Virus record (IMG/VR): IMGVR_UViG_3300048588_000136
Span: 1 to 64,000 of that record
Length of the DNA: 64,000 nucleotides
Source: a virus
Strand: one strand, 5' to 3'
The notes beneath the pieces are model-generated. The model made no database searches and was not told the DNA's origin. It saw only the letters and a list, made by a program, of their open reading frames with translations. Made by a program: the position numbers and the translations under genes. Of the stretch, positions 1 through 64,000 are shown in pieces (positions within the stretch are counted from its first letter, which is position 1; every line of letters starts with the position of its first letter).

Positions 1-1770
1 ATAAAAACCTATGGCGATTTATTTACCGGCGGCGGTGGCGCTACGTTGGGCGCACTGACTGCCGGACTAACGCCACTGTGGGGCAATGAGCTAGATCCGG
101 CCATTGCTGAGGTTGGCAATTACAATCTGGGTGGCCATATCCGTGTCGGGGATGTGTTGGAACAGAACCCACGCAATTACGAACGGGTTGACTTTATGCA
201 CGCCAGCCCGCCTTGCACCCGTGCTAGTGTTGCAAATGGCAGCGCCGAAGTCAATGAGGACGGGCTGAAAGAATCGCCACTTGATATTGCGCTGGCCAAC
301 AAGTGCATTGAGTTTGTGGAAACGCTGCTGCCAGAAATTTTTACGCTTGAAAATGTTTGGGGCTACCGCAAGTTTCAATCATGGCAGGGTGGCCGCAAGT
401 GCGAAGGTATACAGTCAGCGCTTTACCGGCTTGGGTATTGGGTGAGCGTGGAGCATGTGAACTTTGCCGATTTTGGTGTTCCGCAGACGCGCAAACGCAT
501 GATTGTACGTGCCGTGCGTGGCGGCTGGGTGCCACACTTGCCCCAGCCCGTGCCGTGGATTGGTTGGTATGAGGCGATCAGCGATATTTTAGACACACTG
601 CCGGAAAGCCAATTTGCGCCGTGGCAGCTTGCGAGACTAGAACCCAGTTTGCGATTGATGATTGACACTTATCAGGCAGAAAGAAATGAGGGCTATTCGG
701 ATGAATCGATTTCCATTAAAGTTTTGCAAATTTTGCGAGAAAAGGTTGGAACGGAAGCAATACTCGAATGGGGAGCTAGAGTCACCCAAAGATTTCAATC
801 GGAGAAAGTATTGCGACCGCGCCTGCATGGCGAAAGCATACGAACAGACTGCACCAAGTGTTCCGATGAACGAGGACAATGCCCATTATTATTCACGGAA
901 ATTTGTAAAAGATGGGGAGTGCGAGATTTGCGGGGCACAGAATGCGAGCGATGTGCATCACAAAAATGGAGATTGGACAAACAATACACTAGAGAATTTG
1001 CAGCGTATTTGTCGAAGCTGTCATATGAAAATCCACAATCCTCGACCGACATGTTCGGTGGAGGGGTGCAGCAATCCGCACGAATCGAAGGGCTATTGCA
1101 ACAAACACTATCATCGTTTCAAGAAATATGGAGATCCACTGTTCTCGAAAATCAAAACAGTAGATCACAAGAAGTCTCCGACGATTACCCAGGCAGTAAT
1201 AGACGCACGGGCAAAGACAAAGAAATGGGACATTTCATCCGCCCTGATTTCCCGCAATCAAAGAGTTCAACGACGGAAAAAAGCCTAGCCCTACTCGTCT
1301 CCAACGCCAAGACCGAATACAGCGATGGCACACGGCAAGGCGATGACCCCGCTTTTACCGTCACCGGTGAAAGCAACGGGCGAGTGAAGGCGTTTTTGAT
1401 GGGCAAGAACCAAGACAAGTTTGGCGACGGCATACGCTATGCCGTCGAACCGGCGCAAACCATCGGTGCAAATGAGCATGGTAGCAAGGCGTTTATCGCT
1501 GACCAACTAAATGGCGGACGTGATTCAACCGTTCGCTTGTCGGAAGAGCCGGTATTTACGATTACCAACTATAGCACAAAACATCCTGCTCCGAGAGCCT
1601 TTGATGGTGGCCGTGTCGTCGCCATGACGCCAAGAGCGTTAGCGCGGTTCCAATCGTTCCCAGACAGCTACGTTCTGCCCGACAGCAAAACACTAGCCGC
1701 CAAAATCATCGGCAATGCCGTATGTCCGCTGGGCTACCAACGTATTGTGGAGGGCCTATGCAATTTGTAG
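1..1770 (+). CDS. DNA (cytosine-5) methyltransferase, 5'-truncated by the window edge, with a large in-frame insertion
   Basis: Frame is open from base 1 (IKTYGDLFTGGGG = motif I). Also SPPC (IV), ENV (VI), PQTRKR (VIII), R-FQSFPD (IX) and IGNAV (X). Confidence 0.93.
   Translation: MKTYGDLFTGGGGATLGALTAGLTPLWGNELDPAIAEVGNYNLGGHIRVGDVLEQNPRNYERVDFMHASPPCTRASVANGSAEVNEDGLKESPLDIALANKCIEFVETLLPEIFTLENVWGYRKFQSWQGGRKCEGIQSALYRLGYWVSVEHVNFADFGVPQTRKRMIVRAVRGGWVPHLPQPVPWIGWYEAISDILDTLPESQFAPWQLARLEPSLRLMIDTYQAERNEGYSDESISIKVLQILREKVGTEAILEWGARVTQRFQSEKVLRPRLHGESIRTDCTKCSDERGQCPLLFTEICKRWGVRDLRGTECERCASQKWRLDKQYTREFAAYLSKLSYENPQSSTDMFGGGVQQSARIEGLLQQTLSSFQEIWRSTVLENQNSRSQEVSDDYPGSNRRTGKDKEMGHFIRPDFPQSKSSTTEKSLALLVSNAKTEYSDGTRQGDDPAFTVTGESNGRVKAFLMGKNQDKFGDGIRYAVEPAQTIGANEHGSKAFIADQLNGGRDSTVRLSEEPVFTITNYSTKHPAPRAFDGGRVVAMTPRALARFQSFPDSYVLPDSKTLAAKIIGNAVCPLGYQRIVEGLCNL
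686..1288 (+). CDS. HNH endonuclease with Zn-finger motifs, nested in an alternate frame of the MTase
   Basis: CKFC, KYCDRAC, CEICG..DVHHKNGDWTNNTLENLQRICRSCH (HNH), CSVEGC..GYCNKHY. ATG at 686 follows purine-rich AGAAAGAA. Confidence 0.88.
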   Translation: MRAIRMNRFPLKFCKFCEKRLERKQYSNGELESPKDFNRRKYCDRACMAKAYEQTAPSVPMNEDNAHYYSRKFVKDGECEICGAQNASDVHHKNGDWTNNTLENLQRICRSCHMKIHNPRPTCSVEGCSNPHESKGYCNKHYHRFKKYGDPLFSKIKTVDHKKSPTITQAVIDARAKTKKWDISSALISRNQRVQRRKKA

Positions 1771-1958
1771 ACTTCCCCCCGTCGCCCCGTGTTGTTGCCC
1801 CAACGCCGCACGACAGCGCCGAGCAACAGATGCGCTGGATGCTGCTCGATATGCACCGCTACTGGTGGCAGGCGACCGAACACCGCAACGTAGACGACCG
1901 CAGCAGATTGACGGCGGAAATTCGGCGTGAGTGGATAGAGCAAGGTGGCAGTCGATGA
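1758..1958 (+). CDS. hypothetical protein
   Basis: ATG after GGAGGG, overlaps MTase stop and next start. Confidence 0.55.
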   Translation: MQFVDFPPSPRVVAPTPHDSAEQQMRWMLLDMHRYWWQATEHRNVDDRSRLTAEIRREWIEQGGSR

Positions 1959-2257
1959 CGCAGCCTATCAGAACCGGCTACCACGCCCAACGGCGCCCCA
2001 AGCGCAACCCGGCGCCGTTAGGGCTGACTAACGCTGAGTGGCGCATTGTACAGGCTATTTGCAACGGGTGTGACTCACGGGCAGAGCTGGCCGAGCGGTT
2101 CGGGTTGAGCCGCCGCACGATTGACACGCATACGCACAACATTGAAACGAAGCTAAAGACAGATAATCGGCTTGGTGTAGTGCTGCGTGTGCTACATGAT
2201 GACAACGCCCGCCGGTTGTGTTGGACAGGGCTGCGAATTGAGGAGGTATCGACATGA
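1955..2257 (+). CDS. LuxR/GerE-type HTH transcriptional regulator
   Basis: LTNAEWRIVQAI..RAELAERFGLSRRTIDTHTHNIETKL matches the LuxR C-terminal HTH. Confidence 0.85.
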   Translation: MTQPIRTGYHAQRRPKRNPAPLGLTNAEWRIVQAICNGCDSRAELAERFGLSRRTIDTHTHNIETKLKTDNRLGVVLRVLHDDNARRLCWTGLRIEEVST

Positions 2258-2408
2258 ACAACATTAATCAGCAACGTCTCGCCGATTGTCACCGTCAGTG
2301 CGCAGAGTGGCGGCGCAGCGCCTGTGCCGGATGGCTCGTGGCGCTAGTCGGCTGGGCGACGGCCGTAGGGCTGGCAGTGTGGGCGATGCCCAGGACGGGG
2401 TGGTGAGT

Positions 2409-3224
2409 ATGCTAATCAATGATCATTTTCAGAACTTCAAAAGCTATAACATTCCGCGGGCGCAGCTTGTCGTTGCCGATATTCCGTATAACATAGGCAA
2501 CGACGCTTACGGTAGCAACCCGCAGTGGTATGTGGACGGCGACAACAAGAACGGCGAAAGTGAGCTGGCCGGTAAATCGTTTTTTGATACTGATGAGAAT
2601 TTCAAGCCGACAGAGTTCATGCATTTCTGTAGCAAGCTCATGATCAAGGAGCCGAAAGAGCGCGGCAAGGCTCCATGTATGATCGTCTTCTGCTCGTTTG
2701 AACAGCAGTTCTACCTGATTGAGCTTGCACGCAAGTATGGCATCAACAACTACATCAATCTGGTTTTTCGTAAGAAGTTTAGCGCGCAGGTACTGAAGGC
2801 TAACATGCGGGTTGTTGGTAACGCTGAGTACGGTCTGTTGCTCTACCGTGACAAGCTGCCAAAGTTCAATAACAACGGCAAGATGATCTTCAATGTCATG
2901 GAATGGGAGGATGACCGGGATGAACTCTACCGGAAGATTCATCCGACACAGAAACCGGTAGCCTTGCTGGAACGGTTGATTAATATCTTCACAGATCCCG
3001 GCGATGTGGTAATTGATCCGTGCGCCGGCAGTGGGTCAACGTTGATTGCAGCGCACAACCTGGGACGTAAGGGATACGGCTTTGAAATCAAAAAGAACTT
3101 TTATGTAGAGGCAAACGCTTGGATAGCCCATAATGAGCAGGTACGCGCCGAAATCAAGACGACCGGCTATTCGCGTACCTTGGCAGAAGCGCAGAACCCT
3201 GGGCAGGCGTTTTTGTTTCAGTAG
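2409..3224 (+). CDS. site-specific DNA methyltransferase (N6-A/N4-C, beta class)
   Basis: DIPY catalytic motif, HPTQKPVALLERLI, DPCAGSGST SAM-binding motif. Confidence 0.93.
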   Translation: MLINDHFQNFKSYNIPRAQLVVADIPYNIGNDAYGSNPQWYVDGDNKNGESELAGKSFFDTDENFKPTEFMHFCSKLMIKEPKERGKAPCMIVFCSFEQQFYLIELARKYGINNYINLVFRKKFSAQVLKANMRVVGNAEYGLLLYRDKLPKFNNNGKMIFNVMEWEDDRDELYRKIHPTQKPVALLERLINIFTDPGDVVIDPCAGSGSTLIAAHNLGRKGYGFEIKKNFYVEANAWIAHNEQVRAEIKTTGYSRTLAEAQNPGQAFLFQ

Positions 3225-3233
3225 GGAGACCGC

Positions 3234-3515
3234 ATGACACAACCAACCACCATCGCCGCCCTCACTGCCGCCAACGACCACCTGCGCCAGAAACTCGCCA
3301 CCGCCGACGCTATCATTGCCGACGCCGCGCTGACGGTGCAGGATGTGTTGACCGAGAATCGAGCGCTGCGGCGTGAGATTGAATTTGTTGAGGCGATGTT
3401 GCAAGACGAGATCCACACGTCGCAGGTGCGTGCGCAGCGCATAGCTGAGTTGGAACTGATGCTAAGTGCCACGACGAAGGCGCAACAGGTGACGATAGAG
3501 TTGCTGGCGAAATAG
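3234..3515 (+). CDS. hypothetical coiled-coil protein
   Basis: RBS GGGAG, heptad-rich sequence. Confidence 0.6.
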   Translation: MTQPTTIAALTAANDHLRQKLATADAIIADAALTVQDVLTENRALRREIEFVEAMLQDEIHTSQVRAQRIAELELMLSATTKAQQVTIELLAK

Positions 3516-3549
3516 GCGCTATACTTTTTATAGCGAAAGGAGCTAACTG

Positions 3550-4680
3550 ATGGCACTACTTGAAACAATGACCGCAGACGAAGCAATCAAGCATGGTGTG
3601 ACAGTGTACCCGCATGTGGCGGAACCGCAAGCGCAACCGCTAGATTTGTCGCCGTGGACACTGTCGCCGTGGGCAAAGTGGGTGGCGGCGGATGCAGATG
3701 GCTATGTGGATGAATATGAATGCAAGCCGCATACGGATCGAGAAATGTGGGCATATGGTGGTCGATGTAAGATTGTTGGCCGTATTGACATGACCGGCAT
3801 CGATTGGCGCCAAACGCTGACGCCGGTGAACCAGGCCGACACCATTGAAGCTGCCCGCTGCATTCTTTCCGGCTTGACCGGCGGTGAATCGTCCGAGGTG
3901 GTGCAGCGGCGATTGTGGGGATACGAGGATGATGCGCAGCCGTGGTGTGAGCAGTGCAATCTGCCGCTTGACATTTGCCGCGGACACGATGATGGCGCTC
4001 AGTCTTCCGACTGGATGCAAGCGCATATTGCGGCAGAGGTGGCGGCGATTGACGAGCATGAAGCGTTCGCCTTCGCTGCTAACGCCGCGGTATCGCTTGA
4101 TAACATTGTGCTGAAACCATCCACCATTGACGTTGCCCACCACCACACGTACCCGTTAATCCACTGTGAGTGCGGCATGGCGTTCGTGCTGCTTGGCTGT
4201 GTGGCTGACACCGTATTCGAGCAGGGTACGCCGCCATTTTGCCCGTACTGTGGCAAGGGGCTAACCCCGCCGCCGCAGGTTGCCATTCATGCCGACGCTA
4301 TCCCCGCAGATGTGGCGTCGGCATTGCTGGCGCACCATAGCGCGGCATGGTGCGAACGGCTGTGCGATGAGTTGGCGAAGTTGTTGCCGTCTGTGCTAGT
4401 GTGGCAACTATCAACGCTGGATGGTGACGCCCTTGTCAACGCTGCTCGCCAACTGGCATATACCGACAGCGCCAAAGCCAACATGATTGCGGAGGCGCTG
4501 TGGAGTGAGGCAATGGACGCAGAGAACGCACGAATGGACACAGCGTTTCAATCTGCGGTCACGGTAGGACAACCAATAACGGCACGAGTAACGGCGACTG
4601 TGGTACGTCCTGAGTTCAGTGTTGATTACGACGCTGACGAATGTGACACCATGCCGGCAATGGCGGGGAGTGTGACGTAA
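3550..4680 (+). CDS. hypothetical mosaic protein with Zn-ribbon motifs
   Basis: RBS AAGGAG; CEQC, CECG..CPYCG motifs; phage-type WAKWVAADADG segment. Confidence 0.7.
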   Translation: MALLETMTADEAIKHGVTVYPHVAEPQAQPLDLSPWTLSPWAKWVAADADGYVDEYECKPHTDREMWAYGGRCKIVGRIDMTGIDWRQTLTPVNQADTIEAARCILSGLTGGESSEVVQRRLWGYEDDAQPWCEQCNLPLDICRGHDDGAQSSDWMQAHIAAEVAAIDEHEAFAFAANAAVSLDNIVLKPSTIDVAHHHTYPLIHCECGMAFVLLGCVADTVFEQGTPPFCPYCGKGLTPPPQVAIHADAIPADVASALLAHHSAAWCERLCDELAKLLPSVLVWQLSTLDGDALVNAARQLAYTDSAKANMIAEALWSEAMDAENARMDTAFQSAVTVGQPITARVTATVVRPEFSVDYDADECDTMPAMAGSVT

Positions 4681-4681
4681 C

Positions 4682-4873
4682 ATGGATAAGGTACTGCAAC
4701 TATTGTCTGCGCTTGTTACTGGGCTAACCATTGGGGGCATTTTTGTCTACTGGTGGCAGAATCCGGCACTGACTGAGATGCAACTATTCCAAGAGACGTG
4801 GCAATTGTGGGTCGTGGGCTTCTTTGTTGACACCATGTTAGCATTGATGTTGGCAAGTCGCAGAGACGCCTAG
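4682..4873 (+). CDS. small two-TM membrane protein
   Basis: two hydrophobic stretches, directly follows upstream gene. Confidence 0.55.
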   Translation: MDKVLQLLSALVTGLTIGGIFVYWWQNPALTEMQLFQETWQLWVVGFFVDTMLALMLASRRDA

Positions 4874-5160
4874 AGCCACAGCACAGAACGCCACAGAACG
4901 TGCTAGAACGCATTGCGACGCGTTTTCGTGCGTTTCTGGACGCCCTGTTGCCTTCTACGTGCATTCTATGGCGTCGGCGGCGCAACTGTGACGGCGAGAA
5001 TGCGCACAGAATTGTGCTAGGCCGCATAGAAGGCGGTCACATTGAACGCAGCGTAAATACACGCACTGTTTTGAGTTGATGCAATTTCGGGCGTTTCTAT
5101 AGGCTGAAATATCAGCCACGGGCGAAAATACAACCAGCCGCGTGGCGCCATTCTGGAAAG
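4864..5160. repeat. non-coding locus of phased AGAA(C/T/G)G repeats in both orientations
   Basis: AGAACG at 4885, 4895 and 4905 (10-bp period). Inverted copies GCGTTTCT 4930, GCCTTCTA 4950, GCATTCTA 4961. Forward AGAATGC 4997 and TAGAAGGC 5027. Confidence 0.7.
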
Positions 5161-5169
5161 GGGTGGATT

Positions 5170-5493
5170 GTGATAACTAGTATTGATGTGCGAAATGAAG
5201 TTACGATAGACTATGGTGGCAGTGATATCGTGGTGCCGCCACACTCACAACGTGTGTTTCTCGAAGTATGGCGCAATGGCGCAATGGAGGTCTTGTTTTA
5301 CAACGAGGCTCAGCCCGATTGTGATTCGAGTGACAGAATCCATTGGATGGTTACCGGCTTCGATGGTGAGCGGCGCGGTTTTCTGATGAACGTTGAGGAT
5401 GCTATTGCCTCCATTCGTGGTTTGTCGTTAGGTATTCAGTATGCGTTAGCGGCGGATGTGCCGGTAAAGCCAGGTGACAGCAATGGTAAGTAG
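5170..5493 (+). CDS. hypothetical protein
   Basis: ORF with upstream GGGG/GGA RBS, in operon context. Confidence 0.6.
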   Translation: MITSIDVRNEVTIDYGGSDIVVPPHSQRVFLEVWRNGAMEVLFYNEAQPDCDSSDRIHWMVTGFDGERRGFLMNVEDAIASIRGLSLGIQYALAADVPVKPGDSNGK

Positions 5494-5848
5494 TGGTGTT
5501 ACACGTACTGTGTTAGCTATCGGTGAAATCGTAATTAAGATTCCCAGTCTCCGCCACGGGATGCGTTATTTCGTTATGGGTATGCTAGGCAACGTCCTAG
5601 AACGTGAACATTGGCGACTGTATCAGCACCCACAGTTAGCGCCTGCTTATCATTGTGGTCCGTTCGGGTTGTGGCTAGTAATGAAGCGTTATCGGAACAT
5701 TGTCAATCGTCAATTGACGGAAGATGAACGGCGAACGCTGCCATTTATTGGGATAGACGATAATGGTGCGAACGTGGCGATTGATGAGGGTAAGCTTATT
5801 CTTGTTGACTATGGCAATCCTACGTGGTTTTACTTTGCGATGAATTAA
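5483..5848 (+). CDS. minimal protein-kinase-like fold protein
   Basis: SGVTRTV (Gly loop), VIKIP (Lys), LVMKR, D-x-x-x-x-N (DDNGAN), LVDYG (DFG-like). Confidence 0.6.
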   Translation: MVSSGVTRTVLAIGEIVIKIPSLRHGMRYFVMGMLGNVLEREHWRLYQHPQLAPAYHCGPFGLWLVMKRYRNIVNRQLTEDERRTLPFIGIDDNGANVAIDEGKLILVDYGNPTWFYFAMN

Positions 5849-5862
5849 AGGGGTTGGGAGAT

Positions 5863-6096
5863 ATGAACGAAATCTCTATGGTACAAATCAAAGCAATGTT
5901 AGCCGATGAAGGCACCCGTGCTCAGGCGCTGGATCGGATGGGGGAATGGGCGAAGGATACTTGCTTAATGGCTGGATCTGAGGCGACAACGGCGTACAAG
6001 GTGGCGTCAACGCTAGTCAGTGGGATAAGCGAAGTGTACGAGGGTGCGCCAGCAGGCAAAGGATGGTGGCGCAAGAAGGATAAAGTGATAGCATGA
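5863..6096 (+). CDS. hypothetical protein
   Basis: RBS GGGAG, coupled to next gene (ATGA). Confidence 0.6.
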   Translation: MNEISMVQIKAMLADEGTRAQALDRMGEWAKDTCLMAGSEATTAYKVASTLVSGISEVYEGAPAGKGWWRKKDKVIA

Positions 6097-6383
6097 AAAC
6101 AGAAGACCGTGACCGAATCCTGCAACTGGTGGCGTATGTCAAAAACATGAGCTATCAGACCAAACAGGCGATGATGGATGGTAGCAACTATGACCGTCTA
6201 TGGGATAATCTGCAAGCCGCCGTCAAGCTGTGCAATCCTATCGTTAATTCGCTAAACCAGCCACGTCGGGAAAGTTACTGCCCCGACTGCGGTGAATTTC
6301 ACCCAATAGAGGAAAGCGGACCCGATTTTGTTTGTGCGAAATGCCGCTTGGTGCTGATGACGTTTCGGGAGGTGGCGCTGTGA
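6093..6383 (+). CDS. Zn-ribbon hypothetical protein
   Basis: CPDCG..CAKC. Confidence 0.6.
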   Translation: MKTEDRDRILQLVAYVKNMSYQTKQAMMDGSNYDRLWDNLQAAVKLCNPIVNSLNQPRRESYCPDCGEFHPIEESGPDFVCAKCRLVLMTFREVAL

Positions 6384-6847
6384 ACTACAAACGCACCAAG
6401 CCCAACGCCGAACCGTGGAAGCGTAAGCTGGTTGTAAATCTCGATTCGCATACGGTAGACGCAGCGCATGCTATCGACGATATGATTGCCCGCCTGCCAC
6501 CATTGCCGAAAATGAGTGAACGGACGAATGGCGTCGAGGGCGCACCCGGTGTTCTATCGCTATCTTTGCTAGCAACGGCGTTTCCGGCGCTTAATCAGGC
6601 ATTGCAAGGCGTTGCACACATTGAGCGCCAGATAGCCGACCTATGCGCTGTGTCCGGCGCCGATACCAGCGACATAGAGCAACGCACCGGCATGGCACGT
6701 CCAAACGTTACGGCTGAGTACGTGCGTTCGGTACTATTCAGCGATGAGCTAGAGATCTATACCAATGATGTCGCTGAGTACAGCCGACGCCTAAACTACC
6801 TACGGCGGCGCTACATGCAGGCGGGTGAATGGCCGGTGATGCCATGA
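6380..6847 (+). CDS. hypothetical protein
   Basis: GTG start after GGAGG, coupled overlaps on both sides. Confidence 0.6.
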   Translation: MNYKRTKPNAEPWKRKLVVNLDSHTVDAAHAIDDMIARLPPLPKMSERTNGVEGAPGVLSLSLLATAFPALNQALQGVAHIERQIADLCAVSGADTSDIEQRTGMARPNVTAEYVRSVLFSDELEIYTNDVAEYSRRLNYLRRRYMQAGEWPVMP

Positions 6848-7206
6848 AAATCAAACGTAAGCGCATTGATGAACTACTCGACGCAGCATTCCTCACCGGC
6901 GGCGCCAGCACAACGACCACGACGACTGTGCCACAATCGACGTTGGCACTGGACGCATATCTGAAGATGCGAGATGCCATGTCGCCCGTGGTGTTCTACA
7001 TGGTCAGTGAGCATGTAGAGAGCACGACAGCGGTTTATCAAATCCCTAATGATCAGGCACGGGCCGGTTATGATTTGGTGTGTCATCCAAATTGTGTCGC
7101 TGAATTGGAGGCACGAATGGCGGGCGTGTGCCGATTGCGTCCAATAGATGCTGCTGAATGGCGCCGACGGAGCGATGAGATGGCGAGGAAGATGCTAAAG
7201 TCATGA
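6844..7206 (+). CDS. hypothetical protein
   Basis: ATGA coupling at both ends. Confidence 0.6.
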   Translation: MKIKRKRIDELLDAAFLTGGASTTTTTTVPQSTLALDAYLKMRDAMSPVVFYMVSEHVESTTAVYQIPNDQARAGYDLVCHPNCVAELEARMAGVCRLRPIDAAEWRRRSDEMARKMLKS

Positions 7207-7445
7207 CCACTTGGCACACCACCACGCCGCCGCCGGACGGCCGCTATCTCGTCACGCTGTCTATCGGCACCGTCCACGAGGCATGGCACATTACCGACGC
7301 CGACATCGCACCGATGCTCGTTGACGGACGTTGGCGGATTAGCGATGAGACGGAACAGCGCCGGGCACTGCGGACGGGCTCCACGGTCACGGCATGGGCG
7401 ATGATGCCGGCGAGGTATGTGGCGGAGAAAAGCGCGAAAATTTAA
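7203..7445 (+). CDS. hypothetical protein (DUF551-like)
   Basis: W....PP.DG.YLVT and VTAWAMMP pattern. Confidence 0.55.
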   Translation: MTTWHTTTPPPDGRYLVTLSIGTVHEAWHITDADIAPMLVDGRWRISDETEQRRALRTGSTVTAWAMMPARYVAEKSAKI

Positions 7446-7484
7446 CATTTGGGTGCTAGGTGTACACACCTGTAAAACTCGCTA

Positions 7485-7513
7485 TTGACATGTGCTTTGC
7501 ATCGTGATACAAT
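7485..7513 (+). promoter_or_regulatory. sigma70-type promoter for the FtsK module
   Basis: TTGACA-17bp-TACAAT with extended -10 TG. Confidence 0.85.
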
Positions 7514-7558
7514 TAGTTCATTCGTACTAACGAAACTAGCGGAAAAAGAGGGGAGAAA

Positions 7559-7750
7559 TTGAAGCAGCGTGTAGGGTATAAAATTAGCGAAATCACAGTT
7601 GACGCGTTGAGATATTTGCAAGGAGAATCGCCTGGCAGAACGGAAACATCAATAGTTGAAGACGCAATCATCAGCGCCGCCATCGCAAAAGGATGGCGCA
7701 AGCCGAAACGAAAGGCGAAAACAAAGGAAGAACAGCAGGATAGTGAGTAG
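7559..7750 (+). CDS. small ribbon-helix-helix-like regulator
   Basis: RBS GAGGGGAG + TTG; beta strand VGYKI then two helices; basic tail. Confidence 0.6.
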   Translation: MKQRVGYKISEITVDALRYLQGESPGRTETSIVEDAIISAAIAKGWRKPKRKAKTKEEQQDSE

Positions 7751-7873
7751 TAGCAGTAAGTAGTAAACGGCTGACATAGCATCGTGAACATGCCATGCCA
7801 GCCTATCAATACAAGCCGAGAGTGCCGGCCGATATTGATGCGGTGATCATATCACTAGCATCGTTTGTTGACA

Positions 7874-7905
7874 AGCCGGCATCCATTTTGGATGGCCGGC
7901 TTTTT
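7874..7905 (+). terminator. intrinsic terminator/attenuator ahead of the FtsK operon
   Basis: AGCCGGCATCCA-TTT-TGGATGGCCGGCT followed by TTTT. Confidence 0.8.
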
Positions 7906-7933
7906 CATTTTCCGACAGAAAGGACAACACAAC

Positions 7934-8200
7934 ATGGCGCAACGAATTAAAGTTAGTCTCGATAGTTTTTCCAACCCGTCAAACGGGCAAACGTACGGCT
8001 ATGCGGGGCAGCGGCGTACCACCCCTGACACGCAGTGTGCCGGCGGTGTGTATATGTTCTCGGATAGAGACGCCGACATCCTACGCAACGGCGGGACCGT
8101 GGTGGGTTTTGATGGGGTTGAGTATTACGCCGATCCTAATCCTGGCCCAGCGTGGACACCGGAGCCGGAAGCACGGAAAAAGTTTTTAGGGATTTTCTAG
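7934..8200 (+). CDS. hypothetical protein
   Basis: RBS AAAGGA, C-terminal amphipathic KKFLGIF. Confidence 0.65.
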   Translation: MAQRIKVSLDSFSNPSNGQTYGYAGQRRTTPDTQCAGGVYMFSDRDADILRNGGTVVGFDGVEYYADPNPGPAWTPEPEARKKFLGIF

Positions 8201-8257
8201 GGTGGCGGCTACATCGTGAAATAGCCAGATTTTTTTCTGGCAGAAAGGGCAAGCGCA

Positions 8258-8461
8258 GTGGCAAACAAACAGTATGAGATTCTCAACCAAATCGGGCACG
8301 CTGGACATGGCGTGCCCGATGGACGCCCGATGACGCAGGAAGAAATGGATGCATGCAATGACGCCATCCTGGCGATTACCAACGGGTGGCGCAGTAACGA
8401 CGGTAGTGATTATGAACTGCCTGGCATTCCAAAGGCACAGACGCGAAAGGCGCTTAAATAA
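8258..8461 (+). CDS. hypothetical protein
   Basis: RBS AAAGGG + GTG. Confidence 0.5.
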   Translation: MANKQYEILNQIGHAGHGVPDGRPMTQEEMDACNDAILAITNGWRSNDGSDYELPGIPKAQTRKALK

Positions 8462-8462
8462 C

Positions 8463-8936
8463 ATGACAGTGATGAAATCGACAACGCCCAATGCGACGGC
8501 GAAAGCGGCCAGCAATCGGCGCGGCTTAGTGACAACCGGCGTCATTGCTGGCGCAGCACTGTTGGCACTGTATGGCGGCCGTCCGTGGCTTGGTTACAGC
8601 GCCACACCCAATGCTACAAAGCCGACCGTTACCAGTGCTGCGCCGGCTGAAACGGTGGCCGATAGCGGTGATCTGGCTGTGGGTGACACATTGGCATTCG
8701 ACAGCGCTCACGGCAAGGTGCTGCTGTCCGTGCAGTCTGTTGACGGTGACACCGTAACCGTGACCGATGCGGACGGCGATGAGATGACCGTCAATCGTGA
8801 AATGCTGACTGGCGGCACGCTACCGGCGAGCAACACCGAGGCGAACGCCGACCACATGATGGCAGTAATTGCCCAGCGGGCGGCGAGCGGTTATTACGTT
8901 CGGCACGCTGGGGTAAACGGCGCTCATGGAAAATAA
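8463..8936 (+). CDS. single-TM membrane protein
   Basis: GLVTTGVIAGAALLALYGG TM, Pro/Thr linker, small beta domain. Confidence 0.65.
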   Translation: MTVMKSTTPNATAKAASNRRGLVTTGVIAGAALLALYGGRPWLGYSATPNATKPTVTSAAPAETVADSGDLAVGDTLAFDSAHGKVLLSVQSVDGDTVTVTDADGDEMTVNREMLTGGTLPASNTEANADHMMAVIAQRAASGYYVRHAGVNGAHGK

Positions 8937-9052
8937 CTTCGGCGCCGTGATGTTTGAGGTGATTGTGTTCGTCGCCGTCGCTGTTGCCATCCATAGTGGT
9001 GCAGCAATGGCGGTGGTAGAGTGGCTGATGAGTATCAAGTATTAGGAGGTTT

Positions 9053-9307
9053 ATGGCAATTAGCTTGAATGTGAATCCGGTAAAAGGATTAATCAATCGC
9101 CGGATTGCTAAAACACTGGAGAATGATTGTATTTCTCCTGCTGATGCCATCCTGTTTGGCATCGCTGGCGCCCTTGGTGCCTTGCCAGATGGTAATGGCA
9201 CTAGTATCGGACCCAATGCGCCGATGTATGAGAATGAGCCGTCAACGTGGTGTAATCATTGCCGGGTGCAATATTGGGGCGGACGGTGCAAGTGTGGGAG
9301 GGTGTAA
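9053..9307 (+). CDS. hypothetical protein with C-terminal Zn motif
   Basis: RBS AGGAGG; CNHC..CKC. Confidence 0.65.
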   Translation: MAISLNVNPVKGLINRRIAKTLENDCISPADAILFGIAGALGALPDGNGTSIGPNAPMYENEPSTWCNHCRVQYWGGRCKCGRV

Positions 9308-9486
9308 TGAGCCGACAACTGCCACGGCTGGCGAATGAGCAGCCGACCGAGATCGCACACCGTCCATTTTGGGTGCGCTTGCGCACTATAACTATCACCG
9401 TTCTGGATGATGTGCCAGAATGGATTCAATATCTGACACTGTTTCTGGTTGTGTATTTTGTAGCATCAATCTTGAGAGGATTTTAG
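9307..9486 (+). CDS. small C-terminal-TM protein
   Basis: TAATG coupling; YLTLFLVVYFVASIL. Confidence 0.55.
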   Translation: MSRQLPRLANEQPTEIAHRPFWVRLRTITITVLDDVPEWIQYLTLFLVVYFVASILRGF

Positions 9487-9488
9487 GC

Positions 9489-11114
9489 ATGATGAAAACG
9501 CAGGATATCGGACGCTATTTACTCCACGGTGTCAACCGTCGCCACGACATGACCCTGGCACGGGCCGGCATCAACAGCGGGTGGAACATGGCTCGCCGCG
9601 CTGTTGGTAAACCGGCGGCTGATGCTGGCCTGTTGGAGTATGCTAAGGTGTCCGGTATCCGAGCGATTTCGTCATTGCTTGGTGTCAAGGCTGCGAAGCC
9701 GGAACAGTTGCCCGCCGGATGGCCGCAGGATGTGTTTGATATTGTGGCACGCGACATCCGTGTTCGTGGTGGCACGGTCAAATTGCCTGACGGGTTGACG
9801 CAACCGGCATTTCGACTGACCACACGCGGCGCTGTTGAATTACCGCATATGTGGATTGCCTTTGTTGAGCCGACTATTGAAGGCATGGGTAGCTACGATA
9901 CGGTGCTGGGTCTGGGCGAAGATATTGAGGAGTCACTGTCACACAAGGGTTTTAATTTTGGCGTTCGTGTTCAGCGTAGGCGTCTACGGATTGAGATTGA
10001 TAAGCCAAAGCCCGCACCCATTCACATGTCTGATGATTGGGAGTTATTAAAGGCACAACCAGTCAATCAGTTTGAGTATACATTTGGCACATACTTCGCT
10101 GATGGTGGGCTGCAAATTGGTATCGCTGATTTGCTTGACGAACGGGAGGCGCACGCCATTATTGCCGGCATGACAGGCAGCGGCAAAAGCCAGTTATCCT
10201 TGTCGATTCTATTATCGGCGGCGTTCAACACTAGCCCTGCGCACTTGTCGATGGTTATCATTGATCCGAAAGGCGTTGATTTTGCGGGTTTGGCCGGATT
10301 GCCGCACTTGGCAAACGGCAAGATTATCAATAGTTTGGATGATGCAGCCGTTGCCGTCCGCACTGTGTGCGCTGAGATGGACAAGCGTATGGCTGCCAAG
10401 GATACCAAGGCGATGCACAATCGCATCATGCTTTACATTGACGAAATCCCCAATTTACTCGATCTGGATCGGGCAAAAGGGGGCGACGGCGAAAGCCTGG
10501 AGGATATGCTGATTCGTATGGCACAAATCGGGCGCGGCGTTGGTATCAATGTTTTCCTGGCGGCGCAGCAGGCGACTAAAGATGTGATGTCTACTCGCAT
10601 CTTAAAGAACATGATTTGGCGCATGGTCGGTAGTGTGAGTAGCTTCGACGCATCGGTTCATCTATCCGGTCAATCTGGCTGTCTTGCCCACAAACTGCCG
10701 GGGCGCGGTTCGTTTCTGATGTACAATCCGCAATTTCGTGAAGGGCTGCGAGTGCAGGCGCATCTAGTGGCTGACCCGAAGCTGCCGGACTTTGCCCAGC
10801 GCATTGCGTTTTTCGTTGGTGATATAGCGGAACGCTGGGCCGGCATTCGTCCGCACTGGACGTTGCGCCTGGCCGAGCCGGAAGCGGAGACGGCGTATGT
10901 GCAGGATAGCTTACTTGACGATGAGAATATGTCCATTGTGCAGGTTGGGCGGCCCAAGGCGGAGTGGCCCACCGACTTCGTTGTTGATGTTGTCAAGGCT
11001 AAGGCGCAGTTGGGCGCCGATTTCACGGCTGGTACGATCCAGACGTTGTGGAAGTCAAAGTACAAGAAAACGCTCAACTACAATCGGGCGCTAGACCTGC
11101 ACGCTATGCTGTAA
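9489..11114 (+). CDS. FtsK/SpoIIIE-family (TraB-like) DNA translocase ATPase
   Basis: Walker A GMTGSGKS, IDPKG, Walker B LYIDE, Arg finger GRGVG..AAQ, LPGRG; C-terminal gamma-like IQ..LNYNRA. Confidence 0.9.
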   Translation: MMKTQDIGRYLLHGVNRRHDMTLARAGINSGWNMARRAVGKPAADAGLLEYAKVSGIRAISSLLGVKAAKPEQLPAGWPQDVFDIVARDIRVRGGTVKLPDGLTQPAFRLTTRGAVELPHMWIAFVEPTIEGMGSYDTVLGLGEDIEESLSHKGFNFGVRVQRRRLRIEIDKPKPAPIHMSDDWELLKAQPVNQFEYTFGTYFADGGLQIGIADLLDEREAHAIIAGMTGSGKSQLSLSILLSAAFNTSPAHLSMVIIDPKGVDFAGLAGLPHLANGKIINSLDDAAVAVRTVCAEMDKRMAAKDTKAMHNRIMLYIDEIPNLLDLDRAKGGDGESLEDMLIRMAQIGRGVGINVFLAAQQATKDVMSTRILKNMIWRMVGSVSSFDASVHLSGQSGCLAHKLPGRGSFLMYNPQFREGLRVQAHLVADPKLPDFAQRIAFFVGDIAERWAGIRPHWTLRLAEPEAETAYVQDSLLDDENMSIVQVGRPKAEWPTDFVVDVVKAKAQLGADFTAGTIQTLWKSKYKKTLNYNRALDLHAML

Positions 11115-11115
11115 C

Positions 11116-11231
11116 TTTACGAATTTACTAAATTTTACGCAGGGTATCAGTTTGACGGTAGCAGACTGAAAAAAGCGCCCGTAATTTCGTATTTTTGAGT
11201 TTCGTTAAACGTTTCGTCAAGAGTTTTGTTA
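11116..11231. repeat. short direct-repeat array immediately downstream of the FtsK gene
   Basis: TTTAC(G/T) at 11116, 11124, 11134; TTTCGT at 11185, 11200, 11212; TTTTGT at 11224; central hairpin TCAGTTTG..CAGACTGA. Confidence 0.6.
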
Positions 11232-11243
11232 GGAGCAATCATC

Positions 11244-11429
11244 ATGATCGAACACATTGCAATCATCGTACTGCTATTGTCGCTCATCCTGGGCGCTTTC
11301 ATCCTGCCGTCGTTGCTGGTCACGCTGGTGACATACTGCTTCGGCAAGGCGTGGGAAAACACGATTGTCGGGGTGCAGGTTGGGTTTATGCGCAGAGATA
11401 ACGCCGTTGCTGTTGCTGTGACGTGGTAA
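11244..11429 (+). CDS. small membrane protein
   Basis: RBS AGGAG; long hydrophobic stretch. Confidence 0.6.
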   Translation: MIEHIAIIVLLLSLILGAFILPSLLVTLVTYCFGKAWENTIVGVQVGFMRRDNAVAVAVTW

Positions 11430-11442
11430 AGGAGAAGCACGA

Positions 11443-12243
11443 ATGACTGAATTGATTAATTCACTTGACGCCCCGATTGGGCGCCCGAAGTATCAGGATA
11501 AGTTTGAACGGCACTATAACGCCATCCTTGGTATGTTTCGGCACCTCATCACACAGTTTGCTGATGAGTCGGTAGAGATCGCCGCCCGCGCCGTGGCTCT
11601 TGCCGCGCCGCTACCCAACGCCATCAACATGTATAACGTGGCAGTGCGTTCGACTGCCAACGATGGGTTGGGTTACGGCTCGTTTGCGTCGCTAGCGTTT
11701 GCGCTAACGCTGGAAATTGTGGTATTTCTTTTGGTTGAAATCGCGCTGAAAATGTGGGACGGATACCTCGTCAACCACGACCGTTACGTGTGGCCGTTTC
11801 GTGCATCCATCGCTATCGTTATCCTTGCAACCTTGGTTGTGATGGGTATTGTTTACGTGTTGGAGCCGCATAAAATCATGGCATTTCTGCCCGTCGTTTC
11901 CTTGTGTTCATTCGTTGGCATCGGGTTAAAGCGCTGGGATGAACGTAACGCTAAAACGGCCGCGGAAACCGTTCAAAGCGTCGTTGTTCCAGAGGTACAG
12001 CAACCAGAACAGCCGGTAAACGATGACGCCATGAATCGACGCAAAGCCGTGGCAACCTACTATAAGGACAACCCAAATGCTACCTATCAACAGGTTGCCG
12101 ACGACCTCAACGTTACCAGCAAGGCGACAGTGTTCAACGATGTAAAGTGGCTCGAAAAACGCGGTGTTGTCCATGTTGAACGTGATGGCAAAACAACTAA
12201 CGTTCGAGTTAATGGTCAATACGAAACGTTTGTAAATGGGTAG
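11443..12243 (+). CDS. multi-TM protein with C-terminal winged HTH (Spd-like architecture)
   Basis: About 4 TM segments, then NPNATYQQVADDLNVTSKATVFNDVKWLEKRG wHTH. Confidence 0.75.
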   Translation: MTELINSLDAPIGRPKYQDKFERHYNAILGMFRHLITQFADESVEIAARAVALAAPLPNAINMYNVAVRSTANDGLGYGSFASLAFALTLEIVVFLLVEIALKMWDGYLVNHDRYVWPFRASIAIVILATLVVMGIVYVLEPHKIMAFLPVVSLCSFVGIGLKRWDERNAKTAAETVQSVVVPEVQQPEQPVNDDAMNRRKAVATYYKDNPNATYQQVADDLNVTSKATVFNDVKWLEKRGVVHVERDGKTTNVRVNGQYETFVNG

Positions 12244-12256
12244 AGGACGCAACTTA

Positions 12257-12424
12257 TGAGTGTCGAATTTTTAATTGCAACGTTACTTGGCATGGTAGTA
12301 CAATCACTCATGAATGGCATCGTCAACCGTGACAAGGTTGTCAGTTTCACGGGGTCGGCCATCGCGGCGGGGCTGTGTGTTGCGTGGGCTATTGTGATTT
12401 ACGCGCTGTCGTTGTACTGGTAAA
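12257..12424 (+). CDS. small two-TM protein (below ORF-track cutoff)
   Basis: RBS AGAGGA; MSVEFLIATLLGMVV..AIAAGLCVAWAIVIYALSLYW. Confidence 0.5.
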
Positions 12425-12435
12425 GCGGGGTAGTC

Positions 12436-12639
12436 ATGGAAGCAGGGACGAGAGTTAGATTAGACATACCGGATCAGGAAGATAGATACGGCACCGTCAT
12501 TGGGGAATACAATGTCGTTGACCGAATGCGTGACCCGCTGCGCTCCACGCCTGGCGTAATCTTGCGTGATGAGCGTAGCTCGTGGCAATGTGAGTATATC
12601 AAAATTGGTTCCGATATTATTAAGCTGGATTGGCGCTGA
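12436..12639 (+). CDS. hypothetical protein
   Basis: ORF in operon. Confidence 0.5.
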   Translation: MEAGTRVRLDIPDQEDRYGTVIGEYNVVDRMRDPLRSTPGVILRDERSSWQCEYIKIGSDIIKLDWR

Positions 12640-12896
12640 TAGGAGGCAATTACCTGAGCAAACAACAACCAGTCAAGGTAGAAAGTTCGTCACACGTCCA
12701 TTACCACAGCGCTCCACCGTCAACAATCGCTAGCATTCTGCTATGGTTCGTCCGCGCCGCCTTGTTGCTACTGTCAGCCACGGCGCTGCGCACAGTACTG
12801 GCTGGCGAATGGCAGCGGCTAGCGTCCTGGGAATGGGGCGCTGTGATTGGCGCATTAATCGGCGGCGAATGGGTCGCCAGAAAGTGGGGGAAATAG
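12630..12896 (+). CDS. small two-TM protein
   Basis: two hydrophobic segments; start uncertain (AGGAGG at ~12641). Confidence 0.55.
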   Translation: MALIGGNYLSKQQPVKVESSSHVHYHSAPPSTIASILLWFVRAALLLLSATALRTVLAGEWQRLASWEWGAVIGALIGGEWVARKWGK

Positions 12897-12897
12897 A

Positions 12898-13110
12898 ATG
12901 AGTACCAAAGTAGATATGATTAAGGCATTACCTGGATACAAAAGCCATGAGTATGACAGGGGGCGGTGGCACATAGAATTTGTTCCACCAAGTTGGCTCG
13001 ATGGCGACGGTGCGGTTATCAACGATTGTTTTTTTGATGACGATATTGCTAAGCTGCGCCGTGACCGAGAATTGATAACTGAACACAGAAGAAAGCTTAG
13101 CAATGGCTAA
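12898..13110 (+). CDS. hypothetical protein
   Basis: coupled to neighbours. Confidence 0.5.
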   Translation: MSTKVDMIKALPGYKSHEYDRGRWHIEFVPPSWLDGDGAVINDCFFDDDIAKLRRDRELITEHRRKLSNG

Positions 13111-13540
13111 CGGCATCACACACGCCCAGTACGCTACCCGCGCCGCCACCGTCATCACGGCCGGCGCCATCGTCGCCGCTACAGTGCAGCCTGTGCTGCT
13201 CGGCGTGGCGGTTGGTGCATGGGCGGGTTGGTTGGCTGGGCCTGACATGGACTTGCACGTCAAAAACGAGGACCGACAAAGAGTGTGGCGCTACAATAAG
13301 GTGCTGGGCGTGCTGTGGGGTTGGTACTGGAAGCCATACGACTGGATGAACGGTCACCGTGGCCGCAGTCACACCATACCCGCCGGCACGCTTGACCGCT
13401 TCATGCTGCTATTCTGGCTGCCGGTGGCGCTGTCGTGTTACTTGTGGCTGTCGTGGTGGCTGCCGGTGTTCTGGGTGATCGTGTTCGTGGGGCAATGTTG
13501 CGTGGACGCTGTGCATTTGTGGTTGGATGGGTTACTATGA
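13103..13540 (+). CDS. DUF2227-like putative metal-binding membrane protein
   Basis: G.TH, PDMD, YWKPY, HRGRSH motifs with TM segments. Confidence 0.75.
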   Translation: MANGITHAQYATRAATVITAGAIVAATVQPVLLGVAVGAWAGWLAGPDMDLHVKNEDRQRVWRYNKVLGVLWGWYWKPYDWMNGHRGRSHTIPAGTLDRFMLLFWLPVALSCYLWLSWWLPVFWVIVFVGQCCVDAVHLWLDGLL

Positions 13541-13599
13541 CATCAACGGACGCCGACCGGCTCAAAGCGCAAGTGGAGGTAATGAGAAAGGGGAGATAG

Positions 13600-13818
13600 A
13601 TGCGGACTAGAGAAGACATAGAACAACGGTTGAACGATGCGGTCGAACTACACCGGCAATGGTATGGCGTCGATAGCGATGCAGCGATGCGATTGTACGC
13701 CCAGTGCAGGGCGCTCTATTGGGTTTTGCATCCTGAAATAAAATCGGAACTTGAATTGATAGAGAAAGTCAACAGAGCGATAGGGTTGGGTACTGACAGA
13801 CAGCCCTGGACGAAATAG
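13600..13818 (+). CDS. hypothetical protein
   Basis: RBS GGGAG; ALYWVL motif common in small phage proteins. Confidence 0.55.
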   Translation: MRTREDIEQRLNDAVELHRQWYGVDSDAAMRLYAQCRALYWVLHPEIKSELELIEKVNRAIGLGTDRQPWTK

Positions 13819-13911
13819 AAAACCGGCCTGCTGCGTTCCCCCGAAGCGGTTCTGTACCGCACGCAACAAGCCGGTAGGGGGAAGTGTAGCATGAAGGCGA
13901 GGGAAATGCAA

Positions 13912-14316
13912 CTACAACCGGAACATAATAATGCATTTCAGCAATGCGTAGGCGTCCTGACCGGCGCTCTTGTGCCAGATGAGCCAGTCGCCAACGGCGT
14001 CCTGTTCCGCCTTGGCGTCACTGCCGAACTGCTGGACAATGATGGCGGCGGCGGATTCAGCGAGTAGGCCACTGCCGAGATTGAGCCAGAGTTCGCCATT
14101 GCGATTAATTATCTCAGGCGATAGCTGACGTTCGGCAACCATGCGGCTGGCGAGCGTAATCTGGTTAGCCTGTTCAACTTTGTGGTAATACAGATAGTTG
14201 ACGGCTTCGACTACCGCCGATGTTTCGGTTGTGAAGTACTCGCCGTTGACCAGTTCGGCAAGTTGAGTAATGGTACGATCGGGTAAGCGGAAGGGTTTAG
14301 TCTTTTTTTGAGACAT
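13912..14316 (-). CDS. RHH-like DNA-binding protein with C-terminal domain
   Basis: KPFRLPDRTITQLAEL..TETSAVVEAV; RBS AGGAA. Confidence 0.65.
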   Translation of the reverse strand: MSQKKTKPFRLPDRTITQLAELVNGEYFTTETSAVVEAVNYLYYHKVEQANQITLASRMVAERQLSPEIINRNGELWLNLGSGLLAESAAAIIVQQFGSDAKAEQDAVGDWLIWHKSAGQDAYALLKCIIMFRL

Positions 14317-14368
14317 GGTTTGTTCCTGAAAAAGAATTGCCCCACTTGGTTAAGGTGGGGCGGGTAGG

Positions 14369-14557
14369 CTAAACGCTGTACTGTCGCTCAAATTCCTGCT
14401 TGGCTACACGGATTTCATCTGGGTCAGTCAGTTCAAATTCCTGACTGATATAGTAGGCGATGTCTTCCTTGCTGTCCGGCGCAACGCTTACATTGCTTAC
14501 CATCTGGCGGATTTCGTTGACACGTTTGACCCATTGATTGTCTGTTAGATTGCCCAT
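14369..14557 (-). CDS. hypothetical protein
   Basis: RBS AAGGA, downstream of promoter at 14615-14643. Confidence 0.6.
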   Translation of the reverse strand: MGNLTDNQWVKRVNEIRQMVSNVSVAPDSKEDIAYYISQEFELTDPDEIRVAKQEFERQYSV

Positions 14558-14614
14558 GATTCGTTCCTTTTCTTTGCGTTTGTGACTCGGCTCGATTGCC
14601 TTGCCTGTACACCT

Positions 14615-14668
14615 AGTATAGCAAAAAGCTATACGCTTGTCAATAGGCAAAATAGCAAAAAGCTATAC
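14615..14668 (-). promoter_or_regulatory. leftward sigma70 promoter with duplicated palindromic operator
   Basis: TTGACA-17-TATACT; GTATAGC-AAAAA-GCTATAC (14616-14634) largely repeated at 14652-14668. Confidence 0.85.
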
Positions 14669-14766
14669 AAATTCGCGAGTTTTTGGCATCAGACCTTACG
14701 GAACCAAAGCAAGTACGCCGGTGGCATCGTGTCCACCGGCTTCTTCGTTGTTCAACACTTGCAGAT

Positions 14767-15060
14767 CTATATATCCCCTTCCTTCAGCACGTATCCATTG
14801 CTCCCTGCCGAAAAACCTCTTTCGGCGAGACTGTTTATTTGTTCTGGTGATAGGCGAGCTAGCCTACTGCCGTAGGTGTGATTAATATACGCCGGAAAAC
14901 CAGCGTTAACCGGCGTATGGATTACACCGTTATGCGTCCCCGGTTGCATACCCAGATCATCCCCGCACGTTTTGCAAAAGTAGTGCGGATAACCGCCTAC
15001 CGTTCGCGTTGCTAGTTCGGTGGTGTGTCCGTTATGTGTTGTTGTCATTTGGTATTCCAT
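14767..15060 (-). CDS. hypothetical protein
   Basis: RBS GGAGAAAG; CKTC motif. Confidence 0.55.
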   Translation of the reverse strand: MEYQMTTTHNGHTTELATRTVGGYPHYFCKTCGDDLGMQPGTHNGVIHTPVNAGFPAYINHTYGSRLARLSPEQINSLAERGFSAGSNGYVLKEGDI

Positions 15061-15103
15061 GGTTCTATTCTTTCTCCGCACTATTGCCGGTGCGGTCGGT
15101 CGG

Positions 15104-15373
15104 TCACTTGCCTGCATCGTATACCTGCCGTAGCAGGCCGTTGATGTACTCCGACCGGGAGAGATCCCGGTTGTCGGCTTCGATGTCCAGCCATTCGAGG
15201 ATGGCTGCCGGAATGCGAATCGATATTTGCGCTGTCGATTCGTGGTTCTTCCAGCGCTTGCGGTTGCCGCCTGGCGAACCAGGCGGGCGACCAGGCCCCA
15301 GGTTTTCGTAGGCTTCGGGCGGGGCTTGGTCAATCTGCCTAAATGCTTTGTCGTACAGTTCTTCGTCCGCCAT
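15104..15373 (-). CDS. CopG/RHH DNA-binding protein
   Basis: GRP motif then QISIRIPAAILEWLD..SRSEYINGLLR. Confidence 0.75.
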   Translation of the reverse strand: MADEELYDKAFRQIDQAPPEAYENLGPGRPPGSPGGNRKRWKNHESTAQISIRIPAAILEWLDIEADNRDLSRSEYINGLLRQVYDAGK

Positions 15374-15417
15374 GTGTCCCTACTTGCGGTTTGACCACCC
15401 ACCGCAAAGGCTATAGA

Positions 15418-15615
15418 TTACGCCGCTTCAATCATGCCCGGCTCGGTGACGGTCAGATATTTCCCGTTGTCCAGTTGGACAACGTTCCCGTGCTGGCCGA
15501 TGCCTTTCATGTTTGGCTTGACCACGTTGATGACCGTAGCAGGCGTCCACTGCGGGGCGCTGTCGCCTGGGCTGTACAACACTTCGACCTTGGTTCCAAT
15601 AGCGAATGGTTTCAT
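15418..15615 (-). CDS. small SH3/KOW-like beta-barrel protein
   Basis: RBS AAAGGAAG; FAIGTKVEV..W.PATVI pattern. Confidence 0.55.
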   Translation of the reverse strand: MKPFAIGTKVEVLYSPGDSAPQWTPATVINVVKPNMKGIGQHGNVVQLDNGKYLTVTEPGMIEAA

Positions 15616-15705
15616 GTTTCTTCCTTTCTGATCCACGCCCACCCGTTGGGGTGCCACTGACTATCAGTAGTGAGGCCGGGGGGGGCGACCTCCGCACGAC
15701 TGGAT

Positions 15706-15939
15706 TTATTCTTCATCATGCTCAATGGTAACAATTACGCCGTTCGCTGCACGCCAGCGGGCGACCTCATCATTTACCTTGGCTTGCGCCTCCGCAAGCA
15801 CCCATCCGGCACCGTCTTCCGCTTCTTGGTAAACCTCATCCGTCAAGTGCTTCATTCGGATTTTTTGCTCTACCTTGATACGTTCCCAGCGTTCGTCTTG
15901 CGTCTCCGGTCTGCCGTTCTTGAGTTGTGTGACTACCAT
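15706..15939 (-). CDS. hypothetical protein
   Basis: RBS AGGAG, first gene after promoter at 15993-16021. Confidence 0.6.
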   Translation of the reverse strand: MVVTQLKNGRPETQDERWERIKVEQKIRMKHLTDEVYQEAEDGAGWVLAEAQAKVNDEVARWRAANGVIVTIEHDEE

Positions 15940-15992
15940 TTCATTCTCCTATCATCCTGTGGGCTACTCCGTTTCGCCCGTCCTTGTCTACT

Positions 15993-16021
15993 AGTGTATC
16001 ACGATAGTAAATCGTTGTCAA
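15993..16021 (-). promoter_or_regulatory. leftward sigma70 promoter with palindromic spacer
   Basis: TTGACA-17-TACACT; ACGAT-AGTAA-ATCGT in spacer. Confidence 0.8.
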
Positions 16022-16141
16022 TAGGTTTTCTGACGAGTTTTTGTAGTTCTGAATCTCATTCAGTTATCCGCCATTTGTTGTATTTTTACCAAATAAATCA
16101 CGCAACCGAAGGAAACGACAGCCCAATTGCGATAATGTAAA

Positions 16142-16190
16142 TGAGAACTAGTCTCAACTAGTTGCAAATGTAAGGCGAGCGTGGTATAAT
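16142..16190 (+). promoter_or_regulatory. rightward promoter with upstream 7-1-7 Fur-family-like box
   Basis: TGAGAAC-T-AGTCTCA 16142-16156; TTGCAA-17-TATAAT. Confidence 0.7.
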
Positions 16191-16204
16191 CAGCGCATGT
16201 TGAT

Positions 16205-16241
16205 GCGCCACGTTGCCGCCTAGGTAGCCGTGGCGCTTTTT
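16205..16241 (+). terminator. promoter-proximal intrinsic terminator
   Basis: GCGCCACG..CGTGGCGC + TTTTT. Confidence 0.75.
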
Positions 16242-16260
16242 CGTTTGTGGAGGAACAACA

Positions 16261-16833
16261 ATGCTGAACAGAGACGAATACCGGCGCTTTATCAACGCTG
16301 ACCAGCCGCTGACCAACACATCCGCCTATGCGCGCATTGACCGGGCGCCCACCGGCACAGCATGGCGGGCTGTGTGCGTGTACCATTTGCCGGCTGAGGT
16401 CAACAACCGAATGCTGATTGCGTTCTGCGACGTGCTGCAAGGCGGGTTGTGGGCCAACACAGCCGGTATGCGGATTGCCTACACATGGGAAGGGCGCACC
16501 GAGCCGCCATTGTACCGTCCATTTGAGAAGCGACCACCAGAGCCACGGGCACAGGTTGATTTGTACAAGGGACAGGTGACCACAGTGTGGGTTGACGATC
16601 CTCGCTATCCGTCGGATAAGGTCGCAGGCATTCACAGCGCTGTGGAAAATGGGCAGAATGGAAATAGTCTCTACCATAATAGCTTTGTGGTGTTCTGGGA
16701 GTTACGCAACGCCGTCATCATCTCGCCCATTGACCCGCCGACCGTACCAGGCGACGTGTCCGCATTGCAGGCGGAAGTGCAGCGACTGAAGGCGATTATT
16801 GCGAATGCGCAGAAGGCATTGGGTGCAGCATGA
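16261..16833 (+). CDS. cell-envelope-associated domain protein (possible lysis protein)
   Basis: RBS GGAGG; W.....HL...N..KRPPEP..SD.V.G.H..GNSLYHNSF.V.W pattern recalled from Chloroflexi envelope proteins; C-terminal coiled coil. Confidence 0.5.
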   Translation: MLNRDEYRRFINADQPLTNTSAYARIDRAPTGTAWRAVCVYHLPAEVNNRMLIAFCDVLQGGLWANTAGMRIAYTWEGRTEPPLYRPFEKRPPEPRAQVDLYKGQVTTVWVDDPRYPSDKVAGIHSAVENGQNGNSLYHNSFVVFWELRNAVIISPIDPPTVPGDVSALQAEVQRLKAIIANAQKALGAA

Positions 16834-17165
16834 CCGAACTATTACCCTGCCCGTTTTGCGGCAAACCTGCTAGACTAGACGAGGGTAGCGATCATCATGA
16901 CGGCTATTTCTCATTGGGATGTAGTAGTGGTATGGAAGATGCCTGCCCTGGTCGGTACGTGTATTACACGGAATCCATAGACTGTTTGGATTCGGCAATC
17001 GCCAAGTGGAATACCCGCCACGTTACTCCGCTGTTACTAGACTTCTATAACCGTGTGTGCGACCGTGCCGAGCGAAATATGGCACTAACCGGAACCGTTA
17101 GCGGCGCGCACTGGAACGCTATGCGGCAGGAGTTAAAAGCGCTGGGGATTGAGGTGACCCGATGA
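16830..17165 (+). CDS. Lar-family (restriction alleviation-like) Zn-finger protein
   Basis: ELLPCPFCG..AIAKWNTR. Confidence 0.8.
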   Translation: MTELLPCPFCGKPARLDEGSDHHDGYFSLGCSSGMEDACPGRYVYYTESIDCLDSAIAKWNTRHVTPLLLDFYNRVCDRAERNMALTGTVSGAHWNAMRQELKALGIEVTR

Positions 17166-17572
17166 AACTATCACCATGTAAGCACTGTGGCAGCGTCGCC
17201 CACATTACCAAGTCTGTCACCGACCCCCACCTATGCTGGAGCGTCTCATGCAGCAATCTGGACTGCGGCATGACCACGCGGGCATTTAGTCAGCAGCAGC
17301 AGGCTGTGAATGCGTGGCAGCGGAGCGCGGAACCGGCGCAAACCTATAGTCACCGCAACGGGGAGACGGAAGCGCCGATAGCGTCGGGTAAATATTGGTT
17401 TGCAGGTGAAGTGAGCTCAGAGATTGCCACTGAACGGTACAAGGTTACCGACACGGTCGATGTCAATGATAATCATGCCTACAATGACGTGCATGGTGAA
17501 ACATTACATTTATGGAACTATGCTGGTCAATGGTGGGGGCCGGTACTCGCACCGTGGGAGCAGCCACAATGA
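17162..17572 (+). CDS. Lar-family Zn-finger protein
   Basis: LSPCKHCG..C...CG..AVNAWQR. Confidence 0.7.
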   Translation: MKLSPCKHCGSVAHITKSVTDPHLCWSVSCSNLDCGMTTRAFSQQQQAVNAWQRSAEPAQTYSHRNGETEAPIASGKYWFAGEVSSEIATERYKVTDTVDVNDNHAYNDVHGETLHLWNYAGQWWGPVLAPWEQPQ

Positions 17573-17823
17573 CGCCGCCAACCTGGCTTGGTATTGTCGT
17601 CAATCCTGCCGGCGTTGACCTACGCACGCACCCAGACCCGCACGCGCCGGTGATTCGCACAATCGTGCGCGGTGACGGGATGAGGGTGCATGGAGTGCCG
17701 TTGCAAGGCAGCGAGTGGTACGCAGCCACGTATGGGGCGCAGAGTGGGTACGTGGCTGTCGGCGACATTAGAGCGCTGTACATGCTATCAGATAATACGG
17801 AGGAGGTAACGCATGTCAATTAA
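17569..17823 (+). CDS. bacterial SH3-domain protein
   Basis: GVDLRTHP..A.VI..G..EWY..Y...GYVA. Confidence 0.7.
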   Translation: MTPPTWLGIVVNPAGVDLRTHPDPHAPVIRTIVRGDGMRVHGVPLQGSEWYAATYGAQSGYVAVGDIRALYMLSDNTEEVTHVN

Positions 17824-18034
17824 CTGGCTGTGGAACAGCGATAAATCAACGGACGATCAGCGTTTCTTGCAGCTCGCTCACGATGTCGCGACGTTGCACC
17901 GGCAACTATCAACGGCCGTGCAGCGCATCGAAGCGCTAGAGCAGCAGGCAGCGCAGTATGGACAAACACAGAGCGACATGCGGGCAACGTTGACTGAGGT
18001 GGCGACTGTGATGCGCCGGTGGGATGGTGAGTAG
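17813..18034 (+). CDS. coiled-coil hypothetical protein
   Basis: RBS GGAGG. Confidence 0.6.
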   Translation: MSINWLWNSDKSTDDQRFLQLAHDVATLHRQLSTAVQRIEALEQQAAQYGQTQSDMRATLTEVATVMRRWDGE

Positions 18035-18216
18035 TGGGTAAATCAAAACTGGCCTTCTTGCTTGGCGTCTCGCTGTCTGCATTATTCGCCATGTGGCTGA
18101 AGGCGCAATCACTGGCCGCCGAAAACGAATTGCTGGAGGCAGCGTTATCCGGCGTGGTGACGAGCATGGCGTACACCGATGAGGACGAAGAGCCGTTGCA
18201 GGAGTGGGGCGAGTGA
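18034..18216 (+). CDS. small N-terminal-TM protein
   Basis: LAFLLGVSLSALFAMWL. Confidence 0.55.
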   Translation: MGKSKLAFLLGVSLSALFAMWLKAQSLAAENELLEAALSGVVTSMAYTDEDEEPLQEWGE

Positions 18217-18959
18217 TGTCAGTTCTCATTTTTGCGCCACCACAGCCAAGTTTACCTAATCTCAACAGCGAGTTAGCTGCACTTACTCGCTGTTTTCACC
18301 GTCCACTGCTGGCGCATAATGAGATCGAGCTACAGCGAGCCATTGCTGAAAGTGGCGAGGATGTAGACGGCTTTTGGTTTGCGGGACACGCTGGAGCCAC
18401 AGGTATTGCGTCGGATAACGGCATAATGTCACCGCAGACAATAGCGCAGTATCTCAGCACTGCCGGCGTGGATTGGGCGTTTTTTAATAGTTGCGAATCA
18501 GCTAAATTCGTGGGTAGTTTACAGGCGTACTACCCATGCGATGTTTTTGCCAGCATTACAGAAATCGGAGACATAGACGCATGGCGAGTAGCATCACTGG
18601 TAGCATTAAATCTCAGTAATACGGGGGATATTTTTAGAGCCGTCCGCATGGCAGCACCAACCGGCACCACGTCTCTGCAACCGTTCCCACGTTCTGATCA
18701 TAGTGGTAGAGGAGCTATGTCACAAAAAGATATCGAACAGGTTGAAGAGTTGTCTGAGCAGTTGCGGGAGCTAAACCGGGTGCTAACTGGTGATAAGCGG
18801 TATCGCGAGCGCGGGCTGATTGAATCCGTGCAACATCTAGAAACACAGTACGCTACAGTGTTGCACCAATTGGAGCAGCAGCGCATGTGGCTGCGCCTCA
18901 ACGGTGTGGGCTGGGCGGCTGTGCTGTTGCTGGAGTTGTGGTTACGATTCGGGAGATAA
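18216..18959 (+). CDS. CHAT (caspase-like) domain protein fused to coiled-coil + C-terminal TM
   Basis: FWFAGHA (His) and FFNSCES (Cys) dyad motifs; C-terminal GVGWAAVLLLELWL. Confidence 0.75.
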   Translation: MSVLIFAPPQPSLPNLNSELAALTRCFHRPLLAHNEIELQRAIAESGEDVDGFWFAGHAGATGIASDNGIMSPQTIAQYLSTAGVDWAFFNSCESAKFVGSLQAYYPCDVFASITEIGDIDAWRVASLVALNLSNTGDIFRAVRMAAPTGTTSLQPFPRSDHSGRGAMSQKDIEQVEELSEQLRELNRVLTGDKRYRERGLIESVQHLETQYATVLHQLEQQRMWLRLNGVGWAAVLLLELWLRFGR

Positions 18960-18962
18960 TAA

Positions 18963-19973
18963 ATGGTCGATGACGCAGAGTCCCTAGTTGCGCCACCCAT
19001 TGCCGCCGACATTGCAGCCACAAGAGACAACTCAGAACTATTTGCCAAGGCGTTGGAACTTGCGCCACGGTTTGACAGCCTCGCCAACCTAGCCAGGGCC
19101 GTCAACGATGCACTTGATATTGACACAACCGCCGCCGCTTGGCGGGGACTATGGGTGCGCAACCCCGAACAGCGTGAGCGCATCCGCAAGCGCCTAGGTA
19201 CAGCCGCACACCAGTATCAACGCACGATCAACGTTGTCGGCAATGTGTCAGGCATTGTGTTTTCTGACATTCACGCCCCATTTCACGACCGCAACGCTAT
19301 CGCCCTGGCCGCCAAGGTTTCCGCATGGTGGAAGCCCGACGTGGCAATCTACAATGGTGACGACGTAGATTTCTATCAGTTGAGCCGCTTCGATAAAAAC
19401 CCCAACCGCACCGCACGCACCCAAGACGAAATCGATACATGGCACGTTGAGTGCGTTGCGCCACTGAACGCCGCGTTAGGCAGGGCGCGTAAAATCAAAG
19501 TGCCTGGCAATCATGAGGACCGACTACGGCGCAAGCTGTGGGCGAATCCTGACTTGTTTGGTATTGGTGCGCTAGAACTGCCTGAGCTAATGCAATTGCG
19601 CCGCTATGGGATTGAATACGCAGAACTGCGGGTACGCTTTGGTAATGTGTTGGAAGTCACGCACGGCACACGCGTTAGCAAATGGGCGGGGTATACCGCA
19701 CGGTTGGAACAGGAGCAACGCCGCTACAGCATATCGACCATCACCGGCCATGTGCATCGGGCGGGACGGTTCCAGACGCGCATGGGGGCATCGTATGTAA
19801 TCGGGCAGGAGTGTCCTTGCATGTGCGATTTGTCACCTGAGTACATGACCGATCCCGACTGGACGCAGGGGCTAACGTTATTCGTTGTGCGAGATGGTGC
19901 TGTGCAGATTGAGCCTGTGATATTTACACCAGACTATCGGGCGATGGTGGGGAAGCAATATTTTAGCCTATGA
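18963..19973 (+). CDS. calcineurin-like metallophosphoesterase
   Basis: SDIH, GDDVD, GNHE, THG, GHVHR. Confidence 0.9.
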   Translation: MVDDAESLVAPPIAADIAATRDNSELFAKALELAPRFDSLANLARAVNDALDIDTTAAAWRGLWVRNPEQRERIRKRLGTAAHQYQRTINVVGNVSGIVFSDIHAPFHDRNAIALAAKVSAWWKPDVAIYNGDDVDFYQLSRFDKNPNRTARTQDEIDTWHVECVAPLNAALGRARKIKVPGNHEDRLRRKLWANPDLFGIGALELPELMQLRRYGIEYAELRVRFGNVLEVTHGTRVSKWAGYTARLEQEQRRYSISTITGHVHRAGRFQTRMGASYVIGQECPCMCDLSPEYMTDPDWTQGLTLFVVRDGAVQIEPVIFTPDYRAMVGKQYFSL

Positions 19974-20082
19974 CCTGCGACACCATCTTTGTCTACAGCT
20001 TCATTCTCGGCACAATTTTCGGCATGGGGTTTTTCGCCTTCATGCTGTGGTTAGAGAGTTCGTAATGGAGCGTAACTGTCTC

Positions 20083-20134
20083 TTGAAATTGCCGTCATGT
20101 TGTGCTATACTATCGTAAATGAGAATTATTCTCA
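20083..20134 (+). promoter_or_regulatory. promoter with perfect 7-1-7 Fur-family-like palindrome at the start site
   Basis: TTGAAA-17-TATACT (TG extension); TGAGAAT-T-ATTCTCA 20120-20134. Confidence 0.75.
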
Positions 20135-20139
20135 ATCAC

Positions 20140-20273
20140 AGTGTGGCGGCGTGTGGGAAACGCAAGATGTCGTCTAGGCTAGTGTGAGAGAAGCGACTAC
20201 AGAGTAAGTGGTAGCCTACACCCATCTGAGTAGGTGATGATCTAGCCAGCCGGTTCGATTCCGGCCCACACTA
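20140..20273 (+). ncRNA. tRNA-like ncRNA 1 (acceptor, D and T arms; no anticodon arm)
   Basis: AGTGTGG/CCACACT 7-bp stem, GCGT-7nt-ACGC, GCCGG-TTCGATT-CCGGC, about 85-nt internal domain. Confidence 0.7.
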
Positions 20274-20276
20274 CTA

Positions 20277-20343
20277 CGCCTGACGGTGAACGTCGGACAC
20301 GTTGCCGTGAGTTGGCGAAAGATGCCAACCTAGCCGTCAGGCG
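20277..20343 (+). ncRNA. three-way-junction structured RNA element
   Basis: CGCCTGACGG/CCGTCAGGCG closes AACGT/ACGTT and GTTGGC/GCCAAC hairpins. Confidence 0.5.
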
Positions 20344-20367
20344 GAAAACATTATTTTGGAGGTCTGC

Positions 20368-20559
20368 ATGAAACTTCTGCCAATGCTGCAAGCCATCGCC
20401 GCTGTCGTCGCAAAGCTAAATCCTATGCCGCTGCTTGACGCTATCGAAGCGGAGTACGGCCGCACGGCGCGTCTGGTGGTCATCGCCGTGGTGGTGATTG
20501 TGGCTGTGGCTATCGGCTACAACATAGACAGCGTGACAGCGTGGGCAGGGCTGCAATGA
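20368..20559 (+). CDS. small membrane protein (holin candidate)
   Basis: RBS GGAGG; LVVIAVVVIVAVAIGY. Confidence 0.55.
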   Translation: MKLLPMLQAIAAVVAKLNPMPLLDAIEAEYGRTARLVVIAVVVIVAVAIGYNIDSVTAWAGLQ

Positions 20560-20641
20560 GAGGCTACCTAACGCAACTACGCGCCGGTTGCGGGCCGGTG
20601 TGCGTGCTGTTAATTGTGGCTATTGCGTGGAGCATCGTTAA

Positions 20642-22060
20642 ATGCCTGTAGGCGCATTTGTACCGAGTCGAATCCATCTGGACTATCCAGAGTGGCAGGC
20701 ACCTGTCGTTGGCGATACTGGCAAAGTTTGGGCCTATACCGGCTCAGGCTATGCGCCGGTGTCGTTGGCGTTCGACCCGGCTGGCACGGCGGCGGCGGCG
20801 GTAGCTGCGCATGTGGAAGCGTCGAATCCGCATAGCCAGTATTACCTGGCCTCCGGTGTCAGTGCCTACGGAGCGACGTTGATTGACGACGCCAACGCGG
20901 CGACGGCGCGCACGACGCTAGGGCTTGGCACGGCGGCAACGCTGAACGTCGGCACATCTGCCAACAACGTTGTGCAACTGGACGGTAGCGCCAAACTACC
21001 AGCGGTTGATGGCAGCCAGTTGACTGGAATCACGGCCACCGCTGCGCCAGGCGGCAGCAGCACGCAGGTACAGTACAACGCTAGTGGCAGTTTGGCCGGA
21101 GATGCTGGCATGACGTATGACGCCAGTACAGACAGGCTGACGGTGGCGGGTGGTATCGTCGCAGGTGATTTTTCGCCACCGAGCGATAGCACAACGGCGT
21201 GGCGCGTGTGGAACGCAGCGCGGTCAACACGGGTCGTCACGGTAGACACAACGAATAGCAAAATGTCGGTCAGTGGTTCATCTGCGCTAGCGTGGGGGTA
21301 CAATACGGGCGGTGGACTGGTGACCATTGGCAACGCTAATGCCGTTGGATCACTATTCTGTCAAACGCCTAGCCTCAACTCGTCGTGGCCGTGCGGGTTG
21401 GGTATAGATGGCTCCTGGGCAGCAAATAGGGCAACTATTAACATAAAAGCCTTTGGTGTATATGCAGGCTCGCAGGAGTCCAATTTAGTTTTTTATACAA
21501 CATCTGCTACATCGCTCGTGGAATGTCTACGATTGAGAGCCGATGGGCGTGTAGGGATGAACGGTTCTACAATACCGCGGAGCGCTCTCGATGTCGCAGG
21601 CACTACAGGGATAAATTGGGGTGCTGGCAGTTCCAGTACGGGGCTAGTAACAATTGGGGATTCTGGGGTTGGCGCATCTTTTTTTGTCCACACACCTAGC
21701 CTGTCGTCTTCGTATTCCAGCGGACTAGGGATAGATGGAACGTATTCTGCAAATGTGTCAACGATTAATATAAAGGCGTTCAGTGTAAATCATCCGCTAT
21801 ACGCTTCAAATTTGTCTATGCAGACCGTTGTATCAGGAGTGCTAACAGAGGTTCTGCGGTTGTCGAATCTAGGCTACGCGGGCGTTGGAACTACCACCCC
21901 CACCGCTCTCCTCGACCTCGCCGCCAGCACCACCAGCCGCGCCAGCCTCCGCATTCGGGCAGGCACAGCGCCGACATCACCGAATGCGGGGGACATCTAT
22001 TTCGATGGAACGAATTTTTTTGGTTACAACGGCAGCGCTTGGAAGCAGTTGGATAACTAG
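20642..22060 (+). CDS. virion fibre protein with internal duplication
   Basis: ARTTLGLGTAAT, VVQLDGSAKLPAVDGSQLT, GGS.TQVQYN, APTSPNAGDIYFDG fibre motifs. Confidence 0.75.
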   Translation: MPVGAFVPSRIHLDYPEWQAPVVGDTGKVWAYTGSGYAPVSLAFDPAGTAAAAVAAHVEASNPHSQYYLASGVSAYGATLIDDANAATARTTLGLGTAATLNVGTSANNVVQLDGSAKLPAVDGSQLTGITATAAPGGSSTQVQYNASGSLAGDAGMTYDASTDRLTVAGGIVAGDFSPPSDSTTAWRVWNAARSTRVVTVDTTNSKMSVSGSSALAWGYNTGGGLVTIGNANAVGSLFCQTPSLNSSWPCGLGIDGSWAANRATINIKAFGVYAGSQESNLVFYTTSATSLVECLRLRADGRVGMNGSTIPRSALDVAGTTGINWGAGSSSTGLVTIGDSGVGASFFVHTPSLSSSYSSGLGIDGTYSANVSTINIKAFSVNHPLYASNLSMQTVVSGVLTEVLRLSNLGYAGVGTTTPTALLDLAASTTSRASLRIRAGTAPTSPNAGDIYFDGTNFFGYNGSAWKQLDN

Positions 22061-22075
22061 GAGCCTACATCAATA

Positions 22076-22519
22076 ATGACTATCTCAATCGCAGGATTTA
22101 CCGACGAATTCGCAGCGTTAGCCTATCTACAGGCACGCAATTCACCACGTGACACCATCCGCTACGGCGTCCGACCTAACGCCATCAAAGCACTGTCGGA
22201 GTACGCCTATTTGCTGACGGCGCTAAACGGTGGTGACACTGAAACCGGTGTGCCTGACATGTCGGCAATACTGGGCTACCACGTCAATGCGGTCGCCGCT
22301 GTATCGCCATTCGTGGATTTGATGCAGGCGGCAATGCGTATCCTCATCGACACCCCGGCGCTTATCAATCAACTAGCATTGATGCAAGGACAAACCGTGC
22401 CACCGATGGGGGCGGAAATTACGGACGTAATCAACCCCGCAGAGTATGCGACACTCCTGCAATCAACCGCGGACGCGATTCAGGCGGTAGGGCAGCTTAT
22501 GCAAGGAGGCGGAGAGTGA
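22076..22519 (+). CDS. hypothetical protein
   Basis: RBS AGGAG. Confidence 0.6.
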   Translation: MTISIAGFTDEFAALAYLQARNSPRDTIRYGVRPNAIKALSEYAYLLTALNGGDTETGVPDMSAILGYHVNAVAAVSPFVDLMQAAMRILIDTPALINQLALMQGQTVPPMGAEITDVINPAEYATLLQSTADAIQAVGQLMQGGGE

Positions 22520-22809
22520 ACGCAGGTTCATCATACAAAGAAGTGCGACAGGTAGGCGACATGACCGAAATTACCACGAGCGCTGAAAATATCAGCATTC
22601 CGGCATCGCAATCAACGTCAAGCGAAACAATCGAGCAGCGCATGGATCGGCTTGGCAAAGAGTTGGACGCGTGGTGCGAAACCAACAACGTTTCCATCGT
22701 CATTATCGCCGTTGGCCGCAAAAGTCGTCAGGCTGTACCAGCAATTGATTGGCAGCCTGACACCCATACGTTTATACATGCGCTAACTCCGAAAGGTCAG
22801 CAGCAGTGA
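22516..22809 (+). CDS. hypothetical protein
   Basis: coupled ORF. Confidence 0.55.
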   Translation: MNAGSSYKEVRQVGDMTEITTSAENISIPASQSTSSETIEQRMDRLGKELDAWCETNNVSIVIIAVGRKSRQAVPAIDWQPDTHTFIHALTPKGQQQ

Positions 22810-23354
22810 GTTACAGCGTTGTAATCGCCGCTGATTTCGGCGCCGCCAACACCGGACTGACCGTGTACGGCAAGTTGTTTGATACGGACGGGGTACAGGT
22901 TGGCAGCACCATTACCACAGGCTTTGTCGAAGCCGTAGCGGGGCTGTATGTCTACGTGCTGTCCTGCCCATCTGGACAGGAAGGCGTATTGGTCGTCTAT
23001 GACAGTGCTAACGCCGCCTTGCGCCGTGTGGCTGTGGTAGCGCCGCGAGAAACCGAAAACAGCGACGTGAAGTCGTCCACGTTGGCAACACCGACAAACG
23101 TAAGTGACGCGCAAACGGCCATCACTGACGCCATTGCGGCACTAAACAATCTTAGTGGTAGCGATGTTTTGGCGCTATCGGTTGAAACTGGCCACAGTCT
23201 GCAAACTGTCCTGCGTGCGCTGTATGCGCTGAATCGTGGCAAATCGGTTGCCGACGACGCCGATAACCCAACCGAAATTGTGTACTATGCGCCTGATAAT
23301 AGCACGGTACGTGTTACGCACACGCTGACCGACACCGAGCGGACGGTGGCATAG
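22806..23354 (+). CDS. putative virion structural protein
   Basis: Ig-like N-terminus; VETGHSLQTVLR..GK..Y.A.D..T.RVT..R C-terminal motif typical of fibre-associated proteins. Confidence 0.55.
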   Translation: MSYSVVIAADFGAANTGLTVYGKLFDTDGVQVGSTITTGFVEAVAGLYVYVLSCPSGQEGVLVVYDSANAALRRVAVVAPRETENSDVKSSTLATPTNVSDAQTAITDAIAALNNLSGSDVLALSVETGHSLQTVLRALYALNRGKSVADDADNPTEIVYYAPDNSTVRVTHTLTDTERTVA

Positions 23355-23632
23355 TGCAGCGCTTTCGACGCATTGCACATCGTGGATGGTTGCGGCGTGC
23401 GATTACGGTTGCAACGTTCGGGTATTTTCCACAAAATGACGGTGTTGATTATGTTGTGACCGCCGACGTGGAATGCCGCTTCTTGGTATTATCGGATTCT
23501 GCCATTCGATTTGTGTCTAGTGTGGATGCCGATCTACGTGCGTTGGCGAGCGGTGATATTGTGCTACGTGCGACGGCGAATGGTGACATCAAATTGCGCG
23601 CCAGTACTGGCGTGGTAGATGTGGAGCTATAG
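23354..23632 (+). CDS. hypothetical protein
   Basis: coupled ORF, beta-repeat C-terminus. Confidence 0.5.
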   Translation: MQRFRRIAHRGWLRRAITVATFGYFPQNDGVDYVVTADVECRFLVLSDSAIRFVSSVDADLRALASGDIVLRATANGDIKLRASTGVVDVEL

Positions 23633-23634
23633 CG

Positions 23635-23952
23635 ATGACCTGGGAAAACATACACGTTGACGATTACGGATGGGTTGGCAAACTCCGCATTGTGCAGGAT
23701 GCAGTTGTGCAGGACGTTAGCAGCTACACAACCCGGCAATTTATTTTTCGCGCACCGTCGAATACGATTAAGACCAAGACCGCAACCTTCGACACTGATG
23801 GCACCGATGGCTTGCTGAAGTACACCGTGGAAGATGGTGTGATTGATGAAATCGGCAATTGGCGAGTGCAGGCGCGCATCAGCAAGACGGGGGCTGTACT
23901 GACATCGGCATGGGTTAAATTTTATGTTGAAGACCGATTGGACGGCAGCTAA
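23635..23952 (+). CDS. BppU-like Ig-fold structural protein
   Basis: DGTDGLLKYT..G..DE.G.W..Q pattern. Confidence 0.6.
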   Translation: MTWENIHVDDYGWVGKLRIVQDAVVQDVSSYTTRQFIFRAPSNTIKTKTATFDTDGTDGLLKYTVEDGVIDEIGNWRVQARISKTGAVLTSAWVKFYVEDRLDGS

Positions 23953-24068
23953 TGACCGACCGCCACACTGCTGCGCTGCTGTTGCTGCTGTTGCTGGCGG
24001 TGCTGGTAGCGGCGGAGGTGGAGAAGCATCGAATGGCGAAGGGGAAAGGCAGCAAGGGGAAGCGCTAA

Positions 24069-24344
24069 ATGGCTGAACAAAAACGAACAGTGCAACCTGT
24101 GCGAGTAAGCTACAGTTGCGACAAGTGTGGCGGCGATGTGCTGCCAACTGGCATGTGTTTAGCTAGCTACCCGGCGCAATATCCGCACGTTTGTCAGCAG
24201 TGCGGGGAGCGCTATACGTTCCTTTTTACATATCCACGTATTGAGTATGTGGATGCCGTCGGTGTCGCCAACGACCTCGCCCGCAAGACGCTGGACCTGC
24301 CGATTGACTGCGACACGCTCACCCTATCGGACTTGGCCAAATGA
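24069..24344 (+). CDS. Zn-ribbon protein
   Basis: CDKCG..YPHVCQQCG..YP. Confidence 0.7.
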   Translation: MAEQKRTVQPVRVSYSCDKCGGDVLPTGMCLASYPAQYPHVCQQCGERYTFLFTYPRIEYVDAVGVANDLARKTLDLPIDCDTLTLSDLAK

Positions 24345-24751
24345 TTGTCTACATAGCTTCGCCGTACACTAGCCACGCCGACAAGCAATCCGCTGTCGAT
24401 GCGCAGATTGACGCCGCCGGCCAACTGTTGCTAGCCGGCTATGAGCCGATAGCGCCGCTACTGTCGCATTACATTGACTTGCGTTATCCACTGCCATACG
24501 CCCGTTGGATGCAGTGGTGCATGGCGCTTGTGGCCGTCAGCGATGCGGTGTTGCGGCTGCCTGGGGCGTCTGTCGGCGCCGATAGTGAAGTGGCACGTGC
24601 GCAGGAGTTGGGTAAGCCAGTGGCGTACAGCGTGCAGGAACTGGCTGCATTTGCGCCACATGCGATAACTCGCGACGAACTGATGGCGGCGAATCAGCAG
24701 GCGGCGCAGGATATACATGATTTCGTCAGTGGGAAACTGAGGATGGAGTGA
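24341..24751 (+). CDS. nucleoside 2-deoxyribosyltransferase-like (DUF1937/DUF4406-type) protein
   Basis: VYIASPYT..SDAVLRLPGASVGADSEV..A.ELGKPV. Confidence 0.75.
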   Translation: MIVYIASPYTSHADKQSAVDAQIDAAGQLLLAGYEPIAPLLSHYIDLRYPLPYARWMQWCMALVAVSDAVLRLPGASVGADSEVARAQELGKPVAYSVQELAAFAPHAITRDELMAANQQAAQDIHDFVSGKLRME

Positions 24752-25039
24752 GTGATGATAAATACAAGCGACAATGGGTCTTTCACGTATGGTGTGGATG
24801 GCCTGACAATTAAAAGCGGTGGCGCAACGTATCTGTCATCGTATCCACATGTATGCACTATCGATATTGATACCTTGCACCAAATTCGCATTCTACTGCG
24901 TTGTATCCAACAGCCTGTGGTTGCCTACGATGAGGACATACTAACGATGGTGCAATCGGCGGTCGGCTATTGTGGCGAAAAGGCGGCGGAGATAGAAGCG
25001 CTGCTGCCCAAGCATGGCGTGTTGGAGGATGGCGAGTAG
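24752..25039 (+). CDS. hypothetical protein
   Basis: ORF in operon. Confidence 0.5.
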   Translation: MMINTSDNGSFTYGVDGLTIKSGGATYLSSYPHVCTIDIDTLHQIRILLRCIQQPVVAYDEDILTMVQSAVGYCGEKAAEIEALLPKHGVLEDGE

Positions 25040-25148
25040 TGGCAGGCATACTTTTTGATTTTGGTGTGTGGCTAGAACATCACTTGCCCGTTCGTTTTCG
25101 AGCGTGGGTATTTATTCATATCACAGCGCCGACAATGGATAGGTTGAA

Positions 25149-25349
25149 ATGAAAAAGTTTCTACAACTGCAAGCATTGAACGCGAGAGATAGACTGGATA
25201 GTGCTTGGTGCTATATTGAAGTTGATTCTATTCAGGCACTTGTGCCCGGATTCGAGTCAAAAGGCACGTATGTTCTGTCATCGAGCGGGATACAAACACA
25301 TGTCTCTGAATCACCGCGAGAAATAATGGCAATGATGGAGAAACTATAG
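25149..25349 (+). CDS. hypothetical protein (FlbD-like)
   Basis: YIEVDSI..HVSESPREI pattern. Confidence 0.5.
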   Translation: MKKFLQLQALNARDRLDSAWCYIEVDSIQALVPGFESKGTYVLSSSGIQTHVSESPREIMAMMEKL

Positions 25350-25350
25350 C

Positions 25351-26034
25351 GTGGCAAAGAAAGCAAAGCAGGGCATCACCTGGACGAACGAACGGCGCAA
25401 GTTGTCCGACCTCATCCCGTGGGAACGCAACCCGCGCACCATCAAGAACGCACAAGCCGAACGGCTTGTCGATAGCGTGGAGACGTTCGGTCAAGTGGAG
25501 ACGTTGGCGATTGACTGCGATAACAATATCCTAAACGGTCATCAGCGCGTCTCCGTCCTCGCCGGTCAATACGGCATGGATTACGAGGTTGACGTGCGGG
25601 TAGCAAGCCGGGAGCTTACCGAACGGGAACGGCAACAGTTGACGGTTTATTTGCATCGTGGGGCGACGGGCGAATGGTCATTTGATGAACTTGCGAATTG
25701 GGGCATTGAGGACGACCTTGTAACTTGGGGCTTTGACGACATTGCTGCCATTGCCGAAGCCGCGCAAACTACCGCGATCGGAGAAAGCAGCATTACCAGC
25801 ACTGATCGGATATTGGGTGATAAGCGCAAGCAGATTAAGCCGGTATTGTACGCCGACGAAATAGGCGACTTTGAAAAGGCCATCATCGCTACTGGCCTAC
25901 GCAACCGGGGCGAGGCTATCATGACCATTTGTCGATTCTATTTGGAGCAACATGACAACGGGGAAGAAGAAGGACAATTCAACATATCTTTTAAAAACTT
26001 CGCTACGCAGAAATCTGCTAAAGATGATCGATAA
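25351..26034 (+). CDS. ParB/Srx N-terminal domain protein
   Basis: LIPWERNPR, SVETFG, ILNGHQR, GEW. Confidence 0.85.
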   Translation: MAKKAKQGITWTNERRKLSDLIPWERNPRTIKNAQAERLVDSVETFGQVETLAIDCDNNILNGHQRVSVLAGQYGMDYEVDVRVASRELTERERQQLTVYLHRGATGEWSFDELANWGIEDDLVTWGFDDIAAIAEAAQTTAIGESSITSTDRILGDKRKQIKPVLYADEIGDFEKAIIATGLRNRGEAIMTICRFYLEQHDNGEEEGQFNISFKNFATQKSAKDDR

Positions 26035-26572
26035 TCCGGTCGTCATGGAAACACATGGCGGGTATGGTGCTATTTGGAATCAGTGCTACATGGACATTGC
26101 GCAGGGCGTTGTCTTTGAGAAGGATGCAGATAAGACAAAGGTTTTGGCTGTGCAGCGTCCCACCTGGGCCGTTTACGAATGCGATTGCGAGATGGCATTG
26201 GCGGCTGGTATCGGATCTCATTTGCCTATCAACTTTCTGGATTGCGATCCCTATGGCGAACCGTGGCCAGTGCTTGACTCCTTCTTCTTGAGTGACCGCC
26301 CGTTTCCGTCTGCACTGGCAATTGTGGTCAATGATGGACTACGGCAAAAGCTCAAGATGAACGGCGGTTGGAATGTGGAGAGCTTGCGGGATGTAGTCAG
26401 CGCATACGGTAATAACACGCTGTATGCTAACTACCTGGAGATATGCAAAGAGATGTTGCAAGAAAAAGCGAGTCAGCGGGGGTATGCGCTGACTCGGTGG
26501 GCCGGATATTATTGTGGACATGCGCAGCAGATGACGCACTATGCAGGACTGTTTACCCGTGATGCTGGTTGA
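25952..26572 (+). CDS. SAM-dependent methyltransferase-fold protein
   Basis: METHGGYG (motif I-like), FEKD, FLDCDPYG. Confidence 0.65.
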   Translation: MTTGKKKDNSTYLLKTSLRRNLLKMIDNPVVMETHGGYGAIWNQCYMDIAQGVVFEKDADKTKVLAVQRPTWAVYECDCEMALAAGIGSHLPINFLDCDPYGEPWPVLDSFFLSDRPFPSALAIVVNDGLRQKLKMNGGWNVESLRDVVSAYGNNTLYANYLEICKEMLQEKASQRGYALTRWAGYYCGHAQQMTHYAGLFTRDAG

Positions 26573-27380
26573 TGTAGCGGGGATTGTAGTAGCCCGCCGG
26601 CAGGTATTTCTGAAGGTCGTGTTTAATATAATGCTTGACACCGAGCCGGTTGACCAGTTCCAGAATGCGGTGTGTGTACGATTCCCAATCGGTCGTGTTG
26701 GTCATGGGCAGGTAGTTGGCCCGACCGATTTTGTAAAGGTCAACAAATTCATGGGTGCGCTCGATAATTTCAAGGCTGCTTTCGGTGTTCAAGGTCGGTT
26801 CAAGACTAACCCATGTAAAGATACCGGCGCCGTGAAACGCCTTCAGTGTCGCAATGCGGTCGCCTGGGAGTTGCGCTCCACGTTCCCATTTGCGGCTAAA
26901 GTCATCGTCAAGAGTGGTCAATGTGGAGGCGAAGGCATCACGGTCAGGGCGAAACAAATCAATGTCGCGAAGTGCGCGACTGCCGCCCTTGGTCAGAGTG
27001 CAAGTGCCCAGCCCGTTGCTTTGCAACGTGGTCAGCACGTCACGGGTGAGGCTGTTGTCAAATGGGTGATAGGGGTCAGTAGTGAACGATAGCATGACCT
27101 GCTCAGTGATGCCAAGCGCTTGATACTTGCGGGCGTCTTTGCGCAGGGCATCAAGGAAGCCATTACGGGGAGATGCGCCAGCGTCAAAGCTTGGGCGGTC
27201 CATCTTGAGAACCTTGGGCACGTAGCAGTATGCGCAAGCATGGCCGCAGCCGCGATAGGGGTTGGTTGCAAGCTTGGCGTATTCGCCAGCTTGACCACGA
27301 GGGGCATACACAATGGAGCAACCTTTAACGCTCCAACCGTTGTCTTCAAGTTGATAAGTGTGAGTTTTTAACATGGTCAT
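26553..27380 (-). CDS. radical SAM protein (spore photoproduct lyase-like/COG1533-type)
   Basis: NPYRGCGHACAYCY, TDPY, LTK, SLEP. Confidence 0.88.
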   Translation of the reverse strand: MTMLKTHTYQLEDNGWSVKGCSIVYAPRGQAGEYAKLATNPYRGCGHACAYCYVPKVLKMDRPSFDAGASPRNGFLDALRKDARKYQALGITEQVMLSFTTDPYHPFDNSLTRDVLTTLQSNGLGTCTLTKGGSRALRDIDLFRPDRDAFASTLTTLDDDFSRKWERGAQLPGDRIATLKAFHGAGIFTWVSLEPTLNTESSLEIIERTHEFVDLYKIGRANYLPMTNTTDWESYTHRILELVNRLGVKHYIKHDLQKYLPAGYYNPRYINQHHG

Positions 27381-27565
27381 GATTGTTTGTCCTTTTCTTT
27401 TTGAATAAGATTTCTAAGATATGCTGAAATGTTACTTGACTGCTGTTGCAACCATTCTAGCTGTGACTTTGGTAGCCGAATGTTTACACGAACGGTTGGC
27501 TCCTGTGGGTCTACGGTTTTGCGCCCTGAGCCTGGACGCTTACCGCCTCGTTGCTGTTTCGTCAT
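27377..27565 (-). CDS. RHH DNA-binding protein
   Basis: RGGKRPGSGRK then VNIRLP..SAYLRNLI. Confidence 0.75.
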   Translation of the reverse strand: MTKQQRGGKRPGSGRKTVDPQEPTVRVNIRLPKSQLEWLQQQSSNISAYLRNLIQKEKDKQS

Positions 27566-27571
27566 AGTTTG

Positions 27572-27600
27572 ATTGTAGCATACGTTTTCAATATTGTCTA
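27572..27600 (-). promoter_or_regulatory. leftward promoter, probably leaderless transcript
   Basis: TAGACA-17-TACAAT, ATG 6 nt after the -10. Confidence 0.7.
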
Positions 27601-27648
27601 TAGTTTTGGGTAAAACTCAGACGAAAGTACGATTTCTTTAAGGTTGAT

Positions 27649-28068
27649 ATGGCTAAACGACAGCAAGAGCGTTACACGGCTGACAAAATGATAGAGGCGC
27701 TACGTAAAGCGCGTGGCATTGCCGCACGCGCCGCCGAGATGCTTGGCTGCGACCGTCAAACGGTGCTGAACTACTGCAAGAAATATCCGACGGTGCAAGC
27801 GGCGCGGGAAGAAGCCAAAGAAACGCTGAACGACTGGGTAGAGTCGCAGATGATTAAGCGCATTCAGGCGGGCGACACCACCATGATGATTTGGTGGTCA
27901 AAAACGCAGATGAAAGACCGAAATTTTGTCGAGAGGATAGACAACCGCAACTACGACATTGACCTATCCAAGCTGACCAATGATCAACTAGAACGTGTGG
28001 CAGCCGGTGAAGACCCGTTGCAGGTGGTGCTAGATGGCTACGTCGCTACAAATAAGAGCAGCGGCTGA
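27649..28068 (+). CDS. terS: terminase small subunit
   Basis: Fis-like HTH, IWWSKT..RNFVER motif; overlaps terL. Confidence 0.8.
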   Translation: MAKRQQERYTADKMIEALRKARGIAARAAEMLGCDRQTVLNYCKKYPTVQAAREEAKETLNDWVESQMIKRIQAGDTTMMIWWSKTQMKDRNFVERIDNRNYDIDLSKLTNDQLERVAAGEDPLQVVLDGYVATNKSSG

Positions 28069-29716
28069 ACTAGAGCGGCGCAAGCGGGGCAACGTTGGGG
28101 AAAGCCCATTTGCCCAGTATCGCTTTGAGCCAATCCGCTACATCATCGAAAAACTCGGCTGGCATCCGTGGGCCGGTGACGTTGACCATCCGGGCCAAGT
28201 GGAAGTGCTGCAAGCCTACGAACTGGCATTGCGCCAATTGCATGAGCGATACGACTACGAGCAAGGCGTCCTGACCGCTGACCAATTGCAATACTGGACA
28301 CCTGGTCAGGTGATAAAAAATAGAATACGCATTGAAGCAGGGCATACTGTAGGTAAGACAAAACTTGTGTCTGGTATCCTGTCTCATTTCTTTGACACAT
28401 GCACGCCGTCCATCATTTACAGCTTTGCGCCTACATCCGAGCAGATTAACGATCTGCTGTGGAAGGAAATCAGAACCGACCGGCGCAAAAATAAATTGCC
28501 TGGACGTGTGGCTAAAATTCCTTACCTGTCGTTCAAGGGGGATGAAAACCCAGATCATTTTGCCAAGGGACGAGCTACGCAAAACAGCGAAACAGAGAGC
28601 ATTCAGGGACAACATGGTCGCTATTTAATGTTCGTGATTGACGAGGCCGAAGGTGTGGCTGACTATGTGTATGACGCTGTCGAGTCGATGACTAGTGGCG
28701 GCATTGCGCTGGTGTTGATGTTAGCGAATCCGCGTACACGCACGAGTAAGTTTTATAAGCAGAAAACACGTAATGACGTAGCGAACTTTCGCATGTCCTG
28801 CGTGTGGCACCCCAACGTATTGGCGGATCGAGAAGTGGTTCCCGGCGCTGTCCGCCGTGACTATGTGGAGGGCATGGTGCGTGATCATTGTGAGGTTGTT
28901 AGCAATCACAACCATGACCAAAATACGTTTGAATTGCCGTGGCACCAAGGTGTGATTTATAAGCCAGATGCTGAATGCATGTTTCGTGTCCTTGGTGTGC
29001 CACCAGCGAATTTGACGGATAACACGTTTGTAACCGTAGGAGGATATGAGGCGGCTACAAAGCGCAAGCCCGTCAGTCACGAACCAACTAAAGCACGTAT
29101 CGGGGTAGATGTTGCACGGTATGGTACGGATGCTGGCACCATTTATTGTCGTCACAATGGCGTAGTGTGGCGGGAAGCAGCGATACAAGGACAGGACACG
29201 AATGCATACCTGGATAAGTTGCGTCCGCTGTTTGACCGATTGAAAAATGACGGTGTAACCGACATAGAAATTAGAGTTGATGGCGGTGGCGGCTACGCAT
29301 CTGGCATTATTGACCCGCTCAAAATCGATATGCGATTTCGTAAAATGTTCACCACTATCGCGCTACATGAGGTGCACAATAACGGTACGGCGTATGACAC
29401 GAATAGTTACTATGATAAAGTGACTGAGATGTACGCTCAAGCAGGCGAAACGCTGAAGGGCATTTATATTCGCAATGCGCCGCCGCTGTTAGAAACGGAT
29501 TTGACCGAGCGTCCATATAAGTACGTCAATGACAGCGGGCGCAGCGTGAAAAAATTGACTGACAAAGAGCAGTTCAAAAGTAAGTACCTGCGTTCACCGG
29601 ATGATGGTGACGGATTTGTTCTAGCGGTGGCGCCCGATTACATATTTGCACATAACGAGTTGCCTACCGGCATGGATCTGAGCGGATTTACACAAACTAG
29701 TAAGTGGAGAACATAA
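28034..29716 (+). CDS. terL: terminase large subunit
   Basis: AGHTVGKT, IDEAEG, ANP, GVDVARYGTD, RSPDDGD. Confidence 0.92.
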   Translation: MATSLQIRAAAELERRKRGNVGESPFAQYRFEPIRYIIEKLGWHPWAGDVDHPGQVEVLQAYELALRQLHERYDYEQGVLTADQLQYWTPGQVIKNRIRIEAGHTVGKTKLVSGILSHFFDTCTPSIIYSFAPTSEQINDLLWKEIRTDRRKNKLPGRVAKIPYLSFKGDENPDHFAKGRATQNSETESIQGQHGRYLMFVIDEAEGVADYVYDAVESMTSGGIALVLMLANPRTRTSKFYKQKTRNDVANFRMSCVWHPNVLADREVVPGAVRRDYVEGMVRDHCEVVSNHNHDQNTFELPWHQGVIYKPDAECMFRVLGVPPANLTDNTFVTVGGYEAATKRKPVSHEPTKARIGVDVARYGTDAGTIYCRHNGVVWREAAIQGQDTNAYLDKLRPLFDRLKNDGVTDIEIRVDGGGGYASGIIDPLKIDMRFRKMFTTIALHEVHNNGTAYDTNSYYDKVTEMYAQAGETLKGIYIRNAPPLLETDLTERPYKYVNDSGRSVKKLTDKEQFKSKYLRSPDDGDGFVLAVAPDYIFAHNELPTGMDLSGFTQTSKWRT

Positions 29717-29717
29717 A

Positions 29718-31151
29718 ATGGCTCGTGTTGATTTGATGGAACTTGGTGAAACCGGTTTGCAAAAATCGGGTGGCCAGGTATATGAAGAGTTTTTACGCGA
29801 GCTACGCGGCGACCGCTGGCTAAAGGTTGTACGCGAAATGTCGGAACAGGATAGCGTCGTGGTGGCCATTCTGTTTGCTGTGGAAATGCTATTGCGCCAA
29901 GCCGACTGGGAGATTGAGCCGACCGACGGTGATACGGATACCGCTGAGTTTGTTGAATCCTGCTTTGATGACATGTCGCTATCGTGGGAAGACACCATGA
30001 CAGAAATTCTCACGATGTTACCATATGGGTACAGCTACATGGAAACCGTTTACAAGAAGCGAGGCGGTGATGTTGATGATCCGACGAAGCGCAGCAAGTA
30101 CAATGATGGGCGTATCGGTTGGCGCAAGTGGGCGATTCGTAGTCAACACACTCGCTACATGTGGGAGTTTGACCGGGGCGGTGGAATCCGGGGCATGTGG
30201 CAGACATTAGAGCAGGGCGCGCCCGTGTTTATCCCCATCGAAAAAGCATTGTTGTTTCGTACTACCACACATCTGGGCAATCCTGAGGGGCGCAGTATCT
30301 TGCGGGGTTGCTACCGCTCGTGGTACTTCAAAAAGCATCTAGAGAACATCGAAGGTATTGGCGTAGAGCGTGACCTTGCCGGCTTGCCCGTGGCCCATGT
30401 GCCGCCTGAACTGCTGTCATCTGCGGCCAGTCCAGAGAATCAGCAGCTATATTCAGCCATCAAAGAGATTGTGACCAGCATCCGGCGTGATGAACAAGAA
30501 GGCGTTGTGTGGCCGCTCGCCTACGACGAAAATGGACGAGAGCGATTCAAGCTAGAATTGCTGAGCACGGCCGGATCGCGGCAGTTTGACATTGGCGGCA
30601 TTATCAACCGTAAGAACAATGAAATTGCAATGGCGGTTTTGGCTGACTTTATTTTGCTGGGGCATGAAAAAGTGGGTAGCTATGCATTGTCTGCTACCAA
30701 GTCGAGCATGTTCAAAACCGCACTAAAAGCCTGGCTCGATAGTATCGCCGATGTCGTCAACACCTACGCCATTCCTCGCCTGTTGAGTGTGAACGGGATA
30801 CAAGTCACAGCGCCGCCGCGGTTGGTTTTTGGCGGCGTGGGAGAAATCGACCTAGATGTGCTAATGACTTTCGTTAAGGAGGCGAGCGCCGCCGGCATGA
30901 CGCTATTCCCGTCGGTCGAAATCGAAAACGATTTGCGATCTAAAATGCGGCTGCCGTTATTATCTGATGAAGACATAGCGCAACGAGATGCGCAGGGTAT
31001 GCAATCTAAACAGATACCACAGCCACAAGACCAGACATCACAGGATAGCACTAGGACGCAATTTAATGAGGCCATTCTTGCGCAAATCCGTGAAGCACAG
31101 GCGCAGGTTGGCGCTGCGTTGATGGAGTTACGCGGGGCCGGCAATGCCTAA
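29718..31151 (+). CDS. portal protein (DUF935/Mu gp29-like)
   Basis: NPEGRSILR..Y..W.FK..EGIGVERDLAGLP, GSYALS; follows terL. Confidence 0.9.
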   Translation: MARVDLMELGETGLQKSGGQVYEEFLRELRGDRWLKVVREMSEQDSVVVAILFAVEMLLRQADWEIEPTDGDTDTAEFVESCFDDMSLSWEDTMTEILTMLPYGYSYMETVYKKRGGDVDDPTKRSKYNDGRIGWRKWAIRSQHTRYMWEFDRGGGIRGMWQTLEQGAPVFIPIEKALLFRTTTHLGNPEGRSILRGCYRSWYFKKHLENIEGIGVERDLAGLPVAHVPPELLSSAASPENQQLYSAIKEIVTSIRRDEQEGVVWPLAYDENGRERFKLELLSTAGSRQFDIGGIINRKNNEIAMAVLADFILLGHEKVGSYALSATKSSMFKTALKAWLDSIADVVNTYAIPRLLSVNGIQVTAPPRLVFGGVGEIDLDVLMTFVKEASAAGMTLFPSVEIENDLRSKMRLPLLSDEDIAQRDAQGMQSKQIPQPQDQTSQDSTRTQFNEAILAQIREAQAQVGAALMELRGAGNA

Positions 31152-32016
31152 TGATTGGCTGATATACAAAAACCTGCGTAATCTGCAAGATGGCTACGAC
31201 GCGTTGGCATCCAAAGACTTGACGACGCGTCAAAAGTACTTAGCGCGACGATCCGCTCTAGATACGCAATGGCAATCTGACTTACTGCCAGTCATGAGCG
31301 ATTTGTATTGGTACCCATTTCGGAATGGAACTGACGGGATACCGAAGAGTCAAAAGAAACTGAGGAGTTGGTTAAGGCGCCAATACGATGACCAGGCGGC
31401 TATTGCGGCGCTTCTCTTTTTGATGATTAGGTATGGAAAAGTTGCTTACGAACTTGGCGGACAGAGCGCGCTTGACGATTTGGGGATTGACGCTAATTTT
31501 AAGCTAACCAATCTTGATATACTAAAGGCCATTGACGAGCGTTATCGTTTAATGGTTGCACAAGATACAGAATACAGCCTAATTGATACCACCGTTGATG
31601 ATTTAGCTAAATCAATACCGGAAGCGCAAGACAGCGGAAAGACGTTTTTGGTAGCACTGGCGGCTATTATAGCAGCGTTATCCGCAAATCGTACCGTAAA
31701 AATCGAACGGTACGAACGACCGTTTCAGGTTGGCCAGGCGCTGGAAAACGCATACGAGCAGAATGGTGTTCGGTATATCATGTACGATGTTTACGGGGTG
31801 GGCTGTCCACGCATTTGTGCTCCTTGGCACGGGCAAGTGTTTAATGTTGGAACGGTTAGACCGGTGCGTATACCTCAGCATTCCGGCTGTGATTGTAGAT
31901 GGACGGCGGTTAGTCGAAACGGTCAGCGCGCCGGCTTTCCAGAGGTCATTGTTGCATTACTAGGCAATCAGGGGGACACTTTGCAACCTCCTGCAAATGT
32001 ATGGACGGGGGCTTAA
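31144..32016 (+). CDS. minor head / head morphogenesis protein (Mu gpF/SPP1 gp7-like)
   Basis: CPRIC..HG..IPQHSGCDC; position after portal. Confidence 0.75.
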   Translation: MPNDWLIYKNLRNLQDGYDALASKDLTTRQKYLARRSALDTQWQSDLLPVMSDLYWYPFRNGTDGIPKSQKKLRSWLRRQYDDQAAIAALLFLMIRYGKVAYELGGQSALDDLGIDANFKLTNLDILKAIDERYRLMVAQDTEYSLIDTTVDDLAKSIPEAQDSGKTFLVALAAIIAALSANRTVKIERYERPFQVGQALENAYEQNGVRYIMYDVYGVGCPRICAPWHGQVFNVGTVRPVRIPQHSGCDCRWTAVSRNGQRAGFPEVIVALLGNQGDTLQPPANVWTGA

Positions 32017-32207
32017 TGCAGGTAGTCAATGGCGCCGCTGATGACACCATGACAGTCAAGGATATACTTAAGCGTATACCCACGCGCATGATTCGTTTCA
32101 TGCTACGTATCGCCAGTCTACAGCGTGGTCGCTACATGGTGTACTTGACAGTAGGAGAAGGCGACATTGAATGGTCAGTGTGCCAAGTTGAAAGGGTGGA
32201 ACGATGA
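32016..32207 (+). CDS. small hypothetical protein
   Basis: TAATG coupling. Confidence 0.55.
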   Translation: MQVVNGAADDTMTVKDILKRIPTRMIRFMLRIASLQRGRYMVYLTVGEGDIEWSVCQVERVER

Positions 32208-32548
32208 GTGCTAGACTGTTGTTGCGCTATAGAGATTTACGTATGCTGCCACCACAATCCATTGCTGGTGATTTTGTCGAAATTGACGAGCATGTTTATG
32301 TGATTCGCCATCGATACATAGAATGGAACGGCTATGGACTTTATGAATCGTCATGGGTAGGTGATGCTCTTTTTATATACGATTGGCTGTTCTGGACAGG
32401 TGATTTGTGGTATCGCCGCACATTGTTATGGCTTGCCGGTGCGGGGTTAGCGGAGTATCCACCGGAAGGTTGTTTCCCATCGTGGATCGACGTAATGACG
32501 AGATGGAATAAGTTTTTATCGTTGGCTAAGAATAAATTTAGGTACTAG
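32204..32548 (+). CDS. hypothetical protein
   Basis: ATGA coupling; Trp/Tyr rich. Confidence 0.55.
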   Translation: MSARLLLRYRDLRMLPPQSIAGDFVEIDEHVYVIRHRYIEWNGYGLYESSWVGDALFIYDWLFWTGDLWYRRTLLWLAGAGLAEYPPEGCFPSWIDVMTRWNKFLSLAKNKFRY

Positions 32549-32574
32549 ACAAAAACGCAAAGTTGTGCTATAGT
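32546..32574 (+). promoter_or_regulatory. promoter of head operon
   Basis: TAGACA-17-TATAGT with TTGTGC extension. Confidence 0.75.
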
Positions 32575-32584
32575 TTTCACAGTG

Positions 32585-32696
32585 AATCATGCGGCATTGC
32601 GGATGGACGCAAGAAGAAGATGTTAGAGGTAGCGAGAGCAGGCCAAGCCCTCGATGAAACTGCTACCAGACGGTATCAATCCCGTCCCGCATGATT
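32585..32696 (+). ncRNA. tRNA-like ncRNA 2
   Basis: AATCATGCGG/CCGCATGATT, TTGCG-GATGGA-CGCAA, GGTAGC/GCTACC, GACGG-TATCAATC-CCGTC. Confidence 0.65.
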
Positions 32697-32733
32697 AACT
32701 TAATATCTTAACGGCATGAAACGTTAGACACAT

Positions 32734-32775
32734 GGCGTCTGTGACAGGGTAACACCTGTTGCAGGCGCCTTTTTT
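32734..32775 (+). terminator. intrinsic terminator in head-operon leader
   Basis: GGCGTCTGTGACAGG..CCTGTTGCAGGCGCC + T6. Confidence 0.8.
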
Positions 32776-32781
32776 ATTTCT

Positions 32782-34770
32782 ATGCCCACATACACTTACA
32801 ACGGGGTGACGGTTACAGCCACAGGGCGCAGACCATCAACTCGTGACGATAAAAAATATATGCGAACAGTCACCCGTGATGGCAAGGATTATCTTATCCA
32901 TTACGGCGATCCCGATATGCCGATGCGTCGCAGTAACCCACAGGCACGGGCAAACTTTCTGTCACGGCACAGTTGCAGCACAAAGAAAGACCCATTGTCG
33001 CCGGGCTACTGGGCTTGTCTTGACTGGAGTCGCACCGACGAAGGAAAAAGCATGAGTGAGATTGCGGAGCTTCGCCAGCAATACGCTGAACTATTTCAGG
33101 TTGCACCAGATAGCAAATACAAGGGCGTAATGATTGCGCTCTATCCGTCCGCCGAGACGGCAACGCAGATTGCGGCCATCCCCGGTGTGGCCACGCCGCC
33201 GGAGGATCTACACGTCACGCTGGCCTACTTGGGCGGCGTCGATGGGCTGACTGACGTGCAGGTTGCGGGTGCTATCCTGGCGGCACAAAAAACAGCCACC
33301 TACGGCAAACCTGTCACCGGCAACATTAATGGAGTAGGGCGCTTCAACGCCAGCGAGAGCAGCGACGGACAAGATGTGATTTACGCCGTGGTTGACCTGC
33401 CGGGACTTGACGAATTGCGTGATTGCCTGATGGACGAATTGGACGAATGCGATTGTGAACCGTCCACGAGTCACGGCTACACACCCCATATGACGCTGGT
33501 ATACATTCCTGCCGGCACTGACTCGCCGGTTGGACTCGTGCCAACCATGCCGATCAGCTTTTCGTCAGTAAGCATCGCTGTCGGTGGAAAACGCGTTGAC
33601 TTTCCCTTGCTCAGCATGGAAAAGGAAGACGACGAGGAAAGCAGCGGAGAAATGAAGTATTCGGACGTTGCTGACCTGTGTGCCGATGGGCGCGGCTGGC
33701 GACTGTTCAATGAACATGAATTTGCCGAGCCGCCCGCCTGGGTGCCGTGCCTACCCAAGCCTGGAACATTCACGCATCCAAGTTACGGACAAATCAGCGT
33801 AACGCCGGATCGCAATCAACGATTCGTGCAGAACTTCAAAACCGGCGTGTATCAATCGCGCATTCCGGTAGATGCCGAGCACCAACTAAAAACAAGCGGC
33901 GCTGTTGGTTGGATTACGGATATGCGCCTAAACGAAGACGGCAGCGCCGATGCTCAGGTTGAATGGACGGACCGTGGGCAGTCTCTCATCAGATCCGACC
34001 GCTACAAATATGTATCGCCTGAATGGTACGACAAATGGACGGCGCCCGACACCGGCAACGAGCACAGCGATGTGCTAATCGGATTAGCGCTAACCACACG
34101 CCCATTCTTCAAAGAAAAATCACTGCGTCCGCTGGTGGCTTCTGAACGTGGGTTCTACACCACGGATGAGCAGGTATCCAGCAACACAACTGTTGTTTAT
34201 TTCAATGCATTTTCGGAGGTTTTAGACATGGCGGAAAAAGCCACAGAGCAACCAGTGACTGCTGTGCAGTTCGGTGAGTTGCAACAGAAGTTTGATGAAC
34301 TCAGCGGGAAGTTTGCCGCGGCAGAGGCGGCCCGTACTGAGGCAGAAGTGAAGGCGAAGCAATACGCAGAGGCGCTTGACGGCGCCAACGCCCGTGTGGC
34401 GGCCCTTGAGGCGACTGCCCAACGCAAGCGGTTTGGTGAATTGTCGGCCAACTGGTTTGGCAAGGCTGATGACAACGTGAACATGTTGACCAAGCTGGCG
34501 CAGGCGTTTGGTGAGGAATCGGCCGAGTTTGCCACCTATGTTACCCAGCAGCGCGCCATTGCCGAGCAGATGAAGCAAAGTAAACTGTTTGAGGAAATCG
34601 GTAGCAACAAATCAGATCTTAACCCAAAGACGGCCACGCAAAAATTTAGTGATGCCGTGTTGACGGTGATGGGCGAACGCAAGGTTGACTACGCAACTGC
34701 CGCCACTGTGGTTGCCGGTACACAACCGCAATTGTACAGCGAATATGTCGCAGAACAGCGAGGCAAATAA
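32782..34770 (+). CDS. fusion: small basic domain + 2H phosphoesterase + Mu gpI-like prohead protease + scaffold
   Basis: HVTLAY and PHMTLVY (2H); VDAEH, AVGWI, VEWT..G, YKYVSPE, ALTTRPF (protease); C-terminal coiled coil. Confidence 0.85.
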   Translation: MPTYTYNGVTVTATGRRPSTRDDKKYMRTVTRDGKDYLIHYGDPDMPMRRSNPQARANFLSRHSCSTKKDPLSPGYWACLDWSRTDEGKSMSEIAELRQQYAELFQVAPDSKYKGVMIALYPSAETATQIAAIPGVATPPEDLHVTLAYLGGVDGLTDVQVAGAILAAQKTATYGKPVTGNINGVGRFNASESSDGQDVIYAVVDLPGLDELRDCLMDELDECDCEPSTSHGYTPHMTLVYIPAGTDSPVGLVPTMPISFSSVSIAVGGKRVDFPLLSMEKEDDEESSGEMKYSDVADLCADGRGWRLFNEHEFAEPPAWVPCLPKPGTFTHPSYGQISVTPDRNQRFVQNFKTGVYQSRIPVDAEHQLKTSGAVGWITDMRLNEDGSADAQVEWTDRGQSLIRSDRYKYVSPEWYDKWTAPDTGNEHSDVLIGLALTTRPFFKEKSLRPLVASERGFYTTDEQVSSNTTVVYFNAFSEVLDMAEKATEQPVTAVQFGELQQKFDELSGKFAAAEAARTEAEVKAKQYAEALDGANARVAALEATAQRKRFGELSANWFGKADDNVNMLTKLAQAFGEESAEFATYVTQQRAIAEQMKQSKLFEEIGSNKSDLNPKTATQKFSDAVLTVMGERKVDYATAATVVAGTQPQLYSEYVAEQRGK

Positions 34771-35162
34771 TGGCTTTTGAAGGCGCACAAATGAAGCTGA
34801 CTGGTGTGACGGCCAGTGCAGACTTGAGCACTAAGCAATATTATTTCGTCAAAATGTCTGGTGAGCGAACTGTAACGGTTTGCGCCGGCGCTACTGACAA
34901 GCCGATTGGTGTGTTGCAGAACAACCCGACTAGTGGACAGGCCGCAGAGGTGTGTGTGGTTGGTCAAACCAAAGTCAGCGGTGATGGCGATCTCAACTAC
35001 GGCGATTTAATTGGCACGAGCGGCGATGGGCAGGCCGATGCTAAGACAGCCGGAACTGATACCACGGAGTACATCTGTGGACAAGTCATTCAAGGCAATG
35101 GCGCAGCCGGCGGCTTGATTACGGCATTTATCAATTGCGCCAACATCGCGCGTGGTGCATAA
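34770..35162 (+). CDS. capsid decoration/cement protein (DUF2190-like)
   Basis: ADLS.KQYYFVK..PIGVLQN.P..G; lies between scaffold and MCP. Confidence 0.75.
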   Translation: MAFEGAQMKLTGVTASADLSTKQYYFVKMSGERTVTVCAGATDKPIGVLQNNPTSGQAAEVCVVGQTKVSGDGDLNYGDLIGTSGDGQADAKTAGTDTTEYICGQVIQGNGAAGGLITAFINCANIARGA

Positions 35163-35176
35163 GGAGAGTATAGACA

Positions 35177-36151
35177 ATGGCTCAGCCAACACAATCACAG
35201 GTTCATCTGGACGCGATCCTGACGAACATCTCCGTGGCCTACATTCAGAGTGAAGCGAACTTTATCGCTGGGCGGGTCTTCCCCACTGTCCCGGTTGATA
35301 AGCAATCAGATAAATTTTTTACGTACACGAAGAATGATTGGTTTCGTGATGAGATGCAAGTCCGACCGGACGGCACCGAAAGCGCCGGCAGCGGGTACGG
35401 TCTCAGCACGGCCAGCTACAGCGCCGACGTGTGGGGTCTCCACAAAGACATCGGTGACCAGACCCGCAAGAACGCCGACAACCCGCTGAACATGGATCGG
35501 GATGCGGTGCAATTCTTGACCCAGCGCGGATTGCTCCGCCGGGAAATCCAGTGGGTGACCGACTATTTCACTACGTCCGTCTGGGGCACTGACAAGACCG
35601 GTGGCGCTAACGGCGGCGGCGGCGATTTCACCTACTGGAGCGACTACACCAACTCCGATCCGATTGAGGATATCGAGCTTGGCAAAGAGACTGTGTTAGG
35701 CCGCACAGGGTTTCTCCCTAACACGCTCGTTTTAGGGTATCAGGCGTTCCGTAAGCTGAAATTCCATCCTGACATTAAAGATAATTTCAAATACACATCG
35801 GCTGACAACATCACCGCCCCGATGATGGCCGCCTTCTTTGAAGTGCAAAATGTTTACGTTGCTAAGGCGATCAAGGCCACGAACAACGAAGGCGAAACCG
35901 CAGCTTATTCGTTTACGCATGGCAAACACGCTTGGTTGGGGTATGTCAATCCGACGCCCGGTCTGTTGGCACCGTCTGCCGGCTACGTGTTTAGTTGGAC
36001 CGGTGTAAGTGGCAACATGGGCGCCGAGGCTGGCATTAGCCGCTTCCGCATGGATCACCTGAAGGCCGACCGTATCGAAATCGAAATGGCTTGGGACAAT
36101 AAGGTGGTTGCCACTGATCTCGGCTACTTCTTCAGTGGGTGTGTCGCATGA
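35177..36151 (+). CDS. major capsid protein
   Basis: LTNISVAY..FIA..VFP.VPV.KQSD, PNTLVLG, PSAGY.F.W; position and size. Confidence 0.88.
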   Translation: MAQPTQSQVHLDAILTNISVAYIQSEANFIAGRVFPTVPVDKQSDKFFTYTKNDWFRDEMQVRPDGTESAGSGYGLSTASYSADVWGLHKDIGDQTRKNADNPLNMDRDAVQFLTQRGLLRREIQWVTDYFTTSVWGTDKTGGANGGGGDFTYWSDYTNSDPIEDIELGKETVLGRTGFLPNTLVLGYQAFRKLKFHPDIKDNFKYTSADNITAPMMAAFFEVQNVYVAKAIKATNNEGETAAYSFTHGKHAWLGYVNPTPGLLAPSAGYVFSWTGVSGNMGAEAGISRFRMDHLKADRIEIEMAWDNKVVATDLGYFFSGCVA

Positions 36152-36501
36152 TGAATAGCTATCAGGTAGTACGCGCTTTTAGTGGTCAACCAACTGTGGG
36201 CGCCATCCTGACTGATGCTGATTTCCGTTCGCCTGAGCGCGCTAAACGGCTAGTGGATCAACGCTACATTAAGCCGCTTGTGCGTGACGATGTTGGTATG
36301 CAGCCGACAGTTAAAACGCTACTGGGCGCTACCATCCGCCAGATGGACAAGATGCTTGCACAAGTGCAGGACAAGTGCGTGATTGAGTCCGCACTTGTGC
36401 AAGATCAGCGGGAATCAGCAAAGAAGCTCATGGAAAAGCGACTTGCGAACTGGGGGGGGATGAATGAACACATTGACGAAAGGCAATGCCAAGGTTGGTA
36501 A
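36148..36501 (+). CDS. hypothetical head-associated protein
   Basis: coupled to MCP. Confidence 0.6.
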   Translation: MMNSYQVVRAFSGQPTVGAILTDADFRSPERAKRLVDQRYIKPLVRDDVGMQPTVKTLLGATIRQMDKMLAQVQDKCVIESALVQDQRESAKKLMEKRLANWGGMNEHIDERQCQGW

Positions 36502-36889
36502 GCTGGTGGCCGAAAGCATTGCGGTAGAGAGTCTTAGTCTTGTCACCGCTACCTTTACCATTGGCACTGAATCCGGCAACGCCATCAATGTTGCCATCCA
36601 ACTTAAAGATGCCAGCGGCGCGGATCTAGCTCGGCGTTGTGCTTTGCCGTGGTATCTATCAAGCGATGCTAACGGTGACGCTATTGCGTCGGCGCCAGGC
36701 AGTGGCATCGCTATCGGCACTGATGGCTTGCTTTTGGAATGGACGAACAATGTCAGCGGTTTGGTTGTCAGCGAAGCCGACGGCGACATTGACGTAACCC
36801 TGACCGAATCCAGTACCGGCACATGGTATCTGGTGCTCGTGTTGCCAGGCGGTAATCTTGCCGTATCCGGCGCCATCACCTTTGCCTAA
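36464..36889 (+). CDS. putative structural protein
   Basis: beta-rich, head-tail region. Confidence 0.6.
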   Translation: MNTLTKGNAKVGKLVAESIAVESLSLVTATFTIGTESGNAINVAIQLKDASGADLARRCALPWYLSSDANGDAIASAPGSGIAIGTDGLLLEWTNNVSGLVVSEADGDIDVTLTESSTGTWYLVLVLPGGNLAVSGAITFA

Positions 36890-36891
36890 TT

Positions 36892-37329
36892 ATGAGCATT
36901 GATCGTGTCCGCTTACTCGTTGGCGACAACGACAGCACTGACTACGTGCTGCAAGATGTGGATGTCGTCTTTTTTCTTGAAGAGGCGAAAGACGACATCT
37001 ATCTGGCCGCCACAATGGCAGCGGAAGCCATTGCTGCCAAATACGCACGCATGGTCACAAATAGCCAATCTGACGTGCATGGCAATCATTCGCTGACTCG
37101 CAACTATAGCGATAGACACAAACACTATCTGGATTTGGCAAAGCGACTAGAGACGCGCCGCACTAAAAACCGGATGGAAACCATGTCGCTGGGCAGCGTG
37201 TACGCGGGTGGTATCAGCAAGACTGACAAAGAGACACGCCAGGAAAATACCGACAGACCAGAAACGGCGTTCGCCCGCGATCTACACGAGAATACGAGAG
37301 GCACGCAGCGTGGCAGTATTCTGGAATGA
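36892..37329 (+). CDS. head-tail adaptor
   Basis: DRVRLLVGD..L.D....FL..AA..A..IAAKYAR, YAGGIS. Confidence 0.75.
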   Translation: MSIDRVRLLVGDNDSTDYVLQDVDVVFFLEEAKDDIYLAATMAAEAIAAKYARMVTNSQSDVHGNHSLTRNYSDRHKHYLDLAKRLETRRTKNRMETMSLGSVYAGGISKTDKETRQENTDRPETAFARDLHENTRGTQRGSILE

Positions 37330-37831
37330 TCTAAACGACCGGCTGGTGTCAACGTTTTCGGGTGCGATGGGTGCGAGTAGTTCCTATAGCACCATGAAGG
37401 CGCAGACCATCAACGACCGGATTTATGCCGATGCGCACGAGTGGGTAACGTGGACATTGCCTGCTATTTCGGTGGCGTGCTATCGAATACTGTACAACAC
37501 ACAGGCGCATGTCGGCTCAACCAATAAGCTTTATGAGCGCACCTACAAATGCATGGCGTTCGGGCTAATTTCCGGCAGTGTCAATTATCTCACAACGCCG
37601 GCCGTGGATACCGTGTCAGATGCGCTGCGTGAATTTTACGAGCGTATGGAGTCCGTGCTGTCAATTAATCAGTTTTCGTTTCTGTCGGCTGGCGTGCAGG
37701 CTCGCAGCGTGACCATAACTAGCGGCGACCTTGACGTAATTCGTTATCCGAATGATGACATAGATAGTAAGCGCCGAATCGGCGTCGCCTATTTTATGTA
37801 TGATGTCATAGCGAAAGTTAATCCATTATGA
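37310..37831 (+). CDS. putative tail terminator/completion protein
   Basis: GTG after GAGG; position before tail tube. Confidence 0.55.
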   Translation: MAVFWNDLNDRLVSTFSGAMGASSSYSTMKAQTINDRIYADAHEWVTWTLPAISVACYRILYNTQAHVGSTNKLYERTYKCMAFGLISGSVNYLTTPAVDTVSDALREFYERMESVLSINQFSFLSAGVQARSVTITSGDLDVIRYPNDDIDSKRRIGVAYFMYDVIAKVNPL

Positions 37832-38037
37832 CCAGACAAGAAGTCTTAGACTATATCATTGCCACACATGGCGACGATTTGCAGGAGGCGGGTGTGGAAC
37901 TAACTGACACGCCGGAGAACCTATACTACGTGCTGTTTGACGCCATGATCTATGAGAATGTCAGCGACGAACGCCAGCAGGAAGAGGCTGACGCCAAGGT
38001 GGCGCGCCTGATTGCCGATAAAACGGCGGGGAGTTAA
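37828..38037 (+). CDS. hypothetical protein
   Basis: ATGA coupling. Confidence 0.55.
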   Translation: MTRQEVLDYIIATHGDDLQEAGVELTDTPENLYYVLFDAMIYENVSDERQQEEADAKVARLIADKTAGS

Positions 38038-38040
38038 TAC

Positions 38041-39072
38041 ATGTCGGCAACATCGGAAGCCAATTCATTAGGTTCATTTTTTGCCGTGGGGGTGCAAGGT
38101 GCTAAGGGTACAGCCGCAACCACGCTATATAAGCTAATCGCCACCGATAGCGGTTTGGCGCCTGAGTTTGAATACCGCGACACGCGACTGGAACATCCAA
38201 GCGCCGGTGGCACAACGTCATGGGCGCGGGCCAACGTCAATCAGATCACCGGCTACATTGGCAAGGCTACTGTGACTTTTGCGATGCGTCCGAAGGGGAT
38301 TGTGCCGGTGTTGCAGGGCGTTGGTTTTCAAGTTGTGACCACCAACAACACGACCAACTATTCGCACGCTTTAACCCAAGGCACCGACGCCGCTCACAAA
38401 TGGGTCACCGCCATCTGGAAAGTGGACGACAGCGACGCCGCCTACTACCAACGCGGTGTCGATGGCCGTTGTACGTCACTGACGATCACGGTCAACACTG
38501 ACGAAATCATGTGTACGGCTGAAATCAGTTTCCTTTCTGTGGCGCCACTGTCGGGTAGCCCAACCTATGTTGCTGAACAGTCGGATGAAATCGTGCCCTG
38601 GGTTGGTGCCAGAACTGGCATCACGATTGGCGGGTACACGGTAGTCGAAGTATTGCGTGGTGCTGAGATTGGATTTGAGAATACCCTGCGTGACCAAGAC
38701 AAAGCGTTGTGGACACAGACGCGTGTTAATATGCAACGCCAGTCTATCAACGGTACCTGCAACTTTACCGAAATCAATGTGTCCGATTCGATCTATGAGG
38801 CGCTGTACTATGGCGCTGATGCTGGTTCGACGGTGGCCACAGCCCCCGTTACTGGCGCGGTGGACGTTGAGTGGCGTAGCGCCGCCAATATCAGCGGCGC
38901 CGTAGTGCCGTACAAGTTTCAATATGCTGCGCCGTCGGTGCAGTGGGAAGCCGGCGGAATGCCGACAGCTAGCGGTGACAACCTTGTCACTATCGGCGCT
39001 AACGGTACCGTCGTTGGTAACGTGTCCACACCGATCACTGTGACGGTCGTCAACAATGTAGCGAGTTACTAA
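38041..39072 (+). CDS. major tail tube protein
   Basis: GVQ.AKGTAAT, Thr/Val-rich, ends VTVVNNVASY; precedes frameshifted chaperone. Confidence 0.8.
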   Translation: MSATSEANSLGSFFAVGVQGAKGTAATTLYKLIATDSGLAPEFEYRDTRLEHPSAGGTTSWARANVNQITGYIGKATVTFAMRPKGIVPVLQGVGFQVVTTNNTTNYSHALTQGTDAAHKWVTAIWKVDDSDAAYYQRGVDGRCTSLTITVNTDEIMCTAEISFLSVAPLSGSPTYVAEQSDEIVPWVGARTGITIGGYTVVEVLRGAEIGFENTLRDQDKALWTQTRVNMQRQSINGTCNFTEINVSDSIYEALYYGADAGSTVATAPVTGAVDVEWRSAANISGAVVPYKFQYAAPSVQWEAGGMPTASGDNLVTIGANGTVVGNVSTPITVTVVNNVASY

Positions 39073-39077
39073 AGTGT

Positions 39078-39611
39078 ATGGATGAACTAGAAAAGTCGAT
39101 TGATGTTGCCGTAACTCTCTCGGAGGACGGCACCGAAACAGAATATCGTCTGACAATTGGTGAGTGCAGTATCTATCGTAAGGCATTGTTTGACCGATAC
39201 CGAGCGCGCATCTACGGCGCGGCTGCCGACGAATTCGCCAAGAATGTTGAACTGCCCGAAGCCGACAAATTGAGCAATGAATTTCTTCGATACTTTGCCG
39301 TCAGAAAACTGCTCAACCCGTTCGACGCTGAACTAATTGACACCATCGTCGCTGTCGCTATTGATCACGCCATCGTGTTGGCGTCTGTCCATGAGACGCG
39401 CAAGCGCGATGGCGAAACGTGGGTAATGGCGCAAATGCCGGCGTGGTGGTATGAACCAATGGAGGCCATTCAACTCATACCACCTGAAACGATTCGGGCG
39501 CTAGTTGGTGAGGTGCTGAAGGTGACGCCGGTTCGTGTGTTTGGCTTCATTCCCGCCGATGACGAGCAAAAAAAAAGGCTGAAAGTGATCGTCGCGCCAT
39601 CAGCGAGTTAG
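39078..39611 (+). CDS. tail assembly chaperone (gpG-like)
   Basis: follows tail tube; A9 slippery run near the 3' end. Confidence 0.75.
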   Translation: MDELEKSIDVAVTLSEDGTETEYRLTIGECSIYRKALFDRYRARIYGAAADEFAKNVELPEADKLSNEFLRYFAVRKLLNPFDAELIDTIVAVAIDHAIVLASVHETRKRDGETWVMAQMPAWWYEPMEAIQLIPPETIRALVGEVLKVTPVRVFGFIPADDEQKKRLKVIVAPSAS

Positions 39612-39928
39612 CTAGGGCCATCATAGCGGCGGAAGAGTCGGCCAAAGAGGACAAGCACGCACGGCCATTAACGCCGGCAGAGTTACGAGCAAAGGCTAAA
39701 GAGCTTGAAGCAGATGGGCTGTGTAATCCTGTATCGCTGGAAATATACAGGACATGGTATATGATGGGCGGATCACAGTATGGTCCGTCGCCTGTGGAAA
39801 TACTCGAAATGCCAGCGTGGTTGCGCATGGATTTTGACACGATCAATCGGTACATCTCCGATGAGCGCGACAGGGTGAAACGCAACAAGCCGAAGAAGGC
39901 CACAGCCAAAACGAGGGGCAGACATTGA
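39568..39928 (+). CDS. -1 frameshift extension of tail chaperone (gpGT-like)
   Basis: CAA AAA AAA AGG; -1 frame is open for about 120 codons to TGA at 39926-39928. Confidence 0.75.
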
Positions 39929-39931
39929 ACC

Positions 39932-39975
39932 AAAGGCACTTACCGCAGCAGCAAGCCCCGGCGAGTGCCTTTTTT
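39932..39975 (+). terminator. terminator (likely bidirectional)
   Basis: AAAGGCACT..AGTGCCTTTTTT. Confidence 0.7.
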
Positions 39976-39985
39976 GTTGTTGAGA

Positions 39986-40234
39986 TCATGCTGAAATGCA
40001 AGGTTTCGAGACATATAGATCTGCGTGAATTCCATTGCGTTCTACATGAACAGTAGAGCCATGTAGTTCTTTTACTATTTTTAAATATGTGCTTTCCAGG
40101 ATATTGCCGCTATGCACAATGTTGCCGCCCTCATCCTTTTGTAGCCCTGAATCATTTGGATTCGGCAAAAAACAAAGCGCTTCATAGACAGAATCGGGCA
40201 TGTGTATGGTTATATTTATTTTGTCTCTGTTCAT
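39986..40234 (-). CDS. AT-rich hypothetical protein (moron)
   Basis: RBS AGGAGG, antisense to late genes. Confidence 0.55.
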   Translation of the reverse strand: MNRDKINITIHMPDSVYEALCFLPNPNDSGLQKDEGGNIVHSGNILESTYLKIVKELHGSTVHVERNGIHADLYVSKPCISA

Positions 40235-40264
40235 AGTCACCTCCTACTGAGGATTATACCACAG

Positions 40265-40741
40265 ATGTTCACGTTAAGAACAGATAGCCGATTCGATGAT
40301 TTAGAACGCTTGGTTGACCGCATCGCCCGGCCCGGCAATGGCCAAACCCGCATGATTGCCGACGGCATACGCCAGCAATTCGCAGCCAATTTTACGCGCC
40401 AGGGTAGCGGTGATGGACGTTGGGCACCACTAGCGCTGTCCACGCAATTGCAGCGGCGGCAACAAGGCTTTGCAGGCAATAGTCCGATCCTAGTGCGACG
40501 TGGCGATTACCGCAAGTCATTCACCGAGCGCAGCGGCGACAATTACGAAAGTATTCAGTCAACTGGCTTCGGGCTAGTAATCGACGTTGGCAGCAATGAT
40601 CGTAGAGCGCCTTGGCTGGAACGTGGCACAAGCCGAATACCGGCACGGCCAGTCACGCTGCTAGGTGACGAGCAGGTTGATAATTTGGTGCGAATTGTTG
40701 ATTTCGTTGTCGGAGAAATCGAGCGCAACATATGGCGCTAA
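40265..40741 (+). CDS. phage virion morphogenesis/neck protein (Mu gpG-like)
   Basis: NF..QG..WAPL..ST..IL...G..R.S..GT.RIPARP. Confidence 0.75.
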   Translation: MFTLRTDSRFDDLERLVDRIARPGNGQTRMIADGIRQQFAANFTRQGSGDGRWAPLALSTQLQRRQQGFAGNSPILVRRGDYRKSFTERSGDNYESIQSTGFGLVIDVGSNDRRAPWLERGTSRIPARPVTLLGDEQVDNLVRIVDFVVGEIERNIWR

Positions 40742-40923
40742 CTAAGGCTGAACCAACCTACAAGGCACCCAAACCACGCTTTGTACCGGTGGTCGTCAAT
40801 GGTAAGTTGGTGTTTAAGTTCGACCCTGAACGCGGGCTCATTGAATGGCAAAGCAGAGGCGAAAAACATATTATCGACCTAGCGGAATACGCTGAGAAAC
40901 AAAATAGCGGTACAGACAATTGA
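40732..40923 (+). CDS. small beta protein, possible regulator
   Basis: GKLVFKFDPERGLIEW..RGEKHIIDL. Confidence 0.55.
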   Translation: MALTKAEPTYKAPKPRFVPVVVNGKLVFKFDPERGLIEWQSRGEKHIIDLAEYAEKQNSGTDN

Positions 40924-41094
40924 TGCTGTACCGCTGTTCTGTTCCTCGTCATACCTCTTCTGACCAACAATCCTTCACATCAGGCAAGCTCAACATACGA
41001 TCAATCTCTGCCTGAATTTCGTCATCATTGCCCGTGAATGGGTGTTCATGCTCTCGATTCCAGATGTCTGTATAGACAATGCGGACAGTACGCC

Positions 41095-41601
41095 TCATAG
41101 TGCGATTCTCCCGTACTGACTTAACACAGGTGGCAGATCGTTAGTATAGATATTCGTTGTCGGCTCACACTTACCGTGGTACATCAGCACATGACCACCA
41201 TTAACGCCGGCGCTAGCAATGATGTGTCCATTTCGCTTAGCATGTGACTCAATCGGACGCACTTCATGGTCTAGCACCAGCATATGTGCTGCGAAGCGTT
41301 GGTAGGGCTTGGGGAACTGTTGAGACAGGAAGACAACCAGCCCTGTCTCATGCTGCTCTACACCGTCAGTCACCCAGGGTTCGGGCATCGTAGCTTCTAC
41401 GGTGGGGAACATACCAAACGCATTGTGTTGCTCCAGCCGACAAAGCCAGTTGCACGCTTTCTGATACTCGAATTTCTTGCCGTCCCACACAATACGCACA
41501 CCGGCAGCATATGCCTTTGCCCAAAACGCAATCGCCGGGCGAATATACCACTGCTCAACTGACGTGTGCTTAATTGCCATTGTCGGTTCTAGATTTAGCA
41601 T
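41095..41601 (-). CDS. hypothetical protein
   Basis: RBS AGAGG. Confidence 0.6.
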   Translation of the reverse strand: MLNLEPTMAIKHTSVEQWYIRPAIAFWAKAYAAGVRIVWDGKKFEYQKACNWLCRLEQHNAFGMFPTVEATMPEPWVTDGVEQHETGLVVFLSQQFPKPYQRFAAHMLVLDHEVRPIESHAKRNGHIIASAGVNGGHVLMYHGKCEPTTNIYTNDLPPVLSQYGRIAL

Positions 41602-41844
41602 GGTTGCCTCTATTTCTGATACACATGTGGATTTGCCCACAGTTTAACATTGGTCTAGTGAGATAAGCAAGCACGGTGCCGATGCCAGTTCCCTCACTCC
41701 ACACCCGTGTAGAGTTAACTCTATTTCGTAATTCAGTTGTTAACTCTATACGTATATAGATTCCTGGTTCGTCGGCGCACTTCTGTGCTATCCTCCCCAG
41801 GCGTTTTAAGTGTCCATCTGAGTAATCCGGCCACTACGTAAACT

Positions 41845-42258
41845 CTACCACATTGCTCGCAGACTATCGACCTGTTCGGCATCGTTCATAGCGTCGAAGG
41901 CGGCCATGCGCTTCGCCATCCGTTTCGTTGGCAACTTTGCGTCCTTGACCGGCTCAGGTTCAGGCGAAACATAAGCTTGCAGCCGGGCCAGCAATTCATC
42001 CTGATACTGGCGCCGTTCGTCGTCGGACATGGCGTACACATCACGCAGGTTCGACCGACAGTTCCGTAACTCGGTAATGTATTGCTTTCGCTCATCGGCC
42101 GTCATTGTTCGCAGGTCGGGTTGATCCTCGCCGCGCTCTGCTAATATTTTAGTGATGCGGGCACTCAGTTCGTCATTGTACGCGAGGAGTTCGGCGTAGG
42201 TCATGCTATCGATGTCTTTGCGCGAATCGTCGCGCTGAGGTAAAATCTTCTTAGCCAT
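41845..42258 (-). CDS. helical-repeat protein
   Basis: four (D/T/A)-M-(T/S/N)-x-x-E repeats. Confidence 0.65.
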   Translation of the reverse strand: MAKKILPQRDDSRKDIDSMTYAELLAYNDELSARITKILAERGEDQPDLRTMTADERKQYITELRNCRSNLRDVYAMSDDERRQYQDELLARLQAYVSPEPEPVKDAKLPTKRMAKRMAAFDAMNDAEQVDSLRAMW

Positions 42259-42321
42259 AGGAAAGCTTCGACCTTTCTTGTGGTGATTAGCCGGCTAGGT
42301 GGTGAAGACACCTAACCGGCT

Positions 42322-42564
42322 TTACTTTTTACTATTTTTCCTGCGCTGGTTATGCCATTCCGCTATGCGATCTACATCCTCTCGTTTCCATACCCATGAA
42401 TTGCCTATTTTACATGGGGCGAGATCTGGATGACGACGTAGGATAACACGCATGTATGACGGAGCAAGACCCAGCATATTCGCTACTTCGGCAGAACTGT
42501 AAATAGATTTCTCTCCATCCAAAGTCACCTCCTCAGCAATTGACACTGTATCGTTTCCATGCAT
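42322..42564 (-). CDS. excisionase-like/HTH_17 DNA-binding protein
   Basis: YSSAEVANMLGL..KIGNSWVWKREDV; start may be a downstream TTG after GAGGAGG. Confidence 0.75.
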   Translation of the reverse strand: MHGNDTVSIAEEVTLDGEKSIYSSAEVANMLGLAPSYMRVILRRHPDLAPCKIGNSWVWKREDVDRIAEWHNQRRKNSKK

Positions 42565-42565
42565 T

Positions 42566-42594
42566 ATTCTAGCACAGAAACCATAGCGTGTCAA
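42566..42594 (-). promoter_or_regulatory. leftward sigma70 promoter
   Basis: TTGACA-17-TAGAAT. Confidence 0.75.
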
Positions 42595-42648
42595 TGGGCA
42601 ATCCGTGACATATTATACGTCTTTGCGGTATGGACAGGAATAACCCAC

Positions 42649-42756
42649 TATACAAAAATGTAATTTTGTGCTATACTTTCCGTAGCGAATTTAATACTTA
42701 AGCGCCTAGAGCGCCCACACCGAACGCCAGGAGCGTCCAGTGATGGGCGCTTTTTT
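42649..42756 (+). promoter_or_regulatory. tail-operon promoter plus leader with AGCGCC repeats and terminator
   Basis: TATACA-17-TATACT; AGCGCC 42701 and 42710, AACGCC 42723, AGCGTCC 42732; GCGCCCA..TGGGCGC + T6. Confidence 0.7.
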
Positions 42757-43006
42757 ATTTCCCGGTCAATGGGTTACGTGGTGGGGATGGGAGCGTTTGC
42801 GTCATCTGCTGTTGTTCTGCGAGTCGTCGTGCGGCGTCTTGGTTGGCGATGACCTGCTGGAGTTCAATCTGTTTTCTGAGCAGGTCAATAATTTCGTTGA
42901 TACGAAAATACCAGAGTATTACCTCTCTGATTAAGTAGAAGACGAGTCCAATCGCTACCGAGCCGACTACCAGGATGACTAATATACCCGACCAATCTGG
43001 AGACAT
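42755..43006 (-). CDS. small membrane protein (moron)
   Basis: RBS AAAGGA; long TM then LIREVILWYFRINEII. Confidence 0.65.
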   Translation of the reverse strand: MSPDWSGILVILVVGSVAIGLVFYLIREVILWYFRINEIIDLLRKQIELQQVIANQDAARRLAEQQQMTQTLPSPPRNPLTGK

Positions 43007-43077
43007 GTGTTTTCCTTTCTAAGATGTAGGATACGCCAGTTTAACAGCATTTACTTTTTGTTAATTGAGTGTAACGA

Positions 43078-46000
43078 ATGCCTGACAAGAATTTAACGTA
43101 CAAGATAATTATAGACACAAGCCAAGCGAAAACGCAAGCGCAATCCATACGCTCTGTGTTTGAGGCTGAATTGAAGCAGATCAGTGTCGGTAAGCTCGAC
43201 ACAACCGGCGTAAAAACAGCGGTCGATCAGGTCAAGGCGCTTTCTGCCGAGTTTGAAAAAGCTGTCAAATCCGGTGACATGGGACAGATTGACACGTCGG
43301 GCATTACCAGGGCCATAACCGAGGCGAGTCAGTTGCAGCTTGCTTTTGAAAAAGCAGCAGGCGCCGCCAACAACATCAAGATGCCAAGTGGCGGCGGTCC
43401 TGGTAGCGGCAATATATCTGCTATCATCGGTCAGGTGGTGCCAGGTGGATTAGGGACATTGGGCGGCGCCTTTGCCGGTGGATTTACTGCAACAGCGGTT
43501 ATCGCAGGACTAAAGGAACTAGGGCAAGAATTAGACGCTGTTGCGCGGCGCGGCGCAGTTATGACACAGTTACGAGATGTGTTAGAGAGTTACACCAAAT
43601 CTGTCGGCACAAATACCGATGCTATGATTGGTGCCGCCAAAAAAGCGTCTGCCGGAACTATTGCTGAATATGAATTAATCCTCAACGCGAACCGGGCGCT
43701 GCAATTCGAGGTCGCCAAAACCCCACAGCAATTTGCTCAGTTGGTTGAATTATCCACAGCGTTAGGGCGCGCCCAAGGCATTAGCGATACGCAAGCGCTA
43801 GAGTATCTGACCACTGGCCTAGCACGCGAGTCTCGATTAATTTTGGACAACTTGGGCTTGATCATCAATGTCTCCAAAGCAAACGAAGATTATGCTAAGT
43901 CAATAGGTAAGACGGCGGATCAACTTACCACGGCTGAGCGCAAGCAAGCGTTGTTAGCGGAAGCATACAACCAAGGCGCTGTCGCGATTGAGGCGAATCG
44001 GCAAGCTTTTGATAGTGCAGCGACACAATATGAACGATTTGATGCAAATGCGCAAAACCTGAAAGATTCACTTGGAGAATTGGCATCACGTATTCTCTCC
44101 ATGCCTGTCGCAAAAGCTGCTGGAGCACTTCAGGAGTATAACGAAAAATATTTCAAAGGCGGGGTATCTGACGATACACTTTTGCGCCGTCGTGCTGAAC
44201 TACAAGCAGAAATAGCCAAGATAGAAGCAAATGGCGGTCAATCCAATGTGCTAGGTATGCAGTTCGATGACGACCTAATTGGGCGCGCCGAACGGTACAG
44301 GGATGCCATTGCTGAGATTGACATTTTATTACGTGCAATGAAATCTGACGAGCCGAATCCCATTACTGGGCCAAGCCTCGAAGATTTTACGCAAGGACAA
44401 TCAACTAAAAAATTAACTTTCAGTCCATCGGAATTATCGGCAACTGATCTTATTGCCGCAGAAAGCGAAAAGATAGAAGCCGCGCTACTCGCTCGCGCTA
44501 AGCAAGCCGTAGCAACAATGGGTGCTGACAGTATTGCATCCGTGACAGCGCAAATGGAATCTGTACGATCTCAAATGAACGCTGCCATCGATGACATGAT
44601 AGAACGGGGATTGAGTGATCCACAACAAATTTCCTTCGAGAGTACGGCTCTCCAGGAATCACTACTTGCCGCCTTCGATGTCGTCAATCAAGTCGATTTC
44701 AGTGCGTTTAGTGGCGCATTCGCAGGGCTTAACCAAAGCTTTGGTGATTTTCTCCCCGCTGTTGCATCGGCTCGTGAAGAGTTAGCGGCGCTATCAGAAG
44801 AGATTGCATTCACCGGCAGCATGACGGCAGAGCAGGCCGCGCAGTTTGATTACCTGGCTTCTATTGCCTACAGTGTTGGCGACGCAGGGTCGCAGCTAAA
44901 TGGCGTTGTCAACGAGCTTGGCGGCGCCTTCTTGGAGTCAAACAGCTACGCCGCCGCATTGGTCGAACAATTATTCCTCGCTGAAGCCGCCTTCCGTAAT
45001 GGGCAGATTTCAGCCGGCACCTATGCTGGCATGACGGCGGCGCTAACCGGCAACTTGTTAACGCTTGCCCAAGGTGCCGGCATTGCCACAAGCGCTATAT
45101 GGCAACTTAATCAAGCACAGGCGGACATGAGCAACCTGCCGGGGTACGCTGCGGGGCAGCAGGTCGGTGGCAGCATTTCGCAGCGCATAGCCACACAGCA
45201 AGCGGCCAGTGGTCGTGAGCAGAACCGGCGCGAAATGGAGCGTTACAATGCAGCGGTTGCGCGGCAGCAGGAATCGTCGGCGCGGCGTGCGGGCAAGGCG
45301 TTGGAGGACGGCGCAAAAAAGGCCAGCCAGGAACTAAAATCGGCTCTTGACAAAGTGCCGGGTCTGTTCGGTACAACGCAGGTCACTGAACAGGACATGA
45401 AAGACGCTGAACTTGGTGTCTACCAGGAAAAGGCTGACGAATACCTGCGGCGCCTACGTGACGAGGTGGTCAACGGCAAACAGTGGGAGGATGTGTCAAT
45501 CGAGGAGGCGCGTGCGGGGCTGGAACGAGCCGGGCTAGAGGTTGGCAACACGGCAGAGCAAACATTGTCGCTTCTCGAAAAAGCCATGAACGACAGTTCG
45601 CTGTACTCTGCCGCCGAGAACATCCCCATTTTCATCAATGAGGAAGCGGTTAAGTATGCGCAAGATTTGCAAGCCAAAAGCGAGCAAGGCCGCAAGAATA
45701 TCTATGAATATTTCGGCGTGGTTGTTGATGATGCCACGAGCGCTGCGACCGGTGGTGGTGGTGCGGCTCCCGCGCCCGTGGCGCCGCCGAAGCTTGTCGA
45801 TATCGACCCGCTAACCGAGGGCTTGCAAACCGGGCTTGACGAGTATGTGAACGCCAACGGGCAAGTCATCAAGGAGCAAGTGGCTAACGCAAAAGCGCTG
45901 TTCTTTGACCCGGCCCAACTGTTTGGCACAGGCGGTAAAACAAACGGCATGGGGCCGATGACCAATCCGGCTGTTACTGTCACCGCTGATCCCACGGCGC

Positions 46001-47100
46001 AAGCGCTGGTGCCGTACATTACCGGCCAGCAGCAGGCGACTATCCAGATGCAGGCGACCAGCACCGCATTTGGCCCGCAGCCACAGGATACAGCGCCGAC
46101 ATCGGGGGCTGTGGCCCTAGCGCCGACCATTGACGGCGAGGCGTTGCAAACCGAGCTTGACAAACTGACGCCGACAGTAGGCGTGCAGCTACATGTTACC
46201 GTCGAAGAGATCGCGCTGTTCAAGCAAACGATTACCGGTATTATCACGCCGACGGTTGGCGTCAAGTTGGAAACACCAACGGAGACATTGACCACCTGGG
46301 CGACAGGCATAGAGACAAATACACCGTCACCGGCAATTGAGGCACGTATCAACACGACGGTTGGCACGCTGTCGGACTGGGTACTGTGGGTAGAAACGAA
46401 CGCTCCAAAGCCCAATGTTGGTGTCTTGTTGCATACCACCGTCGAGGAAATCGGATTATACAAGGACACCATCGGCAGCATCGTGAAGCCGACTGTCGAG
46501 GTGGGGCTGACGCTGGGCCAGTCTGAGCAAAGTGTTAGCGCTCAGTTGGCGACAGCCATCACCGCCGACGTTGCCACCAACGCCAACATGTTCACTACAC
46601 CTGGCATTGTAGTAGCGCAGCTTATCATGGCGGCTATCCTGGACAACATGCAAGGCCAACAACAGCAGGGACAGGGGGGTGGTGAAGGCGGCGGCGGGCC
46701 GGTGGCTATGGCACTAGCAACCAATCTCATGACGCAGTTTGCTACAGCGGCCCCGATGTTTACCGCGGCTGGAATTGTGCCAGCGCAGATTGTGGAAGCG
46801 GGCTTTAAGGGTCACACCTACACCGGCATGGCCGATAATCTACAGGCGAGTGTCATGCAGTCAATCTCATCTAAGGCGGGCGATTTCGTGGCGGCGGGTG
46901 GCTATATCGGTGGCTGGATTCAGCAGGGGATCAACCAGTCGTTTAACGCCGAAATCAACCTGACGTTTGCCACCAACGCCGGGGCAAGCTGGGGAACAGC
47001 GTTCATGAAAGGCGCACTCACTGCTATCGGCGGCGGGGCGCTGGTGCAATCCATCAGTGACAAGGTGATCACGGATTTGGCGACGGAGTTGGAAAAATAA
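43078..47100 (+). CDS. tail tape measure protein
   Basis: 1340 aa, Ala-rich helical; ILDNLG and LT.AERKQA motifs; position. Confidence 0.9.
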   Translation: MPDKNLTYKIIIDTSQAKTQAQSIRSVFEAELKQISVGKLDTTGVKTAVDQVKALSAEFEKAVKSGDMGQIDTSGITRAITEASQLQLAFEKAAGAANNIKMPSGGGPGSGNISAIIGQVVPGGLGTLGGAFAGGFTATAVIAGLKELGQELDAVARRGAVMTQLRDVLESYTKSVGTNTDAMIGAAKKASAGTIAEYELILNANRALQFEVAKTPQQFAQLVELSTALGRAQGISDTQALEYLTTGLARESRLILDNLGLIINVSKANEDYAKSIGKTADQLTTAERKQALLAEAYNQGAVAIEANRQAFDSAATQYERFDANAQNLKDSLGELASRILSMPVAKAAGALQEYNEKYFKGGVSDDTLLRRRAELQAEIAKIEANGGQSNVLGMQFDDDLIGRAERYRDAIAEIDILLRAMKSDEPNPITGPSLEDFTQGQSTKKLTFSPSELSATDLIAAESEKIEAALLARAKQAVATMGADSIASVTAQMESVRSQMNAAIDDMIERGLSDPQQISFESTALQESLLAAFDVVNQVDFSAFSGAFAGLNQSFGDFLPAVASAREELAALSEEIAFTGSMTAEQAAQFDYLASIAYSVGDAGSQLNGVVNELGGAFLESNSYAAALVEQLFLAEAAFRNGQISAGTYAGMTAALTGNLLTLAQGAGIATSAIWQLNQAQADMSNLPGYAAGQQVGGSISQRIATQQAASGREQNRREMERYNAAVARQQESSARRAGKALEDGAKKASQELKSALDKVPGLFGTTQVTEQDMKDAELGVYQEKADEYLRRLRDEVVNGKQWEDVSIEEARAGLERAGLEVGNTAEQTLSLLEKAMNDSSLYSAAENIPIFINEEAVKYAQDLQAKSEQGRKNIYEYFGVVVDDATSAATGGGGAAPAPVAPPKLVDIDPLTEGLQTGLDEYVNANGQVIKEQVANAKALFFDPAQLFGTGGKTNGMGPMTNPAVTVTADPTAQALVPYITGQQQATIQMQATSTAFGPQPQDTAPTSGAVALAPTIDGEALQTELDKLTPTVGVQLHVTVEEIALFKQTITGIITPTVGVKLETPTETLTTWATGIETNTPSPAIEARINTTVGTLSDWVLWVETNAPKPNVGVLLHTTVEEIGLYKDTIGSIVKPTVEVGLTLGQSEQSVSAQLATAITADVATNANMFTTPGIVVAQLIMAAILDNMQGQQQQGQGGGEGGGGPVAMALATNLMTQFATAAPMFTAAGIVPAQIVEAGFKGHTYTGMADNLQASVMQSISSKAGDFVAAGGYIGGWIQQGINQSFNAEINLTFATNAGASWGTAFMKGALTAIGGGALVQSISDKVITDLATELEK

Positions 47101-47103
47101 CAC

Positions 47104-47454
47104 ATGGCAATGAGTTTAGGCGGTACAACCATATCAAGCACTATCGAAAATGGTGGCGGCAAATACGCATTCAAGCGCGAACGCCTGCGCACGAATGGCG
47201 ACGGCGAAGCAGTGATGGCCAACTACTACACGCTGACGTGGACATTTGAGCAGATGTCACTGACGGATTTTACCTGGATACGATCCACACTGATGAGCGG
47301 AGCGGGCAGCGTGAAGTATAGCAGCGCATCACTGTATAACGATTTGGGCGTATTGACGAGTTACACCAACGCTGTGGCGTATGAGCCGGTCTGGGACACG
47401 GCTAGCGGGGGACAGGTGTTCGGCGTGACTTGGATCATAGATAGGATTCGGTAA
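47104..47454 (+). CDS. distal tail protein-like
   Basis: small beta protein directly after TMP. Confidence 0.6.
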   Translation: MAMSLGGTTISSTIENGGGKYAFKRERLRTNGDGEAVMANYYTLTWTFEQMSLTDFTWIRSTLMSGAGSVKYSSASLYNDLGVLTSYTNAVAYEPVWDTASGGQVFGVTWIIDRIR

Positions 47455-50141
47455 TGTCAGCCATAACCTTACCTGATGTCAATTTCCGTGTCTACATCGG
47501 TCCCTACCATCTCCATTACGATTGGAGCGATCTTGACTTTGGCGCGTCCTTCTCGCTTGGTTCTGCCACAACCACAAGTGGGCAGATTAGCGGCGCAACG
47601 TCGCTAGCCATTGCTAGCGCCACCGGCTATGGCACAGCGGGTGGCGTGTGGGTTGGTCCAAACGGCAGCGGGCAGGCGTGGGAGTACGAGCAGTTTACCG
47701 CACGCTCTAGCACGACCTTGACCGTGGTGCGTGAGTCCACGACCGACCGCGAGCATAACGGCATCCACAGCAACGGCGCATCGGTGTATCAATTTTATCC
47801 GGTTACGACCAACGACGGCCAACTAACCATCACCGAAGAAGCTGATGACAACGTATCGACCATCACCTGGCGTGCCACCATTAGCGGTGTGCGGGCGCCG
47901 CAACACGTCCTGCGCAACGGGCATATTGTGGTGGTCACCACGTCAAGCAATGGCGGTAGCTACACCATCGCCCTGGTGGGCTTTGTCGATTCACCGACCA
48001 TCAGTGACGACTACAGAAACAATGCGGAGTGGACGCTGAACATTGTGTCATCGGCACAGATCGTCGGTGAGGTCGAAGCGCGCGGTGTGCGGGTTGGTGA
48101 TGCAGACCTGGCAGACGCTGGCACGGCTAGCGCTGTGCAGGAATTGGTGTTGCCGTACGATGAGCGCTACAGCGGCGACTTTACACAGGCGAGTCCTGAC
48201 CTGTCGGCATCATCAGCTATTGACAACAACCTGAACACGCTGTGGATTGCCGAACACTTTACCGGCACCGACTATTGGACCAATGCGGGATTTGCTATCA
48301 ACAGCGATCCCGAAAACGGCGACGATCTAGCCTTTGCTCACCTCTATGTAAATCCGCCGCCGGCGGCCGGTGCTGGCGCTCGCTTTATTGAATTGCGAGT
48401 GCGTACCAGCACCTACGTGCGTGGCTATGCCCTGTATGCAGCCAACGGCGGCAGCGGCGCCGAGTCGTGGTTATTTAACGGACCCGGTGACGTGGAAGAT
48501 GGGGGCAGCATTTTTCTGGTAGAAGATGAAGAGGTGTTCGCCCGGCTCAACCCGTTGGCGCAGTCTGCAGCTATCTACGAAAACAGAACATTTTTCACCA
48601 ATGCCATCACTGCCGCCGGCGGTGAATTGTGGCTGCGGATTGGCGAACTTAACTCATGGCGCAATCGCGTGCGATGGGGAACCGGCAACGGCTACATCAA
48701 CCACGAGGACGCGCCAAGTCGGTCATGGTCAGGGGCAACGGTCACGGCGCCGAGTGTCGGCCAAACCATGCGCTACATCTGGACCAACACCAGCACTACG
48801 GCAGCGAATCACTGGCTGACTGACTACGTGCGCCATGCTGGCTATAACATCGACAACGATGACCCGATGTGGATTATGACCACATTGCCGGGGCTGGGGC
48901 TAAAACTGGCGATGGACATGACCAGCAGCTACCCTGGCAACGGGCAGATTTTATTTATCAATGGACCAGACGACAAATATAGCACGGATGGACTGCCAAG
49001 TAGCGGCACACTGTTCGTCGGGGATGAAAAAATCAGCTACAGTAGCAAGACCGACCAATATATCGTTGTGTCTGCCCGCGGCGCTAGTAGTACCACAGCA
49101 AGCGCTCACAGCGAGGACGATGAGGTTTACATCATGGATGGCAGCGTGCCAACCGACGCCTACCTGATTAGCGGCGTTGGTTGGACTCGTGGTGGCACCA
49201 TTTACCCAAAGTCATTCAAATTGTACACGACAAACATCGTGGACAATGTTCGCACGCCTGACAATGATGACTACCTGAATGATTGGACGTTGCGTGATAC
49301 GGTGACCGCCAACCTAGCAAACAACTATTTCAAGGTGCTAAGCAGCACGCGTGTCAAGCATGTACTGTTTGAAATTTTCTTTATGACGACGGACCCGGCG
49401 CGCCCACGGCTTAACGAAATCAGCGCCATCGTGGACCCGACTTACCACAACCCCAATCTGTGGTTAGCGGCTGACACGAGCACTGGCACGTTGATTGCGC
49501 AGATACTCACCAACGCAGGCATCTGGGCAGGTGCCATCAGTCACAGTGGTACGGCTACCGTCGCCGAGGCCACCACAGCCGATGATAACGCATGGACAGT
49601 TGTGGCAGATCTGGCGGAGTATACCGGCGTGCGGGTGACGGTGCAGCGTGATAGCAAATTCCTGATTGCCAACGATACATTCTGGACTGGCACGCCATCG
49701 ATTGCAACAACATGGAACCGCACCAGCGCCGCCAGTGTGCAAAAATCGTTCCGCAAGGTGTCACCTATCTCGCAGATCATTTTGTCGTGGAAGACACCGG
49801 ACGGCACCGACAGTGGGAAGATTTATTACCCAACCACGGCAGGACGTGGCACGAAGCTAGAGAAACAGGAGACGCTGTACGCCAACAGCACAGCGGCCAC
49901 AGCAGCAGCACGACGGCTCTACTATATGCGCCTGTATCCCTTTGAGGTGAGTGTGGAGGCGTCCGACGTGTCGTCGGACAAACGAGCCGGAGAAGCGCAC
50001 CAGGTCTACTGGCAATTTACCGACGATATGCAGGCTATGGACCGGCTGTATGTGGTCATGAGTGCCGAGCACACCCTGAGTAAAGGCAATTGGTCGTCAA
50101 CATTTCGGCTAGTTCAATACGGACATGAGAGCAATTTCTAA
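47454..50141 (+). CDS. baseplate hub/minor tail protein
   Basis: position; GDEKISY..RGASST.A.AH motif; hub-like C-terminus. Confidence 0.7.
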   Translation: MSAITLPDVNFRVYIGPYHLHYDWSDLDFGASFSLGSATTTSGQISGATSLAIASATGYGTAGGVWVGPNGSGQAWEYEQFTARSSTTLTVVRESTTDREHNGIHSNGASVYQFYPVTTNDGQLTITEEADDNVSTITWRATISGVRAPQHVLRNGHIVVVTTSSNGGSYTIALVGFVDSPTISDDYRNNAEWTLNIVSSAQIVGEVEARGVRVGDADLADAGTASAVQELVLPYDERYSGDFTQASPDLSASSAIDNNLNTLWIAEHFTGTDYWTNAGFAINSDPENGDDLAFAHLYVNPPPAAGAGARFIELRVRTSTYVRGYALYAANGGSGAESWLFNGPGDVEDGGSIFLVEDEEVFARLNPLAQSAAIYENRTFFTNAITAAGGELWLRIGELNSWRNRVRWGTGNGYINHEDAPSRSWSGATVTAPSVGQTMRYIWTNTSTTAANHWLTDYVRHAGYNIDNDDPMWIMTTLPGLGLKLAMDMTSSYPGNGQILFINGPDDKYSTDGLPSSGTLFVGDEKISYSSKTDQYIVVSARGASSTTASAHSEDDEVYIMDGSVPTDAYLISGVGWTRGGTIYPKSFKLYTTNIVDNVRTPDNDDYLNDWTLRDTVTANLANNYFKVLSSTRVKHVLFEIFFMTTDPARPRLNEISAIVDPTYHNPNLWLAADTSTGTLIAQILTNAGIWAGAISHSGTATVAEATTADDNAWTVVADLAEYTGVRVTVQRDSKFLIANDTFWTGTPSIATTWNRTSAASVQKSFRKVSPISQIILSWKTPDGTDSGKIYYPTTAGRGTKLEKQETLYANSTAATAAARRLYYMRLYPFEVSVEASDVSSDKRAGEAHQVYWQFTDDMQAMDRLYVVMSAEHTLSKGNWSSTFRLVQYGHESNF

Positions 50142-53100
50142 TGCCATCAGCTAAATTTAAGGACGCGGCACGCCGCATTAAAGCTAAACTGAACACTGAC
50201 TATGAACAGTCCGTGACCGCGCCCACAGCCGGGCCGGTTGGCAGTGGTAAGCTATTCATCGGCGGGCAAGTGTTTGACGGTGACATTTCCGGCGTCACGC
50301 AAGTCGTCAACGTTGGGCGCCCAGCAGCGGCGCAGTATGCGGCCAAGGTCGGCGGCGGCACAACGGTCATTAGTAGTGGCGGCAGCACAGCCACAACGGG
50401 CGGAACGTCTGCGGATCTGACGACGCTGTATAATGCGTCATACATCACGGTCGAGGAGGAAGCGCCGTTCCCCAATGCGCGCCAAATCTCCAGCACTAAC
50501 GCCATCACGATTACGGACAACGGTCCAAGTGGCTTTCTAATTATCGGCATGGCCACACCGCCAACACTGTCGGCCACATCCACCAATGATGCCACGACCG
50601 GATCGCACGCCATCACAGCCAGCGCTGCGCCTGGGGCTGCGGAGTCATTGCTGAAATCGACCAGCGCGGGGCTGCTGACGCTGCCGTTATACACGGCAAC
50701 CACGAAGGTGACCACGCCATTGATTGACACAGCGAGTGGTAACCTATCCATTGCACCGGCGAGCAGTATAACCGCCATCACCGGAGCGCTGACTGTTAGC
50801 ACAAGCGTGCAATCGCCACTGATTACCACTGCCACCGATGTCGATTTGGTCATCAATCCTGCCGGCACGGGGGCTGTTCAATTCCCGAATGATCAAACAT
50901 TACGCACATCATCATTTGATAGCTCGTTTCCGATTACCGGCTGGCAGATTAACGAGGTTGCTGGCATCAGTGGATATAGTGCGCTGACTATCGGTAAAAT
51001 CCAAGCCGATGAACTTGCCGTGCGTGTTTTCGTGGCTGACGAAGTGCGCGTGGACCGCGGTGATGAGTACTGGACGAAGAGCTACGGCATTGTAGCGGAA
51101 ACATTCACCACGCCATCGGCCATCGGTAGCACAGTGTCCGTTATGTTTGAGGACAGCCCAGCGTTAGCGGGCGCTATCTTCACTAACAACGACTGGGTAC
51201 TGATTCGCAAACTCGACATTGACACCGGCATTTCATTGAGCAATATATGGGGCCAGGTTGCCACATACGTCAACAATAGTGATGGTACGCAAAACTGGAC
51301 ATTTACGCTTCGCAGTGGGCCAACCAGTGAAAGTATTACAAAGGGTAGTCTCGCCATCGACTTCGGTGCAACTGGGGCGGCGCTCATCCATCTATCAGTT
51401 ATCGATGCAGCGGGCGCTCCTTATATCAAAATGCGCAAGTGGAGCGGCGCAAACCCGTACACGCCGAGCAACTTTACCACCTACGTCCAACTTGGCGAGC
51501 TTGGCAGCACCGGCAACAGTTATTACACGCCAAGCGGCTATGGTCTGTATATTCGCTCCACAGCAAATGAAGACCAGTTCATTGTTGCCGACGATAACGG
51601 TTTGCAGATCCGTGGCGCTGACCTGGCACTCTACAACAGCACGACACAAACCATTTTGATGAACAACGCCGCTGGCGTTAACATTTTGGAGGATGTGTGG
51701 GGTAGCTGGGATAATCGACGTGCAATGCAGTGGTGGCCCAACCTCGCCAGCATGACGGGCGATCCGTCGCTGAGTATGTACACCGGCAAGCATAGCGGCG
51801 GCTCATTCCCGAACCAAAACTGGGCCTACATTGACAGCAACCCAACCGGTGGCGTGCTTGCCAACCTGTCTATCACGGCCCACGGGCAAGGCACAGCAGA
51901 TGACGCCGGTATTTACATTGAAGGCGGGAGTCAATCACTAGCTTCGCCTGCGACCGTTGTCATTACCGCTGAAAATATCGACTTGGCCGGCAATGTGGAC
52001 ACAGCGTCATTGTCGGTCGGCGGCATTGCGGTTAGCCTCAGCGGACACACGCACAGCTACCTGCCGCTATCCGGTGGCATTCTTGGTGGATCGCTAACCG
52101 CACAGAACATTACATTTTCGACAGACAGCACCTACGATATTGGCGCTGCTGACAAGCGTGTGCAAAATTTGTATGCGGTCAATTTGCACGTCAACACTAT
52201 CGTCGGTACACCTTCGTACAGCCACAACCATGCGGCGAGCGACATCAATAGCGGCACGTTGGACGAAGCGCGGATAAACCATACATGGACAGGTGCGCTT
52301 ACCCTGGACGCCGATGCGTCCGCCGGCAGTAGCAACTATCTGCGCCTGGCGACGCAGACCGGATCAAAGTTCTGGGATCTCATCGGGCGTGCTCATGACT
52401 ATGGTACGTCTGCACAACAAAACGACCTGCTATTGACGTACTATGATGGCTCGTCAACCTACATTGTACTTCAGGCGGATAACGCTACCCGTATTGTTGA
52501 CTTCCTCAATACTCCAACTGTTGGTGGTACGGCCGTCAGCCTCAGTGGACATACGCATACAGTATCAGCGCGAGATCTAACGAGTAGCAATAGGTATTAT
52601 CCAGAAAATTATAGCAACAACGTCCAGTCTGCCATCGACGCGGCGGCGTCAACCGGCGGCACGGTTGTACTGTCGGGGTTCTACTCAATATCCGCAGCGC
52701 TGTCGATGAAGAGTAACGTGACAATTGAGGGGATTGGGTGGGACAAATCTGGCATTAACACGACTGGGAATATTGACGCCATCGTTTTTGATGGGCCTGC
52801 CTACAAACGCAGTATGACGCTGCGTAATTTTAAAATCAATCTGGGAAGTTCCACCGGTCATCATATCCACTTTACAGCCTATGAACCGTGGGCTGTTACT
52901 GTCGAGGACATGCAGCTAACCGGCGGCACAAATTCGTTTATCAAGGTTGACACTGATGTAAATCCGTTCGAGGTGACGATCCAACGGGTTCGATTGGATA
53001 GCTCGACGCTGACAAATCCTGCAATTGATTGGCTGGGTGGTGGGTCCGGTTGTACGATGGATCGCCTTTACATTGAACCCGGATCGGGAGCGTATTGCGA

Positions 53101-56100
53101 AGGCTTGCACCTCTACAACGGTAATTTCACTATCGGGACCATTATCACAGGAAACGGTGTTCATCGCGCCGTTCGTGTAGAGTACGCGCGCGCTAACATT
53201 GAGCTTATTCATTACGAGCCTGTTACCGCTCTTTCATCACATGCCACTGATATTGTGCGAACCGGCACAGGCATTACCATAGGCTGGGTTCGCGTTGGCG
53301 GTGTCGTAGTCGCCAGCGGATTAGCGGGTAACAGTAAACCATACTATGTTTACTATGTTGGTCACGAAACGCCAGCCAGCGAATTTGGGCCGGTGCAATT
53401 ATACTCATCGCTAGAAACCGGCGGATCTATCGTATACTGCCCCGACGACAAATCGCAATCTGAGGTGCAATTGTACCACGGTCCACAAAGCGACATTGAC
53501 AACAATAGTCAGGGACTCGTGGTCAGCACCGGCGAACTAACACGGGCTTCGCTGTTGTCCTATATGCAAACGCAGCTAGACACTCGTTATGTAAACACGT
53601 CCGGCGATACAATGACCGGCACGCTCTATGGCACCGGAATCAAACAAGGCACGGCGCCTGGTGGTGGGCTGCTCGGATACTCAACTGAGTTTTACCACAA
53701 CATTGGCATGATTCAGAATGCCGCCAATCCTACGCTATCCACGGTTGCCTACTCCTACAGCACCCCTGCGTCACCATACGATGCGTTTACGCTGGATGTG
53801 CGTGGGAACAGCGCCGGTGGGGTACAACGGCAGATGGCTTCAATGGTCGCTCGCGTTGATACCACTACGAACAATTCCGAAATCGCATCCTGGTCTATTC
53901 GAACTCGAAAAAGCGGCACGCTCACAGAACGAATTAATATCGGGGAAACCATTGCCGTTACCGGCGCATTAACCGGCAGTAGCACCGGCGTGTTCGCCTC
54001 CACGCTGACGGCCGCCAGCGACACGGATGCTAACAATACATTCGGACGGGCCATTATCGGCTATGCACAGGCGAGTGACACAGCGACATTTAGTCACTTC
54101 GATCATAATTCGTCTACCAATTTCGCCCTGGCGCAGAGCGCTGCCGGTGCGACCGTCGTCAATGCCGCCAGTGGGCAGACAATCAGCCTTGGCAACGCCG
54201 GTACGGCTGTGGCCACGATTAGCGCTAGCGGCATTGACATGCAAAGTGGCGAGTATATCGGATCATTTGATTACGCTAGCCGTTCAACCGGTTGGCGCGT
54301 CGATGCCCTTGGCGGCGCTGACGTTCGCTATCTGTACGCCGACCAAATGCACGTAAAAACGTTTATCGCCGATTTGGAGCAAGCGCTAGCCGGCAGTCAG
54401 GTAATTAGTAAATCCGTGGCTGTGTTGGCACAGGATTTCATTGCCCCCTACGCCGGTGGGTCACAGGTTCTAGTGGTCGAAGATTTGCCCAGCGCGTCTA
54501 ACATGGCGGTGTTTGAGGCCAACGATATTGTCACATTGCGCCAGATAAGCCGGTCTAGCGGTAGTTTGTCCGTCGGCTACTGTTTCGGCGTTGTGACCAA
54601 CTACGCCGATGGATCTGGCACGCAAAGCTGGACATTCACACGTAGTGGGACAACGACCTACAACGCCATCACGCAGCGAGGCACAGCAACCAGCAACAGC
54701 ACGTCAGCGGGTACTAGTATCACCGTCACCAAGCCCACGGGGGTTGTCTCCGGTGATGTCATGCTGGCAATTGTCACACACGACGGCGCCGCCGATACCA
54801 TCACCGCAACGGGCTGGACAATTATCGGCACCTATACTAGTGGCACCGATATCAATCTCGCCATGTACTATCGTGTTGCCGGTGGCGCTGAAGGTGCAAA
54901 CTACTCATTTAGTACAGCATCAAGTCACGCTCTAGCCGCCTCAATCGTCGCTTACTACAATGTTGATTCGCTGATTATTGATGATTACAGTATCAGCACC
55001 AACAGCGCATCGACTAGCATGACCGGCACAACCGTTTTCGGCACGGCGACCGCCAACATGCTGGTGTTTCTTGGTGGCATCACCAACAATAGCGCGGTTA
55101 CCCCGGCGTCCGGTATGACCGAGCTTGTTGACGCTGGCTCGACAGGGATTCGTGTCTATGTCGCTCATCAAACGCTATCGGCGTCAGGCGAGACAGGATC
55201 GAAGGTCGCCACCATTGCGGCCAGTCATGCCAGCATTGTCGGCATGGTGGCGCTGCGTCCAACCTACAGTGCTATGACGACGCCCGCCGGTACTGTCACA
55301 CCAGGAACTGTCATCGAAGCCGATGGGCTTGTACTTGACTACGGCGTGAGCGGTAACGGCATTTATGAGGTATCGGCTATCGACGGCACGTATGGTCAAT
55401 ATTCGCCATATGCACGCGTGGCCACGTTTACGACACATCCGTTAACTGATGGCGTTGTGCGCACGCAGATGGGCAACCTGTCAGGACTAAGCGGTGCAAG
55501 CGCCAACGAGTACGGTTTATATGCTGGCAGTGGCACCATTGCCACAACAGCGCAGTATCTGCGCATCAGCACTGCAGGCGTACAACTTAACAATATCCCG
55601 ATCAAACTATACAACGCCGGCACGCAGACGGTTAATATCGATTCGGCTGGTACTGACATCTGGGTAGGTCCATCGTCGGCTGACAAGCGGCTACACTGGA
55701 ATGGTACATCTCTCAACGTCAACGGGGCTATTACCGTTAGCGCGGCGTCCGGTTTCAGTGGATCGGGCTATTTGCAGGTTGGAACAGGTACAAAAGATAG
55801 TACTCTAAATGGATTCAATATTAACTCGTCAGAGTTCGTTGGACAGGCTAGCGGTGTAGATCAGGTTGTGCTTGGCACCGATGGCAAAATCAAAGCCGGC
55901 GCGGGTAATGTAGTTCTGGACAGCGCCGGTATCAGCGTGATTGGTGGCAGTTCGTTCATCATTAAACAGGATGGAACCACAACAAAGGGCTATATTTATA
56001 GTAGTAATCCGCTTGATAGTTTGCTTGTCAATAACACAGGTGTGGGCATAAAAACTGCCGCAACAGCCACAACCGAAAGCGTGTCATTGCGCGCAAATGC

Positions 56101-56941
56101 CAGCGGGGGGCGAACATCAGAAATCGCCATTGAGGCAGGTTCCAGTACCGGCACCAATCGTATTAGGATGTTGGCATACAGCGGGAGTACCAGTACGTCT
56201 GGGCAAGTAACATTAACGGAAACATCTTTCGCATTAGCGCTCAACGGCACAGGCAGTGATGATTTCATCATCGACGGAACAAGCGCCAGATTCGGCACGG
56301 ATGTTGACCTAAACGGCAATGACATCATCGACACCGCCACGATTACGTTGGCGCCGACAGCAGGTAACAGCGCTGTATCCATCACCACACCGACCAACCA
56401 AACGGCGGCGGGCGTGGCGCTTGGTAACGCCAACTGTGGTAGCAGTTACGGCCCGTTTATCTCCATCGGCTACAACAACAACGGTAGCACGCCATCAGCG
56501 GCATGGCTGCGCATGTACCGGCGCGATGGGTCAACCGGCGATCTGTGGGTCGACGCGTCGGGCAACCTGCGCATTGGCGTGGCGTCTGCGGTCACAAATG
56601 CCACTGATACAGGGGGCGTAGTTTGTGGCACGCAGACCAGTTCGCTTGACACCAAGAACATCATCGAACCATTTACCGACTACAGTAGCGCGCTGAACGC
56701 CATCATTGACGCTCCCCTGTACGATTTTACCTATAAGAGCGGCGCATTTAATGGCGAACGTTTTACCGGCATCGTAACAGACTACGCGCCCACATTCGGC
56801 ATGGATAGAGATGAGACCCACCCGGCCGGCAAGTCACTAAACACTATCAGCGCCCACGGCTACACGTTCGCCGCCATCAAAGCATTGCACGCACGAATTG
56901 AACAATTAGAGAATCAGGTTAGAGAGTTGCAACATGTTTAG
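50141..56941 (+). CDS. giant tail fibre/spike with beta-helix domain and C-terminal peptidase S74 chaperone
   Basis: VQSAIDAA..GGTV..L.MKSNVTIEG.G (pectate-lyase-like); SSLDTKNII..YDFTYK..G.V..AIKAL (S74). Confidence 0.85.
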   Translation: MPSAKFKDAARRIKAKLNTDYEQSVTAPTAGPVGSGKLFIGGQVFDGDISGVTQVVNVGRPAAAQYAAKVGGGTTVISSGGSTATTGGTSADLTTLYNASYITVEEEAPFPNARQISSTNAITITDNGPSGFLIIGMATPPTLSATSTNDATTGSHAITASAAPGAAESLLKSTSAGLLTLPLYTATTKVTTPLIDTASGNLSIAPASSITAITGALTVSTSVQSPLITTATDVDLVINPAGTGAVQFPNDQTLRTSSFDSSFPITGWQINEVAGISGYSALTIGKIQADELAVRVFVADEVRVDRGDEYWTKSYGIVAETFTTPSAIGSTVSVMFEDSPALAGAIFTNNDWVLIRKLDIDTGISLSNIWGQVATYVNNSDGTQNWTFTLRSGPTSESITKGSLAIDFGATGAALIHLSVIDAAGAPYIKMRKWSGANPYTPSNFTTYVQLGELGSTGNSYYTPSGYGLYIRSTANEDQFIVADDNGLQIRGADLALYNSTTQTILMNNAAGVNILEDVWGSWDNRRAMQWWPNLASMTGDPSLSMYTGKHSGGSFPNQNWAYIDSNPTGGVLANLSITAHGQGTADDAGIYIEGGSQSLASPATVVITAENIDLAGNVDTASLSVGGIAVSLSGHTHSYLPLSGGILGGSLTAQNITFSTDSTYDIGAADKRVQNLYAVNLHVNTIVGTPSYSHNHAASDINSGTLDEARINHTWTGALTLDADASAGSSNYLRLATQTGSKFWDLIGRAHDYGTSAQQNDLLLTYYDGSSTYIVLQADNATRIVDFLNTPTVGGTAVSLSGHTHTVSARDLTSSNRYYPENYSNNVQSAIDAAASTGGTVVLSGFYSISAALSMKSNVTIEGIGWDKSGINTTGNIDAIVFDGPAYKRSMTLRNFKINLGSSTGHHIHFTAYEPWAVTVEDMQLTGGTNSFIKVDTDVNPFEVTIQRVRLDSSTLTNPAIDWLGGGSGCTMDRLYIEPGSGAYCEGLHLYNGNFTIGTIITGNGVHRAVRVEYARANIELIHYEPVTALSSHATDIVRTGTGITIGWVRVGGVVVASGLAGNSKPYYVYYVGHETPASEFGPVQLYSSLETGGSIVYCPDDKSQSEVQLYHGPQSDIDNNSQGLVVSTGELTRASLLSYMQTQLDTRYVNTSGDTMTGTLYGTGIKQGTAPGGGLLGYSTEFYHNIGMIQNAANPTLSTVAYSYSTPASPYDAFTLDVRGNSAGGVQRQMASMVARVDTTTNNSEIASWSIRTRKSGTLTERINIGETIAVTGALTGSSTGVFASTLTAASDTDANNTFGRAIIGYAQASDTATFSHFDHNSSTNFALAQSAAGATVVNAASGQTISLGNAGTAVATISASGIDMQSGEYIGSFDYASRSTGWRVDALGGADVRYLYADQMHVKTFIADLEQALAGSQVISKSVAVLAQDFIAPYAGGSQVLVVEDLPSASNMAVFEANDIVTLRQISRSSGSLSVGYCFGVVTNYADGSGTQSWTFTRSGTTTYNAITQRGTATSNSTSAGTSITVTKPTGVVSGDVMLAIVTHDGAADTITATGWTIIGTYTSGTDINLAMYYRVAGGAEGANYSFSTASSHALAASIVAYYNVDSLIIDDYSISTNSASTSMTGTTVFGTATANMLVFLGGITNNSAVTPASGMTELVDAGSTGIRVYVAHQTLSASGETGSKVATIAASHASIVGMVALRPTYSAMTTPAGTVTPGTVIEADGLVLDYGVSGNGIYEVSAIDGTYGQYSPYARVATFTTHPLTDGVVRTQMGNLSGLSGASANEYGLYAGSGTIATTAQYLRISTAGVQLNNIPIKLYNAGTQTVNIDSAGTDIWVGPSSADKRLHWNGTSLNVNGAITVSAASGFSGSGYLQVGTGTKDSTLNGFNINSSEFVGQASGVDQVVLGTDGKIKAGAGNVVLDSAGISVIGGSSFIIKQDGTTTKGYIYSSNPLDSLLVNNTGVGIKTAATATTESVSLRANASGGRTSEIAIEAGSSTGTNRIRMLAYSGSTSTSGQVTLTETSFALALNGTGSDDFIIDGTSARFGTDVDLNGNDIIDTATITLAPTAGNSAVSITTPTNQTAAGVALGNANCGSSYGPFISIGYNNNGSTPSAAWLRMYRRDGSTGDLWVDASGNLRIGVASAVTNATDTGGVVCGTQTSSLDTKNIIEPFTDYSSALNAIIDAPLYDFTYKSGAFNGERFTGIVTDYAPTFGMDRDETHPAGKSLNTISAHGYTFAAIKALHARIEQLENQVRELQHV

Positions 56942-57635
56942 ATCTATAGTTATTACGGCACTATTTACTATCAGCACCTACCTGCCTATCATCGCCAATG
57001 GCGAACAGCCCATCGTCGGCACTTTGCCCGCAACGGTACCGCCAGCCGTGGACATCGCTTTTGTGGGCAACAGTCTCACAGCCGCCGGCCCGATCTATAG
57101 TTGGGCCGGGCAATGGGGTATGGCGGCAAGCCAGCCCGATAAAGATTACGTGCATCGTGTTCAGTTACGCCTAGCAGCGTACACAGGCGTAATACCAGAG
57201 ATTGCCGTCTATTCTGCCGACCTCCACAAGCCAGAAAACATTGTGCAAGCGGCGCAAAAGGTAGCGACCGCGCGACCACGTATCCTAGTAGTGCAGATGG
57301 GCGATAACGCCGATCCGAACAGTGACTATCAATCATTTCGTGACGCCTACACGCTACTACGCAATGCAGCGCCGGCGGCAAAGCTTATCTATGTCGGCGT
57401 GTGGCAGTATGACGACGTGCGTAACCAGCACATCAGACGGATAGCGCAAGAGGACAACGCCACTTACGTACATATCAATGATCTCTACCTGGACCCGTCC
57501 AACCAAGCCACGGCGCAGGGTTGCACTGACACACACGGCGTATGCTGGCACCCGTCAGATGCCGGCATGGCGTTGATTGCTGGGCGCGTCTATTCGGCAA
57601 TATTAGGGCCGGTACGAAACGACTATGGACAATGA
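56934..57635 (+). CDS. SGNH/GDSL hydrolase, exported
   Basis: FVGNSLT, QMGDN, WHPSDAGM..IA; hydrophobic N-terminus with YLPII. Confidence 0.85.
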   Translation: MFRSIVITALFTISTYLPIIANGEQPIVGTLPATVPPAVDIAFVGNSLTAAGPIYSWAGQWGMAASQPDKDYVHRVQLRLAAYTGVIPEIAVYSADLHKPENIVQAAQKVATARPRILVVQMGDNADPNSDYQSFRDAYTLLRNAAPAAKLIYVGVWQYDDVRNQHIRRIAQEDNATYVHINDLYLDPSNQATAQGCTDTHGVCWHPSDAGMALIAGRVYSAILGPVRNDYGQ

Positions 57636-57756
57636 CAAAACACCGCGAGAGTTGATCATGCAAGCGCCTGTGGTGCCAACTTCGTAATTGGCGTGTAAGT
57701 GTGGTAAAATATCGATAGGTATGAATAAGTTCAGAATAAAGCGAGGAACAAACAGT

Positions 57757-57960
57757 ATGACGATTTCAGATTTACGCAAGAAGTACAATGACGATTTGCG
57801 CGCTATGAAGGATCGCAAAGAACAAATTGAAGCCGAGTTAGAGAGCATCGGCACCAACATTGAACGCCTGGCCGGTGCCATTTTCGCATTGAATCAGGTT
57901 GAGCAGGAGCAGCAGAAAGCTACAGCGGCCACACCGGCGGCGCCCGTTGCCGAGTCATAG
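57757..57960 (+). CDS. small coiled-coil protein
   Basis: RBS GAGGA; IERLAGAI. Confidence 0.65.
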   Translation: MTISDLRKKYNDDLRAMKDRKEQIEAELESIGTNIERLAGAIFALNQVEQEQQKATAATPAAPVAES

Positions 57961-57966
57961 CGCAAA

Positions 57967-58758
57967 ATGACCACCATCGCCCTAGCCCCTGGCCCAACCT
58001 ACCCCGGCGCCCGCGGCAATGTGTGGTTGCCCATTGTGGCCGTTGCGCCGATTGACACTGTGGCTGTGTTCTACGACCTGCTACTGCACGATACACGACA
58101 GCAACGGCCACGGCTGGAGGTGTGCAAGGCGTTGGAGGTGGCAGCGGCATGGAAGGCGGCGGACATTGCAGCCTATGACTATTGGGATCATCGGGCACAT
58201 AATGGCGAGTATGCCAACGAAACAGCACGGCGATTCTGTGCAAGTCTATCACCTGATTATGGCCCTGGGTGGAACGGTTGTGAAAGCCTAGTAGCCGGCA
58301 GTGTTGACGCAGCGATTATGTTCAACGCCCTGGCCGAATCACCATCGCATCGAATTCATCTATTCGGCATGAATGACTTTTACCGCCGACAGGCACACGT
58401 CGGAATTGCGTGTGCTGTCGGCGGTCGATGGGGCTGGGTGTGGGCGGTGTATATTGCGGAGTGTATTCTAATGTCAATCATTCATTGCACTCCTTGTTTA
58501 ATCTGCCCACTCATCCGCCTTCGCAACGTCCGTTTCCCCGCGTTGACGGTCATGTACACACCCTTCACCGTCATGCCTAGTGCCTTGCCCGCTACCGGCG
58601 GCTTGACGCCTTCGATGCACACCAGCCACACGGCATCGCGCTGCAATTCCGATAGTTCGCTGATGGCGGCGTACAGGCAACGCGTGTCGTCCTGGCGCAA
58701 CACGGTATCTGCAGGATCGTCGCCGCCAGGTAGCCACCACATGGCGTCAATGTCATAG
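57967..58758 (+). CDS. CAP (SCP-like) domain protein
   Basis: AA.WKA.D.A..DYWDH, ESLVAG, SPSHR.HL, VGIA; the C-terminal ~95 aa overlap the sigma gene. Confidence 0.75.
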   Translation: MTTIALAPGPTYPGARGNVWLPIVAVAPIDTVAVFYDLLLHDTRQQRPRLEVCKALEVAAAWKAADIAAYDYWDHRAHNGEYANETARRFCASLSPDYGPGWNGCESLVAGSVDAAIMFNALAESPSHRIHLFGMNDFYRRQAHVGIACAVGGRWGWVWAVYIAECILMSIIHCTPCLICPLIRLRNVRFPALTVMYTPFTVMPSALPATGGLTPSMHTSHTASRCNSDSSLMAAYRQRVSSWRNTVSAGSSPPGSHHMASMS

Positions 58759-59033
58759 TGTTGCCGGCGCCATGTTGGACTACGCCGGATGTCGCGGCTG
58801 GTATTGGTGGCGATGGTGGCTACCCAGTTAGTCACACTGTCTGATTGATAGCGGTGCAGGTTGCGCCAGATTTTGATTAGCGACTCCTGTACTGCATCGT
58901 CAATATAGTCGCTGTGTTCGCCAAGTACTCGTCCACACATGGCACGAACGAGCGGTGATGCTGCGGACAGAAACTCATTAATGGCTGCCGGGTCGCCGGA
59001 CTGAGCGGCGGTGATGTGGGATTCAGTTAGCAA
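58482..59033 (-). CDS. ECF-type RNA polymerase sigma factor
   Basis: AQSGD..A, DDAVQE..IKIWRNL..Y, W...IATN...D..R, L..LQRDAV.L..GKRTLR. Confidence 0.9.
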   Translation of the reverse strand: MLTESHITAAQSGDPAAINEFLSAASPLVRAMCGRVLGEHSDYIDDAVQESLIKIWRNLHRYQSDSVTNWVATIATNTSRDIRRSPTWRRQHYDIDAMWWLPGGDDPADTVLRQDDTRCLYAAISELSELQRDAVWLVCIEGVKPPVAGKALGMTVKGVYMTVNAGKRTLRRRMSGQIKQGVQ

Positions 59034-59350
59034 GTATCATCCCCTGCTATATAGCACAGTGCGCCTGGATCTGGCGGTACGTCCACCGTCCATCGTCTGT
59101 AGTTTCTCAATCAGTTCTTTGACTGTCATATCGCATTCCTTTCATGGTGGCAACCGCGCCGCCTTTCTAATTCCGCTATACGGGCGCGTGCCTTACGTAG
59201 TTCGTCTGCCGTCTCCAGGTACAAAATAGTGATATTTTCCAACTCTTCGACCAGCCTGTCTGTATCGTGCCTATACTGTGGATAGCTAACGGGTTCCATC
59301 ATCCTGCATCACCTTTCCTACAACCACGGCGGCACCCATCACGCCACCGG

Positions 59351-59533
59351 TCAGGCATACCACTTGCCTACTTTGTTCCACTCATCAACCACGGCGCTGA
59401 ATCCAAGTTTATTCAGCAATTCACACAGGATGTCATCAGCTTCGCTGTGTGCTGATTCATAGTCCATGTTTTCCACTTGCACTTTCAGCTTTTCGATAGC
59501 TTCTGCCATCAACTGCTGTTCTTTCTTCGTCAT
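59351..59533 (-). CDS. hypothetical phage protein
   Basis: D.E.AH.EAD.ILC.LL..LG...VV..W..V.KWYA conserved pattern. Confidence 0.7.
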   Translation of the reverse strand: MTKKEQQLMAEAIEKLKVQVENMDYESAHSEADDILCELLNKLGFSAVVDEWNKVGKWYA

Positions 59534-59543
59534 ACATCTACTC

Positions 59544-59903
59544 CTAGATTTTAGTCCAATCAACACGTTCAGAGTAATAACCGTTCGATGTACCGTACCA
59601 TCGAATATCAACATACCCCTTGATGGTGGCGAGCTTGTAAAATGTCCATGTAAGCGAATCATCATATTCGCCAAGCTTTTCGCCACCGTCGTTGCTTGCT
59701 TCATCGGCCATCAGGATGGGCGTGCCAACCAAGTCGCCCAGATCGCCAACGATGGACTCAATGTAGACATTTTCGCAGCATTCCTGTGAATGATAGAGCT
59801 TGTATTTTTCGCCATTTTCTAGCGTGAAAATCAATTTCTCATCACGAACCTGCTCGACACCGGAAAGCGTTTTGCCTTTTAGGTCTTCAAATTTTTCCAG
59901 CAC
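59544..59903 (-). CDS. conserved phage protein
   Basis: [29 protein letters not shown]. Confidence 0.8.
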
Positions 59904-59904
59904 C

Positions 59905-60393
59905 TTACATCACCTTTCCCGATAAAATTGCGCCACCCACGACGGCGGTAGCCACCAACGCCTTGCCTGCAAACGCCAGCACTAAGGGCATCACGACGAT
60001 TGCGCCAAGAAAACACGCCACTACTACGGCGGCGAAGCAAAGACCTTTCGCAGCCAGGGTAATGCCCGCACGATGTACCCACAGTGCCACCAGCGCCCGC
60101 CACAGCACGGGCACGACTACCGGCATCAGGCGACACAGCGCAACGAGCACAGCCGCACGCACTAACATGGCCAGGGCGAACAATGCGGCGTGGATGATGG
60201 CGGCGGCTACAATGGACACAGCGTGGGCGATGATGGCGAGAGCGGCGGTGATGGCGCCGATGATCAGCGGCGTGATGGTGGTGACGGCGTAGTAGGTCAA
60301 CACGAACACGATTACGATGATGGCGGTCAACAGCGTTGTCTTAATGATAGCACGGACGGCTGTTGTGTCGAGACTATTCACGATTGCATACAT
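59905..60393 (-). CDS. polytopic membrane protein
   Basis: RBS AAAGGTG; almost entirely hydrophobic. Confidence 0.6.
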
Positions 60394-60453
60394 TTTACAC
60401 CTTTTCTTTCGGTTGGTGCCACCTCCTTTTCTGCGATGTTTGCTGCTCAGTGG

Positions 60454-60648
60454 CTATTGTTTTGGTCGGTAAATTTTTACTTCTTCAAATCCGATAGCGT
60501 TTAGAATTTTCTTACTTGGGTCACGCCGCCCCAACAAAATATCGTTGAGATAGGGCGTCGATATTTTAAGCCGTGCTGCCAACTCCTTTTGACTACCGGC
60601 TTCGTTCACGAGTTGTTGTAAATACTCAACAAATTCAGCTTTGCTCAT
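60454..60648 (-). CDS. Cro/XRE-like HTH regulator
   Basis: GSQKELAARLKISTPYLNDILLGRRDPS. Confidence 0.85.
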   Translation of the reverse strand: MSKAEFVEYLQQLVNEAGSQKELAARLKISTPYLNDILLGRRDPSKKILNAIGFEEVKIYRPKQ

Positions 60649-60795
60649 CCTTGATAACTCCGATCCATAGTCCTAGAACAATTACCCCAAATGCTGTCGG
60701 CGCAACCTCTACGCCGATAATCGCAATGTTTGGTCTGTACCAACCAAGTCCATGATAGAACTTGGTTGGCCGGTAGCCGATGTAGGCGATGGGGG

Positions 60796-61077
60796 TCACA
60801 AGATTTCACGCTCCAGCAATGTGGCCAGTGTTGCGATGATGCTGCGGTCCACAACCTTGCCGGCGATTTTCTCGGCTTCAATGACCGAAAGAATACGGCG
60901 TACCGATTCATCGACCACGCCTTCGACTGTAACAGTTTTGCCGTTGAACAGAATTTCGCCTTCCGGCAAAACAGCAAAGTGCGGTGAAGCTGCCAAGAAT
61001 CTAGGATCGCTATCTGACTCAGCGTATGGGTAAACATCCGCAACTACATGACTATTCTCGAAATGTCTGATATACAT
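60796..61077 (-). CDS. hypothetical protein
   Basis: RBS GAAAGGG. Confidence 0.55.
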   Translation of the reverse strand: MYIRHFENSHVVADVYPYAESDSDPRFLAASPHFAVLPEGEILFNGKTVTVEGVVDESVRRILSVIEAEKIAGKVVDRSIIATLATLLEREIL

Positions 61078-61165
61078 GATTGCCCTTTCTCTGCTACCTT
61101 GTCCGGCACTTGGGACATCCGGCAATGGTCGGTTTAGTGGCGCCGGGGCTACCGGCTGCGGTGTA

Positions 61166-61363
61166 CTAGGCGAAAATCTCTGACGGATCAATTCCTTGCG
61201 CTAAGAAGATGGCGTTTTCCTCAGCCTGCCGTAGTTCTTCTACTCGTTGGCGACGGGCTAGTTCCCGCTGCATATCTCGTTGCGTCGCCGTTTCGGTTTC
61301 CAACAGCAGGGCGAAGCACCCGTCCTGTTCACGTTTACGCTGCACTAGTTGTCGTCTGTTCAT
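61166..61363 (-). CDS. hypothetical protein
   Basis: RBS AGGAG. Confidence 0.6.
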   Translation of the reverse strand: MNRRQLVQRKREQDGCFALLLETETATQRDMQRELARRQRVEELRQAEENAIFLAQGIDPSEIFA

Positions 61364-61436
61364 GATTGTCTCCTATTATCGCTGGTTAATCGCCTTGATT
61401 CTGCATCCGCCACCGGGATTATCACCGGCTATCTGC

Positions 61437-61469
61437 ATTAAGGCGGGGCAGCAATGCCCCGCCTTAATT
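61437..61469. terminator. palindromic hairpin
   Basis: ATTAAGGCGGGGCA-GCAA-TGCCCCGCCTTAAT. Confidence 0.65.
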
Positions 61470-61740
61470 AAAATTCGATGGCGATTGTCATCACTTTGTA
61501 GTCAGCGACGTTATGTCCGTTCGCCACACACCAATCGGCCAACTTGCGGTCGGCGGCTGGGAATTTGTACGCCTTGCTGCTAGTCTTCAGTGTGAAGCTA
61601 TCGACATGCTTGCCGATGAGTGTGCCGCTCACTTCTTTCGGGAAGATACCAAAAGTGCGGGTCGCCTTGATTGCCTTATCGCTAAATGGGCCATATTCAC
61701 CAAGTTCGCCGACCGTGTTAGCTAAGTTACCTTTAAACAT
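61468..61740 (-). CDS. hypothetical protein
   Basis: RBS AAGGAG, first gene after promoter. Confidence 0.6.
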   Translation of the reverse strand: MFKGNLANTVGELGEYGPFSDKAIKATRTFGIFPKEVSGTLIGKHVDSFTLKTSSKAYKFPAADRKLADWCVANGHNVADYKVMTIAIEF

Positions 61741-61787
61741 TTTCTGTCTCCTTATTCCTGTTGCCGTTTGTTCTTGCCTATGTATCC

Positions 61788-61834
61788 ATTGTACCACCGA
61801 TTCGCTAATTTGTCAATACGCAAATTCGCTAATT
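61788..61834 (-). promoter_or_regulatory. leftward sigma70 promoter with duplicated operator
   Basis: TTGACA-17-TACAAT; ATTCGCTAATT at 61800 and 61824. Confidence 0.8.
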
Positions 61835-61932
61835 ATCGTACGATCACCCTGCGCAATTCATACGATTTACTGCATTTTTGCGTATATTTTCAACTTTTTC
61901 TACTGTCCGCTTTCCTGCCCGCCATCGCCAAC

Positions 61933-61963
61933 AAAAAACGCCCCAACCATGACGGCGGGGCGC
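61933..61963 (-). terminator. terminator after dnaN
   Basis: minus strand CGCCCCG..TGGGGCG + T6. Confidence 0.65.
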
Positions 61964-61977
61964 TCTGTGTGTGTGCC

Positions 61978-63144
61978 TTACTTCGGCGGATGTAGCGGCA
62001 TCACACAATGAATGTATCCATCAGCGCCGACCAGCCTAAACAGCCCCGGTCGAGTCGGCGTGGTCGTCTCCATGACAACCTGAGGCGTGTCCACTTGCGA
62101 TAGGTAGTCAATTAAGTACTTGGCATTGTACAGAATTTCAACCGGCGGGCCATCAGCGGCGCATTCAATATCGCTAGCGTTGTCGCCCATTTCGGCACCG
62201 GTGGCGGCAAGGTGCAATTTTTGTTCAGTCGGATCGACGCTGAACGCTACGATGTTGGCGTTGTCACGCGCGAACAGCAGCGCTACGCGGACGGCCTTAA
62301 GCAATGCTGCTGTATCCACCGTGGTGCGGGTGTTGTAGCTTTTTGGCACCGTCGCCATGTAATCGGGAAACCGAGCATCAATCAACTCGCTGACCAGTTC
62401 CACACGACTGATGATACCGTTGCCGGTTAGCACGAACATCACCTGATTACGTTGCGGCGTAATCAGGCATTGCACTGGCTCACCAGCAGCAGCATCGGCG
62501 CTGATACGTGCCAACTCGCCAAGCGATTTTGCCGGCACAATGACGGTAGTCTTCTCCGGGCCGCCTTCAATCGGTATCGTCCGCACACTGAGCCGATACC
62601 CGTCTGTGGCCGCCATCTTTACGCAGTCAGGTGATAGCGTGACTTCCACACCGGTTAATGTCGGACGGTTCTCATCGGCGCTTGCTGCGAATGTCGTCTG
62701 GTCAATCATCTTGCGCATCTGGGTAACCGGCAACATCGCCTGCGTGATGGTGTCGCCGGACGTCTCGATTATCTGTTCTGCTGGCACAATCAGCGGAAAC
62801 TCAAACGCATCAATCCCCTTCATGTTCGCTTCAAAGCGTGCGCAACTGAGGTGCAGCGTCTGTGTGCGCACTGTCAGTTCCATGTCGATACGATCCGGTG
62901 GCAGGCTGTTGACGAACTCGGACAGCAGGCGGGCCGACACTGTAATCGCCCCTCCATCTTCCACCTTGGCGCCAATCCAACAGTTGATGGCGATCTCGCG
63001 ATTGGTGGCCGCCAAACGTAACTGGTTGCCCTTAGCCTCTAGCAGAATGTTGCTCAGCACGGGCATTGTCGAGCGACTGGACACGGCGCGCACGGTGATT
63101 GACAGCGCTTTGGCTAACGTTTGCTGTGTGGTTGATACTCGCAT
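61978..63144 (-). CDS. dnaN: DNA polymerase III beta sliding clamp
   Basis: RAVSSRSTMPVLSNILL, ATDGYRLS, FPDY..VP, NAKYL.D, VMPL. Confidence 0.96.
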   Translation of the reverse strand: MRVSTTQQTLAKALSITVRAVSSRSTMPVLSNILLEAKGNQLRLAATNREIAINCWIGAKVEDGGAITVSARLLSEFVNSLPPDRIDMELTVRTQTLHLSCARFEANMKGIDAFEFPLIVPAEQIIETSGDTITQAMLPVTQMRKMIDQTTFAASADENRPTLTGVEVTLSPDCVKMAATDGYRLSVRTIPIEGGPEKTTVIVPAKSLGELARISADAAAGEPVQCLITPQRNQVMFVLTGNGIISRVELVSELIDARFPDYMATVPKSYNTRTTVDTAALLKAVRVALLFARDNANIVAFSVDPTEQKLHLAATGAEMGDNASDIECAADGPPVEILYNAKYLIDYLSQVDTPQVVMETTTPTRPGLFRLVGADGYIHCVMPLHPPK

Positions 63145-63449
63145 AAATTCCTTTCATTGTGGTGGCCGTGCAGTGGCTTTTCTGTTTCTGTCCCCCACCC
63201 GCCCGGCGGCTTTGTCATCGGCTGACCGTCCTGCACATGTTCCACTAGCCACGACCATAGGACGCCGGTAGCTAGGTTGGCAACTATAGTCATTTCATCA
63301 GGTCGTAGAGCGATGCAGTACTCCACCTCGCCTGGGCGCTCGAAGCGAATATACATGGTGTCAACAGGATGCTCTTCTACGAAGCCAGCAGAGAATACTG
63401 CTCCATTACCAGCGTACTCCTGACGTAGTAACTCAAACAGCTTTGCCAT
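63114..63449 (-). CDS. hypothetical protein
   Basis: RBS AAAGG, overlaps neighbours. Confidence 0.55.
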   Translation of the reverse strand: MAKLFELLRQEYAGNGAVFSAGFVEEHPVDTMYIRFERPGEVEYCIALRPDEMTIVANLATGVLWSWLVEHVQDGQPMTKPPGGWGTETEKPLHGHHNERNLCEYQPHSKR

Positions 63450-63861
63450 TTTGGGCCTTTCCTGCTGTTTCAGCGCGGTCGCAAGCTTCTTGCCAAAGCT
63501 TGAGAAAGTCGGCGTACTCCATGCGCTTCTTGAGCATGTTGACAAACTGAAAGTACGGACTAGCGGCCATATCCATACGTTCCCGATGCAACCTGTCCGT
63601 CTTCTCTCGGTTGCGGCGCTTTCTCTCGCTCTCCAGGGCAACGACGGCTGTGCGGCGGGCTTTCAGTGCAACCTCGGCCTTGCGCAGCCAACCACTGTTT
63701 TTTATGCCAGAATCACGGTAGGTGTCGTACTCTAGCCTAATTTTGTCGTCAATCTCCCTCTCTTCATTGCATAGCACCGTGATCCAGTGCTGCAACTTTT
63801 CGTCGTCCAGTTCTGAAACATCTACTACTAATTCCTGGCTAATGCGTGCTTTGACGCCCAT
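63433..63861 (-). CDS. hypothetical helical protein
   Basis: RBS GAGGAG; WLRKA..AL..R motif. Confidence 0.65.
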   Translation of the reverse strand: MGVKARISQELVVDVSELDDEKLQHWITVLCNEEREIDDKIRLEYDTYRDSGIKNSGWLRKAEVALKARRTAVVALESERKRRNREKTDRLHRERMDMAASPYFQFVNMLKKRMEYADFLKLWQEACDRAETAGKAQNGKAV

Positions 63862-64000
63862 TGTCACTCCTCATTCCTCACTTTATCATTTTAGTGATTC
63901 TAATTAATGCCGGATTAGAACCTTCCGGTTTTTTCGGCTGCTTCTTTGCCCGCACTGGCTGCAATCGGCACTCGGCCAGTGCGTCGTTCCAAGTGTCAAA

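Follow-up and report, generated by a model that had tools for sequence, protein, structure and literature searches.

A putative homing-type HNH endonuclease gene nested out of frame in an unbroken viral C5-methyltransferase gene

How can a C5 cytosine DNA methyltransferase gene hold an entire endonuclease gene in its interior and still be read as one unbroken frame? The question is raised by a stretch of 64,000 nucleotides (here called the window) that corresponds to bases 1 to 64000 of an 89,357-base virus record, which has direct terminal repeats and is circularly permuted. A preliminary description of this DNA had placed an HNH endonuclease gene out of frame within an uninterrupted methyltransferase ORF and had proposed a homing endonuclease that spares its host gene by keeping a second frame open. 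The nesting is borne out by the ORF list (1..1770 in frame +1 and 662..1288 in frame +2), and we regard as likely a homing-type HNH cassette that is left unspliced and is translated through in the methyltransferase frame. Stop avoidance, a patchy distribution, a switch in the phase of selection, and the lack of an intron or intein match all point toward the proposed sparing of the host through an open second frame.

The host gene and the edges of the insert

The coordinates of the features are collected in Table 1. The frame +1 ORF matches PF00145 (C5 DNA methylase) with an E value of 3.5e-34, and its start codon, a GTG (L003:1486), lies 15 nt upstream of the first window base, at the record's end. 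The methyltransferase motifs that flank the insert share a single frame, and the invariant or near-invariant alignment columns are retained in the window. An AlphaFold2 model of the methyltransferase has pLDDT values above 90 at residues 1-200 and again from ~540, so that the core is well predicted to either side of the host-frame peptide of the insert, which is modeled as helical with a pLDDT of ~30-70 at residues ~222-430. Searches with this peptide gave zero family matches in Pfam (E <= 0.1) or PHROG. A promoter scan of the + strand over 1-2300 returned zero sigma-70-like sites.

Table 1. Features of the nested methyltransferase-HNH locus, in window coordinates
Feature	Position	Strand	Details and basis
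C5 cytosine DNA methyltransferase ORF	1..1770	+	Frame +1, 589 aa, 5'-open in the window, unbroken; ORF list
N-terminal catalytic part of the methyltransferase	1..663	+	Ends ..PWQLARLEPSLRLMI; 84-86% identity to insert-free homologues
Inserted cassette	664..1287	+	~624 nt, 208 host-frame codons; DNA alignment with insert-free alleles L049-L051, L053 and L055
HNH endonuclease ORF	686..1288	+	Frame +2, 200 codons from ATG 686; alternative start ATG 701
Shine-Dalgarno-like GAGGG	688..692	+	8 nt upstream of ATG 701; sequence
N-terminal four-Cys zinc ribbon	725..826	+	C14, C17, C43, C47; invariant in the 22-sequence alignment
HNH (beta-beta-alpha-Me) core	920..1036	+	C79, C82, H91, H92, N99/N100, N104, C109, C112, H113, H117
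C-terminal zinc finger	1052..1108	+	C123, C128, C138, H141; alignment
HNH stop codon TAG	1286..1288	+	Straddles the 3' junction: TA from the insert, G the first base of host GCC
C-terminal methyltransferase part	1288..1770	+	Repeated TRD-like modules, then presumed motif IX (..MTPRALARFQSFPD) and presumed motif X (GNAV); same frame as the N-terminal part

Alignment with insert-free homologues, the check that the preliminary description had proposed for the boundaries, fixed the 3' edge of the insert exactly and placed its 5' edge anywhere within 664-685. The same relatives locate the insert between 'WQLARL..LRLMI', 3' of motif VIII, and the TRD-like repeat modules, in agreement with the site first suggested; the double-coding insert likewise stands, with its length corrected from ~210 residues to ~208 codons. 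In the host frame the sequence passes from ..MI into DTY at the start of the insert and from ..KSL into A at its end, and identity to the insert-free alleles resumes at host codon GCC, the G of which is also the last base of the HNH stop codon. The G+C content drops to 0.44-0.47 over 601-1300, compared with 0.505-0.565 in intervals wholly inside 1-600 and 0.52-0.56 in 1201-1700; it is 0.545 in the interval 501-700.

The window is without ~32 codons, one TRD-like module, that are present at this site in the closest insert-free relatives. It follows that either such an allele did not receive a clean insertion or the recipient was of another kind; the specificity or activity of the methyltransferase could be altered. 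At the 5' end of the insert the host-frame reading ..EGYSDE (..EEYGDN in L048, a relative with an insert at the same site) resembles the ..GKYGDN of insert-free alleles. A host origin of these codons was rejected, and they were assigned to the element, because their equivalents in L048 hold the conserved HNH start.

The nested HNH gene and its product

Frame +2 opens at TTG 662 (ORF 662..1288, 208 aa), and the HNH ORF fills 603 of the ~624 nt of the insert. ATG 686 is aligned with the conserved start of 21 relatives; upstream of it there is only AGG (674-676) with a purine run, a clear Shine-Dalgarno site being absent. Across the family, a strict Shine-Dalgarno core was found at 9 of 24 HNH starts versus a rate of 13.5% over the positions of the corresponding host ORFs, and such cores are enriched at the HNH starts.

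The residues of the HNH core form invariant columns across the 22-sequence alignment, in which the window protein has every catalytic and zinc-binding residue intact. Downstream of the zinc finger there is a tail of ~45 residues, predicted to be a single long helix, that is specific to the window-type lineage and common to L048, P0271, and P0272. The protein matches PHROG 1271 'HNH endonuclease' (E = 1.3e-16) together with 15 other HNH PHROGs, and it matches the Pfam families HNH and HNH_3 at E values of 0.004-0.005 (17.4-17.5 bits), under their gathering scores. Its structure model has a pLDDT of 82.9. When model residues 58-120 were compared by VIA-align, the top rows were HNH nucleases (the GVE2 HNH, Z 5.6; McrA, 5.2; the IscB HNH, 4.8; I-HmuI, 3.7), in alignments that span only 50-63 residues at Z values of only 5.6-3.7. 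Foldseek with this model gave zero matches at E <= 0.001, and a profile search of solved structures gave weak matches only (DotN best at E 0.004, I-HmuI at E 0.71).

Stop avoidance and the phase of selection

The host frame of the insert contains 0 stops versus 14.67 +/- 2.38 expected, and 0 of 5000 synonymous-codon shuffles were free of stops; the third frame contains 13. In the window, 0 of 70 HNH codons that precede an AA/AG/GA codon end in T, versus 50 of 137 that precede others. Pooled over 24 loci, a stop-creating T was found at 0 of 1228 places versus 790 of 2804 at other places, in counts that come from related loci and restate the absence of stops. The open host frame across the insert is the product of selection and not of chance, and the avoidance of host-frame stops in homologous inserts, which the preliminary description had named as a check, holds without exception in 24 of 24 loci.

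Between the window and L048, differences in the N-terminal flank are distributed over host codon positions 1/2/3 as 63/51/121, while those in the insert are distributed over HNH codon positions 1/2/3 as 36/31/91; in family pairs that are >80% identical, 52-59% of differences fall on HNH position 3. Purifying selection thus acts on the host frame in the flanks and changes phase inside the insert, where it is the HNH frame that is constrained. For the same DNA, the window and L048 share 74% identity in the HNH frame (139/189) versus 44% in the host-frame reading (94/216), and the host-frame insert peptide changes as a side effect of the evolution of the HNH frame.

Relatives, distribution, and insertion sites

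The insert is absent from methyltransferases (348-418 aa long) that are 84-86% identical to that of the window over the N-terminal 215 residues, and it is present at the same site in L048, which has 60% identity in the N-terminal part and an HNH that is 74% identical. At the nucleotide level, the window and L048 are 74% identical in the insert and 72% in the N-terminal flank; the insert is no more conserved than the flank, so that recent transfer is not apparent from this pair by itself.

We retrieved 23 IMG/VR loci (among which L004/L005 and L007/L008 look like duplicates) by means of the HNH protein alone, and in 23 of 23 the HNH lies inside a longer ORF that is open one base upstream, with the remaining frame closed in all 23. 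Stops that were common in the host frame of homologous inserts would, according to the preliminary description, have spoken against its reading, and this frame is open at every one of the 23. PF00145 was found in each of the 24 host ORFs scanned, which comprise 22 of the 23 IMG/VR loci (L005 omitted), the window, and L001. The HNH lineage occupies at least 4 positions in constant phase: in 21 of 24 rows it lies just ahead of motif IX, and the others are the window site, the site of L025, and that of L026 before motif X. This lineage of HNH cassettes is large and nested in every locus examined, and the variety of positions suggests that it has moved between sites of C5-methyltransferases.

A full HMMER search with the host-frame reading of the insert gave 358 cluster representatives, while a word-based protein search with the same reading gave 503 candidates, of which zero were significant. 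A blastn search of 1-1800 against GenBank phages had zero matches, and Staphylococcus phage CUB-EPI_14 was the only GenBank phage carrying the HNH lineage among the matches listed. A second scan of IMG/VR with the window HNH alone returned 21 loci, all partial (<=72 query residues), and no close relative of the window-type element.

Four sequencing runs contain small shares of the locus, with no run classed as RNA among those listed; a lack of coverage over a part carries no meaning. A 151-letter contig of run X1 (label RNA-Seq, 'probably DNA') is identical to 1177-1326 and bridges the 3' junction; since the kind of library is uncertain, this contig says nothing about splicing. In run X4, two contigs (depth 3 and 5.9) bridge both junctions at ~87-91% identity, and their 30-letter loose ends are identical to the window at 18 of 30 and 21 of 30 letters, a weak hint that an insert much like that of the window lies there within a more divergent methyltransferase.

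Alternative explanations

The nuclease and the methyltransferase might be functionally coupled, as a one-gene restriction-modification or addiction module, or the host-frame linker might have been co-opted. The lineage was found inside C5-methyltransferase genes only (24 of 24), and its phase is constant over its several positions. Differences in close family pairs are also slightly more numerous at HNH position 2, the host wobble position, than at position 1 (83 versus 67 and 187 versus 153, in pairs that are not independent), a weak hint of some host-frame constraint. We nevertheless consider such coupling unlikely, given that the host-frame peptide is far less conserved than the HNH and has neither a family nor a confident fold, and that the nearest methyltransferase relatives live without the insert. 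The restriction to methyltransferases may instead reflect survivorship, these genes being dispensable and tolerant of linker insertions. It is similarly doubtful that the lineage is an obligately overprinted parasite specialized on C5-methyltransferase genes in a functional pairing. If this were true, the methyltransferase would shield the genome that carries it, the nested nuclease would cut unmethylated competitors or insert-free alleles, and a single gene would act as a minimal restriction-modification or addiction module.

We see still less reason to favor an unrecognized self-splicing intron that carries the HNH ORF, in which case the mRNA would be spliced and the open host frame would be secondary. 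Phage group I introns commonly carry HNH genes, and Rfam is limited to curated, described families, which leaves room for an unlisted ribozyme. The majority-site relatives moreover have a hairpin just upstream of the HNH start (63% of cells paired versus 32-46% in slid controls) that could be read as a P1-like pairing, although this hairpin was drawn by eye, has moderate support, and concerns those relatives and not the window. Efficient splicing, however, would give no reason for host-frame stop avoidance, which is complete at every locus, and the host motifs on both sides of the insert share one frame in 24 of 24 loci. An Rfam search of 1-3000 yielded no intron family at E <= 10 (a plastid match at E 4.1 was due to chance), and a ribozyme core would not fit outside an HNH ORF that takes up nearly the whole insert. 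RNA folding at the 5' junction of the window was no better than that of shuffles (z +1.13), and for the sequences that precede the HNH starts in 17 loci RNAalifold gave no consensus structure. The accessible portions of a 2025 paper on comparable elements (PMC11855218) likewise report no intron signal.

A programmed +1 ribosomal frameshift, by which translation of the methyltransferase would pass into the HNH frame and give an N-terminal methyltransferase-HNH fusion, would fit an HNH frame that is +1 to the host in every locus and the weak ribosome-binding site of ATG 686. It is very improbable all the same: two in-frame stops (TGA TGA, 656-661) shut the HNH frame directly upstream, a start codon stands 12 codons upstream of the first Cys in 21 of 23 rows (the distance is 13 and 8 codons in the window, and L014 is mis-anchored), Shine-Dalgarno cores are enriched at the HNH starts, and inspection of 662-700, by eye only, recognized no known slippery motif.

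Hardly credible is an intein with its endonuclease in another frame, an arrangement that does exist according to the accessible text of two preprints (bioRxiv 10.1101/2025.01.02.630785; 10.64898/2026.09.14.751524), since the host-frame peptide lacks a Pfam match at E <= 0.1, is modeled as all-helical at low confidence and not as a Hint fold, has neither a terminal His-Asn nor a +1 Cys/Ser/Thr at its termini, changes in the wake of the HNH frame, and lies with all of its ~208 residues under the HNH ORF, leaving no separately constrained splicing domain. The absence of intein termini and of a group I intron core, as stated in the preliminary description, is upheld by the lack of any Rfam intron match and of any Pfam intein or Hint match.

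Proposed mechanism

In the reading that we prefer, that of a homing-type cassette translated through in the host frame, a selfish HNH cassette of ~624 nt would have entered the methyltransferase gene, with the reading frame preserved, at the linker that joins the catalytic domain (motifs I-VIII) to the target-recognition region. The cassette would stay in place, probably unspliced at the RNA level, and ribosomes translating the methyltransferase would read through it in the host frame, adding a linker of ~208 residues, poorly structured and mostly helical, to an enzyme that is presumably active. Selection purges all combinations of codons that create a host-frame stop. Ribosomes that initiate internally on this mRNA, at ATG 686 or 701 and one base out of the host phase, would produce the nuclease as a separate protein and terminate at the stop codon whose last base is the first base of the host sequence. 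The nuclease presumably cuts insert-free methyltransferase alleles, upon which repair would copy the cassette in; it is the patchy distribution that suggests this homing function.

Comparison with known systems

Free-standing or intron-borne HNH homing endonucleases of phages, such as I-HmuI, and homing genes that interrupt their host either depend on RNA splicing for their removal or divide the host gene into two ORFs. Like the window element they are phage-borne HNH proteins with zinc modules and are patchy in conserved genes, but the host ORF of the window stays single and is read through. In the naturally split or heterodimeric C5 methyltransferases M.AquI and M.EcoHK31I, a break is tolerated in the variable stretch from motif VIII to the TRD. 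That region is where the window has its insert, with the difference that those enzymes are two polypeptides, whereas the window encodes one chain with an added linker.

Out-of-frame HNH genes hidden in the DNA methylases of actinophages, known as the ShiLan domain, have been described (PMC9957025, Gosselin et al. 2023; PMC11855218, Arsenault, Gosselin & Gogarten 2025), and the strategy, which the preliminary description had called little-described, was thus already in print in 2025 (PMC11855218). As far as the accessible text of these papers goes, ShiLan-type elements resemble the window in a methylase frame without stops, an insert missing from close relatives, no intron or intein signal, an HNH stop at the 3' edge of the insert, and an in-frame peptide without a family and with a low-confidence helical model. 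The window has the defining traits of the type, namely a patchy insert, a stop-free methylase frame, and a complete same-strand HNH ORF that runs to the 3' edge. On the side of differences, the in-frame query of PMC11855218 had 9 BLASTP matches in the portions seen, compared with the 358 cluster representatives of the host-frame reading here, and the window lineage occupies several sites. Among the matches listed by tblastn there was no actinophage methylase.

We also compared the window with gp54/gp55 of Applejack (PMC12613952; PP978873.1), in which the annotated HNH is again +1 to the host frame and T stands in 0 of 54 stop-creating contexts versus 27 of 153 other places. The host gene of Applejack is an N6/N4 methylase (PF01555), whereas that of the window is a C5 methylase (PF00145), and between gp55 and the window HNH the HNH core alone aligns (19/51 identical, E 4e-4). 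By this comparison the window element appears to have an arrangement of the published kind with a different HNH lineage. The accessible text of PMC11855218 terms the ShiLan HNH frame 'the third frame'; a frame offset different from that of the published elements was dropped as a distinction, Applejack having the same +1 offset as the window. Inteins with out-of-frame endonucleases are alike in that an in-frame insertion encodes an overprinted homing nuclease in a different frame, but in the partial descriptions available a Hint domain excises the insert from the protein, and none is detectable in the window.

Implications

The window does not establish a new principle, as the accessible text of PMC11855218 presents the same arrangement; it represents a further, widespread lineage. 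It adds a well-supported case to a third lifestyle of homing endonuclease genes in coding genes, in which the host translates through the element, beside RNA splicing and protein splicing. The lineage is a good system for studying the origin of overprinted selfish genes and the tolerance of the methyltransferase hinge to insertions, as well as how annotation pipelines overlook nested nuclease genes.

A nuclease gene nested in a C5-methyltransferase gene

The 89,357-base source record, of which the window is bases 1-64000, has 127-base direct terminal repeats, and the start of its C5-methyltransferase (GTG/ATG; MGMAG-IKTYGD..) lies 15 nt upstream of base 1, at the record's other end. The frame +1 ORF matches PF00145 (C5 DNA methylase; E 3.5e-34), with an insert dividing the match into two stretches. 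Within this insert, frame +2 encodes a 200-residue protein from ATG 686 with a four-Cys ribbon, an HNH core, and an additional zinc finger; it matches PHROG 1271 ("HNH endonuclease"; E 1.3e-16), and its Pfam HNH and HNH_3 matches are under gathering scores only. G+C content is 0.44-0.47 over 601-1300 versus about 0.51-0.57 on either side. The observation made in the preliminary description, an HNH gene nested out-of-frame in an uninterrupted methyltransferase ORF, is real and strongly supported.

Features of the nested locus, its downstream genes, and the hairpin of its relatives
Feature	Position	Strand	Details
C5-methyltransferase ORF, frame +1	1-1770	+	589 aa
HNH-frame ORF, frame +2	662 to TAG 1286-1288	+	open over this span
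LuxR-type HTH gene	1931-2257		PF00196, E 4.8e-08; between C5 and N6/N4 methyltransferase genes
N6/N4 methyltransferase	2286-3224		PF01555, E 7.6e-29; downstream of C5 enzyme, without insert
Hairpin (relatives' loci L006, L009-L012, L014-L016, L018, L020, L021, L023)	about 25-45 nt before HNH start, e.g., L011:2954-2977		

Stop avoidance and the phase of selection

When synonymous codons were shuffled 5000 times at constant HNH protein sequence and codon usage, the host frame acquired 14.67 ± 2.38 stops (minimum, 6) versus 0 in the real sequence, so that the host frame is open beyond chance; the third frame of the insert has 13 stops. For a stop to arise in the host frame, the third base of an HNH codon must be T and the next codon must begin with AA, AG, or GA; in these stop-creating contexts T occurs at 0/70 positions in the window versus 50/137 elsewhere, at 0/65 versus 53/133 in the same-site relative L048, and at 0/71 versus 33/88 in Staphylococcus phage CUB-EPI_14, where the host frame is also open. 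Pooled over 24 loci the counts are 0/1228 versus 790/2804, which do not amount to 24 independent trials because the loci are related. The stop avoidance looked for across homologous inserts was borne out, with the host frame open in 23/23 IMG/VR loci.

L048, a 21.5-kb metagenome contig encoding all of protein P0001, carries the cassette at the window's site, with an intact HNH ORF, an open host frame, and an N-terminal methyltransferase region 60% identical to that of the window (72% in nucleotides). The two HNH frames are 74% identical (139/189) and the host-frame readings of the insert 44% (94/216), at 74% nucleotide identity. Differences in the N-terminal flank number 63/51/121 at host codon positions 1/2/3, and those in the insert 36/31/91 at HNH positions 1/2/3; the phase of the latter indicates that the nuclease is the protein under purifying selection there. 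The host-frame peptide mostly follows the HNH frame, its only constraint being to stay open.

Boundaries and insertion site

Insert-free methyltransferases (348-418 aa) are 84-86% identical over the first 215 residues, and DNA was recovered for five such alleles (L049-L051, L053, and L055). Identity to these restarts at GCC CTA CTC GTC.., which sets the 3' junction at 1287/1288, and the HNH stop TAG therefore takes its TA from the insert and its G from host sequence. At the 5' end, the junction falls between 664 and 685, after ..LARLEPSLRLMI. Alignment with insert-free relatives agrees with the preliminary description in placing the insert in the linker that follows motif VIII and precedes the TRD-like repeats. 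The insert-free alleles have at this site ~32 codons (one TRD-like module) that are missing from the window, so a simple insertion into an allele of this kind cannot account for the event.

The 8 host codons immediately upstream of the insert (window 640-663) read EPSLRLMI versus PEELRTML in L049-L051, are far more diverged from the insert-free alleles than the remaining flank, and resemble DPELLKII of L048; this divergence would fit co-conversion of the flank alongside the element, or a nuclease target that has been lost. The host-frame start of the insert (..EGYSDE in the window, ..EEYGDN in L048) resembles a motif of the flanking TRD-like modules, K/T-E/K-Y/F-S/G-D-G/N (e.g., TEYSDG, KYGDN, and KFGDG; window 694-705 and 1315-1326, L048 about 2586-2600). 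The likeness, which could reflect chance, microhomology at insertion, or mimicry, recalls the ShiLan insert, whose first 11 residues, as the ShiLan paper notes, resemble those after its insertion site. A contig of sequencing run X4 has one base added after 673 and one missing at 683 relative to the window; the two changes compensate each other and alter three host-frame codons immediately 5' of the HNH start.

Nested relatives at several sites

A tblastn search of GenBank phages with the window HNH gave one good match, within an annotated "DNA-cytosine methyltransferase" of CUB-EPI_14; this HNH is 45% identical to that of the window (E 1e-43) and likewise in phase +1, but its insertion site, unlike the window's, is immediately upstream of motif IX. 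Scanning IMG/VR with both HNH proteins returned 23 loci (L004/L005 and L007/L008 are probable duplicates), and in 23/23 the HNH ORF sits inside a longer ORF whose open frame is one base upstream, with the remaining frame closed. All 24 host ORFs scanned matched PF00145.

In 21/24 rows, the HNH stop lies inside the codons of motif IX (..VRRLT..) or precedes them by a few codons, often as a TGA or TAA formed across the Leu-Thr codons. In L004, L006-L024, and L001, the final HNH codons and stop are written over these conserved codons (..V-R-R-L-T..), and the nuclease ORF thus ends in host sequence. Other sites are used in the window, in L025 (stop at host residue 316 of 460, earlier in the variable region), and in L026 (residue 548 of 593, directly before motif X, ..GYGNAIV). 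L006:191-811 and L009:2977-3633 hold longer HNH ORFs (207 and 219 aa) with the C-terminal Cys/His finger duplicated.

In a HMMER search, the insert's host-frame translation matched 358 cluster representatives at E <= 0.001, of which 108 reached <= 1e-10 and the best 150 span 193-930 aa; gene callers evidently report the read-through protein. The HNH protein matched 58 called proteins, mostly from short contigs, among which P0271 and P0272 have the window's C-terminal tail. Another called HNH protein, P0298, continues in frame into ..RIRKLTPLER, which is methyltransferase motif IX; it could represent a variant fused in frame, a copy with a frameshift, or a misassembly.

Nuclease integrity and alternatives to the proposed read-through

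All HNH and zinc ligands are invariant across 22 sequences, the HNH model has a pLDDT of 82.9, and the best VIA-align rows (residues 58-120) are the HNH nucleases GVE2 HNH (Z 5.6), McrA (5.2), IscB HNH (4.8), and I-HmuI (3.7), all with modest Z; from its sequence and model, the nuclease looks functional. A start codon lies 12 codons upstream of the first Cys in 21/23 rows (L014 was mis-anchored by the search pattern), and the window's ATGs lie 13 and 8 codons upstream. A strict Shine-Dalgarno core precedes 9/24 starts versus 13.5% of positions in the same ORFs; in the window, GAGGG at 688-692 is a putative site before ATG 701, and ATG 686 has a weak site only.

The preliminary description had reported no intein termini and no obvious group I intron core. 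In a search of window 1-3000, no Rfam intron family matched at E <= 10 (one chance plastid match only), 5' junction RNA folding was not better than shuffles (z +1.13), and the host-frame insert peptide matched no Pfam or PHROG family and lacks intein end residues. The HNH ORF occupies 603 of about 624 nt of the insert. The structure predicted for the peptide is helical and of low confidence (pLDDT about 30-70), flanked by confident regions of the methyltransferase catalytic core (block means of 80-99 for residues 1-200 and 89-97 for about 540-589); confidence is low in the TRD region as well, because it is variable in the alignment. As far as can be told, the insert is probably neither intron nor intein. 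Frameshift fusion is disfavored by two stops at 656-661 that close the HNH frame just upstream.

The majority-site relatives have, shortly ahead of the HNH start, a putative hairpin formed by an inverted repeat (GATACCTT..AAGGTATC and variants), with 63% of cells paired versus 32-46% in slid controls, a value reached by 9/500 shuffles; the window has no counterpart (z +1.13). It could act in translation control or as a nuclease site, or could simply result from the host codons.

Relation to published elements

The arrangement was first named the "ShiLan domain" (Gosselin et al. 2023, PMC9957025) and described as a "hidden HNH endonuclease" by Arsenault, Gosselin & Gogarten (2025, PMC11855218), a paper that contains no experiments. 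The ShiLan-type elements in that paper resemble the window in a methylase frame without stops, patchy distribution, no sign of an intron or intein, an in-frame peptide modelled at low confidence, and an HNH stop at the insert's 3' edge. A genome announcement annotates a nested methylase/HNH pair in phage Applejack (PMC12613952); in the Applejack record the HNH is +1 to the host frame, as in the window, with T at 0/54 stop-creating positions versus 27/153 elsewhere, and the host gene is an N6/N4 methylase (PF01555) rather than C5 (PF00145), and the two nucleases have only the HNH core in common. Two preprints report endonucleases encoded out of frame within inteins (bioRxiv 10.1101/2025.01.02.630785 and 10.64898/2026.09.14.751524). 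Within the article texts searched, we found no accounts of hidden or out-of-frame HNH endonucleases beyond these reports, and no published description of the C5-methyltransferase lineage.

A homing HNH endonuclease with the host frame kept open and no splicing, as first proposed, is the best reading, and the window element belongs to a distinct, widespread lineage of the kind first described in 2025. Further points of interest are the unusual insertion site in the window, the completion of the HNH stop by host sequence, the switch in the phase of selection, and the finding that the lineage occupies several sites in C5-methyltransferases, to which it appears to be restricted.
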